Shown here in pieces: positions 1 to 32,924 of a stretch of DNA of 32,924 nt. Position numbers and translations under genes: made by a program. The first letter of the stretch is position 1; the number at the start of each line of letters is the position of its first letter. The notes beneath the pieces were generated by a model. It worked only from the letters and a program-made list of their open reading frames with translations, had not been told where the DNA came from and did not search any database. The stretch is taken from contig CAYTEF010000003.1 in NCBI GenBank assembly GCA_964436845.1, positions 1-32,924 of the forward strand, read 5' to 3'. This DNA is from an uncultured Candidatus Saccharibacteria bacterium (GTDB taxonomy: Bacteria > Patescibacteriota > Minisyncoccia > 2-01-FULL-47-10 > JBBTYX01).

Positions 1-12
1 AACCCTTTGAGT

Positions 13-142
13 CCACTGGTCAAACCAGTGGTTTACCTTAAAGCTAACTAATTAATATCGTCGGCGTTTTTTCTGCGTTTTTCTGCGTAAAGTCTGCTAA
101 TTTCTGCGAGTACTTCCGACAAATTTATTTTAAGGAAGTACT
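13..142 (-). repeat. Hairpin-bounded repeat element, copy A (phased CTGCG units; shares a 40-nt core with the leuS insert)
   Basis: 71..110 is 36/40 identical (ungapped, same orientation) to 9976..10015. CTGC(G) recurs at 73, 83, 94 and 104 (10-11 nt spacing). Flanked by hairpins 109..117/134..142 (9 bp, touching the ftsX stop codon) and 13..19/25..31 (7 bp). Confidence 0.7.
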
Positions 143-1058
143 ATGCGTTGAGATGCCGCCTGATGGCGATGAAGGAGGAAGCAGCGCCTATAATAATTCC
201 TAGGGTAAGCTGTATGAAAAGGAAGCTCACCCAGTTCGTTGCGTAGTAGTGGGCAAGGCCAATTGGCCCTACACCCTTAAAGTATCCTTCAATGGTTGAG
301 TCAATTGTCTGCAGGATAATGGCGGAGAGGAAGAGTGTCAAGAATGCCGCAATGGCACCATATATAATTCCCTGTACAATATAGGGACCGCGCACGAAGT
401 TATTTGAAGCACCCACCAGACGCATAATGGAAATTTTATTGCGGTCGTTATAAATTGCAAGGCGCAGCGTGTTAAAGCTGACAAGGAAGGATACGATGCC
501 TAAAATGATAATCATGCCTATTACTGCCTGTTTCACGTTGGTGGACACCTTGCCCAAGTTTTCTATGGAGTCCTGGCGCTGGGTGTAATCAACGGCGTCA
601 ATGAGTGAGGCGTATTGGGAAGAGTCAATGAATTTGACAATTTCGGCGTAATCCTCGGTCGCAGCCGCTTTAATCGTGAGCGAGGCGGGCAGAGGGTTTT
701 GACCGCCTAACTTATCAAGCGCTTCGTTAATGGTTGCGTCACTTTTGTGGTTTTCTCTAAATTTCTTTAAGGCGTCCTGGCGCGAGGTGTATTCAACATT
801 CTTTACACGCGACATGCCCTCAAGGGCGGTTTTTAACTGAAAAATTTGATTTTCCGGCGTGTTGTTTAGAAAATAAACCCCAACGGATATTTTATCTTTG
901 AGCGAGGCAAGAACCGTGTCGGTTAATGTCTGAAAAAGCATCATGCCTGTGGTGAGCATGAGGGTGACAATAATAATGAGGATGGCGGCACTGGATATGA
1001 GTGCGTTTCGCTTGAAGCTTTGCCAGCCGGCTTTTGCAATTCTTTGTAAAAAGGTCAT
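141..1058 (-). CDS. ftsX: Cell-division ABC-transporter permease-like protein FtsX
   Basis: 305-aa ORF with an N-terminal TM helix, a large extracytoplasmic domain and three C-terminal TM helices (FtsX architecture). Its start overlaps the upstream stop (ATGA). No ftsE is adjacent. Confidence 0.8.
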   Translation of the reverse strand: MTFLQRIAKAGWQSFKRNALISSAAILIIIVTLMLTTGMMLFQTLTDTVLASLKDKISVGVYFLNNTPENQIFQLKTALEGMSRVKNVEYTSRQDALKKFRENHKSDATINEALDKLGGQNPLPASLTIKAAATEDYAEIVKFIDSSQYASLIDAVDYTQRQDSIENLGKVSTNVKQAVIGMIIILGIVSFLVSFNTLRLAIYNDRNKISIMRLVGASNNFVRGPYIVQGIIYGAIAAFLTLFLSAIILQTIDSTIEGYFKGVGPIGLAHYYATNWVSFLFIQLTLGIIIGAASSFIAIRRHLNA

Positions 1059-2137
1059 AGATGTGAATTAACGGTTTCAAGGAGTTGGCTCTTAAAAATG
1101 TTTTCGTCAAAGGGCTTTGCTGATGCCCTTAGCATTTTATCATCAAATTTCATTTTTTGGAAGATGCCAAGAGCATGGGCTAAACTTTCGGGCGTTTGTT
1201 CGTCAAAGAAGATGCCGTTTTTCCCCTCTTGAATAATTTCCAGAGCCCCGCCCGAGCGATAGGCGATAACGGGCGTTCCCGAAGCCAAGCTTTCCACCGC
1301 GCTGATGCCGAAGTCTTCCTCCTGGGGGAAAATGAGTGCTTTTGCGCGTTTATAATAGTTACTTACCCACTTATGGGCAACGGGCGGGAGGAATTTAATA
1401 TGGCTCCCCGCCTTTTTTTTGAGAAGGGGAAGCAAAGGTCCGTCCCCCACCACCACCAAGGGCAAGCCCAAATAGGTAAACGCTTCAACCACAATGTCAG
1501 GCCGTTTGTAGGGTACCAGACGCATTAAAAGGAGATAATAGTTCCTTTGGACTTGCGGTTTATCCTGAAATTCCTTTATCGCGACCGGAGGGTAAATAAC
1601 TTTAGCGTCGCGTTTATAATATTTTTTAATCCGACTTGCGACGAAATGCGAATTTGCGATAAAATGATCCACCCGCTTTGACGCTTCAAAATCCCACATG
1701 CGAAGGTAGGTAAGGCCGAAAGGCACAAGGGGTTTCACCCATGAGGGAAGGGGTGTTTTTTCAAGGTATGTCTGCGAGCCGTCCCATAGAAAGCGCGAAG
1801 GCGTGTGGCAGTAGGAAATATGCAGCGCGTGGGGAGCGCGTAAAATACCTTTACCAAAGCTTTCCGAGTCCGAAATGATGAGGTCGTAATCTCTTACGTC
1901 CAAGCGTTCTGCTGAAAGCGGCATCAAAAGGGGAAAGAGGCGGTGGCGCGTTCGTATAAAAGGCAGGCGCTGGAGGGGAGAGGAAATAATAGGACGATTG
2001 GGAAATTCCTTTGTGATTGAGGAATCGTGAAAAAGGGTGAAAATGGGCGCGTCAGGAAAAAGCTCGCAGAGCGCCTTAAGAACCCGTTCCGCCCCTCCGT
2101 ATTGGTTCAAGTAGTCATGTACGAGTGCTACTTTCAT
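1055..2137 (-). CDS. Family 4-type glycosyltransferase
   Basis: ORF 1055..2176. ATG 2137 chosen (MKVALVHDYLNQYGGAERV...). The C-terminal FPQEEDFGISAVESLASGTPV resembles the GT4 E-x7-E region. Confidence 0.8.
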   Translation of the reverse strand: MKVALVHDYLNQYGGAERVLKALCELFPDAPIFTLFHDSSITKEFPNRPIISSPLQRLPFIRTRHRLFPLLMPLSAERLDVRDYDLIISDSESFGKGILRAPHALHISYCHTPSRFLWDGSQTYLEKTPLPSWVKPLVPFGLTYLRMWDFEASKRVDHFIANSHFVASRIKKYYKRDAKVIYPPVAIKEFQDKPQVQRNYYLLLMRLVPYKRPDIVVEAFTYLGLPLVVVGDGPLLPLLKKKAGSHIKFLPPVAHKWVSNYYKRAKALIFPQEEDFGISAVESLASGTPVIAYRSGGALEIIQEGKNGIFFDEQTPESLAHALGIFQKMKFDDKMLRASAKPFDENIFKSQLLETVNSHL

Positions 2138-2258
2138 GTTTCTTGCTATAGTACCAGAATTTTCCCAACGAATCAAACCTAAAACGATTCACACATTTGG
2201 ACTAAACCTTCGCCTGCGGTTTCTCTATAAGAAAAGTAAGCATGTAAAGCGTATTAAG

Positions 2259-2297
2259 AAAAAAAGGAACAGGCGGCATCAGAAATCTAATGCCGCC
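2259..2297 (-). terminator. Rho-independent terminator after the 2306..2659 ORF
   Basis: 8-bp GC-rich stem 2272..2279/2290..2297 (ggcggcat/atgccgcc), followed on the minus strand by GTTCCTTTTTTT. Confidence 0.6.
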
Positions 2298-2305
2298 TAC
2301 GAAGT

Positions 2306-2659
2306 CTAGAGAACGAATTTTTCGAGATGCAACAATCCTTTTCGGCGCCGCATCCATTTAGAAAGAGAAATTAAGGGGACGTTTTGTTCAATTACGTTTA
2401 ACAACTCTACGTGTTTTTGTTCTACGTAAAGTGTCTCTTTAATGAGGACGTGCCCTCTCCAAGATCCACGATAAAGATTTGTTTCATACTCCTTTCTCTT
2501 GAGGGGCTTGGGTTTGCTGGTAATCTGAATAATGGGGAGGGTTAAGATGAGTTCGGGATGTTTATCCTTTACCCATAGGTACTTTCCCGCAAAGAGTGAT
2601 CTTTTATAGATGAAGCGGGCGAGCCGCCATTCAATTGATTCTTCCAAGATCCACCTCAC
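2306..2659 (-). CDS. Hypothetical protein (117 aa, no recognisable motif)
   Basis: Intact ORF packed 10 nt downstream of purD on the same strand, followed by a terminator. I could not assign a family. Confidence 0.5.
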   Translation of the reverse strand: MRWILEESIEWRLARFIYKRSLFAGKYLWVKDKHPELILTLPIIQITSKPKPLKRKEYETNLYRGSWRGHVLIKETLYVEQKHVELLNVIEQNVPLISLSKWMRRRKGLLHLEKFVL

Positions 2660-2669
2660 TTCCTGTAAG

Positions 2670-3869
2670 TCAAAAGCCTATATCTTTTCTATACCACATT
2701 CCCTCAAAGGAGATGAGGCTGACTGCGCGATAGGCACGCTCGCGCGCTTGCGCAAGGGTCTGACCCACGCCTACCACATTTAATACCCTCCCGCCGGCGG
2801 TTACGTAGTTTCCCCTTTGGCACGAGGTGCCCGCATGGAAGATAAAGACCCCTTCCTGCTTGCCTGCCTCCTCCAATCCAGATATCGGAAATCCGGTATG
2901 AGAAGTTCCCGGATACCCTTGCGACGCAAGAACCACGCACACGGCCGCCTGATTTTTCCATTGCAACCCAAAGCCGATTAAGTTTTGATTTATGGTGGCA
3001 TACATGGCGGGGATTAAGTCGGTTTCGCAAAGCATGCTTACCGCCTGAAACTCGGGATCGCCAGGGCGGGCATTAAACTCTATCACTACAGGTCCTTGCG
3101 ATCCGAATTTTAATCCGGCATATAAAACCCCTTGAAAAGGACACCCTTCGTTGCCAAGCGCTGCAAGAGTTTTATGGATGATACTTTCCAAGACTCGTCT
3201 TTCCATGCGCGGAGTCATAAGAGGGAAAGGAGCATATGCCCCCATCCCGCCTGTATTGGGACCACCCGGCCATGCTTCCTTGGTATCCTGTGCGGCAAGC
3301 AGCGGCACTGCGCGCATGCCGTCCGTAAGCACCATGTAAGAGCACTCCGGGCCGGGAACGAATTCTTCAAGGATCAATAGTTGTCCAGGGTAGAGTGTTT
3401 TCAGGCGATCCACTGCCATAAGCGTATGGTCAATGTCACGTGCAACAATCACGCCTTTGCCGGCGGCTAAACCGTCTACTTTTACCACCATGCGGTCGCG
3501 GTGCTTGCGGATGAAGGCCTTGGCTTTTTCGGGATCATGGAAAACCCAAAATGCAGGCGAGGGTATGCCATAATGACGCAAAAGTTGCCTGCACCATGCC
3601 TTACTGCTTTCAATGCGCGCGGCACCTTTCGTGGGGCCAAAGATTTTTTTACCTGCCCTTCTAAAAAGGTCCACCACCCCACTGGCTAAATAGGCTTCAG
3701 ACCCCACTATGGTGAAATCCACGGAGTTTACTACTGCTTGATGGAGCAGCGCAGAGGTGTTTTCAGGAGCGCTCTGAAGGCGAAATACACTGTTCACAAA
3801 AGGGCTTCGATTCACCATTTCCTCTATCGCAGCTTCTCGTCCACCATTTCCGACAATTCCTACGTTCAT
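2670..3869 (-). CDS. purD: Phosphoribosylamine-glycine ligase
   Basis: 399-aa ORF with an N-terminal GNGGREAA, an ATP-grasp core (VVKVDGLAAGKGV) and FNARPGDPE. Confidence 0.9.
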   Translation of the reverse strand: MNVGIVGNGGREAAIEEMVNRSPFVNSVFRLQSAPENTSALLHQAVVNSVDFTIVGSEAYLASGVVDLFRRAGKKIFGPTKGAARIESSKAWCRQLLRHYGIPSPAFWVFHDPEKAKAFIRKHRDRMVVKVDGLAAGKGVIVARDIDHTLMAVDRLKTLYPGQLLILEEFVPGPECSYMVLTDGMRAVPLLAAQDTKEAWPGGPNTGGMGAYAPFPLMTPRMERRVLESIIHKTLAALGNEGCPFQGVLYAGLKFGSQGPVVIEFNARPGDPEFQAVSMLCETDLIPAMYATINQNLIGFGLQWKNQAAVCVVLASQGYPGTSHTGFPISGLEEAGKQEGVFIFHAGTSCQRGNYVTAGGRVLNVVGVGQTLAQARERAYRAVSLISFEGMWYRKDIGF

Positions 3870-3901
3870 AATCCATCTCCTTTCACTATTTTACTATCCC
3901 G

Positions 3902-4618
3902 CTAGAATAGCTGCTTAGCTATTTGTTTAGCCCGCATTAAAATCCCTTCTTCGCTTGGTAGTACCAGAGGGCTCTCCCGAACAAATTCCTTTACTCTTCC
4001 TTCGGCAAAATCCTCAATAACCTCTATTTGCAGTTCGTGTTCTTCGGGCAAGAGTCGCTTTTTTAAAGAGAAAGCATCATCTTCCCGAAGAATGCCCATT
4101 CGTCGCGTCTTAATAAGGGTTCCCTCATCATATTCCACCGCAACCCGTTGTGCGGTGGCTTCCGTCCAGTGATCACGACCACTAGCTCGAGTGAAGAAAA
4201 GCCTGGTATAGTGGACGCGCAACCCAAACATTCCTTGCCCGCCAAAATCGGGTCTGCCCGGATCAAGGGGGCCTGGATGCTGGTTTACCATCATCCCTTG
4301 GTAGGCCTCAATCACGCTCGGCGGGGTTTTTACCATCCACCCGTACTGGCCGATGAAGTCAACCCCGCGGGCTTTGCAGGCTTTGATGATTGCTTCGCCA
4401 AAGGCGTGAGAATCATCATAGTCCTTTGGCCGAAGGACTATGACATTATCAGAGGAAATCCCCTGGGCAAGGACTTTCTGGATCCCCTCCGTCGGTCGGC
4501 TTGCAATGACTAAAGCCGGCGCAACTCTTTTAAGCCTGCCTCGGTTACAAGCCTTCAAAATAGCCTCGGCGGTAGTGCCGCTGCTGGAAATCAGCATCGC
4601 GATTCGTAACTTTTCCAT
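3902..4618 (-). CDS. purN: Phosphoribosylglycinamide formyltransferase-like protein
   Basis: ORF 3902..4756. Start moved to ATG 4618, which has AGGAGG 6 nt upstream. The formyltransferase N-domain pattern is present (RIAMLISSSGTTAEAIL, VNQHPGPLD). Confidence 0.75.
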   Translation of the reverse strand: MEKLRIAMLISSSGTTAEAILKACNRGRLKRVAPALVIASRPTEGIQKVLAQGISSDNVIVLRPKDYDDSHAFGEAIIKACKARGVDFIGQYGWMVKTPPSVIEAYQGMMVNQHPGPLDPGRPDFGGQGMFGLRVHYTRLFFTRASGRDHWTEATAQRVAVEYDEGTLIKTRRMGILREDDAFSLKKRLLPEEHELQIEVIEDFAEGRVKEFVRESPLVLPSEEGILMRAKQIAKQLF

Positions 4619-4675
4619 TATATGCCTCCTTTTTTGGTTTTGTGGTGCACAAACCGATATTGGTTTGTTGCCTTG

Positions 4676-4703
4676 AGTATAATCGGGTTTGGGAAAAACG
4701 CAA
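4676..4703 (-). promoter_or_regulatory. Possible promoter for purN-purD
   Basis: Minus strand reads TTGCGT, 16 nt, TATACT, directly after the pyrC terminator T-tract. Confidence 0.35.
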
Positions 4704-4744
4704 GAAAAAAAAGGAACCTGCCGGAGCAAAAAGCTCCAGCAGGT
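4703..4744 (-). terminator. Rho-independent terminator after pyrC
   Basis: Interrupted 11-bp stem at 4716..4744 (acctgc-c-ggagc aaaaa gctcc-a-gcaggt), followed on the minus strand by TCCTTTTTTTT. Confidence 0.6.
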
Positions 4745-4752
4745 CAGGTTAT

Positions 4753-6042
4753 TCAAAGAAACATTTTTCCGCCCACTATCACATGGGCGATTCGTGGTAC
4801 CTCCACGCCTTCATACGGTGTCCACCCACACTTGCTCCTCATATCCTCCTTGGTAAGTGGTTTGACCACGTTCATGTCTATGAGGACGAGATCGGCGTCA
4901 TACCCGACGTCAATCGCTCCCTTTTGAGAGAGCTGTCGGAAGATTTTTGCGGCGTTTCGGGATATTAAATCAACAAGTCGTGAAATACCCATCCTCTTTT
5001 CACGCACGAGGCGTAAAAGTAGGGGAAGGGTGGTTTGAACCCCGGGAAGGCCGCTGGGGATATTTTCATACTCTTTTGCCTTTTTTTCTTCTGGCAAATG
5101 AGGCGCGTGGTCAGAAGCGACCACTTCCACATACCCTTCTTCGCAGGTAAGTTCCAAAAGTTCATTTTGCGCTTCCTCGTAGCGCAAAGGAGGATTTACC
5201 TTAAAAAAATTTCCCAGTGGAGATTGGTAATGCTTCTGATTGAGAAAGAGATGGTGGGGGCATACTTCGGCCCACACCGATACACCACTTTTTTTTGCCT
5301 CTTTGACAAGTTTGAGCGAGTCAGGCAATGAAAGGTGGCACAAGTACAGAGAACATCCTGTTTTTGCCGCTAATTCAAGCATCTCCCTTACCGCCGATAC
5401 CTCCACGTCGCTTGAACGAATAATTGAATGGTCAGCGACAGTCAGGGGGTTCTTGAAAGAGGCAAGGTTTTTCTGGATAAGCTCTTCTGTTTCTGCGTGC
5501 ACGGCAACGATAGCCTGTTGCTCTGCGCACAAACGAAAGAGCTCTCGCAGCTTTTTTTGATTTGTGAAAAGCAGGCTGCCGGTTGAAGATCCGCGGAAAA
5601 GCTTCACTCCAACAACGTGTTCGTGGAGGAGCGCTTTTTCTGTTTCCGCGAAATTATGCTCCGTTGCGCCAAACCAGAAGCCAAAGTTCAAGGCCACACC
5701 CCCAAGAGCTTTTACAATAATCTCCTCCTTTTTCTTTATTTCCTCAAGCGTTGTCAGCGGGGGATCGGTGTTTGGCATGTCAAACACGGTCGTGATCCCG
5801 CCATAGAGCGCGGCTCTTGATCCATGAGCCCAGTCTTCCTTACGGGTGTACCCGGGTGTGCGAAAATGCACATGGGGGTCAATGCCGCCCGGAAGAAGTA
5901 AAAGGTTTTTCGCGTCAATCCATGTTTCAGCCGTATGGTGATCACCAATGGCGCGAATGGTTGAGTCATAGATGGAAACAGTTTTAACACTTCCATCCGG
6001 CAGTGTCGCGTTGCGGATTTCCCAAACGTTTGGCATATACAT
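4753..6042 (-). CDS. pyrC: Dihydroorotase (cyclic amidohydrolase family)
   Basis: 429-aa ORF with metal ligands DPHVHFR and ASDHAPH. AAGGAGG lies upstream; the third codon ATG (6036) has the better SD spacing. Confidence 0.85.
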   Translation of the reverse strand: MYMPNVWEIRNATLPDGSVKTVSIYDSTIRAIGDHHTAETWIDAKNLLLLPGGIDPHVHFRTPGYTRKEDWAHGSRAALYGGITTVFDMPNTDPPLTTLEEIKKKEEIIVKALGGVALNFGFWFGATEHNFAETEKALLHEHVVGVKLFRGSSTGSLLFTNQKKLRELFRLCAEQQAIVAVHAETEELIQKNLASFKNPLTVADHSIIRSSDVEVSAVREMLELAAKTGCSLYLCHLSLPDSLKLVKEAKKSGVSVWAEVCPHHLFLNQKHYQSPLGNFFKVNPPLRYEEAQNELLELTCEEGYVEVVASDHAPHLPEEKKAKEYENIPSGLPGVQTTLPLLLRLVREKRMGISRLVDLISRNAAKIFRQLSQKGAIDVGYDADLVLIDMNVVKPLTKEDMRSKCGWTPYEGVEVPRIAHVIVGGKMFL

Positions 6043-6111
6043 TCCTCCTTATGTTGAAAAAAGTGTACGGTCAAATTGGCGTTAGTGTAGCAGAAGAGTT
6101 TTATCAGCACA

Positions 6112-6159
6112 AGAGAAAAAGGCTCCCCGCGAATCGTTTCTTGCGATCGCACAGGAGCC
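6112..6159 (-). terminator. Rho-independent terminator after pyrD
   Basis: Stem ggctcc 6121..6126 / ggagcc 6154..6159 with internal pairing, followed on the minus strand by TTTTTCTCTT. Confidence 0.55.
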
Positions 6160-6168
6160 CTAATATTT

Positions 6169-7296
6169 TTACAGTGTCCTCGGCCAGAGTGCTCTTACTT
6201 CAGAAATGTTTTTAAAACCATGTTCCCGAAGTTTTAAACGCAAACCCTGGTTTATCATTTTAGGAAGGAAGGGACCTTGATAAACAAGGGCTGTGTACAC
6301 TTGGACAAGATTGGCGCCTGCTTCAAGCATACGCCAAGCGTCCTCGGATCCAGAAATTCCCCCTACGCCAATGATAACGAAGTCCTCGTCTACCCGTTGG
6401 CGGATATAGCGCACGATTGCGTGCGCCTTTCCAAAAAGCGAAGGTCCGCTTAAACCGCCTTCTTCATTGATAGACGTCTTGAGACCTCTGCGTTCGGTTG
6501 TTGTGTTGGTGGCGATAAGCCCTTGAATTCCGAGTTCTTTACAGATGTTGATCACGTCGTCAATAGCTCCCCGAGAAAGATCGGGAGCAATTTTCACAAG
6601 AAGCGGTTTAGGGTTTGCTTTATACTGATTCGCCAGTTTTTTATTTTTGGCAATCAGCGCTTCCAAGAGCTCCTTGAGTTTATCAACATCTTGAAGTTGC
6701 CGGAGATCAGGCGTATTGGGAGAGCTGACATTAATCACAAAGCCGCAGGCATATAGATAGAGCTTCTCAAAACTGTACAAGTAATCCCGCGAAGCCTTAT
6801 CTAAGGGAGTTTTTTTTGATTTCCCGATGTTAATAAACATAGGCTCTAAGGGTAGTCTTCCTTTCCAGAAATGGATATTAAGACGTGTGGCGACAACATC
6901 TGCCCCATCACTATTAAACCCCATGCGATTGATAAGGGCTTTGTCCTGCTCAAGGCGAAAAATTCGTGGTCGGGGGTTTCCCATCTGCTCTTCGGCAACA
7001 ACTGTCCCCAATTCGAAAAAACCAAATCCTATTGCCGGCCATATATTTGGAACAAGGCCGTTTTTATCCATGCCGCCGGGCAACCCTACGGGGTTGGGAA
7101 AACGCATTCCCCAAAAGGTCTGGGCAAGATTCGGAGAATCCGATCCCAGAGCAAGCCGCAAAGCTTTAAGAGCCCAAGGATGTCGGTGGACTCCTTGCAA
7201 GTACCCCATCACCCGTTTGTGGGCTTCCTCAGGGTCGGAGGAAAAGCCGAATAACCTTGGCCGTACGAACTTTTCATATCCAAATTCGCTTAACAT
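6169..7296 (-). CDS. pyrD: Dihydroorotate dehydrogenase (quinone-type, class 2-like)
   Basis: 375-aa ORF with GFFELGTV, NRMGFNS and EEGGLSG motifs. AGGAG lies 8 nt upstream of the ATG. Confidence 0.9.
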   Translation of the reverse strand: MLSEFGYEKFVRPRLFGFSSDPEEAHKRVMGYLQGVHRHPWALKALRLALGSDSPNLAQTFWGMRFPNPVGLPGGMDKNGLVPNIWPAIGFGFFELGTVVAEEQMGNPRPRIFRLEQDKALINRMGFNSDGADVVATRLNIHFWKGRLPLEPMFINIGKSKKTPLDKASRDYLYSFEKLYLYACGFVINVSSPNTPDLRQLQDVDKLKELLEALIAKNKKLANQYKANPKPLLVKIAPDLSRGAIDDVINICKELGIQGLIATNTTTERRGLKTSINEEGGLSGPSLFGKAHAIVRYIRQRVDEDFVIIGVGGISGSEDAWRMLEAGANLVQVYTALVYQGPFLPKMINQGLRLKLREHGFKNISEVRALWPRTL

Positions 7297-7411
7297 TATC
7301 TATTCTCCTTTCGGTTCTTATTCGATTGTTTAAAAAGATTCAATGTACCCCCAATGTACCTCCTTTACTTGGTTTTGAAAGATAGTATATCTTTTCTGAT
7401 AAAAAAGCAAC

Positions 7412-7439
7412 AAAAAACGCAGAACAATCTGCGTTTTTT
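7412..7439 (-). terminator. Terminator downstream of tRNA-Trp (symmetric, potentially bidirectional)
   Basis: Perfect 12-bp stem aaaaaacgcaga/tctgcgtttttt with a 4-nt loop; A-run and T-run on either side. Confidence 0.7.
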
Positions 7440-7443
7440 GAAT

Positions 7444-7514
7444 CAGGGGCGGAGGGAATCGAACCCCCGACATGGCTTTTGGAGAGCCAAGTTATACCAC
7501 TTAACTACACCCCT
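7444..7514 (-). tRNA. tRNA-Trp: tRNA-Trp (anticodon CCA)
   Basis: Manual cloverleaf on the minus strand: acceptor AGGGGTG/CGCCCCT, D arm GTTA-AGTGGTA-TAAC, anticodon stem TGGCT/AGCCA with loop CTCCAAA, T arm GGGGG-TTCGATT-CCCTC, discriminator G. No CCA is encoded. Confidence 0.9.
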
Positions 7515-7559
7515 ATATACTAAACTCTACGACTAACAATTTACAGCCATCGAAGCAAG

Positions 7560-7958
7560 TTACAAGAGATTCAAAAATTTATTGGCGGTAAGAATCGTAA
7601 CATCCTCAAAGGAACCCAATGCGAGGAGCTCTTTATCACCGGTGATGATATACCGGCAATTCCCTTCAAGCGCTGCTTCCAGTACTCTATTGTCAGGGTT
7701 GTTATCGTTTAGTATGTCCACCTGCTTGATTGGGTGAACCATTCTAAAGCTCTGTTTTATTTTGTGTTCAGTGAGTTTGAGGGTTTCTTTAGGGAAAGAG
7801 AATTTTTTGGATAAGACATCTAAAAGTTCGGCGAGGAGCGGGGGAGAGGTTACCGCTTCTATGTGTTTTGTGATAGCGAGCTTAAGGATTTCGCGTGGTT
7901 TGCCGCCAAAAAGAAGGGCGGAAATTATAACGTTGGTGTCTATGAGCACCTTTACCAT
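7560..7958 (-). CDS. PIN-domain toxin (TA-system ribonuclease family)
   Basis: 132-aa ORF with acidic residues in PIN positions (VLIDTNV, LLAELLD, IITGDKELL). Starts 2 nt after the RHH gene. Confidence 0.85.
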   Translation of the reverse strand: MVKVLIDTNVIISALLFGGKPREILKLAITKHIEAVTSPPLLAELLDVLSKKFSFPKETLKLTEHKIKQSFRMVHPIKQVDILNDNNPDNRVLEAALEGNCRYIITGDKELLALGSFEDVTILTANKFLNLL

Positions 7959-7960
7959 GC

Positions 7961-8203
7961 CTATTTCTTATGGCGATAATCAGTGACTACCTTGTTAGCC
8001 CTTCTTTCATCGGTGATTCCCATTTTTTTGGCTTGGCGTTGACCTATTGTAAAAATTTTTTCCCATTCTTGAGTATTTTTGAGATACATGCGCAATGCTT
8101 CGCGAATGAGTTCGCTCCGATTACGGTATTCCTTTTTCGCCGTCCTGTCTATGGTTTTAACGAGATTCTCGGGTAAAGCAATATTCAATGTTTGTGTTTT
8201 CAT
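7961..8203 (-). CDS. Ribbon-helix-helix (CopG-like) antitoxin
   Basis: MKTQTLNIALPENLVKTIDRTAKKEYRNRSELIREALRMYL is the classic RHH strand-helix-helix pattern. The ORF-track start 8215 is TTG, so ATG 8203 is preferred. Confidence 0.8.
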   Translation of the reverse strand: MKTQTLNIALPENLVKTIDRTAKKEYRNRSELIREALRMYLKNTQEWEKIFTIGQRQAKKMGITDERRANKVVTDYRHKK

Positions 8204-8209
8204 AGCAGT

Positions 8210-8224
8210 ATACAATTATTGTAT
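8210..8224. promoter_or_regulatory. Palindrome ATACAAT-T-ATTGTAT, candidate RHH operator
   Basis: Perfect 7+7 inverted repeat, 7 nt upstream of the antitoxin ATG. Confidence 0.35.
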
Positions 8225-8253
8225 GTAAACTGTATATATTTTTTGGCATGGCG

Positions 8254-10728
8254 TCAAGGGATCACAAAATTTATCAACTTATTGGGGACAAAGACTATCT
8301 TTTTAGGCTCGCCTGCAATCCAGTGGGTGATGGCTTCATCCTGCTTGGCAAGCGTGACTGCCTCTTCTTGCGACAAACCCATAGGGGCAGTGATTTTTCC
8401 CCGCAACTTGCCGTTGACCTGAACGATAAAGGTAATGGTGCCTTCCTGCGTAAGTGCTTCGTCAAATGACGGGAAAGATTCTTTATGAACGCTCGTTTTA
8501 TGGCCAAGCTTTGCCCACAGCTCTTCGGAAAGGTGAGGCGCGAATGGAGCAAGGAGTTTTGTAAACGTTTCATAAAGCTCCTTTCCGTAAATACCCTCAT
8601 GGAGCGTATTCACAAAGACCATGAGCGCGGAAATCGCGGTATTAAACTTTAATTCCTCTAAATCTTGAATTATTTTTTTAATCGTTTTATGGACAAACCG
8701 CAGCGTTGTTTCGTCCGTAGTTGCAGGCTTTCCTGCTCCTTTAAGCACAAAGCGGGAAGCCCTCTCCAAAAATCGGGCGATACCGTTAATTGCGCCGGGG
8801 CTCCAGGGGCCGCCTTGATCATACGGGCCCAAAAATTCTAAAAACATGCGCACCGCATCCGACCCGTACTCGGCTACCAACGGGTCTGGATCTATCACAT
8901 TACCGCGCGACTTTGACATTTTCTGTCCGTCAGATCCCAAAATAATGCCCTGATGGCGAAGCTTGGCGAATGGCTCGGTAAAGTGAATGTGCTTTAAGTC
9001 GTAGAGCGCTTTCGTAAAAAAGCGGCTGTATAAAAGATGCAATACCGTGTGTTCTGCCCCGCCGATATAAATATCCACGGGCAGCCATGCTTTCATTTTG
9101 TCCTTATTGGCAAATACTTTATCATTTTGAGGATCAGTATAGCGCAAATAATACCAGGAAGAATCCACAAAGGTATCCATGGTATCGGTCTCGCGCGTAG
9201 CCGGGCCTTTGCACTTGGGGCAGGAGGTGTTTACGAATTCCTTTACTTTTGCCAAAGGCGAGCGGCCGTCATCGGCAGGGTGAAAGTTTTTTAATTCGGG
9301 CAGTAATACCGGCAATTCTTTTTCGGGCACCGGAACAAGTCCGCATTTGGGACATTCCACCATAGGAATCGGCGCGCCCCAGTATCGCTGGCGCGACACA
9401 ATCCAGTCCCGAAGTTTGTATTGCACCTTCGGCTCTCCGAATTCTTTAGCCATCAAGGGAATTGCTTCCTGCGATTTCATCCCGGTGAATTTTCCTGAAT
9501 TAGCCAATATCCCTTCCCCTGTATATGCTTCCTCTTGATTTCCTTTTTGCGAGGCGATGACCTCAATAATAGGCAGTCCAAATGTTTTTGCAAATTCAAA
9601 GTCGCGCTCGTCATGCGCGGGCACGGCCATAATCGCTCCGGTGCCGTATTCACCTAACACATAGTCCGCAACCCAGATAGGAATTTCTTTATTAGTTGCA
9701 GGGTTAATCGCTTTTATGCCTTGTATCTCAACCCCAGTTTTTTGTTTTTGTTCAGCCTGTCGTTGCAAGGGTGTTTTTTTTAGTGATTGCTTGATGTATT
9801 CTTGTACTTCCTCATAATTCCTAATTCCTGATTCCTGATTCCTTAAGATTGGATGCTCGGGCGCTAATACCAAGTACGTCGCTCCAAAAATAGTATCCGG
9901 CCTTGTGGTAAATACTTTGATTTGCATCAAAGTCGCGGAATCACGCAGAACCGACGCTGAATTACGCTGAATTTTTTCTGCTTTTTTCTGCGTAAAGTCT
10001 GCGTATATCTGCGAGGAGTAGTGGAGCGGGAATACTATTTGCGCTCCACTACTCCTACCAATCCAGTTTTTTTGCATTGTTTTTGTGCGATCCGGCCAGT
10101 CAAGTATATCCAAATCATCCAGCAAGCGCTGGGCGTAATCGGTAATGGTAAATACCCATTGATCAATCTGGCGTTGCAATACTTCAGTATTGCAACGCTC
10201 GCATCGGCCCTCCACTACTTGTTCGTTTGCAAGCACGGTTTTGCACGAGGGGCACCAGTTTGCCCACGTTTTTCGTTTTTGCGCTTTGCCCGCCTTGAAC
10301 ATTTGCAAAAACATCCATTGTGTCCATTTATAATAGTCGGGGTTGCAGGTAATAAGCTCGCGCGACCAGTCATACATTGGCCCCATGGATTTTAATTGCA
10401 CCCGCATTGTTTCAATATTCTGAAATGTCCAGTCAGCAGGATGGATATTGCGCTTAATCGCGGCATTTTCTGCCGGAAGTCCAAATGCGTCAAAGCCAAT
10501 GGGCGAGAGCACATTGAACCCTTGCATGCGCTTAAAGCGCGCGTAGGTATCAGCGGGAGCAAAGTTATACCAGTGGCCAATATGCAAATCCCCAGAAGGA
10601 TAGGGGAACATCACAAGGTGGTAAAAATTTTTCCTTCTCTTCACCTTATCTTTTGTCTTGTAGAGATTCGCCTTTTCCCACCGCCTCTGCCACTTTTTTT
10701 CTATTTTTGGTAGATCTAATTTTGCCAT
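8254..10728 (-). CDS. leuS: Leucine-tRNA ligase
   Basis: 824-aa ORF with PYPSGDLHIGH, NWIGRS, TTRPDT (CP1 editing domain) and KMSKS. No SD precedes the ATG. Confidence 0.95.
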   Translation of the reverse strand: MAKLDLPKIEKKWQRRWEKANLYKTKDKVKRRKNFYHLVMFPYPSGDLHIGHWYNFAPADTYARFKRMQGFNVLSPIGFDAFGLPAENAAIKRNIHPADWTFQNIETMRVQLKSMGPMYDWSRELITCNPDYYKWTQWMFLQMFKAGKAQKRKTWANWCPSCKTVLANEQVVEGRCERCNTEVLQRQIDQWVFTITDYAQRLLDDLDILDWPDRTKTMQKNWIGRSSGAQIVFPLHYSSQIYADFTQKKAEKIQRNSASVLRDSATLMQIKVFTTRPDTIFGATYLVLAPEHPILRNQESGIRNYEEVQEYIKQSLKKTPLQRQAEQKQKTGVEIQGIKAINPATNKEIPIWVADYVLGEYGTGAIMAVPAHDERDFEFAKTFGLPIIEVIASQKGNQEEAYTGEGILANSGKFTGMKSQEAIPLMAKEFGEPKVQYKLRDWIVSRQRYWGAPIPMVECPKCGLVPVPEKELPVLLPELKNFHPADDGRSPLAKVKEFVNTSCPKCKGPATRETDTMDTFVDSSWYYLRYTDPQNDKVFANKDKMKAWLPVDIYIGGAEHTVLHLLYSRFFTKALYDLKHIHFTEPFAKLRHQGIILGSDGQKMSKSRGNVIDPDPLVAEYGSDAVRMFLEFLGPYDQGGPWSPGAINGIARFLERASRFVLKGAGKPATTDETTLRFVHKTIKKIIQDLEELKFNTAISALMVFVNTLHEGIYGKELYETFTKLLAPFAPHLSEELWAKLGHKTSVHKESFPSFDEALTQEGTITFIVQVNGKLRGKITAPMGLSQEEAVTLAKQDEAITHWIAGEPKKIVFVPNKLINFVIP
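9815..9842. repeat. Heptanucleotide tandem repeat (TRATTCC)x4 inside leuS
   Basis: taattcc taattcc tgattcc tgattcc; encodes RNQESGIRN just after the APEHP motif. Confidence 0.85.
9914..10055 (-). repeat. Hairpin-bounded repeat element, copy B, inserted in frame in leuS
   Basis: Core 9976..10015 matches 71..110 at 36/40. Six 10-11-nt units end in CTGC(G)/GCTGA. Junction hairpins are 10015..10028/10042..10055 (14 bp perfect) and 9914..9921/9926..9933 (8 bp perfect). Confidence 0.75.
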
Positions 10729-10729
10729 A

Positions 10730-11039
10730 CCAGGTAGTAGAAATTTGACTATTTTTTATGTGAATAAAAGTATTCTTTTAGCATACGCTTTAGTAATCGA
10801 CCACCTTGACTCGTTTTAAGGTATTTTTCTCTACGCGTGGCATCTTCTTTATTTTGATATGCTTCGTAGAAAATGAGCTGCCAGGGTCTATAAGGCTTTG
10901 TTGAGAAAACGAGTCCGCGATTATGTTCTTCTATCCGCCTTCTTAAATTTTTAGTATATCCAATATACAACGCATCCTTGGCATTTTTTAGTAAATATAC
11001 ATAGAAGAACATAATCGCTGTCAAATTTTCACTACCTGG
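10730..11039 (-). mobile_element. Inverted-repeat-bracketed GIY-YIG ORF cassette (putative)
   Basis: 10730..10749 (ccaggtagtagaaatttgac) is the reverse complement of 11020..11039 at 18/20 positions. The repeats enclose exactly one small ORF. Confidence 0.4.
10749..11012 (-). CDS. GIY-YIG nuclease family protein (small, about 87 aa)
   Basis: MFFYVYLLKNAKDALYIGYTKNLRRRIEEHNRG contains the GIY-YIG motifs. The ORF-track start 11042 would add MPGSENLTAI, which is encoded by the inverted repeat. Confidence 0.8.
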   Translation of the reverse strand: MFFYVYLLKNAKDALYIGYTKNLRRRIEEHNRGLVFSTKPYRPWQLIFYEAYQNKEDATRREKYLKTSQGGRLLKRMLKEYFYSHKK

Positions 11040-11050
11040 CATATGCTTTG

Positions 11051-11079
11051 ATTATACCGATAAAGCGCCTTATTCGCAA
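11051..11079 (-). promoter_or_regulatory. Strong sigma70-type promoter driving GIY-YIG and leuS
   Basis: Minus strand reads TTGCGA, 17 nt, TATAAT. ATG 11042 lies 8 nt after the -10, so the transcript 5' end is essentially the inverted repeat. Confidence 0.6.
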
Positions 11080-11085
11080 GAATTT

Positions 11086-11114
11086 TTGACTTGCTTTCGG
11101 AATAAAAATAGTAT
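11086..11114 (+). promoter_or_regulatory. Promoter for purC
   Basis: TTGACT, 17 nt, TAGTAT; divergent from the GIY-YIG/leuS promoter. Confidence 0.5.
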
Positions 11115-11273
11115 AGATTTCTCGCATGAGAGAGTCAAAGGAGGATGATTCTTTTTGCTCTCTTAAATTTTGTAGTATGGAGGTATTATGGAACTCATTC
11201 GTAAAGGAAGCGTTAAGGAAATCTATCGCGTGGATCGCAAGAGTCTCGTCTCCGATTTACCGATCAGTTTTCT

Positions 11274-12089
11274 GTGTTTGACTGCGGGCCGCATCCCGAG
11301 ACGATCCCCGAGAAAGGAAAGGCCGTCTGCGATTGTGCGGTAACATCGTTTGAAATCGCAAGACGAGTAGGCGTGTCTACCCATTTCATGGAACGTGTGG
11401 ACGATGTTACGATTCGGGTGTGGGAAGCGCGCGTGGTTACTGATCGGCCCATGGAGCCTACGGAGGAGTGCTATGTCGTTCCTTTAGAGTGGATTACGCG
11501 TTTTGCCGTTTCAGGAAGTATCCTGCGGGATTTTCAGGTTGGGAAGGAAAAGCCATCCGACTACGGATTTCATATGCACAATCTTCCTAAAGAGGGAATG
11601 CACTTTCCTTGGCCAGTCCACCAGCTTACGACGAAGTATGAAAAAGTTGATCGGAAACTTTCTCCCCAAGAGGCGCTTACGCTGGCCGGGCTCTCGTCAG
11701 AAGACGCCGAGCGCTTCTGGAGTATGATTGATCGGCTGGACGGGGCCTTGGCGGAGGCGTTTTTCCGAGCAGGATTTGAGCACTTTGATGGCAAGAAAGA
11801 ATGTATCCTTGACCGGGGGAGAGAACCTATGATTGGAGATGTGTTTGGCACTCCCGATGAAGACCGCCCGGTGTGGCTTGAGGATTTGAAAAAAGGGAGG
11901 ATAGAACACTACGGAAAGGAGTTTTTACGCCAGCACTTCATAAAAACCGGTTTTTATGCTCAAGTGCAGGCAGCTCGCGCAAAAGGGGAGCCGGATCCTC
12001 CCTATCCATTATTACCAGAAGATGTAATAGAACAAGCAATGGATAGGTACAAAATGTTTGCACGAAGATATGTACAATCCATTCGTTAA
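11274..12089 (+). CDS. purC: SAICAR synthase (phosphoribosylaminoimidazole-succinocarboxamide synthase); the N-terminus lies in another frame starting at 11188
   Basis: The frame open from 11217 encodes RLRFTDQFSVFDCGPHPETIPEKGKA, an ADE1-type PurC motif. The canonical N-terminus MELIRKGSVKEIYRVD, with GGAGG 4 nt upstream, starts at ATG 11188 in a frame displaced by 1 nt. Confidence 0.8.
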   Translation: MFDCGPHPETIPEKGKAVCDCAVTSFEIARRVGVSTHFMERVDDVTIRVWEARVVTDRPMEPTEECYVVPLEWITRFAVSGSILRDFQVGKEKPSDYGFHMHNLPKEGMHFPWPVHQLTTKYEKVDRKLSPQEALTLAGLSSEDAERFWSMIDRLDGALAEAFFRAGFEHFDGKKECILDRGREPMIGDVFGTPDEDRPVWLEDLKKGRIEHYGKEFLRQHFIKTGFYAQVQAARAKGEPDPPYPLLPEDVIEQAMDRYKMFARRYVQSIR

Positions 12090-12095
12090 ATAATG

Positions 12096-12117
12096 AGGGA
12101 GCACTAATGTGCTCCCT
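12096..12117. terminator. Hairpin between convergent purC and miaA
   Basis: Perfect 9-bp stem agggagcac/gtgctccct with loop taat. There is no clear T-tract. Confidence 0.5.
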
Positions 12118-12120
12118 GAA

Positions 12121-13071
12121 TTACTTCTTGAGGAATTGCTGAATATCCGCTTGCGCTTCCTTAAGATTTTTTACCCAGTGAATACCTTTTTGTTTGGCAA
12201 ACCAGGTGTATTGTTTTTTGACGAGCGCCTTTGTGTTTTTAATGATGTCGTCCTTGACTTGCTCAAGGGTTTTTTGTTTCTCAAAGAATCCCTGCCATTC
12301 TTTATAGCCGATGGTGCCTAAGAGTAGGTTATTCCATCCGTATTTATCAACAAGAGCTTTGACTTCCTTTTCTAATCCTTGAGCAATCATCTCCTGCGCG
12401 CGTTGATTGATATTTGCAACGAGTTGGTTTTTGGGGATATCAATGCCCAGTTGAAGTATTTGGAACAATTCTGGACCCTTTTTGAGCTGTTTTGAGAAGG
12501 GTTTACCCGTGATCATAGTCACTTCAAGCGCGCGGATGAGTCGCCGTTTATTGTCGTTATCTATCCTTTTTGCACTTTCGGGATCATTATTTTTTAGCAT
12601 TTGATAAAGCTCCTGTTCGCTCTTTCTCTCCAACTCTTCTCGTATTTCCTTTTGGGCGGGCACTTCCGGAATTTGCAGATTATCAAGGATTGCCTTGATA
12701 TAAAGCCCTGTACCGCCCACTAAAAAAGGCAGTTTTCCCCGTGCCTGTATATCTTTAATCACTTCAATCGCGAGCTTTTTATAATTCGCGACACTAAAGT
12801 CTTGATCAGGATTAATGGCATCGAAAAGATAGTAAGAGATTTTCTGTATTTGATATATTGGAATTTTGAATTTATTTGGAAATTGTTTCTTGGAAATTGA
12901 TGCTTCTTTAGCTGTGCTAAAGTTTGGTTTTGCGGTACCAATCGTGAGTTCTTTATATATTTGGCGCGAGTCGGCGTTGATAATCTCTCCACCAAAAACG
13001 CCCGCTAATTCATGGGCGAGCGCTGTTTTGCCGGATGCGGTGGGACCAAGAATAACGATGAGTTTATCCAT
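12121..13071 (-). CDS. miaA: tRNA dimethylallyltransferase
   Basis: MDKLIVILGPTASGKT P-loop and DSRQIYKELTIGTAKP. The ORF-track start 13095 is TTG inside an inverted repeat, so ATG 13071 is preferred. No SD. Confidence 0.9.
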   Translation of the reverse strand: MDKLIVILGPTASGKTALAHELAGVFGGEIINADSRQIYKELTIGTAKPNFSTAKEASISKKQFPNKFKIPIYQIQKISYYLFDAINPDQDFSVANYKKLAIEVIKDIQARGKLPFLVGGTGLYIKAILDNLQIPEVPAQKEIREELERKSEQELYQMLKNNDPESAKRIDNDNKRRLIRALEVTMITGKPFSKQLKKGPELFQILQLGIDIPKNQLVANINQRAQEMIAQGLEKEVKALVDKYGWNNLLLGTIGYKEWQGFFEKQKTLEQVKDDIIKNTKALVKKQYTWFAKQKGIHWVKNLKEAQADIQQFLKK

Positions 13072-13076
13072 AAGTA

Positions 13077-13546
13077 ACAAGGATACAAGAGACAAGCACC
13101 AAACAAATTAAAAATTTGAAATGAAAGAAAACAAAAACAATCAGTTATCAGATTTTTTTATAATCGCTGAGAGAATGTTTCTTAATTCTTGGGCCTCCCG
13201 ATGGAGATTTTCCATTCGAGATTTAAATTGTTCATTAGCTTCTTCTATAAGAATGAGCCAATGCATTGTCTCTTTTGATTCTTTACGCGCAATCTTTAAG
13301 CGGTGGATGAAATCTCTCTTACCTAAAGCGTCATTTGCTTCTCTATAATTTGCTCCTATGGAGCCTGCCGAACCAACTATCTGCCCAATCAAGCGATCAT
13401 TCATAGGGTTTTTGGGAAGTTCTTTGCACAAGCGAATTATGCGTCTTGCGAATTCAGTAGACCTATCTTCAAGGTCATACCTTTTAGTGAAGTTTTGATT
13501 ATTGACCATTAGAATTTGTTTGTATCCTTGCCTCTTGTATCTTGGT
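13077..13546 (-). mobile_element. Inverted-repeat-bracketed four-helix-bundle ORF cassette (putative, IVS-like)
   Basis: 13077..13109 aligns with the reverse complement of 13511..13546 at about 27 of 34 positions. Exact blocks are gatacaagag, caag and aaacaaatt, with one indel. Confidence 0.35.
13141..13509 (-). CDS. Four-helix-bundle protein (23S rRNA intervening-sequence protein / Avd family)
   Basis: 122-aa ORF with the family pattern (ARRIIRLCKELPK..., GSIGANYREA..., FIHRLKIARKESKETMHWL). The start overlaps the last 11 nt of thrS. Confidence 0.8.
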   Translation of the reverse strand: MVNNQNFTKRYDLEDRSTEFARRIIRLCKELPKNPMNDRLIGQIVGSAGSIGANYREANDALGKRDFIHRLKIARKESKETMHWLILIEEANEQFKSRMENLHREAQELRNILSAIIKKSDN

Positions 13547-15265
13547 TATTTTAATAAATTCTTTAAGACTCATAGCTCCCTTATCGTCATCTCCACGTTT
13601 ACGGATGGCGATTTTTTGCTCCTCGGCTTCTTTTTTGCCGATCACCAGCAGATAAGGGATTTTTTGTAGTTCGCCCTCGCGAATTTTTTTGCCTATACTC
13701 TCATTGCGGTCATCAAGCTCTACGCGCAAATTGTGTTTCTCAAGCGTGGATAGCACCTCTCTTGCATAATTTACCACTTCTTCGCTAATAGTAAGAATTT
13801 TTGCCTGCACCGGGGAAAGCCAGAATGGAAAGGCGCCCGCCAGATGTTCAATGAGTATGGAAAGGAAACGCTCGATGGAGCCCATAATGGCTATATGAAT
13901 CATCACAATCCGTTCTTTTCCTCCCTCCTCATTCACGCAGGTAAGATCAAAACGTTCGGGTAAGTTAATATCAAGCTGAATGGTGGCAAGCTGCCATTCT
14001 CTTCCCAATGAATCTTTGGCGATAAAATCAATTTTGGGGCCGTAAAATGCCGCTTCGCCAATCGCTTCCTCGGGGTCTACGTTATTAGTTTTGGCAATCT
14101 CACGCAGTTGCGTCTCGGTTTTTTGCCATAACGCGGCTGTGCCTAAATAATTTTTAAAGTTTTCAGGGTCGTGGAGTGAGAGGCGCACGCGCGTGGAAAG
14201 GTCAACTTTTTTATAAAATGAGTTTACAATACCCCATGTCGCTGCGATTTCTTCCTTAATCTGCGACTGGCGGCAAAACACATGCGAATCGTCTTGCGTG
14301 AATGCCCGCAGGCGTGAAAGCCCGGAAAGTTCTCCTGTCTGCTCGTCGCGGTAGCACATAGTGGTTGAGGCATAGCGTTGGGGCAGTTCGCGATAACTCC
14401 AGAGTTTGCGGCTATAAATTTGCGTATGGTGAGGGCAATTCATGGGCTTCATGGCAAAGGTATGCCCCTCCCGCGACTCTATCTTAAAAAGTTCGTCTTT
14501 AAATTTTTCCCAGTGTCCGCTTTTTTCGTAAAGCTCTTTTTTGGTAATATGGGGGATTTCTACTTTTTGGTAGCCTCGTTCGTGACGAAGCTGCCACACG
14601 GCTTCATCAAGAATGTTTCGTACGAGGGTGCCTTTGGGTGTCCATAAGGGAAGACCCGGCCCGACTAATTCAGAAAACAAAAATAAATCCAACTTTGGCC
14701 CGAGGATTTTATGATCGCGTTTCTTTGCTTCTTCCAGCATGGCCAGATGCGCATCAAGCTCTTTTCTGGTTTGGAAAGCTAACCCATAAATGCGTTGCAA
14801 CTGTTCGCGCTTTTCATCGCCCCGCCAGTACGCGCCAGCAACATGGGTAAGGGTAAAGGCATCAGCAGAAATTTCACTGGTATTTTGCACATGGCCGCCC
14901 TTGCACAGGTCAAAAAAAACCTCACCCGTATAATAGAGAGTAAGCTCTTTGCCCTCTTTGGCGAGTTCATCAATGAGTTCGGACTTAAATGGCTGATGGT
15001 TAAGACGTTTTTTTGCTTCGCTCGCGGTTATTTTTTCTCCCTTAAAGGGCAATTTTTTCTTTATTATGGAGCGCATTTCTTTCTCAAGGCTTTTGAGCAT
15101 GTCGGGAGCAGGTGCTTCCGAAAGCAAAAAATCATAGTAAAACCCGTTTTCAATAACGGGCCCAATACCAAGCTTTGCGTGGGGAAATTGTTTTAATACC
15201 GCCATCGCAAGGATATGTGAAAGAGAGTGACGTATATGCTCTATTTGCATAAAGGTATCAATCAT
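13499..15265 (-). CDS. thrS: Threonine-tRNA ligase (no N-terminal TGS domain)
   Basis: 588-aa ORF that begins directly with the HSLSHILAMAV...GFYYDF second-additional/editing domain, followed by a class II catalytic core and anticodon-binding domain. Confidence 0.95.
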   Translation of the reverse strand: MIDTFMQIEHIRHSLSHILAMAVLKQFPHAKLGIGPVIENGFYYDFLLSEAPAPDMLKSLEKEMRSIIKKKLPFKGEKITASEAKKRLNHQPFKSELIDELAKEGKELTLYYTGEVFFDLCKGGHVQNTSEISADAFTLTHVAGAYWRGDEKREQLQRIYGLAFQTRKELDAHLAMLEEAKKRDHKILGPKLDLFLFSELVGPGLPLWTPKGTLVRNILDEAVWQLRHERGYQKVEIPHITKKELYEKSGHWEKFKDELFKIESREGHTFAMKPMNCPHHTQIYSRKLWSYRELPQRYASTTMCYRDEQTGELSGLSRLRAFTQDDSHVFCRQSQIKEEIAATWGIVNSFYKKVDLSTRVRLSLHDPENFKNYLGTAALWQKTETQLREIAKTNNVDPEEAIGEAAFYGPKIDFIAKDSLGREWQLATIQLDINLPERFDLTCVNEEGGKERIVMIHIAIMGSIERFLSILIEHLAGAFPFWLSPVQAKILTISEEVVNYAREVLSTLEKHNLRVELDDRNESIGKKIREGELQKIPYLLVIGKKEAEEQKIAIRKRGDDDKGAMSLKEFIKITKIQEARIQTNSNGQ

Positions 15266-15353
15266 AGCATAAAAGGGGAGGGTAAGCCAGAGAGATTAAA
15301 ATCCGTCATATACACCTTCCTTTCTTGGCATTCTCTCTGCTTACCCCCTTTTC
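15262..15353 (-). promoter_or_regulatory. Structured thrS leader: 21-bp interrupted hairpin enclosing a 15-codon uORF
   Basis: Arms 15271..15295 and 15332..15352 pair as 8+6+7 bp. The loop carries GGAAGG (15315..15320) and ATG 15309. uORF MTDFNLSGLPSPFML ends in a TGA overlapping the thrS ATG (ATGA). Confidence 0.5.
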
Positions 15354-15360
15354 AAAAAAG

Positions 15361-15392
15361 ATGTAAATAAAATACCTCTTCTGGGGAAGAGG
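15361..15392 (-). terminator. Rho-independent terminator ending the pilus operon
   Basis: Stem cctctt/aagagg (15375..15392), followed on the minus strand by TATTTTATTT. Confidence 0.55.
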
Positions 15393-15510
15393 CAGTAAGC
15401 TTTGGGATTTGCATCCTTGTATTTATGAAAACACTGCGAATTCCTCAAGAGAGGTTTTTTTGCCGTCGTATTCTTGGTAGTGGTAGCGCGGTGACTCATA
15501 ATATATTCTG

Positions 15511-15825
15511 TCAACTTTTGTCCGCTTTTTCAAACGCTTTTATTTCAAAGGGGTTGGGATAGGTTTTTTGGAGTTCTTCTTCTATGAGTTTTTGTTGCAT
15601 CTTGTCCTCTTCTATAGCCCTTGCGAGAAGCTCGTAATCAATACCCGGTGTTAAAAGGAACACGCTCTCAACAGGCCAAAATAGCGGCTGGTAAAGATAC
15701 AGGAAAAAGGTGAATGAGGTGACATAGAGTACCACCACGCTAAAAACGCCCACCGCGATGCTCACATATACGAGCGAATCCCAGGGGAGGAGTTTTTTTA
15801 TAAAAGGGGTAATTTCAATATTCAT
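15511..15825 (-). CDS. Small membrane protein (two TM helices), last gene of the pilus operon
   Basis: 104-aa ORF; ATGA overlap with the upstream gene; hydrophobic segments then a charged tail. Confidence 0.6.
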   Translation of the reverse strand: MNIEITPFIKKLLPWDSLVYVSIAVGVFSVVVLYVTSFTFFLYLYQPLFWPVESVFLLTPGIDYELLARAIEEDKMQQKLIEEELQKTYPNPFEIKAFEKADKS

Positions 15826-16316
15826 GGTTTTGAAAGCGCTGGGGTAAGAAAAAGATCAGTTTTAATTCCTTCGGTGGCAGAACGTGCAATCTTATTAAGC
15901 TGAATGACTGTCGCGGTTTGACGTGCCATGAGCAAAAAGTCTAAGAGGCCATTAAAGGATCCCTCAAGCTGCACGCTCACGATCACGGTGGGGGTTTCCT
16001 GGACGTTAAGTGTTATTTTATTTCCCGTTTCTTTTGCGGTTTTGTCCAGATACGTCAAAAATTCAGGCCCATCCGAGAATGTTGTTTGCTTTGTGAGCTG
16101 ATTTCGCTCGCGCATAACACTCTGTTGCTCATTCTTGAAAAAGGGGAGAAATTCCATGCGTGATTGCAGAAGCTGAATTTCCTTTCGGTGTTCAGAGATA
16201 AGCCCACTATAAAGAGAAATCTTTTGGAAGAGCATGGTATAATCAAACCACAAGCTAATGAGTGTGATAAAAATCACTATTCCCCAGAGAATATAGAGTC
16301 GTATGCGATGAGACAT
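15822..16316 (-). CDS. PilO-like pilus alignment protein
   Basis: 164 aa with a single N-terminal TM helix, a coiled-coil segment and a C-terminal domain. Position after pilN supports the call. Confidence 0.5.
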   Translation of the reverse strand: MSHRIRLYILWGIVIFITLISLWFDYTMLFQKISLYSGLISEHRKEIQLLQSRMEFLPFFKNEQQSVMRERNQLTKQTTFSDGPEFLTYLDKTAKETGNKITLNVQETPTVIVSVQLEGSFNGLLDFLLMARQTATVIQLNKIARSATEGIKTDLFLTPALSKP

Positions 16317-16321
16317 AAGTA

Positions 16322-16873
16322 TTATTTTTTCGGAGGAGCAAAGGTAAATGAAAACGTGAAGGTAATGTTCTCGGTTTTCTGGTAGTTTGAAAGAGGAGAG
16401 ACTAAATCTTTGATCAAGGGAGAAGAGTGAAGAATATTCTCAAACGTCCGCAGTGCCTGGCGTTCCGGCGCCTTTCCATCAAGAGCGATCTGTGTAGAAG
16501 CACCCGCCTGGTTTATGCTAATAGAGCTAAGAGCAATATTCGTGGGGACGAGGTTGGTTAATTGGGTAAGAAGAGTATACCATTCAATGGCGGGTGAACT
16601 ACCTACCCGAGCTTTTAATTCTTTATTAAACTGCTCTGACGATTTTTTAATTGCCTCAAGGGTAATATTTTGAGGATTCTGTTTTGCTTGGGCTAATTCT
16701 TGGGCAAAGAATGCCTGCTGATTTTGCAAGTACACAAGGGCAAAAAGCAAGAAGAGTGAAAACATTGCCAAAAGGCCAAGTAAAATATTTCCATAACGGG
16801 AAAAATGTTTTGCCTTTTGTAAAAATACGAACCGCGTGCGCAGTTCTGGTGGAATAAGGTTGAATCTAAGCAT
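16322..16873 (-). CDS. pilN: PilN-like pilus assembly protein
   Basis: MLRFNLIPPELR (INLLP-like motif), then a TM helix and a coiled coil. Start ATG 16873 sits just after the pilM stop; the ORF-track start is 16939. Confidence 0.65.
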   Translation of the reverse strand: MLRFNLIPPELRTRFVFLQKAKHFSRYGNILLGLLAMFSLFLLFALVYLQNQQAFFAQELAQAKQNPQNITLEAIKKSSEQFNKELKARVGSSPAIEWYTLLTQLTNLVPTNIALSSISINQAGASTQIALDGKAPERQALRTFENILHSSPLIKDLVSPLSNYQKTENITFTFSFTFAPPKK

Positions 16874-17828
16874 AGTATTCCTCATAGATGCCTCGAAAGG
16901 CAATACCAAGGGCTGTTGTGTAGGCGGGGTGGAGGGCAAACATTTTTTCCGGACCCCTCACGCGTTTTTTCATTTTTTTCGCGAGATACTCAAGCAGTTC
17001 GGGAAAGTTTGCCCACGCCCCGCAGACAATGATGTCGCCAAGGGATTGACTGTCCTTTTCGTGTGAATGAACTAAGTGTTCTTCGTAATAGTCAATATAC
17101 TCGGTGAGTTTTTTTGCTAACCCTTGTAGAGTTTTTTGCATAGCTGACCACTCTTCTTTTCTTGTCTGAACCCAGTCGTTCCACTCCATTGCTAAGTAGT
17201 CAGGGGGAGTGGGGGAGGAGACGTCCAGCTTTATTGAGCTCGTAAATCGAATCGCACCCTTACTGAAAATAACAATAGTAACCTTGCTTATGCCAATATC
17301 CACGACAAGGGTGGGGGGTATTAATTCGTGAGGACGGAAAGGGTTAAGCGCCCCCCATAGGAGCGCATTGGGTTCGGTTTCTATGAGAGCAGGATCAAAT
17401 CCGGCTTTTTGAATCGCTCCCGAATAAAAATCAATGACACTCTTTGGGGAGGCGACAAAAATAACATCAAGATGCGCGTCTTCCGTTAAGGCGTTTCCAA
17501 TAACCTTCCAGTCCCAATAGACATCTTTTTGCCCATAGGGGAGGATTTTTTCTACTTCTTCTGAAAGGAGAGCTTTAAGTTCTTCGGGCTCCCTTTGGGG
17601 AAGCTGGACGATTTTAGTAAAGCTTTCCTCTTCGGGGATGGCAAGCCCAACTTCGTGGGAAATAAGCCCATGCGGACGCGCTTTCTTTACTAATTCGCGA
17701 AGGATATCAGGGAGTTCTTCTTTTTTGGTAAATTCTTTCTCCCCGAAACCATTCACCGAAAGGCGCTTTCCTTTCTTCAATATTTCCAGAATGCGTATTC
17801 TATTCTCTGACACATCAAGGGCAAACAT
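16866..17828 (-). CDS. pilM: PilM (actin-like pilus assembly ATPase)
   Basis: MFALDVSENRIRILEI... with an actin/FtsA-like fold pattern. The ORF-track start 17864 is TTG inside a promoter; ATG 17828 is preferred. Confidence 0.75.
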   Translation of the reverse strand: MFALDVSENRIRILEILKKGKRLSVNGFGEKEFTKKEELPDILRELVKKARPHGLISHEVGLAIPEEESFTKIVQLPQREPEELKALLSEEVEKILPYGQKDVYWDWKVIGNALTEDAHLDVIFVASPKSVIDFYSGAIQKAGFDPALIETEPNALLWGALNPFRPHELIPPTLVVDIGISKVTIVIFSKGAIRFTSSIKLDVSSPTPPDYLAMEWNDWVQTRKEEWSAMQKTLQGLAKKLTEYIDYYEEHLVHSHEKDSQSLGDIIVCGAWANFPELLEYLAKKMKKRVRGPEKMFALHPAYTTALGIAFRGIYEEYYA

Positions 17829-17835
17829 GATAAAA

Positions 17836-17864
17836 ATTATACCACTCTCATTTTCATCTGACAA
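17836..17864 (-). promoter_or_regulatory. Internal near-consensus promoter; pilM would be leaderless
   Basis: Minus strand reads TTGTCA, 17 nt, TGgTATAAT. ATG 17828 lies 7 nt after the -10 and has no SD. Confidence 0.55.
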
Positions 17865-17871
17865 ATTTTAG

Positions 17872-19134
17872 CTATTCTATTTCCTTCCAGCTCTCAATAG
17901 TAACTGATCCTGCGGGTCCTGAAACAAAAAGGGCATTCGCCAAACCCGTTTCATACGTGATTGAGGAGTTGTTCCCTATGGTTAATCCGTATCCTGTCGC
18001 TTGGCGAAGAGCAAGATTATTACCAATTGCAATCGTGCCGTTTGGGGAATAAAGAATCGCGCTTGTTGCGCTATTGCCTATGTCAATTGCCGTTCCCGGG
18101 CCGAACGAGGAGAGGATCATTATATAACTGCCGGTCTGTCCAGATCCCGAGAGGATGACGGTATTTCCAAGATTTACGGAGCCGTCCACAATCAGTATGC
18201 CGCTTTTTGTTCCATAACCCGCGTCCAATTTAATGGTATCAGAATTTCCAAGGTTAACTGTTCCTGTAACCCAGACTGTTCCCGTGAGGGTGAGGATGAC
18301 ATTATTACCCAAGGTCATATCGCCACTAATCTTTTTAGGACCAAGACTCGCTGAGGTGTTATTTCCAAGAGTATATCCATTGAGAACGGCCCCAGCCGCG
18401 GCTTCTGCCTTCCACACATCTATTTGTGTTTGGCTGATAGGGAAATTTGCCGGTGTAAGAGGCGGGGAGAGGATTTGGGTTGATCCGGCGGTACAGTTGG
18501 TAAAAGAAGTTACGTAATGAGCCGTATTCCCGATTTGACAGTTTTGGAAACTTCCCGCATACGCGTCTTGATTAACGGTTATGTCCTTCATACTGTTGCT
18601 TCCCGCGACTTGAGCTGTTCCGGTAACAGTGCTCTGGCTTATTCCTCCTCCCTGAATATTCCCGTTGGAAAATATATTTCCCACAATGGACGTACCATTG
18701 CCCATAATAAGCCCAGCGTCTCCCACCTGTACCCCGTAGGTAAAACTGATGCCAACGCCCTCTTTGACATTAATGCGAACTTTGCGTATCGCATTTGATA
18801 CATCACCTTGGGAGGTAATTTCTTTCACCCCGCCTCCCATATCAATAACATTCGTTGTCACGGAGGAACCATTGAGGGTGAGGACCTCTGTCGGTGAATA
18901 ATTTTTCCCTTTCGTCATGCGATACACAACATCTTCTGCTCCTGCCTCGCTAAGGAAGTAACTTTGTTTGGCGTCCAGATTTATAACGGCTATATGGGCT
19001 TCGGGAATGGCTAAAAACGAAAAACCAAAGACGAGCGCCAAAAATATCAAAAGAAAAAATATCATTGCGACAAGGGTCGCCTGGCCCTTCAAAGACGAAT
19101 TTGAAATTTGAAATTTGAAATTTAAAATTTTCAC
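17872..19134 (-). CDS. PilX-like minor pilin with a C-terminal Gly/Asn-rich beta-solenoid-like domain
   Basis: 420 aa. KGQATLVAMIFFLLIFLAL resembles the PilX N-terminal segment. The C-terminus ILYSPNGTIAIGNN...LTIGNNSSITYE parallels the C-terminus of the 21435..23126 product. GTG start 1 nt after the upstream stop. Confidence 0.65.
   Translation of the reverse strand: MKILNFKFQISNSSLKGQATLVAMIFFLLIFLALVFGFSFLAIPEAHIAVINLDAKQSYFLSEAGAEDVVYRMTKGKNYSPTEVLTLNGSSVTTNVIDMGGGVKEITSQGDVSNAIRKVRINVKEGVGISFTYGVQVGDAGLIMGNGTSIVGNIFSNGNIQGGGISQSTVTGTAQVAGSNSMKDITVNQDAYAGSFQNCQIGNTAHYVTSFTNCTAGSTQILSPPLTPANFPISQTQIDVWKAEAAAGAVLNGYTLGNNTSASLGPKKISGDMTLGNNVILTLTGTVWVTGTVNLGNSDTIKLDAGYGTKSGILIVDGSVNLGNTVILSGSGQTGSYIMILSSFGPGTAIDIGNSATSAILYSPNGTIAIGNNLALRQATGYGLTIGNNSSITYETGLANALFVSGPAGSVTIESWKEIE
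19098..19130. repeat. Heptanucleotide tandem repeat (AAATTTC-type, 3 perfect plus 2 degenerate units) at the 5' end of the PilX-like gene
   Basis: Minus strand: GTG AAAATTTT AAATTTC AAATTTC AAATTTC AAATTCG. Confidence 0.8.
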
Positions 19135-19135
19135 C

Positions 19136-20932
19136 CTAGTAGCTTCTTCTTAGCACCGCGGTGCCGTAAAATGTTTCAGAAGAGAGGAGACGGCCCTGAC
19201 CTCCTTCAATGGTCAGTTCAATGCGCACGGATTCCGTATTTGCAGAAGCTGAGAGGAGGAAGGGTCCAAGCAGGGGGGTCTCTCCGTAGTGGTATCCCAT
19301 GTCAACCGTTCCCGCATCCCCCACGCCGTCTATGCGGGTCGTTTTGGAATCAAGTCCTATAGTTATCGAAGATTGAAAGCCCGTATCAATGGAAGGAGAA
19401 TTAGCCGCATGTCCCGTTGCTGTTGCTTGCAGATGTACATCGGCGGGAGCGCTTACATAAAGAGGATTGGCTGAAATATTGCCCTCTGTGCCGGCGATAC
19501 CCGAACAACCGCCTGCGTAATTTTGTGATGAATTATTCCATGCGTTATTATTTTTGACATTCGGGCTGCAAGGGCCGATGTGACCCGCTCCAAATGGCCG
19601 TCTGGATGAAATACCAACGACCTGATCTGAAACAATGTTATTCTCAATAATTGTTTGGGCTTTCATTCCTGTATAAAAAAGGATGCCGTGGTCAAGATTA
19701 TTATTTATGGTGTTGTTTCGGATTGTTACCGGTTGCAAAGAGGAATTTGATCGGTAAGGATAGTAGATGCCATGATGGGCATTGTTGTAAATATGGTTGT
19801 TCGCTATAACGCCATCAAACCATACATGACCGGCTATACCATAATCGACGTTCCCATATATTTTATTATGTTGAATGGTCACATTATTTGCCGGCTCAAA
19901 CCCTGCGTTTCCTCCATCGGTCGCTGAAATACCCCTCGTATTTCCATAAATTCTATTATTTTGCACAATAGTATTGGTGTACTCCCCATTGGCAAAGTAA
20001 ATGCCTGAGGTAATATTTGCGAGGATGTCGTTATTTTCAATCACCCAGCCCGTCGCATGTGCGTATGAACCATTCCCCCAAGCGTTTGTAAGCACAATAC
20101 CGTTGGTATTGCCCGTAATAGTAGAATTCCTTATTACGTTAAAATCAGATCCATGAGCAGACCATATGCCAGAGGTTGATCCGGTGATGGTAAATCCGTC
20201 AATTAAAATATAATCCGTGCCCGGCGAGTTTCCCAAGCCCGGGCTTGTAAACTGAAAGCCATAAGCGCCTCCGTCAACTATTACGCTCCCCGCGTCACCC
20301 GTATAGGCTCCGGTTGTATCAGCGATAAAACCAATATAGTTTCCCGCGGTTCCGGAAACGGTTAATACCACGGTTTCATTATATGTTCCCGCTCCGACAA
20401 GAACGGTGTTTCCTGGCACGACCACTGAAGCGGCTTTGGAAATCGTGCAAAAAGCAGTTGCCGGAGACGTTCCGTTAGCGCTATTAGAACAGCCTCCCCA
20501 GGAACCCCGCACGTAATAGGCATTGATAATGGGATTTATACGACGGAAGAGGAGTTTCGTAATGCGTACATTGTTGGTAAGAGGAGCAGAAGAAGCAGAT
20601 CCTTCTTTGAGTATGAGATTTTGTCCTTGTATGAAGAATTGGCGGCCGATAGGCGTTTCATTAAGAGGACTGACGATAGTGTTTAATGAAAGTTTTCCCG
20701 GGCTGGAGCCAAGAATGCTACTTCCAATATCAATTTCGTCCGACAAACGTATCTCGCGCAACATTCGTTCCATTACACTAATACCCTGTTCATTGATGGT
20801 TCGTTTTACCCGTGCCTTCCCAAAAATTGTAACAGTTGAAACGATCGCCTCCGTAGCGAAAGTTGCTATTATACTGACAATAGCTACGTAAAAAATTGCT
20901 TCTATAAGGGTAAAAGAGCGCATGCGCCTCAT
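19136..20932 (-). CDS. PilW/GspJ-like minor pilin fused to a right-handed parallel beta-helix (pectin-lyase-fold) domain
   Basis: 598 aa. Prepilin-type N-terminus MRRMRS/FTLIEAIFYVAIV. At least 7 repeats of (I/V)xNNxIxxNxxxGI (for example IRNSTITGNTNGIVL, VQNNRIYGNTRGISA, IRNNTINNNLDHGILF), preceded by a PGNTVLVGAGTYNETV-type cap. Confidence 0.75.
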   Translation of the reverse strand: MRRMRSFTLIEAIFYVAIVSIIATFATEAIVSTVTIFGKARVKRTINEQGISVMERMLREIRLSDEIDIGSSILGSSPGKLSLNTIVSPLNETPIGRQFFIQGQNLILKEGSASSAPLTNNVRITKLLFRRINPIINAYYVRGSWGGCSNSANGTSPATAFCTISKAASVVVPGNTVLVGAGTYNETVVLTVSGTAGNYIGFIADTTGAYTGDAGSVIVDGGAYGFQFTSPGLGNSPGTDYILIDGFTITGSTSGIWSAHGSDFNVIRNSTITGNTNGIVLTNAWGNGSYAHATGWVIENNDILANITSGIYFANGEYTNTIVQNNRIYGNTRGISATDGGNAGFEPANNVTIQHNKIYGNVDYGIAGHVWFDGVIANNHIYNNAHHGIYYPYRSNSSLQPVTIRNNTINNNLDHGILFYTGMKAQTIIENNIVSDQVVGISSRRPFGAGHIGPCSPNVKNNNAWNNSSQNYAGGCSGIAGTEGNISANPLYVSAPADVHLQATATGHAANSPSIDTGFQSSITIGLDSKTTRIDGVGDAGTVDMGYHYGETPLLGPFLLSASANTESVRIELTIEGGQGRLLSSETFYGTAVLRRSY

Positions 20933-20937
20933 AAATT

Positions 20938-21444
20938 TTAGTTTTGAAAGAGGTTAGTGATGTAGGTGGAAAGCGATCGCGTGGTTGTCTTATTCCCAGA
21001 TTTTTTCCACAAAACATAAATCGTTACCTTCTTTGTCCCCGGATCAAGGGTTTTTGGATCGGCGGCGCCTGCGTCAACAATATCGTCGTCACTGTTACGG
21101 CGGTATACATCCTCAAATACCGCCGTGCGCGTGAATATACCCTCAATTGCTCCAGGGTCGGTCGTTGCCAAATTCCAGCTTACATTAAAAACCGGATAAT
21201 AGGTGTTTCCTGATGTAAGGGGGGCAATTTTTTGCGTCCAGCTCACATCGCGCAGAGTTCGGACCGCTTCAGCCCCTTCCTCTAGCAAAAAGGCCGCACG
21301 CCCCTCCCGCGTGCTCTCATCAACGAACAAAAACGCAAGGTTTGCCGCATTTGAAAGCGCGAAAAGGGAAATTGAGACGATCGCAATGGCGATGATGACC
21401 TCCACAAGGCCAAAACCGTAGAATTTTTTCTTACTCATATACAT
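20938..21444 (-). CDS. PilV/GspI-like minor pilin
   Basis: 168 aa. Prepilin motif KKKFYG/FGLVEVIIAIAIV with Glu at +5. ATG 21438 makes an ATGA overlap with the upstream stop. Confidence 0.7.
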   Translation of the reverse strand: MYMSKKKFYGFGLVEVIIAIAIVSISLFALSNAANLAFLFVDESTREGRAAFLLEEGAEAVRTLRDVSWTQKIAPLTSGNTYYPVFNVSWNLATTDPGAIEGIFTRTAVFEDVYRRNSDDDIVDAGAADPKTLDPGTKKVTIYVLWKKSGNKTTTRSLSTYITNLFQN

Positions 21445-23126
21445 GTTGCATTTATAAGAGCTATATCATAGAGCAGATTAGCATTCGTACCCAGGGCGAT
21501 GCTTTTTCCAATAATGCTGCCCCATATATTTCCCCCATCCCCAATACTTACGCTTGCCTGAGGCGCATAGAGAATTCCGTTAAAGGAAAGATTGGTTCCC
21601 ATTACAAAGGGCGAATTACCCGCTATCATGAAGGTAAGATTTTTAGGAACTGCGGTGGAACTGGAAAGATTACTCCCCGCGCCTATGTTCCCCGTATTCG
21701 CCTGTATATTTAGGGTATTGTCAGCGCTTACGGTAGCATTAGTTCCTGTAGTAAGGGTATTTGCCGCGAAAATAAAGTTTTTAGCTGTTAATATGTTTCC
21801 TCCTGATCCCAATGAAGCGCTATTTGCCCAAAGGGTTGTATTCTGTTGTGCCTGAATAGTGGAATTCGTCCCGGTGGTTAAGGACTGTGCCGTCAGGGAA
21901 AGCGCACCATCAACGATAATATTAGTGTCAGATCCCAGCGAGAAAGTATTAGTCATAAAGGAAGCATTTCCTGAGGTTTGAATAGTGACATTCGTGCCGG
22001 TTGTAAAAGACTCTGCCTTCATGTCGAGAGCTTCTATTGCTGTTAAAGAGAATCCATCACCTAGAGAAATAGAGGGAGTAGTTATCGTAATTGCATTTGA
22101 AAAGATAACATTGACATTGCTGTCAGCTGAGAATGTATTTGTGGCTATTTGACTTTCAAGGCCGTTAACGGTAAGTGTCGTGCCGCTTCCTAAGGTGAGA
22201 ACATTAAGATTGAGCGGACAGTCTCCCTCAAGCGTTAAGTTTGCGTTAGTGCCGGTAGTAATCTCTGAAGGAACGTCTTGACAAATATTAACCGTGGCAC
22301 TTTGGCCGCTTCCAAGGGTAAGCGGCAATCCGCTTGTGACAGGAGGGCTTATGGGAGACACAGGAGGGGGTGAGGAAATTAATGAGGCCGGAGGAATAAC
22401 TACGGGTGCGGAAGCTGAAGTCCTAGATCCGCTAATAATAGCTCCTCCCGCAAGAGTGATGACGGCATTGGGATCACCTTGATATCCTACAACGCCACTG
22501 CCATTTATTTGCGCGTTTGTGCCAAGTGTAAATGTTGCAGGGGTGATAGTATTTGTCTGGACCAGTGCCTGATTGTTACCTCCCGCGCCGCCGGAATCAT
22601 AACTATTAATAATGGAACCTGCGCCAATGGTAATAGCTTCATTTGCAAATACTGCCCATTCGCATTGGGGAGGGGTAAGCATGGTAACCACCCCTTGGGG
22701 GAGGATGCGAATAGTGCGGCTTTTTGCAGGGTCAGTAGTGAGACGAAATGTGATAAACCCATACTGGTCAGAGGATCCGGTCAATTTTTTAAATACCACG
22801 TCAGGACCCCCGCCATTAAGGGAGATTTCAGATATCTCTATATGGGAAGAAAGGAAGGAGACCCTATTGTCAGGATTGCCATCCACAAATACCGCCCCTT
22901 TAAAGAGTACTATGCGATTTGCTTCAAAATGAACACCATACGAAGAACCGCCTTGGGAAGAGAGTGTTTGCGACTTTGCTTCCAAAAGAAAAGACATGCC
23001 TTGCTCAACGCTTGACTGTAACTCCACCGCGCTTTGGAAGCGGGGGAGTGAACTAATAATGATCCCCGCGAGAATGAGGAGGATTGTCGTAACAATCAAA
23101 AGTTCAATAAGGGTTAACCCTTTCAT
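21435..23126 (-). CDS. FimT/GspH-like minor pilin fused to a long (T)GTN-repeat beta-solenoid domain
   Basis: 563 aa. MKG/LTLIELLIV prepilin motif, then a GspH-like beta domain of about 140 aa, a Pro-rich linker (PPASLISSPPPVSPISPPV) and at least 7 TGTN/LGTN repeat units. C-terminus is ILYAPQASVSIGDGGN...ALGTNANLLYD. Confidence 0.75.
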   Translation of the reverse strand: MKGLTLIELLIVTTILLILAGIIISSLPRFQSAVELQSSVEQGMSFLLEAKSQTLSSQGGSSYGVHFEANRIVLFKGAVFVDGNPDNRVSFLSSHIEISEISLNGGGPDVVFKKLTGSSDQYGFITFRLTTDPAKSRTIRILPQGVVTMLTPPQCEWAVFANEAITIGAGSIINSYDSGGAGGNNQALVQTNTITPATFTLGTNAQINGSGVVGYQGDPNAVITLAGGAIISGSRTSASAPVVIPPASLISSPPPVSPISPPVTSGLPLTLGSGQSATVNICQDVPSEITTGTNANLTLEGDCPLNLNVLTLGSGTTLTVNGLESQIATNTFSADSNVNVIFSNAITITTPSISLGDGFSLTAIEALDMKAESFTTGTNVTIQTSGNASFMTNTFSLGSDTNIIVDGALSLTAQSLTTGTNSTIQAQQNTTLWANSASLGSGGNILTAKNFIFAANTLTTGTNATVSADNTLNIQANTGNIGAGSNLSSSTAVPKNLTFMIAGNSPFVMGTNLSFNGILYAPQASVSIGDGGNIWGSIIGKSIALGTNANLLYDIALINATCI

Positions 23127-24206
23127 TTATTGTGACCCCACTGATTGGGTAAGGCTATAGATTGGCTGGAGCATGGATATCGCAAGAAATCCTACCGCAC
23201 TGCCGATGATGACCATGAGCACAGGCTCAATAATTGAGGAAAGATTTTTTGTAATAGCATCCACCTCTTCCTCATAAAATTCCGCAAGGTCGGTTAAAAC
23301 GAGATCTATGCTGCCGGTTTGCTCACCCACTGCCACGAGTTGTGCCGCAAGGGGAGGATAAAGATGCCGATAGGACGCGAGCACTTCATGGAGTGCTTTC
23401 CCCTTCTCTACGGCTTTTTTTGCTTCTAGAAGAGCTTGTTTGTAAAAGTGATTCTGGAGTACTTCAGAGGTAATAGAGAGTGCTTCAAGGATGGAGACGC
23501 CACTTTTTACCAGCGTCTGGAGAGTCCTTGCGGTGCGGGCCGTATTTACCTTCTTACTTATTTTGCCGAAAACGGGGGTGTGGAGAATAAGCCAGCTTAA
23601 GGTAATTTTCCCCCGTTTCACGCGTCTAAAGAAAAACCAAAGCGCAATAAGACTGCCAAATACGCTAATAGGTAAAAGGAGGTAGTGATTGATTAAGAAG
23701 TTTGAAAAGGCGATAAGTGCCCGCGTGGTAATGGGAAGTTCAGCCTTGAAACTATCAAAAACGATCGTGAGCCGAGGGACAACAAAGACCATCATTGCAA
23801 TTAATACTATTCCCATCACCACCACAATCACCGCCGGATAAATAAGAGCACCCACCACTTTAGACCGTAAAGCACGCTCTTTTTCCATATGGATAGCTAG
23901 ACTGGAAAGCACTTCGTCCATAGTACCTGAACTTTCGCCTGTTTTTAACATACTCACATAAAATTGACTAAATACCGTGGGGTATGCGTTAAGACTTTGA
24001 GAAAATTCCGTACCTTTGGTGACTGCCGTTTTCACTTGGCCAAGTATGTATTTGAGAAAAGAGGAAGATGTTTCTTGCGAGAGAATTTCAATTCCTTGGG
24101 GTAATGAGAGTCCGGCTTTCACCACTAAGGCGAGGTTTCGCGTAAAGGTGATCTTATCCTTTAAAGAGACCCCCTGGATTTTTGCTAATGTGAGGCGAAT
24201 ATTCAT
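23127..24206 (-). CDS. pilC: Type IV pilus platform protein PilC (GspF family)
   Basis: 359 aa with two T2SS-F repeats and three TM segments. Abuts the next gene with no gap. Confidence 0.9.
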   Translation of the reverse strand: MNIRLTLAKIQGVSLKDKITFTRNLALVVKAGLSLPQGIEILSQETSSSFLKYILGQVKTAVTKGTEFSQSLNAYPTVFSQFYVSMLKTGESSGTMDEVLSSLAIHMEKERALRSKVVGALIYPAVIVVVMGIVLIAMMVFVVPRLTIVFDSFKAELPITTRALIAFSNFLINHYLLLPISVFGSLIALWFFFRRVKRGKITLSWLILHTPVFGKISKKVNTARTARTLQTLVKSGVSILEALSITSEVLQNHFYKQALLEAKKAVEKGKALHEVLASYRHLYPPLAAQLVAVGEQTGSIDLVLTDLAEFYEEEVDAITKNLSSIIEPVLMVIIGSAVGFLAISMLQPIYSLTQSVGSQ

Positions 24207-24209
24207 AGA

Positions 24210-25976
24210 TTATTCTTTTGTCACCCTCAATATTTCTTCAATACTTGTGATACCCTGTGCCGCTTTCATAAACCCGTCTTCAAGCATGGTAACCATACCT
24301 TCCTTTACCGCCTGTTTTTGGATATCGTCAGAGGAAGCTTGAGAGGTAATGAGCTTTTTTATTGTCTCGGAGACATAGAGTACCTCAAAGATGCCCAAAC
24401 GTCCTTTATACCCTTCAGGACAATCTTTAGTCTCTTTTGATTTATAGAACGTAATGTTTTCCCAGGAGGCATTTGACTGAACCACCTTTTTTTCCTTTAA
24501 TACGTCTAATATTCGTTTGATATCATATTGTTTTTGGAGTGAGGTAATTTGATCGGGAAGCAACGTATATTCCTCCCTTGCGTCCGGACAGAGTTTTCGC
24601 ACCAAGCGTTGGGCTACAATGACATTAGTGGTGGAAGAGACTAAAAAGGGTTCCACCTTCATGTCCAAGAGTCGTGGTAAGGCCCCAGCCGCAGAGTTCG
24701 TATGGAGGGTTGAGAGCACCAAATGACCGGTTAGTGCCGCGTTAATGGCTAATGATGCGGTTTCGTTATCGCGAATTTCTCCCACCATAATGATGTCAGG
24801 GTCCTGGCGCACAAGCGAGCGAAGTCCTGCGGCAAAGGTGAGCCCGATTTGCGGTTTTACCTGTGTCTGATTGATGCGCGGCATGCGGTATTCAATGGGG
24901 TCTTCAATGGTGGCGATATTAACATCTTTAGTATTTAAAATATCCATAATCGCATAGAGGGTCGTGGTTTTCCCTGATCCCGTAGGTCCGGTTACAAGGG
25001 TCATGCCGTTTGGCTTTTGAATGTTTCGGTGCAGTATTTCAAGTGGTTCTCCTCCTAAACCAAGCGATTCAAGCGTGAGCCCTACCACTTCCTCATGCAA
25101 AAGCCGCATCACCACTTTTTCTCCGTCCAAAACCGGAATGATTGATACCCGAATGGAAAACTTAAATTCGTCGCCCTCTACCTTAAAACGTCCATCCTGC
25201 GGAAGGCGGTGTTCGTCAAGTTTCAAGTTCGCAAGGACTTTAATGCGGGCTATCATGGCAGGATAGACTTGCCGCGGAAGCGTCATGACGTCATGCAAAA
25301 TACCGTCTATGCGATAGCGTACCACCACCGCTTGCTCGGCCGGTTCTATATGAATGTCAGAGGCACCCTGCACCATCGCATGGCGCAAAAGACTATCCAC
25401 CACTTGAATGATAGGCAGTTTTTCCGCGATTTCTTTTAAGTCTTTTACCGAGATTTCTCCCTTTCCCTCGACGACGACTTTAAGTGATTCAACTTTTGAT
25501 TCTTTTGAGGCTTTTGTTACAAGCTGGGCAAATTCTTCCTGGAGAGACTCTTCATATTGACGCAATACGCTCTCAAGAGATGCTTTGCTCGTGAGGCGGG
25601 GAAGGATCTCTAATCCCGTCTTCTTTTTAATAAAGTCAATCGTTTGCAAATTGTCTGGCTCAAGCATTGCCACTTCCAGGGAATCACCGTGTTTGCGATA
25701 AGCGACAATGTTAAGCGACTTTGCTGACTCTTCCGGAATAAGTTTTAATGTATCAGGGTCAATGATAGTCCGCTCCAAATTAATAAAGGGAACACCGCCT
25801 AAGTGCCCCTTTATCTGTAAAAGATTTGTTTCGGTTATTATGCCTTTTTGTAGCAACAGTTCTTCAATTTTTCCCTGGTCATCGCCTGCTTCTTTTTGAA
25901 TATCCTTGAATGCTTTAAGGGTGATGGATCCCGTATCCAAAAGGAAATTTTTAAATTTGTCCGAATCAATGCGCAT
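24210..25976 (-). CDS. pilB: Type IV pilus assembly ATPase PilB (GspE family)
   Basis: 588 aa with an N-terminal GspE-N/MshEN-type domain, Walker A GPTGSGKTTT, and Asp and His boxes. Confidence 0.9.
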   Translation of the reverse strand: MRIDSDKFKNFLLDTGSITLKAFKDIQKEAGDDQGKIEELLLQKGIITETNLLQIKGHLGGVPFINLERTIIDPDTLKLIPEESAKSLNIVAYRKHGDSLEVAMLEPDNLQTIDFIKKKTGLEILPRLTSKASLESVLRQYEESLQEEFAQLVTKASKESKVESLKVVVEGKGEISVKDLKEIAEKLPIIQVVDSLLRHAMVQGASDIHIEPAEQAVVVRYRIDGILHDVMTLPRQVYPAMIARIKVLANLKLDEHRLPQDGRFKVEGDEFKFSIRVSIIPVLDGEKVVMRLLHEEVVGLTLESLGLGGEPLEILHRNIQKPNGMTLVTGPTGSGKTTTLYAIMDILNTKDVNIATIEDPIEYRMPRINQTQVKPQIGLTFAAGLRSLVRQDPDIIMVGEIRDNETASLAINAALTGHLVLSTLHTNSAAGALPRLLDMKVEPFLVSSTTNVIVAQRLVRKLCPDAREEYTLLPDQITSLQKQYDIKRILDVLKEKKVVQSNASWENITFYKSKETKDCPEGYKGRLGIFEVLYVSETIKKLITSQASSDDIQKQAVKEGMVTMLEDGFMKAAQGITSIEEILRVTKE

Positions 25977-25984
25977 AAAATAAT

Positions 25985-28900
25985 TTAGCTAAGGATTTTG
26001 ATTCTTCTACAAATAAGTTGCAACGCACCCTGGCGCAGTTCTACTTTTCCCTGAATAATCGCTATTGCCCCCTCCTTAAGCTCATGAGTCATCTCTTTAA
26101 TTATACTAGGAAAAATGGTAACTTCAAGAGTTTTAGTAAAATCCTTTACCTTCATGAAGATCATGGGATCTCCACTTTTCGTCGTAATCTTTTTTATAGC
26201 TTCAATCGTGCCCCCAATCATTACCTCTCTATTGGCGAGGCTATCGGTAATCTTTTCCGCCGGTATAAGTTTCTTTTCAAAGAGTTTGCGATACTTTTCT
26301 AAAGGATTCCCCGAAATATAGAGGCCCAAAAGTTCCCGTTCCCAGGCAAGCCGTTCCTGCTCTGATACGGGAGGGAAGTCGCGCAGCGCCAAGCGCGGTC
26401 GGTGGTTTCCGGCAAAGAGGGAGCCCTGTAAGGAGTTAGTAAGCGTCCTGGCTTCCTGGCCAAACTTTAAGATAGTCTCAAGATTTTCCAAGAGCACTTT
26501 TCTATCATGGAGCGCGTCAAGGGCGCCGCTTTTAATGAGCGCCTCCAGTACCTTTTTATTGAGCGACGAATGGCCGCTGCGCTCAATAAGATTTTCAATG
26601 GAGTTGAAGGGCCCGTGTTTTTTTCGCTCCTCAATAATGGCGATAACCACCGGCTCGCCGACATTTTTAATTGCTTTAAGGCCGAAACGAATACGTTTTT
26701 CCCCCACAGGCGTAAAATCAACGAAGCTTTCGTTAATGTCGGGCGGGAGCACTTTAAGGCCAATAGTCTTTGCTTCTTCAATAAAAAATGCCAACCGCTC
26801 AATGTCTCCCTGTCTTGAGTTTAAAAGCGCGGTCATGAATTCTAACGGATAGTTTGCCTTAAGGTATGCCGTTTGGTAGGCGATAAGGGCGTAGCCGGAG
26901 GAGTGGGACTTATTAAATCCATAGCGGGCAAAAGGTTCAATCAATTCCCATGTTTTTTGGGCGATGCTGGGGGAAATCTTATTACGAATACAGCCTTGGA
27001 TAAATTTCTCTTTTTGTTCATCTAGAAGCGTTTTAATCTTTTTCCCTACGGCTTTAATCAAGAGATATCCTTCCCCCTTGGTGAGGCCGGCAAATTCCGT
27101 TGCCATGTCCATCACCTGCTCCTGATAGACAATAATGCCATAGGTACTTCCAAGCGCGCGCTTCATGATAGGATGAATATAAGAGATTGGCTCTTTGCCG
27201 TGCTTGCGTCGAATATAGCTGGGGATAAGTTCCATGGGCCCGGGCCGATAGAGCGCGCACATAGCTATAATGTCCTCCAATTCGGTGGGCCTTAAGTCCT
27301 TTAAATACCGTTTAATCCCTTCTGATTCCAATTGGAATACTCCGGTGGTTTGGGCTTCTTGCAATAAATTGAAAACCTTCTTATCATTCAAGGGGATAGC
27401 GTCAATGTTAATGTCTTCTCCTTTATTTTCTTTTATAATAGCAAGCGTATTCTCAATGATCGTTAAATTTTTTAGTCCGAGAAAATCCATTTTCAAAAGG
27501 CCTAAATCTTCTACCGAATGCATCTCGTATTGAGTAATGATGGTTCTATCATCTTGGGACGCATACTGGAGCGGGAGGTAATGGGTTAAGGCCTTTGGAG
27601 CTATCACCACGCCGCAGGCGTGGGTTGAAGCGTGGCGTGCTACCCCTTCAAGCTTTCGGGAAAGATTAATTACTTCGCGTACCTTGGGGTCAATATCATA
27701 CATTTTTCTAAAATCTGAAACTTCTTCCAATGTCTTTTGAAGCGAGTATCCAAAGGGAATAAGTTTGGCAATCCTGTCGCAAAAGGCATAAGGATAGCTT
27801 AAAGTGCGTCCTACGTCGCGCACGCCGCCCCGAGAGGCAAGGGTTCCAAAGGTGATGATTTGCGCGACATGATCCCTGCCGTAGCGCTCTTTGGCATAGG
27901 CAATGACTTCGTCCCGCCTTGTGTCGGCAAAGTCAATGTCAATATCCGGAGCACTTACGCGGTCCGGATTTAAAAATCGTTCAAAGAGAAGGCCGTAGGC
28001 AAGGGGATCAATATTAGTAATATTTAAGACGTAAGAGACAAGCGATCCCGCTGCCGATCCTCTTCCCGGACCAACGACAATGCCTCCTTTCTTTGCCCAG
28101 TTGACGATATCGGAAACGATGAGAAAGTACGAGGCATAGCCGGTTTTCTTAATAACGGAAAGTTCGTAATTGAGGCGTTTTGTTATTTCCTCGCTTTGTT
28201 TCCCATAGCGCCATATTGTTCCTTTCATACAGAGTGCTCGCAGTTCTTCGTTTGCATCTTTACCTTTTTCTAAAGGGAATTCCGGGAGCTTCAGAACACC
28301 TAATTCAATATCAAGATTGCAAAGCTCGCTAATCCGCTTCGTGTTCTCAATCGCTTCAGGAATGTTTTTAAAACGCTCCTCCATTGTTTTTTGGGAAGCA
28401 AAGGAGAGGTCGCATGCTTTCATGGAAAGCCGGGCGTCATCGGAAAGTTCTTTATTTGTGTTAATGGCAACCAAAACCTCCTGCGCGTGCTGATCGTCTG
28501 GCGAGAGGTAGTGCAGGTCGGCAGTGGCAACAAGGGGAATCTTAAGGGAATGAGAGATTTCTTGCAGGGCGGCATTTACTTTTTCCTGATCGGGTAGTTT
28601 GGGATGGTGTTGGAGCTCAAGATAAAAATTTCCCTTCCCGAAAATGTCCTGGTATTCCTGGGCCAATTTTATTGCTCCTTCTTTTTTACCGTGCAAAATC
28701 GTATGCGAGATCTCGCCGTTTAAGCAGGCGGAAAGGCCGATGAGTCCCTTCGCGTGTTTTTTTAGGAGATTTTTATCAATGCGGGGTTTATAGTAATATC
28801 CCTCAAGATGGGCTTTAGTGCTAAGGGAAATAAGGTTTCTATACCCTTCTTCGTTTTTTGCAAGCAAAATCACGTGCCGCCGCACCTTATCCTCGGGGCG

Positions 28901-29134
28901 CGTTTTGCTATCATACCCGTAGGGGGCGATGTATGCTTCCTGGCCAATAATGGGTTTTATGCCTGCCGCTTTTGCTTTCTTATAAAATTCAATTGCCCCA
29001 TACATAACTCCATGATCGGTGAGGGCTAGAGCGTCCATGCCGTTTCTCTTTGCGGCCTCAACAAGCCCGTCAATCTTTGGCAAGCCGTCTAAGAGGGAAT
29101 AATGCGAATGTACGTGGAGATGGGTAAATTTCAT
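25985..29134 (-). CDS. dnaE: DNA polymerase III alpha subunit
   Basis: 1049 aa with PHP domain HLHVHSHYSLLDG and the polymerase core. No intein-sized insert. Confidence 0.95.
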   Translation of the reverse strand: MKFTHLHVHSHYSLLDGLPKIDGLVEAAKRNGMDALALTDHGVMYGAIEFYKKAKAAGIKPIIGQEAYIAPYGYDSKTRPEDKVRRHVILLAKNEEGYRNLISLSTKAHLEGYYYKPRIDKNLLKKHAKGLIGLSACLNGEISHTILHGKKEGAIKLAQEYQDIFGKGNFYLELQHHPKLPDQEKVNAALQEISHSLKIPLVATADLHYLSPDDQHAQEVLVAINTNKELSDDARLSMKACDLSFASQKTMEERFKNIPEAIENTKRISELCNLDIELGVLKLPEFPLEKGKDANEELRALCMKGTIWRYGKQSEEITKRLNYELSVIKKTGYASYFLIVSDIVNWAKKGGIVVGPGRGSAAGSLVSYVLNITNIDPLAYGLLFERFLNPDRVSAPDIDIDFADTRRDEVIAYAKERYGRDHVAQIITFGTLASRGGVRDVGRTLSYPYAFCDRIAKLIPFGYSLQKTLEEVSDFRKMYDIDPKVREVINLSRKLEGVARHASTHACGVVIAPKALTHYLPLQYASQDDRTIITQYEMHSVEDLGLLKMDFLGLKNLTIIENTLAIIKENKGEDINIDAIPLNDKKVFNLLQEAQTTGVFQLESEGIKRYLKDLRPTELEDIIAMCALYRPGPMELIPSYIRRKHGKEPISYIHPIMKRALGSTYGIIVYQEQVMDMATEFAGLTKGEGYLLIKAVGKKIKTLLDEQKEKFIQGCIRNKISPSIAQKTWELIEPFARYGFNKSHSSGYALIAYQTAYLKANYPLEFMTALLNSRQGDIERLAFFIEEAKTIGLKVLPPDINESFVDFTPVGEKRIRFGLKAIKNVGEPVVIAIIEERKKHGPFNSIENLIERSGHSSLNKKVLEALIKSGALDALHDRKVLLENLETILKFGQEARTLTNSLQGSLFAGNHRPRLALRDFPPVSEQERLAWERELLGLYISGNPLEKYRKLFEKKLIPAEKITDSLANREVMIGGTIEAIKKITTKSGDPMIFMKVKDFTKTLEVTIFPSIIKEMTHELKEGAIAIIQGKVELRQGALQLICRRIKILS

Positions 29135-29176
29135 AGAGACACTCTATTGTATCAGATAAAAATGAGAAGGAAACCA

Positions 29177-29205
29177 TTGACTTTTTCCCGTAATCATTGT
29201 ATTAA
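29177..29205 (+). promoter_or_regulatory. Promoter for the 29257 ORF
   Basis: TTGACT, 17 nt, TATTAA. AAGGAG lies 6 nt before ATG 29257. Confidence 0.5.
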
Positions 29206-29256
29206 CTCTCCAAAGGTTTTCGGGACGCGAGCCCGTGCCTTAGTAAGGAGAAGCGA

Positions 29257-29622
29257 ATGTTCTTTAAGAATTTTTCATGGGGTTTCATTTTTATTCTTTC
29301 CTGGGTTATCATTGGGGTAGCTTCATTTCTCTTGTACCGATTAACCGCTCCCGAATATCCTTTCTACTTTGAGTATCACATGATATCTCAAAATGAGGTA
29401 ACCCTTACCCCTGTTAAGATTTTGGAGTGGGGGTATGAAGAGGGAGCTTCGGATGTATTTGGCCTAAGATCATTGGGTACCAATTTGGGTTGTTCATCTT
29501 TTAACAATGCACAGTTGCCTTTGGGAACGAGTGGATGCATCATCATTCCAAGGAATGGAGACTGCATTATTGATCCTGGCGTAACCTGCTGGGATAGTAA
29601 ATACACAGAAGCAACGGAATAG
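29257..29622 (+). CDS. Small secreted or membrane-anchored Cys-rich hypothetical protein
   Basis: 121 aa with an N-terminal hydrophobic anchor, five Cys in the C-terminal half, and a good SD. Confidence 0.6.
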   Translation: MFFKNFSWGFIFILSWVIIGVASFLLYRLTAPEYPFYFEYHMISQNEVTLTPVKILEWGYEEGASDVFGLRSLGTNLGCSSFNNAQLPLGTSGCIIIPRNGDCIIDPGVTCWDSKYTEATE

Positions 29623-29653
29623 AGGGCAAAAGTGACGATTTATCCTCTATTTT

Positions 29654-29676
29654 AAAAAGGGGGAGTATAATCCCCC
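29654..29676 (-). terminator. Minus-strand intrinsic terminator with no upstream protein gene
   Basis: Stem ggggga/tccccc (29659..29676), followed on the minus strand by TTTTT (29654..29658). Confidence 0.45.
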
Positions 29677-29756
29677 AAAATTTGGACACGGGGGGTTTCA
29701 ATTATAGGCGAAAGGGGAGCGTGCGATGCATGCTCCCCCAAATTCTTTAGAGGGGC

Positions 29757-29784
29757 TTGCAAAATATAAGAAAGTGCGTATAAT
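29757..29784 (+). promoter_or_regulatory. Promoter for rpmF-nusB-rnc-rpsP
   Basis: TTGCAA, 16 nt, TATAAT, about 60 nt upstream of the rpmF GTG. Confidence 0.55.
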
Positions 29785-29844
29785 AAGGCAAGTGGAAGAT
29801 ACACGATTGTTTTTCATTTTTCGCTTTTAGTTTTAAGTTTTTTT

Positions 29845-30150
29845 GTGCCCGTACCAAAACAGAAAACCTCGCGAAAGCGTCGAGGAGACAGGAGAAAGCA
29901 TTTAGCATTAAAGCCCATGTCATTTGCGGTTTGTTCAAACTGCCAGGCGCGCGTAGTGCCCCATCATGTGTGTCCGGATTGCGGTTATTATCGGGGCAGG
30001 CAGGTAGTAACAATTGAAGATGTTAAGGAGCGAAAGAAGGAAAAAAAGCCGGCAAAGGCAGGGAAGAAGGAGCCTCCTAGGGCAAGTAAAGAAGAATCCG
30101 CACCTTCTGAAGCACCGTTGAGCGTGGAAGGACTCTCCAAGAAAAAGTAA
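29845..30150 (+). CDS. rpmF: Ribosomal protein L32 with a long Lys/Glu-rich C-terminal extension
   Basis: GTG start. MPVPKQKTSRKRRGDRRKH and a zinc ribbon (CSNC...CPDC). 101 aa, against about 57-60 aa for typical bacterial L32. Confidence 0.9.
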   Translation: MPVPKQKTSRKRRGDRRKHLALKPMSFAVCSNCQARVVPHHVCPDCGYYRGRQVVTIEDVKERKKEKKPAKAGKKEPPRASKEESAPSEAPLSVEGLSKKK

Positions 30151-30171
30151 CCTAATTCACTATTTACCATT

Positions 30172-30681
30172 ATGTCTTCAAGACATTTAGCTCGTTCCTT
30201 AGCAATGCAAAGTCTCTACGAATGGGACTTTTACCATACCCTCTACTCCAAAGAGGAATTGGAAGGCGTGAAGAACGAGGGGCATAGTATTGACTTGCCT
30301 GACATAGTTGACAAAAATATAAAGGCAGTGAACGCCGGGAAGCTTGACCGCTCCTTTCTCTCCACCCTTATAAAGGGGGTTGAGGAAAAGGTGGACTATT
30401 TAAATGATGTGATAACCAAAGCGGCACCTAAATGGCCCATTCCACAGATTACGCTCGTTGATAGAAACGTGTTGCGCGTAGGCATTTATGAACTTCTCTT
30501 TTCCGATCCTAAAGAGGTACCTCCCAAGGTGGCGATTAATGAGGCGATTGAAATTGCGAAGAAATTCGGCGGTCCGTCATCGGGAAGATTTGTAAATGGG
30601 GTATTGGGAACGATTTATAAAGAGATGGGCGAGCCTGGAAAAGATGATACGGGTAAAAACGAAAAAAAAGAAAATAAGTAG
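30172..30681 (+). CDS. nusB: Transcription antitermination factor NusB
   Basis: [18 protein letters not shown] and [13 protein letters not shown] are typical NusB patterns. Confidence 0.85.
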
Positions 30682-30692
30682 TGTAAAATTCA

Positions 30693-30733
30693 AAATCCGA
30701 AATACGAAATTTCGCATTTCGCCATTCGGATTT
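30693..30733 (+). promoter_or_regulatory. 15-bp interrupted hairpin in the rnc leader
   Basis: Outer stem 30693..30701/30725..30733 (9 bp); inner stem 30705..30710/30716..30721 (6 bp). It ends 7 nt before the rnc SD. Confidence 0.6.
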
Positions 30734-30749
30734 GGGATTTAGGAGAAAA

Positions 30750-31439
30750 ATGTCCCAGATTGAGGAAATTGAAAACCATATCAGCGTATCGTTCAAGAAT
30801 AAGGATTTACTCACACAGGCATTAATGCATCGCTCGTTCGTGGTGGAAAATCGCTTGGGCGATTTGGCATCCAACGAACGGCTTGAATTTCTTGGCGACG
30901 CGGTGTTGGAATTAGTCATTACCGATTATCTCTATCAGTCCTTCCCTGATAAGCCCGAGGGAATACTTACCCAGCTTCGCTCGGTGATTGTGAATACCAA
31001 GACACTTGCCCAATCCCTGCGAAAGCTTAACTTTGGCGAATATATCTTCCTCTCGCGCGGGGAGAAAATCTCGGGCGGAGCGGAAAAAGAGCGCATCTTG
31101 GCAAACATTCTTGAAGCCATTATCGGCGCGTTATACCTTGATCAGGGATACGAGAAGGCAAAAGAATTTATTGAAAGAGCTATTTTGAGCAACGCCTCAA
31201 AACTCGTTGCGTCAAGTAGTGAGTATAACCCCAAGGGCATTTTGCAGGAAGCCATTCAGGCATCAAAACGCGTTACTCCTGAATATAAAATTCTGGAAGA
31301 ATCAGGGCCTGATCATAGTAAAGTATTCGTCGCGGGCGCCTTCCTTGAGGGGAAAAAGATAGGCGAAGGAAGGGGCGTTTCTAAAAAGGAAGCAGAAGAG
31401 GAAGCCGCGAGAGACGCGCTTAATCATGTTAAAAAATAA
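30750..31439 (+). CDS. rnc: Ribonuclease III
   Basis: Signature NERLEFLGDAVLE and a C-terminal dsRBD (SGPDHSKVF...KKEAEEEAA). AGGAG lies 4 nt before ATG 30750; the ORF-track start 30732 is TTG. Confidence 0.9.
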   Translation: MSQIEEIENHISVSFKNKDLLTQALMHRSFVVENRLGDLASNERLEFLGDAVLELVITDYLYQSFPDKPEGILTQLRSVIVNTKTLAQSLRKLNFGEYIFLSRGEKISGGAEKERILANILEAIIGALYLDQGYEKAKEFIERAILSNASKLVASSSEYNPKGILQEAIQASKRVTPEYKILEESGPDHSKVFVAGAFLEGKKIGEGRGVSKKEAEEEAARDALNHVKK

Positions 31440-31442
31440 TCT

Positions 31443-31745
31443 ATGGTAAAACTACGACTCATTCGTACCGGCCGGCGCAACGATCCGCATTTCCGGATTG
31501 TGGCGCAGGATGAACGGCGCGCGCCCAAGGGCGCCTATTTAGAGCTTTTAGGAAGCTGGTCACCGGTGCAAAAGCAAAAGATATTATATAAAGAAAAAAT
31601 CCTCCATTGGATTTCCAATGGCGCGAAGCCCACCGACACCGTCTGGAACATGCTGGTTTCCGAAGGAATTGTTCAGGGCAAAAAAATACCCGTGCACGCA
31701 AAAGCAAAAAAGAAAGGGGGAGAGGAAGCGAAAAAAGAAGAGTAG
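31443..31745 (+). CDS. rpsP: Ribosomal protein S16
   Basis: MVKLRLIRTGRRNDPHFRIV is the canonical S16 N-terminus. Confidence 0.9.
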   Translation: MVKLRLIRTGRRNDPHFRIVAQDERRAPKGAYLELLGSWSPVQKQKILYKEKILHWISNGAKPTDTVWNMLVSEGIVQGKKIPVHAKAKKKGGEEAKKEE

Positions 31746-31793
31746 CTTTTCTTGGAAGAAAAAACGAGCGTGAACTTTCAAATAGTATTGTAT

Positions 31794-32087
31794 ATGCAAA
31801 ACAATATTCCCCACGAGCTTCAGGGGGTATTATGGTCAAAAGAGCTTTCCCATATTGATTTAGAACAGGATAAGGTGTATGTGATACACCAGATATTAAG
31901 TTACGGGAATTTGAGCCACATTAAATGGCTTTTTTCGGTTTATGGGAGAAAAGGCGTACAAGAGGTATTCTTGTCAGCTCCGAAGAAACTCTATGAGCGG
32001 CATGTCTTTTATTTTATCAAAGATATCATTCTTTCCCTTGGGGCAAAGCCCCTTAACGAATCGCTCTATGTCAAATCTTCATCCTGA
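31794..32087 (+). CDS. Small partner protein of the AbiEii-type nucleotidyltransferase (putative antitoxin)
   Basis: 97 aa from ATG 31794. The pattern LWSKELSHIDLEQDKVYVIHQILSYGNLSHIKWL resembles small proteins I recall preceding AbiEii/DUF1814 genes. Overlaps the next ORF by 20 nt. Confidence 0.5.
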   Translation: MQNNIPHELQGVLWSKELSHIDLEQDKVYVIHQILSYGNLSHIKWLFSVYGRKGVQEVFLSAPKKLYERHVFYFIKDIILSLGAKPLNESLYVKSSS

Positions 32088-32691
32088 AATTTTTTCCGAA
32101 TACCAAAAGACTACATGGGGCCTGCTGGACAAGTTTTTTTCTTATGGTCTGCTTGCCGGAGGCACCGCGCTGGCGCTTCAGCTTGCGCATCGCAAGTCTT
32201 ATGATTTTGATTTTTTTAGCGCAAAAGAAATAGCGCCTTCGCTCAAAAATCACGTTCAGGAAGGGTTGGGCATTAAGGAAGTTTTGGTAGATACCGGTGA
32301 TGAATTAAGTGTGGTATCCTCGCTTGGCATTAAAATAAGCTTTATTGCGTATCCGTTTTCACTTTTGTATCCGCCGGTTTCTTATGGAAAAGCCCAGCTT
32401 AGCGATTGGCGGGATATTGCCGCGGATAAAGCTTACACCATAGGCCGACGAGGCGAGTGGCGCGATTACGTGGATATATATTGTTCTGTCAAAGCCGGCC
32501 ACAGATTGCCTGCAATTATACTTGACGCAAGTAAAAAATTTGGCGGGGCATTTTCCGAAAAGCTGCTGTTAAGCCAGCTTTACTATATGGGCGATCTCAA
32601 AGATTTCTCCGTTGAATTATTGGGCGATCAACTCACGCCCGAAGATATTAAAACATTCTTTGCGCGGGAAGTGCAAAAAATTTCTTTCTAG
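32068..32691 (+). CDS. Nucleotidyltransferase, AbiEii/AbiGii toxin family-like
   Basis: From ATG 32068 (MSNLHPEIF...). GGTALALQLAHRKSYDFDFF fits the pol-beta NTase signature G[GS]-x9-13-DhDh. Confidence 0.7.
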   Translation: MSNLHPEIFSEYQKTTWGLLDKFFSYGLLAGGTALALQLAHRKSYDFDFFSAKEIAPSLKNHVQEGLGIKEVLVDTGDELSVVSSLGIKISFIAYPFSLLYPPVSYGKAQLSDWRDIAADKAYTIGRRGEWRDYVDIYCSVKAGHRLPAIILDASKKFGGAFSEKLLLSQLYYMGDLKDFSVELLGDQLTPEDIKTFFAREVQKISF

Positions 32692-32707
32692 ATAACCCTT
32701 AAAAAGC

Positions 32708-32729
32708 AAGAGCCATCGAGGCTTTTTTT
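32708..32729 (+). terminator. Weak terminator after the NTase gene
   Basis: Stem aagagcc/ggctttt with loop atcga, running into a T7 tract. Confidence 0.45.
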
Positions 32730-32744
32730 GTTTACTGAAAATAC

Positions 32745-32773
32745 TTGACAAAAATATAAAAACATGCTATTAT
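32745..32773 (+). promoter_or_regulatory. Consensus-like promoter P1
   Basis: TTGACA, 17 nt, TATTAT. Confidence 0.55.
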
Positions 32774-32825
32774 TTATCTCTACAATCAAGATAGCTTCTC
32801 GGTAAGGAAAATCCGGTAAAAAGTA

Positions 32826-32853
32826 TTGACAAATTCTGTAAAGGGTGTATAAT
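32826..32853 (+). promoter_or_regulatory. Consensus promoter P2
   Basis: TTGACA, 16 nt, TATAAT. Confidence 0.6.
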
Positions 32854-32878
32854 AGTAATATAATCAAAATCCTAAATT

Positions 32879-32908
32879 CACCCCCGAAGTGCAACGCGGG
32901 TGTTTTTT
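32879..32908 (+). terminator. Hairpin plus T6 about 25-30 nt downstream of P2 (terminator or attenuator)
   Basis: caccc-c-cg aagtgcaa cg-c-gggtg followed by TTTTTT. Confidence 0.5.
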
Positions 32909-32924
32909 ATTGGATGAAGTAATT

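Follow-up and report, generated by a model that had tools for sequence, protein, structure and literature searches.

Selfish DNA inside essential proteins has until now been mainly a curiosity of Rickettsia. The closest analogue of the element analyzed here is the Rickettsia palindromic element (RPE), which occurs also in relatives of Rickettsia such as Wolbachia, and we know of no RPE with iteron arrays, a nuclease form or host-codon junction hairpins. Bacterial rRNA IVS are extended stem-loops in variable rRNA helices, some of which carry small ORFs. Elhai et al. are said to have described, in 2008, the cyanobacterial SDR/STRR as tiny mobile repeats that nest in hairpins and heptamer tracts. 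In the summary of Ogata et al. (2000) given by PMC10969869, RPEs are short palindromic selfish repeats that lie in frame in housekeeping genes and also outside coding sequence, form sequence families of about 100–150 bp and are confined to Rickettsia; this summary mentions no iteron arrays, nuclease-carrying form or host-codon junction hairpins. MITEs and REPINs are non-autonomous, with inverted ends and hairpin folds, and RAYT genes are flanked by REPs (PMC3116915, PMC10969869). In animal mitochondria, perfect inverted repeats of up to 284 bp lie in coding sequence and consist of functional codons (PMC6649704). The authors of that study propose quasi-palindrome conversion by template switching and regard the repeats as akin to parasitic DNA.

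We analyzed a window of 32,924 nucleotides from an uncultured Candidatus Saccharibacteria bacterium, in which the leuS gene carries an insert between its conserved NWIG and TTRPDT motifs. The gene and the parts of the insert, in the reading direction of leuS, are as follows.

8254..10728, minus strand: leuS host gene, an 824-aa ORF open through the element, with Pfam domains in LeuRS homologues
10042..10056, minus strand: outer arm of hairpin 1, AGGAGTAGTGGAGCG, R-S-S-G-A codons of the NWIGRSxGA motif; 15 bp, perfect
10029..10041, minus strand: loop of hairpin 1, 13 nt, Q-I-V-F codons and part of a Pro codon; host sequence
10014..10028, minus strand: inner arm of hairpin 1, CGCTCCACTACTCCT, rest of the Pro codon, L-H-Y-S, and bases one and two of the next Ser codon
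9977..10013, minus strand: left array, CGCAGA, CGCAGA, CGCAGA, (A)GCAGA, with GCRGA starts 10, 11 and 10–11 nt apart
9971..9976, minus strand: A-rich centre AAAAAT, tip of the core hairpin
9934..9970, minus strand: right array, TCAGCG, TCAGCG, TCTGCG, TCCGCG, mirroring the left units
9926..9933, minus strand: inner arm of hairpin 3, ACTTTGAT, pairing with the outer arm over 8 bp, perfect
9922..9925, minus strand: loop of hairpin 3, GCAA
9914..9921, minus strand: outer arm of hairpin 3, ATCAAAGT, codons for I and K of IKVFTTR plus bases one and two of its V codon

The core of the insert (9934..10013, 80 nt) consists of four CGCRGA units followed by four mirrored TCNGCG units. This is the family pattern of four phased iterons and four mirrored ones at a spacing of 10-11-10, and the whole core was recognized by nhmmer with E = 1e-20. 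An earlier note on this DNA had described six short units; phased short units are present, and leuS carries eight of them (4+4). The right array differs from the reverse complement of the left one, and on this basis the full element may consist of two independent half-modules. Clusters of at least three units are expected 0.005 times per shuffled window, and none was found in 655 kb around 80 other bacterial leuS loci, which were gathered by a LeuRS metagenome scan and are mostly distant (44–52% identical). The predicted fold of the 171-nt leuS region is a row of three hairpins, one after the other, with z = -8.2 relative to shuffles. Rfam matches in the window and eight element-bearing loci were restricted to tRNA and rRNA.

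The NWIG..TTRPDT segment is 59 aa long in the window LeuRS and 31 aa in 55 of the 116 related LeuRS, the closest relatives P0002 and P0003 included. Compared with these closest relatives, the window gene has a net gain of 28 aa (84 nt) at the hinge before the editing domain. The overlong hinge segment and the preserved reading frame that had been claimed from the sequence were both confirmed, the 824-aa ORF being uninterrupted. Pfam tRNA-synt_1, tRNA-synt_1_2 and Anticodon_1 were found in homologues of this LeuRS. The AlphaFold2 model of the protein has a mean pLDDT of 87.1, which drops to block means of 51–59 only across the insert (residues ~241–270), in support of a surface loop, for which the earlier note had proposed a check at the CP1 hinge. 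In our reading, the element lies at the hinge that precedes the CP1 editing domain, in a surface linker that tolerates it, and it would be translated through as 28 additional residues. Searched against proteins, the 53-aa insert segment gave no matches, and a query of 130 aa spanning the insert returned LeuRS fragments alone; the 38-aa insert peptide, a query that is too short, had no match at E ≤ 0.001 among 1.84 billion representatives. By nhmmer, no copy of the element is present on the contigs of L001, L206 and L207, the closest relatives. Heptamer tandem repeats make up the linker of the closest element-free relatives (GAATCAG in L206, CTACAAA ×4 in L207). A further heptamer tract lies in the window leuS at 9815–9843.

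Two perfect hairpins, one of 15 bp and one of 8 bp, adjoin the leuS core with zero spacer, the inner arm of hairpin 1 meeting the first unit directly. Perfect hairpins at both junctions had been reported earlier and were found again, with 15 bp rather than 14 for hairpin 1 and 8 bp for 9914–9921/9926–9933. Their inner arms had been taken for duplicated, added DNA, and this part of the claim was not supported. The net insertion of 84 nt is close to the 80-nt core alone, and therefore the inner arms fill positions of the ancestral 10-aa linker; element-free L207 already has F-P-L and AGG-AGT codons at these shared positions. The usual Glu of GRSEGA is Ser in the window LeuRS. This Glu is replaced in 5/8 element-bearing alleles vs 16/116 LeuRS overall, the 16 including two element-bearing ones. 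The replaced Glu belongs to the outer arm of hairpin 1, so that rewriting can affect either arm. The earlier picture of a conserved host outer arm with an inverted copy inside is thus right in that the arms pair with host codons and wrong in that the outer arm of hairpin 1 is itself altered (Glu to Ser). In four LeuRS alleles, hairpin 3 changes together with the host codon: its inner arm follows the codon before Val (AAA with TTT, GAA with TTC, GCT with AGC), and its sense-strand loop is GNRA in all four. Across the leuS genes of the window, L004 and L002, nine pairs show compensatory changes. In L002, hairpin 1 has mismatches, which on the sense strand read C·A.

A second copy, consisting of the left array only, lies near ftsX.

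72..108, minus strand: second copy, four units of the left array alone, in the gap that separates the ftsX stop codon from a tRNA; E = 1.6e-5
109..142, minus strand: hairpin adjoining the second copy, AGTACTTCC, 16-nt loop, GGAAGTACT; begins within the ftsX stop codon

Positions 67–110 and 9972–10015 are identical at 40 of 44 positions, spacers included, in unrelated loci, which extends the intergenic match noticed before; by our own estimate, the chance expectation of such a match in 33 kb is about 1e-8. In relatives L001 and L207 the second copy is missing at the corresponding place, and both hairpin arms of the intergenic copy (72..142) lie within DNA that the relatives are without.

To survey the family, the probe GCRGA-N5-GCRGA-N6-GCRGA-N5-GCRGA was run on species genomes, and the taxonomic picture it gives is a sample. 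It matched at least 119 loci, many in Patescibacteria, Omnitrophota, Cyanobacteria and Bacteroidota, and in other groups too. The search for further copies recommended in the earlier note therefore took the element beyond a one-off, with the half-copy at 72..142 and these probe loci. Among the matches listed, full elements have 4+4 units in cores of 77–90 nt that fold as long hairpins, and 17 of the 176 arrays of at least three units exceed four units, the loci having been picked by a four-unit probe. Spacers share 13–16 of 16 positions between arrays of different genes and genomes, against a background mode of 5. More than 10 host genes carry in-frame copies, among them LeuRS (eight alleles), IF-2 (at one shared site in three genomes), RecG (likewise at one site, in two genomes), CysRS, TsaD, GAPDH, GatB, AtpA, UvrB and MnmA. 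These copies bear out the proposal of an RPE-like, in-frame insertion of a dispersed palindromic repeat in an essential gene. Further copies are intergenic or lie inside rRNA genes, in variable helices of the 16S helix-6 region and of 23S. With respect to the host ORF, the left (GCRGA) array may lie on the sense or the antisense strand. Intron-like removal at the RNA level was rejected, every coding copy being in frame and stop-free. The two arrays of L046, 4.4 kb apart, were rejected as transposon ends and are separate intergenic arrays. The window and L004 share the element, its hairpins and its length, with LeuRS only 57% identical and closer relatives element-free; no co-conversion tract between the two was found beyond NWIG and FTTR. 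This pattern would require either horizontal spread or an ancient insertion followed by many precise losses.

Like an RPE, the leuS element is an in-frame palindromic repeat that is translated through; it sits at tolerated positions in unrelated housekeeping genes and is also intergenic. Its unit structure is unlike any that we know of in RPEs, and its host here is a CPR bacterium. By the descriptions, it is set apart as an 80-nt element of 4+4 phased hexamers in CPR, Omnitrophota, Cyanobacteria and Bacteroidota. With MITEs and REPINs it shares inverted hairpin ends and a protein gene flanked by repeats on which the protein presumably acts. Its left and right arrays mirror each other, like the terminal inverted repeats of a classical MITE. 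The differences are that its ends are arrays of four short iterons and that the ORF found between such arrays encodes a PD-(D/E)xK protein. No target-site direct duplication flanks the core, where flank-specific hairpins stand instead. No DDE, serine or Y1 transposase was found between arrays, which held only PDDEXK_3/GxxExxY ORFs and once ASCH. The units are 10–11-nt iterons with no conserved REP tetranucleotide, whereas a REP is a 20–40-nt hairpin that has such a tetranucleotide at its 5' side. Signs of an intein or homing intron were absent from the inserted ORFs, in which Pfam gives only PDDEXK_3, and the short form is without an ORF. Family copies in the 16S helix-6 region and 23S rRNA recall IVS, whereas the leuS copy lies in a protein-coding gene. 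The reported nesting of SDR/STRR in hairpins and heptamer tracts, and replacement without length change, are likewise similar; units and architecture differ. The mitochondrial palindromes (PMC6649704) are also perfect inverted repeats made from functional codons and kept perfect, but they are long and come with no dispersed element, whereas the stems here are 5–16 bp at the edges of iteron arrays. Rfam and the searchable literature, including that on MITEs or in-frame palindromes of Patescibacteria/Saccharibacteria, GxxExxY, PDDEXK_3 and the 23S IVS protein, gave no account of this element family, as the earlier note's failure to match a described element had suggested.

Longer versions of the element carry a PDDEXK_3/GxxExxY nuclease ORF between two arrays. 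PDDEXK_3 (PF13366) belongs to the PD-(D/E)xK families and has its function listed as 'Unknown' (PMC3424549). About 1 Mb of DNA contained four PDDEXK_3 ORFs; each of these, and another from a viral contig, lies between inverted 10–11-nt iteron arrays, and their D...ExK residues are conserved. In one of these cases, L095, the PDDEXK_3 form lies in frame at the same LeuRS hinge as the window element. The 33-kb window itself contains no PDDEXK_3 gene. The short form is probably an ORF-less derivative, which is the most likely reading of the 80-nt element since the nuclease ORF stands between the same kind of arrays.

Junction hairpins recur across the family. Among the matches listed, hairpin 1 reaches at least 7 bp at 30% of full elements and hairpin 3 at 23%, vs 1.7% of random positions; stems of at least 5 bp are found at 17% of random positions. 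In most cases the arms meet the outermost iteron without a spacer, and the flanking hairpin sequence differs from locus to locus. Outer arms lie in conserved host codons of five genes: LeuRS, IF-2 (KIT), RecG (RQR and HFLT), GAPDH (ISAP) and a synthetase-like gene (RFV). The window holds seven perfect hairpins of at least 10 bp vs 0.95 expected. One site in leuS (10171–10198) is an array-free perfect 13-bp palindrome where relatives have a 5-bp quasi-palindrome at equal protein length. This site has the marks of a quasi-palindrome template switch, namely a perfect repeat from an imperfect one, unchanged length and use of codon degeneracy; where hairpins 1 and 3 stand, the net gain in length roughly equals the core. 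Since the palindrome at 10171–10198 was made without length change, hairpin formation is not necessarily part of the insertion event. The recurrence of hairpins with host codons in other genes favours templated inverted copying of the flank. This part of the fold-back or hairpin-primed insertion first envisaged was thereby strengthened, and priming of the insertion is one of several readings. We infer that the hairpins arose by template switching at the element boundary, which fits best. A P-nucleotide origin, by opening of a hairpin-capped flank, was rejected as a general cause, most loops being 3–25 nt; L070 is the sole loop-free palindrome among the junction hairpins.

We therefore consider it reasonably probable that the insert is a dispersed non-coding palindromic repeat, likely an ORF-less nuclease passenger, with hairpins made locally. 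The iterons (CGCNGA, every 10–11 nt, about one per DNA turn) would be putative binding sites for a trans-acting protein. The 80-nt form would be an ORF-less passenger, analogous to a MITE, copied or maintained by a PDDEXK_3 nuclease or a homing-type repair process. The junction hairpins would not be carried by the element and would instead form at the array boundary, where adjacent host sequence serves as template for an inverted copy. Snap-back or template switching, whether a fork stalls there or a break is repaired, would yield such hairpins, with either arm open to rewriting and no need for a change in length.

Other explanations account for parts of these data. A misassembled insert, in which a repeat had led to a chimeric join, is highly improbable: the exact protein occurs on one contig alone and repeats are classic sites of mis-assembly, but the frame is kept through 84 extra nt, and homologous inserts at the same codon are present in independent assemblies from other samples and pipelines (L004 and L005; L002 and L003). 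Such inserts as a kind are therefore not an assembly artefact. Expansion of a repeat-rich linker by slippage in place, with no mobility and a convergent or chance match at 67–110, is strongly disfavoured. It would suit the heptamer tandem repeats in the linkers of L206 and L207 and the second leuS tract, but the 40/44 match to an unrelated locus takes in the spacers, the same 4+4 architecture and spacing recur at more than 100 loci in many phyla and genes, array size is fixed at four units, and spacer subfamilies are common to several genomes.

It is also unlikely that the hairpins are targets, the element or its structure-specific nuclease inserting at the foot of pre-existing host hairpins. 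The arms do meet the outermost iteron without a spacer, the same sites are filled in distant lineages, and element-free alleles show weak complementarity (GTAGG/CCTAC in L207; ACCG/CGGT and GATTTT/AAAATC in L001). PD-(D/E)xK nucleases, moreover, include junction- and structure-specific enzymes. These empty-allele stems are 4–6 bp, however, and common by chance; perfect 9–16-bp stems with conserved codons are not expected before insertion, and the Glu codon of the LeuRS host was altered to fit the inner arm. We give equally little credit to the three-hairpin fold being a selected RNA structure (for translation pacing at the hinge, stability or processing), with pairings kept by selection. Fold z-scores of -8.2 and -4.8, the GNRA loop of hairpin 3 on the sense strand in 4/4 LeuRS alleles and the rRNA copies in variable helices agree with it, as does a consensus structure with nine compensated pairs, a co-variation to which selection on RNA or DNA structure would lead just as well as inverted copying. 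Yet the element is also intergenic, on either strand and in many unrelated genes, the sense strand of L002 has C·A mismatches in hairpin 1, and the stop-free, in-frame coding copies give no sign of RNA removal. Beyond being stable, the stems are perfect, like those that have been ascribed to conversion (PMC6649704).

The dispersed-repeat reading may extend, tentatively, to an undescribed mobile class in which small PDDEXK_3/GxxExxY genes lie between 4+4 helically phased iteron arrays, 80-nt ORF-less derivatives settle in frame in housekeeping proteins, and also in rRNA, of CPR bacteria, Omnitrophota, Cyanobacteria and Bacteroidota, and protein-bound arrays provoke template switching that leaves perfect host-codon hairpins. 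If true, selfish DNA in essential proteins would be widespread in the candidate phyla radiation and other poorly known phyla, accounting for many odd low-complexity loops (TQTNADGTQ, PRESALSPRES) and short rRNA insertions, with consequences for how CPR marker genes are annotated, aligned and used in phylogeny. It would also give the large PDDEXK_3/GxxExxY family its first functional lead, and offer a natural system that ties a defined DNA element to perfect host-codon hairpins and bears on template switching in genes. Cargo varies in at least one case: at L208, an ASCH domain rather than PDDEXK_3 lies between the arrays. A Y1_Tnp gene is found near leuS at the same locus, outside the arrays.

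The NWIG-to-TTRPDT segment of the window LeuRS is 59 aa long; among 116 relatives, 55, the two closest included, have a segment of 31 aa. leuS has therefore gained 28 aa (84 nt), in keeping with the insertion described in the earlier note. It is homologous to LeuRS of Patescibacteria/Parcubacteria, with identities of 79%, 72%, and 68% to the closest. The gene and its insert, read on the sense strand of leuS, are laid out as follows.

8254..10728, minus strand: leuS, encoding 824 aa
10056-10042, sense strand: hairpin 1 outer arm, AGGAGTAGTGGAGCG
between AGGAGTAGTGGAGCG and CGCTCCACTACTCCT, sense strand: hairpin 1 loop, 13 nt
10028-10014, sense strand: hairpin 1 inner arm, CGCTCCACTACTCCT
10013-9977, sense strand: left array, four CGCAGA-N4/5 units
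between the left and right arrays, sense strand: AAAAAT
9970-9934, sense strand: right array, four TCNGCG-N4/5 units
9933-9914, sense strand: right junction hairpin, ACTTTGAT, GCAA, ATCAAAGT
directly after ATCAAAGT, sense strand: TTT ACC ACA (F-T-T codons)

The stems are perfect on either side of the element, as had been claimed for these hairpins of inverted host codons, but the first is 15 bp (10056-10042/10028-10014) rather than 14 bp. The repeat units stood too, although four CGCAGA-type and four TCNGCG-type units were found instead of six. RNA folding of the insert region gave a short closing stem around three consecutive hairpins (z = -8.2). The AlphaFold2 model had a mean pLDDT of 87, with high confidence outside the insert. 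Within the insert, block means were 51-59 across about residues 241-270, with residues 256-266 below 50, and a low-confidence helix (239-255) sits between a strand ending at 237 and a strand beginning at 269. With low pLDDT restricted to insert residues, between two strands, the insert is a surface protrusion that the hinge tolerates, in line with the surface loop suggested earlier for the CP1 hinge.

A half-copy at 72..108 matches the leuS element at 40/44 positions (67-110 vs 9972-10015). A 9-bp hairpin (109..142) that begins in the ftsX stop codon comes before it on the sense strand. Since the gap between ftsX and the tRNA, there tRNA-Gln(CTG), is only about 12 nt in relatives, this copy is also an insertion. 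The contig start (1-45, minus strand) holds an apparent partial tRNA-Gln(TTG), which ARAGORN did not call because the gene is cut by the contig end. A profile of nine element cores found exactly two copies in the window, leuS and 72..108, and none in the closest relatives' contigs.

Searching one genome per species with a probe of four GCRGA units at 10-11-10 spacing recovered at least 119 loci. Among the matches listed, true elements occurred in Saccharibacteria, Paceibacterota, Lipton-, Vogel-, Wolfe-, Jorgensen-, and Moranbacteria and also in Omnitrophota, Cyanobacteria (units CGCAGAGG), Bacteroidota, Planctomycetota, and some Proteobacteria MAGs. Other bacterial leuS loci, 655 kb in all, held no element-type arrays. 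Cores of full elements measured 77-90 nt, and arrays of more than four units were rare among loci picked with a probe itself four units long. In-frame copies occupy one site of IF-2 in three genomes and one site of RecG in two, with more in further LeuRS alleles, CysRS, TsaD, GAPDH, GatB, AtpA, UvrB, and MnmA. Other copies lie in the 16S rRNA 5' region, at several places in 23S rRNA, and between genes. Spacer bases are mostly common to arrays of different genes and genomes, which, together with the 40/44 match within the window, argues for spread by copying and against origin in place. In one Wolfebacteria 23S rRNA gene (L092, 1-2482), iteron arrays occupy three sites, at about 628, 1508-1591, and 2008-2096.

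The same LeuRS hinge is occupied in other alleles. Locus L004 (protein P0050) has an 80-nt core, 76% identical, with hairpins AGAAGTATTGGA/TCCAATACTTCT and ACTTTGAC-GAAA-GTCAAAGT; L002/P0035 has 4+4 CGCGGA-type units with hairpins CAGAAGG/CCTTCTG and ACAGC-GATA-GCTGT; and in L006/P0027 only four left units are present, with a perfect hairpin of 16 bp. The window and L004 agree in segment length and have the element and both hairpins in common, but nucleotide identity between their leuS genes is only 60%, without raised similarity in the flanks, and relatives closer to the window lack the element. Either the cassette moves between leuS alleles, or it is ancient with frequent precise loss. The L006 contig, besides leuS with its half element, encodes FtsH with an intein (6668-9784; Intein_splicing, LAGLIDADG_3).

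Junction hairpins are a recurrent property of the element family. Full elements adjoin a stem of 7 bp or more in 30% (left) and 23% (right) of cases versus 1.7% of random positions, usually without a spacer. Outer arms lie in conserved codons of RecG (RQR and HFLT, 8 and 10 bp; L111), IF-2 (KIT, 9 bp; L048), GAPDH (ISAP, 9 bp; L103), and a synthetase-like gene (RFV; L070). The right inner arm tracks the codon before Val in four LeuRS alleles, and nine pairs changed on both sides across the window, L004, and L002. At L029, L092, L098, and L123 the right flanking hairpin repeats the left one in inverted form, so the palindrome reaches outward past the arrays.

Simple co-insertion of the arms with the element is disfavored. 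The net gain of leuS is about the core length alone, and F-P-L and AGG-AGT codons are already present at the hairpin-arm positions in L207, a relative without the element. The usual Glu codon of the outer arm is altered in the window, and this position is non-Glu in 5/8 element-bearing LeuRS alleles versus 16/116 overall. Hairpins also arise without arrays, which argues against joint arrival as well. The leuS CxxC zinc-knuckle codons hold a 13-bp palindrome (10171-10198) that is perfect and has a 2-nt center, where relatives have a mere 5-bp CGCTG/CAGCG pairing and the same protein length; it was made from that quasi-palindrome without length change. Over the whole window, perfect hairpins of 10 bp or more with loops no longer than 25 nt number seven versus 0.95 expected from first-order Markov simulations, most of them within long ORFs (4416, 10014, 10171, 11939, 21097, and 26556). 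The inverted copying in the fold-back insertion proposed earlier is favored, and hairpin-primed insertion is one of several readings. Templated inverted copying, concentrated at array edges, is the best fit: template switching or snap-back synthesis would copy neighboring sequence in inverted form at the array edge, perhaps triggered by fork stalling or by breaks that are repaired repeatedly. For the coding palindromes of Nematomorpha mitochondria, this mechanism was proposed as well (PMC6649704). Possible alternatives to such copying are selection on structure and insertion beside pre-existing hairpins.

The element works like Rickettsia palindromic elements, MITEs, and REPINs but differs from them in membership tests: it shows no target duplication, known transposase, or REP signature, and its architecture is different. 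Rfam gave no matching family for the element in the window and eight element-bearing loci, and we found no description of this iteron element in the literature.

Some copies carry a nuclease. At the same LeuRS hinge, L095 has a PDDEXK_3/GxxExxY domain of 125 aa between four left and four right units, with an 11-bp hairpin before the left units and an ACTTC-GATA-GAAGT hairpin after the right ones, all in frame; RecG of L042 has the same nuclease-between-arrays arrangement. Inverted 10-11-nt iteron arrays bracket all four PDDEXK_3 ORFs of the comparison DNA, plus one on a viral contig, with iterons varying by lineage (CGCRGA, GCNAGAT, CACAGAGG, or GGATT). The catalytic D...ExK residues are conserved; PMC3424549 gives the function of this Pfam family as unknown. 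The 80-nt elements are probably ORF-less derivatives of these units, and the iterons putative binding sites of the PDDEXK_3 protein. We tentatively consider, with some doubt, the nuclease-plus-iteron unit a possible new class of mobile element. In L208 LeuRS, an ASCH domain instead of the nuclease follows the left array; this hinge has a 9-bp hairpin and no right array, and a 228-aa Y1_Tnp (IS200/RAYT-type) gene (4252-4938) adjoins leuS (5001-7856). In Saccharibacteria locus L027 (3745-5240), several tandem short-element copies lie beside a free-standing PDDEXK_3 gene, which has degenerate GCNAGAT and ATCTNGC arrays on its flanks.

Other repeats occur in and around leuS. A heptamer tandem repeat (9815-9843, TAATTCC x4; sense strand AATCAGG AATCAGG AATTAGG AATTATG) leaves leuS length unchanged. 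The same two loops of relatives hold other heptamer tracts (GAATCAG in the L206 hinge, CTACAAA x4 in that of L207) and, in many Parcubacteria, the peptide NLKSQISNLK, probably encoded by (AATCTCA)n. A 97-aa GIY-YIG nuclease ORF (10749-11042) with an internal 35-nt inverted repeat (80%; 10900-10934 vs 11001-11035) lies directly upstream of leuS, and a PIN/ribbon-helix-helix toxin-antitoxin pair (7560-8215) downstream. Directly 3' of tRNA-Trp (7443-7515, minus strand), a 13-bp perfect hairpin (7411-7440, CAAAAAACGCAGA/TCTGCGTTTTTTG) looks like a terminator and includes one CGCAGA/TCTGCG pair, the hexamer of the element units.

Follow-up and report, generated by a model that had tools for sequence, protein, structure and literature searches.

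The leuS locus of an uncultured Candidatus Saccharibacteria bacterium, contained in a stretch of 32,924 nucleotides (the window), raises the question of why a gene for a small GIY-YIG nuclease should stand, enclosed by inverted repeats, between the promoter and the start codon of another gene. A first-pass annotation of the same DNA had left two answers side by side: a mobile cassette, its nuclease enclosed in a stem, that had inserted ahead of leuS, or a processing and regulatory device. The cassette (window 10730-11039, 310 bp) is read, like leuS, on the minus strand. Its repeats, 10730-10749 and 11020-11039, proved to be real, being reverse-complementary at 18 of 20 positions and enclosing exactly one ORF of 97 aa (10749..11042; Pfam PF01541, E=2.4e-17). 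A repeat finder lengthens the pair to 23 nt (10727-10749 and 11020-11042, 87%) because the TATG flanks contribute three pairs, and beyond the two arms no match to the arm motif with up to three mismatches occurs in the window, where the chance expectation is 0.

Read in the direction of transcription, the locus opens, as the annotation had it, with the promoter TTGCGA-17-TATAAT (11051..11079, minus strand), which agrees with the consensus at 10 of 12 positions and whose -10 box ends 8 nt before the ATG of the GIY-YIG ORF. This ATG lies in a left TATG copy (11040..11043) and is followed by the 5' arm, the 5' strand of a stem P1 (CCAGGTAGTGAAAATTTGAC, 11020..11039), which codes for PGSENLT of the ORF and holds the GA half of a central tandem mismatch. 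Inward of this arm lies the 5' strand of a second helix, P2 (GCGATTATGTTCTTCTAT, 11001..11018), including an internal ATG (11012..11010, M11) at which the GIY-YIG core starts, and this strand forms a perfect 18-bp duplex with the P2 3' strand (ATAGAAGAACATAATCGC, 10917..10934, codons IEEHNR). The 3' arm, or P1 3' strand (GTCAAATTTCTACTACCTGG, 10730..10749), carries the CT half of the mismatch, shares a single nucleotide with the GIY-YIG stop codon (the G of TAG) and ends 1 nt before the ATG of leuS (8254..10728), an ATG that lies in the right TATG copy (10726..10729), 20 nt behind the GIY-YIG stop. No Shine-Dalgarno-like sequence precedes it, and both the overlap and the spacing had been described correctly. 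The possibility that the 3' arm itself houses a sigma-70 promoter for leuS was considered and rejected, the candidate TACTAC lacking the T6 of the -10 box.

The origin of this arrangement is indicated by the closest relative, L081, whose LeuS is 79% identical and whose leuS is directly preceded by the same promoter without a cassette, so that the window carries an insertion; among the four closest leuS loci the cassette occurs in none. The L081 site reads TTGCGA-17-TATAAT-CTAATCAC-TATG-GCTAAACTGGAT and the window site TATAAT-CAAAGCA-TATG[310 bp]TATG-GCAAAATTAGAT. The leuS ATG of L081 stands 9 nt after the same TATAAT box; leuS is natively leaderless there, which vindicates the earlier insight into a near-leaderless leuS, and the cassette has therefore taken over that promoter and start codon. 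Set against L081, the window cassette is shown to be inserted DNA with a duplicated 4-nt target, TATG, on its two sides, and to occupy precisely the ATG of a leuS that is natively leaderless; a regenerated leuS ATG follows 1 nt beyond the 3' arm. The native driver of leaderless leuS is now the driver of the cassette ORF, the ATG of the left TATG, originally the leuS start codon, is now the first GIY-YIG codon, and the ATG of the right TATG is the regenerated leuS start. The annotation had proposed looking for an empty site with one repeat copy: the empty site exists in L081, and it holds a single TATG and no copy of the repeat.

The window protein belongs to a family of more than 1000 homologues (identity 65-77%), with at least 367 loci in species-representative genomes, of which 80 loci were kept for analysis, labelled with Patescibacteria/CPR names or with the non-specific 'uncultured' or 'bacterium'. 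The stem seen at leuS recurs in Patescibacteria genomes around 60 of 81 homologous genes, compared with 4 of 810 controls of the same geometry; it is missing around about 20 of the 81 copies, ten of which have a complete mini hairpin upstream instead. The same ends precede dozens of unrelated host genes (more than 40 different ones), and exact 4-nt direct repeats flank 40 of 59 elements, 12 of these duplications being other than TATG (TGGA, TACG, ATGA, GAGG, TGCG, TGCA, TGTT, AGAA). The host ATG starts at -1 to +1 nt from the arm in 43 of 59 elements and within +3 nt in 45, and a -10 box lies 4-10 nt before the ATG at 18 of those 43 sites, compared with 4.8% of random ATGs. Overall, 44 of 59 elements are placed on a host start codon, often that of a leaderless gene. 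Seventeen loci without a flanking ATG were checked and none lies in an rRNA gene, nor does the window contain rRNA.

Elements with the same arms and TATG flanks also occur without the ORF, in a mini form (about 13 copies, 67-85 nt) and a mid-size form (about nine, 115-150 nt). The source groundwater metagenome contains contigs that link the arms through loops of 32-38 nt, and the arms reach 20-25 times the depth of their flanks. Two of the proteins, found on 50 or more contigs across samples, always had the same neighbours and one genomic site each, and the copies of a single genome share no more than about 77% identity; mobility is therefore rare or old. Neither near-identical copies at different sites of one genome nor a recent transposition burst was seen.

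The ends of these elements vary in concert. In P1, two-sided changes affect 17-19 stem pairs, compensatory cells number 213 where shuffles give 79 +/- 7.5, and the paired share of cells is 86%, falling to 31-44% when the partner is slid; RNAalifold on whole elements kept P1 alone, P2 being seen by explicit pair count. On this alignment evidence the 20-nt ends are shown to be held complementary across the family by compensatory changes, and the two points on which the annotation had staked its proposal, conservation of the repeats around homologues (60 of 81 against 4 of 810) and compensatory change within them, both came out in its favour. The type of pairing is informative as to the molecule concerned. 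Helices selected as RNA ordinarily contain numerous G.U pairs, whereas in the P1 core 1044 of 1062 cells (98.3%) are Watson-Crick, with 2 G.U (G.T) and 9 A.C, a pattern that points to pairing as DNA and not to an RNA-selected helix. The central tandem mismatch (G.T/A.C) is retained in 57 of 59 elements. A strand test by wobble type gave G.T 7 against A.C 2 on the 'GA-first' strand, counts too small and too interdependent to be relied on.

This pattern bears directly on the alternative that survives best, an RNA-level device in which the transcribed stem forms 20-23 bp of dsRNA, RNase III removes the insert and a near-leaderless leuS mRNA results, complementarity being selected in the RNA. The fold check that the annotation had called for was run on the transcript and gave a predicted RNA structure far stronger than shuffles (-102.6 vs -62.4 kcal/mol, z=-8.8); as DNA, the same stretch is predicted to fold with z=-6.1 against shuffles. 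The window encodes RNase III, as previously noted (rnc, 30732..31439, plus strand; Pfam Ribonucleas_3_3, 2.7e-39, plus dsrm), its product being a candidate processor of transcribed stems. Helix P2 contains G.U pairs and conceals the internal ATG, and in other elements compensatory changes are seen in its outer pairs; leuS, having no Shine-Dalgarno, needs some route to expression. Precedents exist in the 28-bp stem of the Coxiella intervening sequence (IVS), which RNase III cuts mid-stem (PMC4990558), and in CPR rRNA-gene insertions that encode GIY-YIG proteins and correspond to introns of neither group I nor group II; insertions encoding 23S_rRNA_IVP are also present in CPR rRNA genes, scattered over several sites (PMC11270868).

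The same alternative gains from a second cassette in the window (13072..13551, minus strand), in which a classic IVS protein lies within a 25-bp stem. Its arms, 13527-13551 and 13072-13096, form a 25-nt repeat at 84% that brackets a four-helix-bundle ORF (13141..13509, minus strand; PF05635, 23S rRNA IVS protein), the geometry that the annotation had likened to that at leuS. The 3' arm runs right up to the true start codon of miaA (ATG, 13071), the cassette is absent from L081, where thrS and miaA overlap, and homologous PF05635 loci have enclosing repeats in 62 of 79 cases, compared with 2 of 413 controls. The four-helix-bundle cassette is a second stem-enclosed insertion.

Several findings nonetheless speak against RNA as the level at which the arms are maintained. 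The P1 core, with 2 G.U against 9 A.C in 1062 cells, has no one-sided changes, and target duplications, ORF-less copies and the conserved tandem mismatch are left unexplained; none of the 17 loci checked lies in an rRNA gene. Release of a leaderless leuS message by RNase III, though plausible, also meets the objection that a message cut within the stem would keep some 10 nt or more of arm ahead of its AUG and hence not be leaderless. RNase III release is not the best account of why the arms stay complementary, and we consider an RNA-level device unlikely as the primary explanation; it is compatible with mobility at the DNA level as a secondary effect and is no rival to it there.

The protein itself bears on a further alternative. 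The catalytic Y/Y/R/H/E residues do not vary among 30 homologues, the N-terminus MPGSENST hardly varies, ORFs are intact in 54 of 59 elements, and dN/dS of about 0.1-0.17, and of 0.09-0.28 with orthologous copies included, indicates that the nuclease is under purifying selection, which on orthologous copies could mean a host-useful rather than a selfish function. It is a single-domain protein, with PF01541 alone (residues 13-77 of 97 aa; homologues of 85-105 aa). A free-standing homing endonuclease gene, cutting a cognate site and spreading by double-strand-break repair with the repeats incidental, would suit the GIY-YIG fold, classic for such enzymes, as well as the presence/absence polymorphism at leuS and weak NCBIfam matches to group I intron endonuclease and UvrC, no NCBIfam family reaching its cut-off. 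It fails the defining test of one conserved cognate site: the cassettes precede more than 40 distinct host genes whose target sites have nothing in common but (T)ATG, they have 4-nt duplications, covarying ends and ORF-less copies, and the protein of about 90 aa has no DNA-binding domain. Nor was an intron or ribozyme detected, the Rfam scan of the window at gathering thresholds returning tRNA-Trp only and a permissive scan of the cassette only a chance miRNA match, so that a group I or II intron or ribozyme is rejected. Homing is accordingly very improbable.

No more credible is a host regulatory leader that evolved in place for leuS-specific attenuation or translational coupling. The position between promoter and leuS, the ORF stop 20 nt before the leuS ATG and the strong structure would fit it, but comparative data contradict it, the element being absent from the four closest leuS loci, its architecture recurring identically before dozens of unrelated genes and its ORF being a conserved nuclease and not a leader peptide; we give this reading hardly any probability. 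A chance inverted repeat around a small ORF, conceivable in a window with 126 inverted pairs at permissive repeat-finder settings, is refuted by conservation at the same position in homologues and by an expectation of no arm matches, and its probability is practically nil.

There remains the mobile cassette proposed in the annotation, which the empty site, the 4-nt duplications, the many host genes and the ORF-less derivatives support strongly. Window 10730-11039 is probably one copy of a family of hairpin-ended mobile cassettes of about 300-330 bp, carrying a single-domain GIY-YIG gene of about 90 aa, in Patescibacteria. The family is large and apparently undescribed, and it resembles the recently found pairs of Ssn nuclease and hairpin repeat. 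In Chenal et al. 2025 (Nat Commun, PMC11893778), the source for Ssn and its NTS and SRM sequences, Ssn proteins are described as single-domain GIY-YIG nucleases of about 94 aa that require ssDNA to bind a hairpin, cleave immediately outside it, tolerate loop extensions and are flanked by hairpins 'like an IS'. Both systems share a single-domain protein of about 90-97 aa, a gene physically linked to inverted repeats that can form hairpins and lie on either side of it in opposite orientations, with an IS-like look, ORF-less hairpin copies dispersed in the genome, and a conserved stem sequence suggestive of recognition of sequence plus structure. They differ in that the hairpin is split here, with the gene placed in the loop, and that an Ssn gene has complete hairpins at its sides; the cassettes also have a conserved central tandem mismatch, and their hosts are Patescibacteria, those of Ssn mainly Pseudomonadati. 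Insertion at start codons with 4-nt duplications was not found reported for Ssn in the parts of the article consulted.

The published SRM motif does not match the arms, whose identity as SRM/NTS is rejected: the expression HGTCWY..YYVSBRH..WNVSBRG..RNCYNB gave 3 matches in 0.5 Mb of window and loci, none of them at arms, and recovered 4-5 SRMs around Rhizobium and Azospirillum genes. The window protein has about 42% identity to the SRM-flanked Rhizobium and Azospirillum proteins (tblastn against the Rhizobium protein, 42%, 50 bits), and UPF0213-type proteins score 38-41% and 45-51 bits; by these scores it is as near to UPF0213/YazA as to Ssn-type proteins, and its nuclease activity is a prediction. 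The best solved-structure match is UPF0213 (1zg2, E=9e-6), followed by 1ywl and SLX1, and a minimal URI domain is common to all. B. subtilis yazA differs in having no enclosing repeat, and to our knowledge no member of the UPF0213 (YhbQ/YazA) and SLX1 group is mobile.

Among established mobile elements, the cassettes resemble insertion sequences and MITEs in the inverted repeats at their two ends, about 20 bp long (20-nt arms in 60 of 81 copies), a fixed-length 4-bp target duplication, presence/absence polymorphism, and ORF-bearing autonomous and ORF-less non-autonomous copies with the same ends. They differ in that the sole ORF is a 90-aa GIY-YIG hydrolase and not a DDE, HUH, serine or tyrosine enzyme, that about 310 bp is well under the typical size of an autonomous IS, that the ends covary as a helix and are not conserved as two protein-binding sites, and that copies at different sites were never found to be identical. 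With IS200/IS605 and REP/RAYT they would share small size, ssDNA-hairpin ends recognised by an element nuclease and associated dispersed ORF-less hairpin repeats; those systems use an HUH/Y1 enzyme with a covalent intermediate and a subterminal hairpin at each end, without target duplication, whereas here a GIY-YIG enzyme, one hairpin made from both ends and a 4-nt duplication are found. The 23S rRNA IVSs of Coxiella, Leptospira and Salmonella likewise have a small ORF in a terminal-repeat stem of 20-28 bp and a sporadic distribution (PMC4990558), and their protein family, PF05635, is itself present in the second cassette of the window. The cassettes differ from them in lying at the leuS and miaA start codons and not in rRNA helices, in the nuclease cargo at leuS and in RNase III cleavage being a candidate only.

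For the mobile cassette a sequence of steps can be proposed. The arms would pair with each other as single-stranded DNA, and the element's nuclease, by analogy with Ssn acting on NTS/SRM, would recognise the arm hairpin by sequence and shape and cut beside it, whereby the element would be moved or maintained, integration proceeding through a 4-nt staggered cut. Insertions would persist only where host genes remain intact, which would account for their location at start codons and for host stop codons having been re-created. In the mRNA, P1 would form along with the inner helix P2, which hides the internal ATG, and leuS might be translated by re-initiation 20 nt after the nuclease stop or once the stem has been cleaved, for example by RNase III.

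GIY-YIG enzymes hydrolyse DNA, and we know of none that acts as a transposase in prokaryotes. A more tentative reading, possible rather than probable when its parts are taken jointly, is that the cassettes constitute a new class of prokaryotic transposable element whose transposase is merely a GIY-YIG nuclease of about 90 aa acting on a two-end hairpin. Integration would then be preferential at the T/ATG of (often leaderless) genes, where the open promoter complex possibly exposes single-stranded DNA, and the host promoter and ATG would be hijacked while the host start codon is regenerated. If so, the cassettes would be the smallest autonomous mobile elements known (about 310 bp), the Ssn/NTS systems of Proteobacteria would be their relatives or domesticated descendants, and the PF05635 'IVS protein' cassettes would represent parallel cargo in the same stem-enclosed design.

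For Ssn-like elements, the empty site, the fixed-length duplications and the MITE-like derivatives provide the support so far missing for their being, or having been, mobile. With its tandem mismatch, the conserved stem is a defined candidate for the substrate of a new nuclease that is specific for sequence and structure, and the long-unexplained rRNA intervening sequences and their four-helix-bundle protein become linked to a wider class of stem-enclosed cassettes. In the annotation of CPR genomes, N-terminal 'MPGSENST' is to be read as element DNA, starts such as that of miaA are mis-called and leaderless starts are hidden. For very gene-dense genomes, the leuS locus illustrates non-disruptive insertion, in which a promoter and ATG are taken and a regenerated ATG is returned to an essential gene.

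On the minus strand, the cassette in front of leuS reads TTGCGA-17-TATAAT-CAAAGCA-TATG-CCAGGTAGTGAAAATTTGAC ... GTCAAATTTCTACTACCTGG-TATG-GCAAAA, with 20-nt 5' and 3' arms (11039..11020 and 10749..10730) and a GIY-YIG gene of 97 aa (10749..11042, minus strand; Pfam E=2.4e-17) as the sole ORF between them. The first-pass annotation had described inverted repeats around this ORF and a leuS ATG without Shine-Dalgarno 1 nt past the distal repeat, and both hold: the arms are complementary at 18/20 positions (23 nt at 87% in a repeat finder once the TATG flanks are included) and the ATG (10728) follows after one T. Further copies of the arm motif were absent from the window with three mismatches allowed, as expected by chance. 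Folding of the region, which had been suggested as a check, gave a much stabler structure than shuffled sequence (RNA z=-8.8, DNA z=-6.1). Inside P1, the outer stem formed by both arms, lies P2, an 18-bp perfect helix (11018-11001 with 10934-10917) in which the stretch of codons containing an internal ATG (M11) pairs with the one for IEEHNR.

Comparison of leuS upstream regions with relatives, likewise suggested, found a cassette-free site. Within the protein collection, the nearest LeuS (79% identity) is encoded on a syntenic contig, L081, with the order thrS-miaA ... leuS ... pyrD, where a TTGCGA-17-TATAAT promoter identical to that of the window is followed 9 nt on by the leuS ATG (...CACTATGGCTAAACTGGAT), neither a GIY-YIG gene nor an arm lying between them; with TATAAT so close to the ATG, leuS is natively leaderless. 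At leuS, the window carries 310 bp (CCAGG...CCTGG) that L081 lacks, along with an additional TATG copy, and the cassette is also absent from three further leuS loci. The like geometry claimed for the four-helix-bundle gene is equally real, this PF05635 gene lying between 25-nt inverted repeats (13072-13551) whose distal arm stops precisely at the true miaA ATG, 13071; in L081, thrS and miaA overlap (ATGAATAA) and the gene is absent. Because both cassettes are missing in L081, they are lineage-specific insertions directly before a host start codon. Inverted repeats enclose PF05635 genes at 62/79 metagenome loci (L085-L164) versus 2/413 controls, the arms of 17-50 nt being runs of ~7-nt units (CAAGATA / CAAGAAA / CAATAAC / CAAACAA), often with a host ATG at most 12 nt past the 3' arm. 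At 13069-13095, the longest-ORF start of miaA (TTG 13095) falls within the 3' arm of the four-helix-bundle cassette, the true start most likely being ATG 13071, which matches MNKLVVILGP of the relative, and the final ~16 codons of thrS come from cassette DNA.

A 15-bp perfect hairpin within leuS (10014-10056, minus strand; AGGAGTAGTGGAGCG-13 nt-CGCTCCACTACTCCT; DNA fold z=-5.7) has native GRSSGA codons as its 5' arm and a 3' arm within a 12-aa insertion (VFPLHYSSQIYA) that is absent from the closest LeuS and is followed by a second insertion of 14 aa; the arrangement suggests an inverted duplication that preserved the reading frame, and the hairpin core GTAGTG/CACTAC is similar to the cassette arm core. 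Between leuS and tRNA-Trp lies a ribbon-helix-helix and PIN toxin-antitoxin pair (7560-8215, minus strand), in place of which the relative has a NUDIX gene.

The window GIY-YIG protein has >1000 relatives at 65-77% identity, in which the N-terminal MPGSENSTAIM is nearly invariant because the 5' arm encodes it. Scanning a single genome for each species gave 367 loci; the 80 retained for analysis bear Patescibacteria/CPR names or the non-specific labels 'uncultured' and 'bacterium'. Two tests named in the annotation, conservation of the repeats around homologues and compensatory changes upholding the pairing, came out in favour of the stem. In 60/81 copies versus 4/810 same-geometry controls, P1 surrounds the gene at an unchanged position, and in two further copies it does so at longer spacing. 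When 59 arm pairs are aligned without gaps (A3), the 20-bp core is paired essentially always, with two-sided changes at 17-19 pairs and 213 compensatory cells versus 79 +/- 7.5 in shuffles, and sliding the partner by 1-3 columns collapses pairing to 31-44%. Arm positions 10-11 hold a tandem mismatch (G.T plus A.C), retained in 57/59 elements in either order. All sequences are metagenome assemblies; among the 59 elements of A3, the mismatch orientation (5' GA / 3' CT vs 5' AG / 3' TC) shows at least 15 swaps, even between orthologous insertions (L028 vs L037), and Watson-Crick intermediates are almost never found. Two inversions with cross-overs flanking the mismatch would yield such a swap.

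Selected RNA helices usually tolerate G.U pairs and accumulate them over time. At 98.3% Watson-Crick, the P1 core contains 2 G.T and 9 A.C, counted on the sense strand, and its variable pairs show no one-sided changes; this pattern fits pairing as DNA, or some templated process, better than an RNA helix. P2, unlike P1, does hold G.U pairs and may act in the mRNA; being coding, it is mostly invariant, with compensatory changes at outer pairs, e.g. GGTTATG/CATAACC. By evolutionary criteria the nuclease is functional: its catalytic residues are invariant, the ORF is intact in 54/59 elements and dN/dS is 0.09-0.28, pairs at orthologous sites included.

The proposal of a mobile cassette that landed before leuS is supported by the cassette-free site together with target duplications, varied host genes and ORF-less copies. 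Exact 4-nt direct repeats flank 40/59 elements, 28 with TATG and 12 with other tetramers that are the same on both sides (TGGA, TACG, ATGA, GAGG, TGCG, TGCA, TGTT, AGAA), and since these 12 differ from TATG, the repeats are duplicated target and not element sequence. In 43/59 elements a host ATG starts -1 to +1 nt from the end of the arm (up to +3 nt in 45/59), and at 18/43 such sites, versus 4.8% of random ATGs, a -10-like box 4-10 nt upstream of the ATG marks a leaderless gene. Other elements sit inside operons, and host genes vary from locus to locus. ORF-less elements, with arms, tandem mismatch and TATG or TGGA flanks as in full elements, are common: ~13 of 67-85 nt, with two small GC hairpins in the loop, and ~9 of 115-150 nt. 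In the groundwater metagenome holding the window, arm depth is 20-25 times that of neighbouring sequence, and contigs connect both arms via 32-38-nt loops.

At host-gene 3' ends, the 5' arm rebuilds the host C-terminus and stop codon. In three genomes (L020:2168-3320, L048, L056) RNase Y (...IRETRxVEYAR*) has the cassette at the extreme 3' end of its gene, the 5' arm supplying the last codons and stop, and at two of these sites the 3' arm is followed by a direct repeat of the arm start, 12-15 nt long. At about ten loci (L036, L038, L039, L042, L049, L052, L055, L061, L062, L070; ~2900-3300 in most), a host gene ending ...NWTG* is directly followed by an entire mini hairpin, with TGGA duplicated, and then by a GIY-YIG gene without its own 3' arm, possibly an immobilised copy. 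We attribute the placement at start and stop codons to a real TATG preference and, at least in part, to survivorship in genomes of very high gene density.

The nuclease ORF would use the host start codon, to which it is fused in frame in 17/43 elements, the window's included; in the other 26/43, a 3-34-codon upstream ORF ends beside the internal ATG, as is typical of coupling. Between the nuclease stop codon and the regenerated host ATG there are 16-34 nt (mode ~20), so leuS could be translated by re-initiation or after stem cleavage. RNase III would be a candidate cutter, with rnc encoded in the window (30732-31439) and a 20-23-bp stem suitable as substrate. Such a stem-enclosed insert is closely analogous to rRNA intervening sequences (PMC4990558), and CPR rRNA genes carry insertions encoding 23S_rRNA_IVP, as well as GIY-YIG-encoding ones that are neither group I nor group II introns (PMC11270868). 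RNase III processing of the cassette transcript is plausible, and it does not chiefly account for the repeats. The short nusB-rnc gap holds an imperfect palindrome of 25-28 nt (30686-30740).

The nearest described system is that of the Ssn single-domain GIY-YIG nucleases, which, in the portions of their description drawn on here, bind NTS/SRM hairpins solely as single-stranded DNA, cut just outside the hairpin, tolerate extra loop DNA and have hairpins on both sides of their genes, 'like an IS' (PMC11893778). The window element would work like an Ssn/hairpin pair, of which it is a possible member. Two bona fide SRM-flanked genes (one Rhizobium, one Azospirillum plasmid) encode proteins sharing ~42% identity with the window protein, which sequence comparison and PDB search place at no greater distance from UPF0213 proteins such as YazA; yazA has no repeats around it, and the arms do not conform to the published SRM motif. 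The cassette differs from Ssn in enclosing its gene in one split hairpin, in the tandem mismatch of its stem, in its host phylum and, set against those same portions of the description, in its target duplications and start-codon insertion. The NWTG* arrangement is closer to the Ssn layout. On the Azospirillum lipoferum plasmid AZO_p3 (L166, 254818-256415), an SRM-flanked Ssn-type gene with two hairpins per side in inverted orientation lies between sufB and sufC, a useful comparison locus; canonical SRM/NTS hairpins (TGTCATCCCGGGCYTGACCCGGGATCCAG) also occur at two Patescibacteria loci (L005:3443 and L029:973), where a GIY-YIG gene is not adjacent.

Full-text literature searches found no published description of the element. 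Identical proteins were not found at different genomic sites, each occurring at one site only, copies within one genome are at most ~77% identical and orthologous copies are conserved, so that movement is rare or ancient and a role at the level of the host conceivable. With its clear transposon-like hallmarks, the cassette family is a new form of the GIY-YIG-plus-hairpin arrangement.
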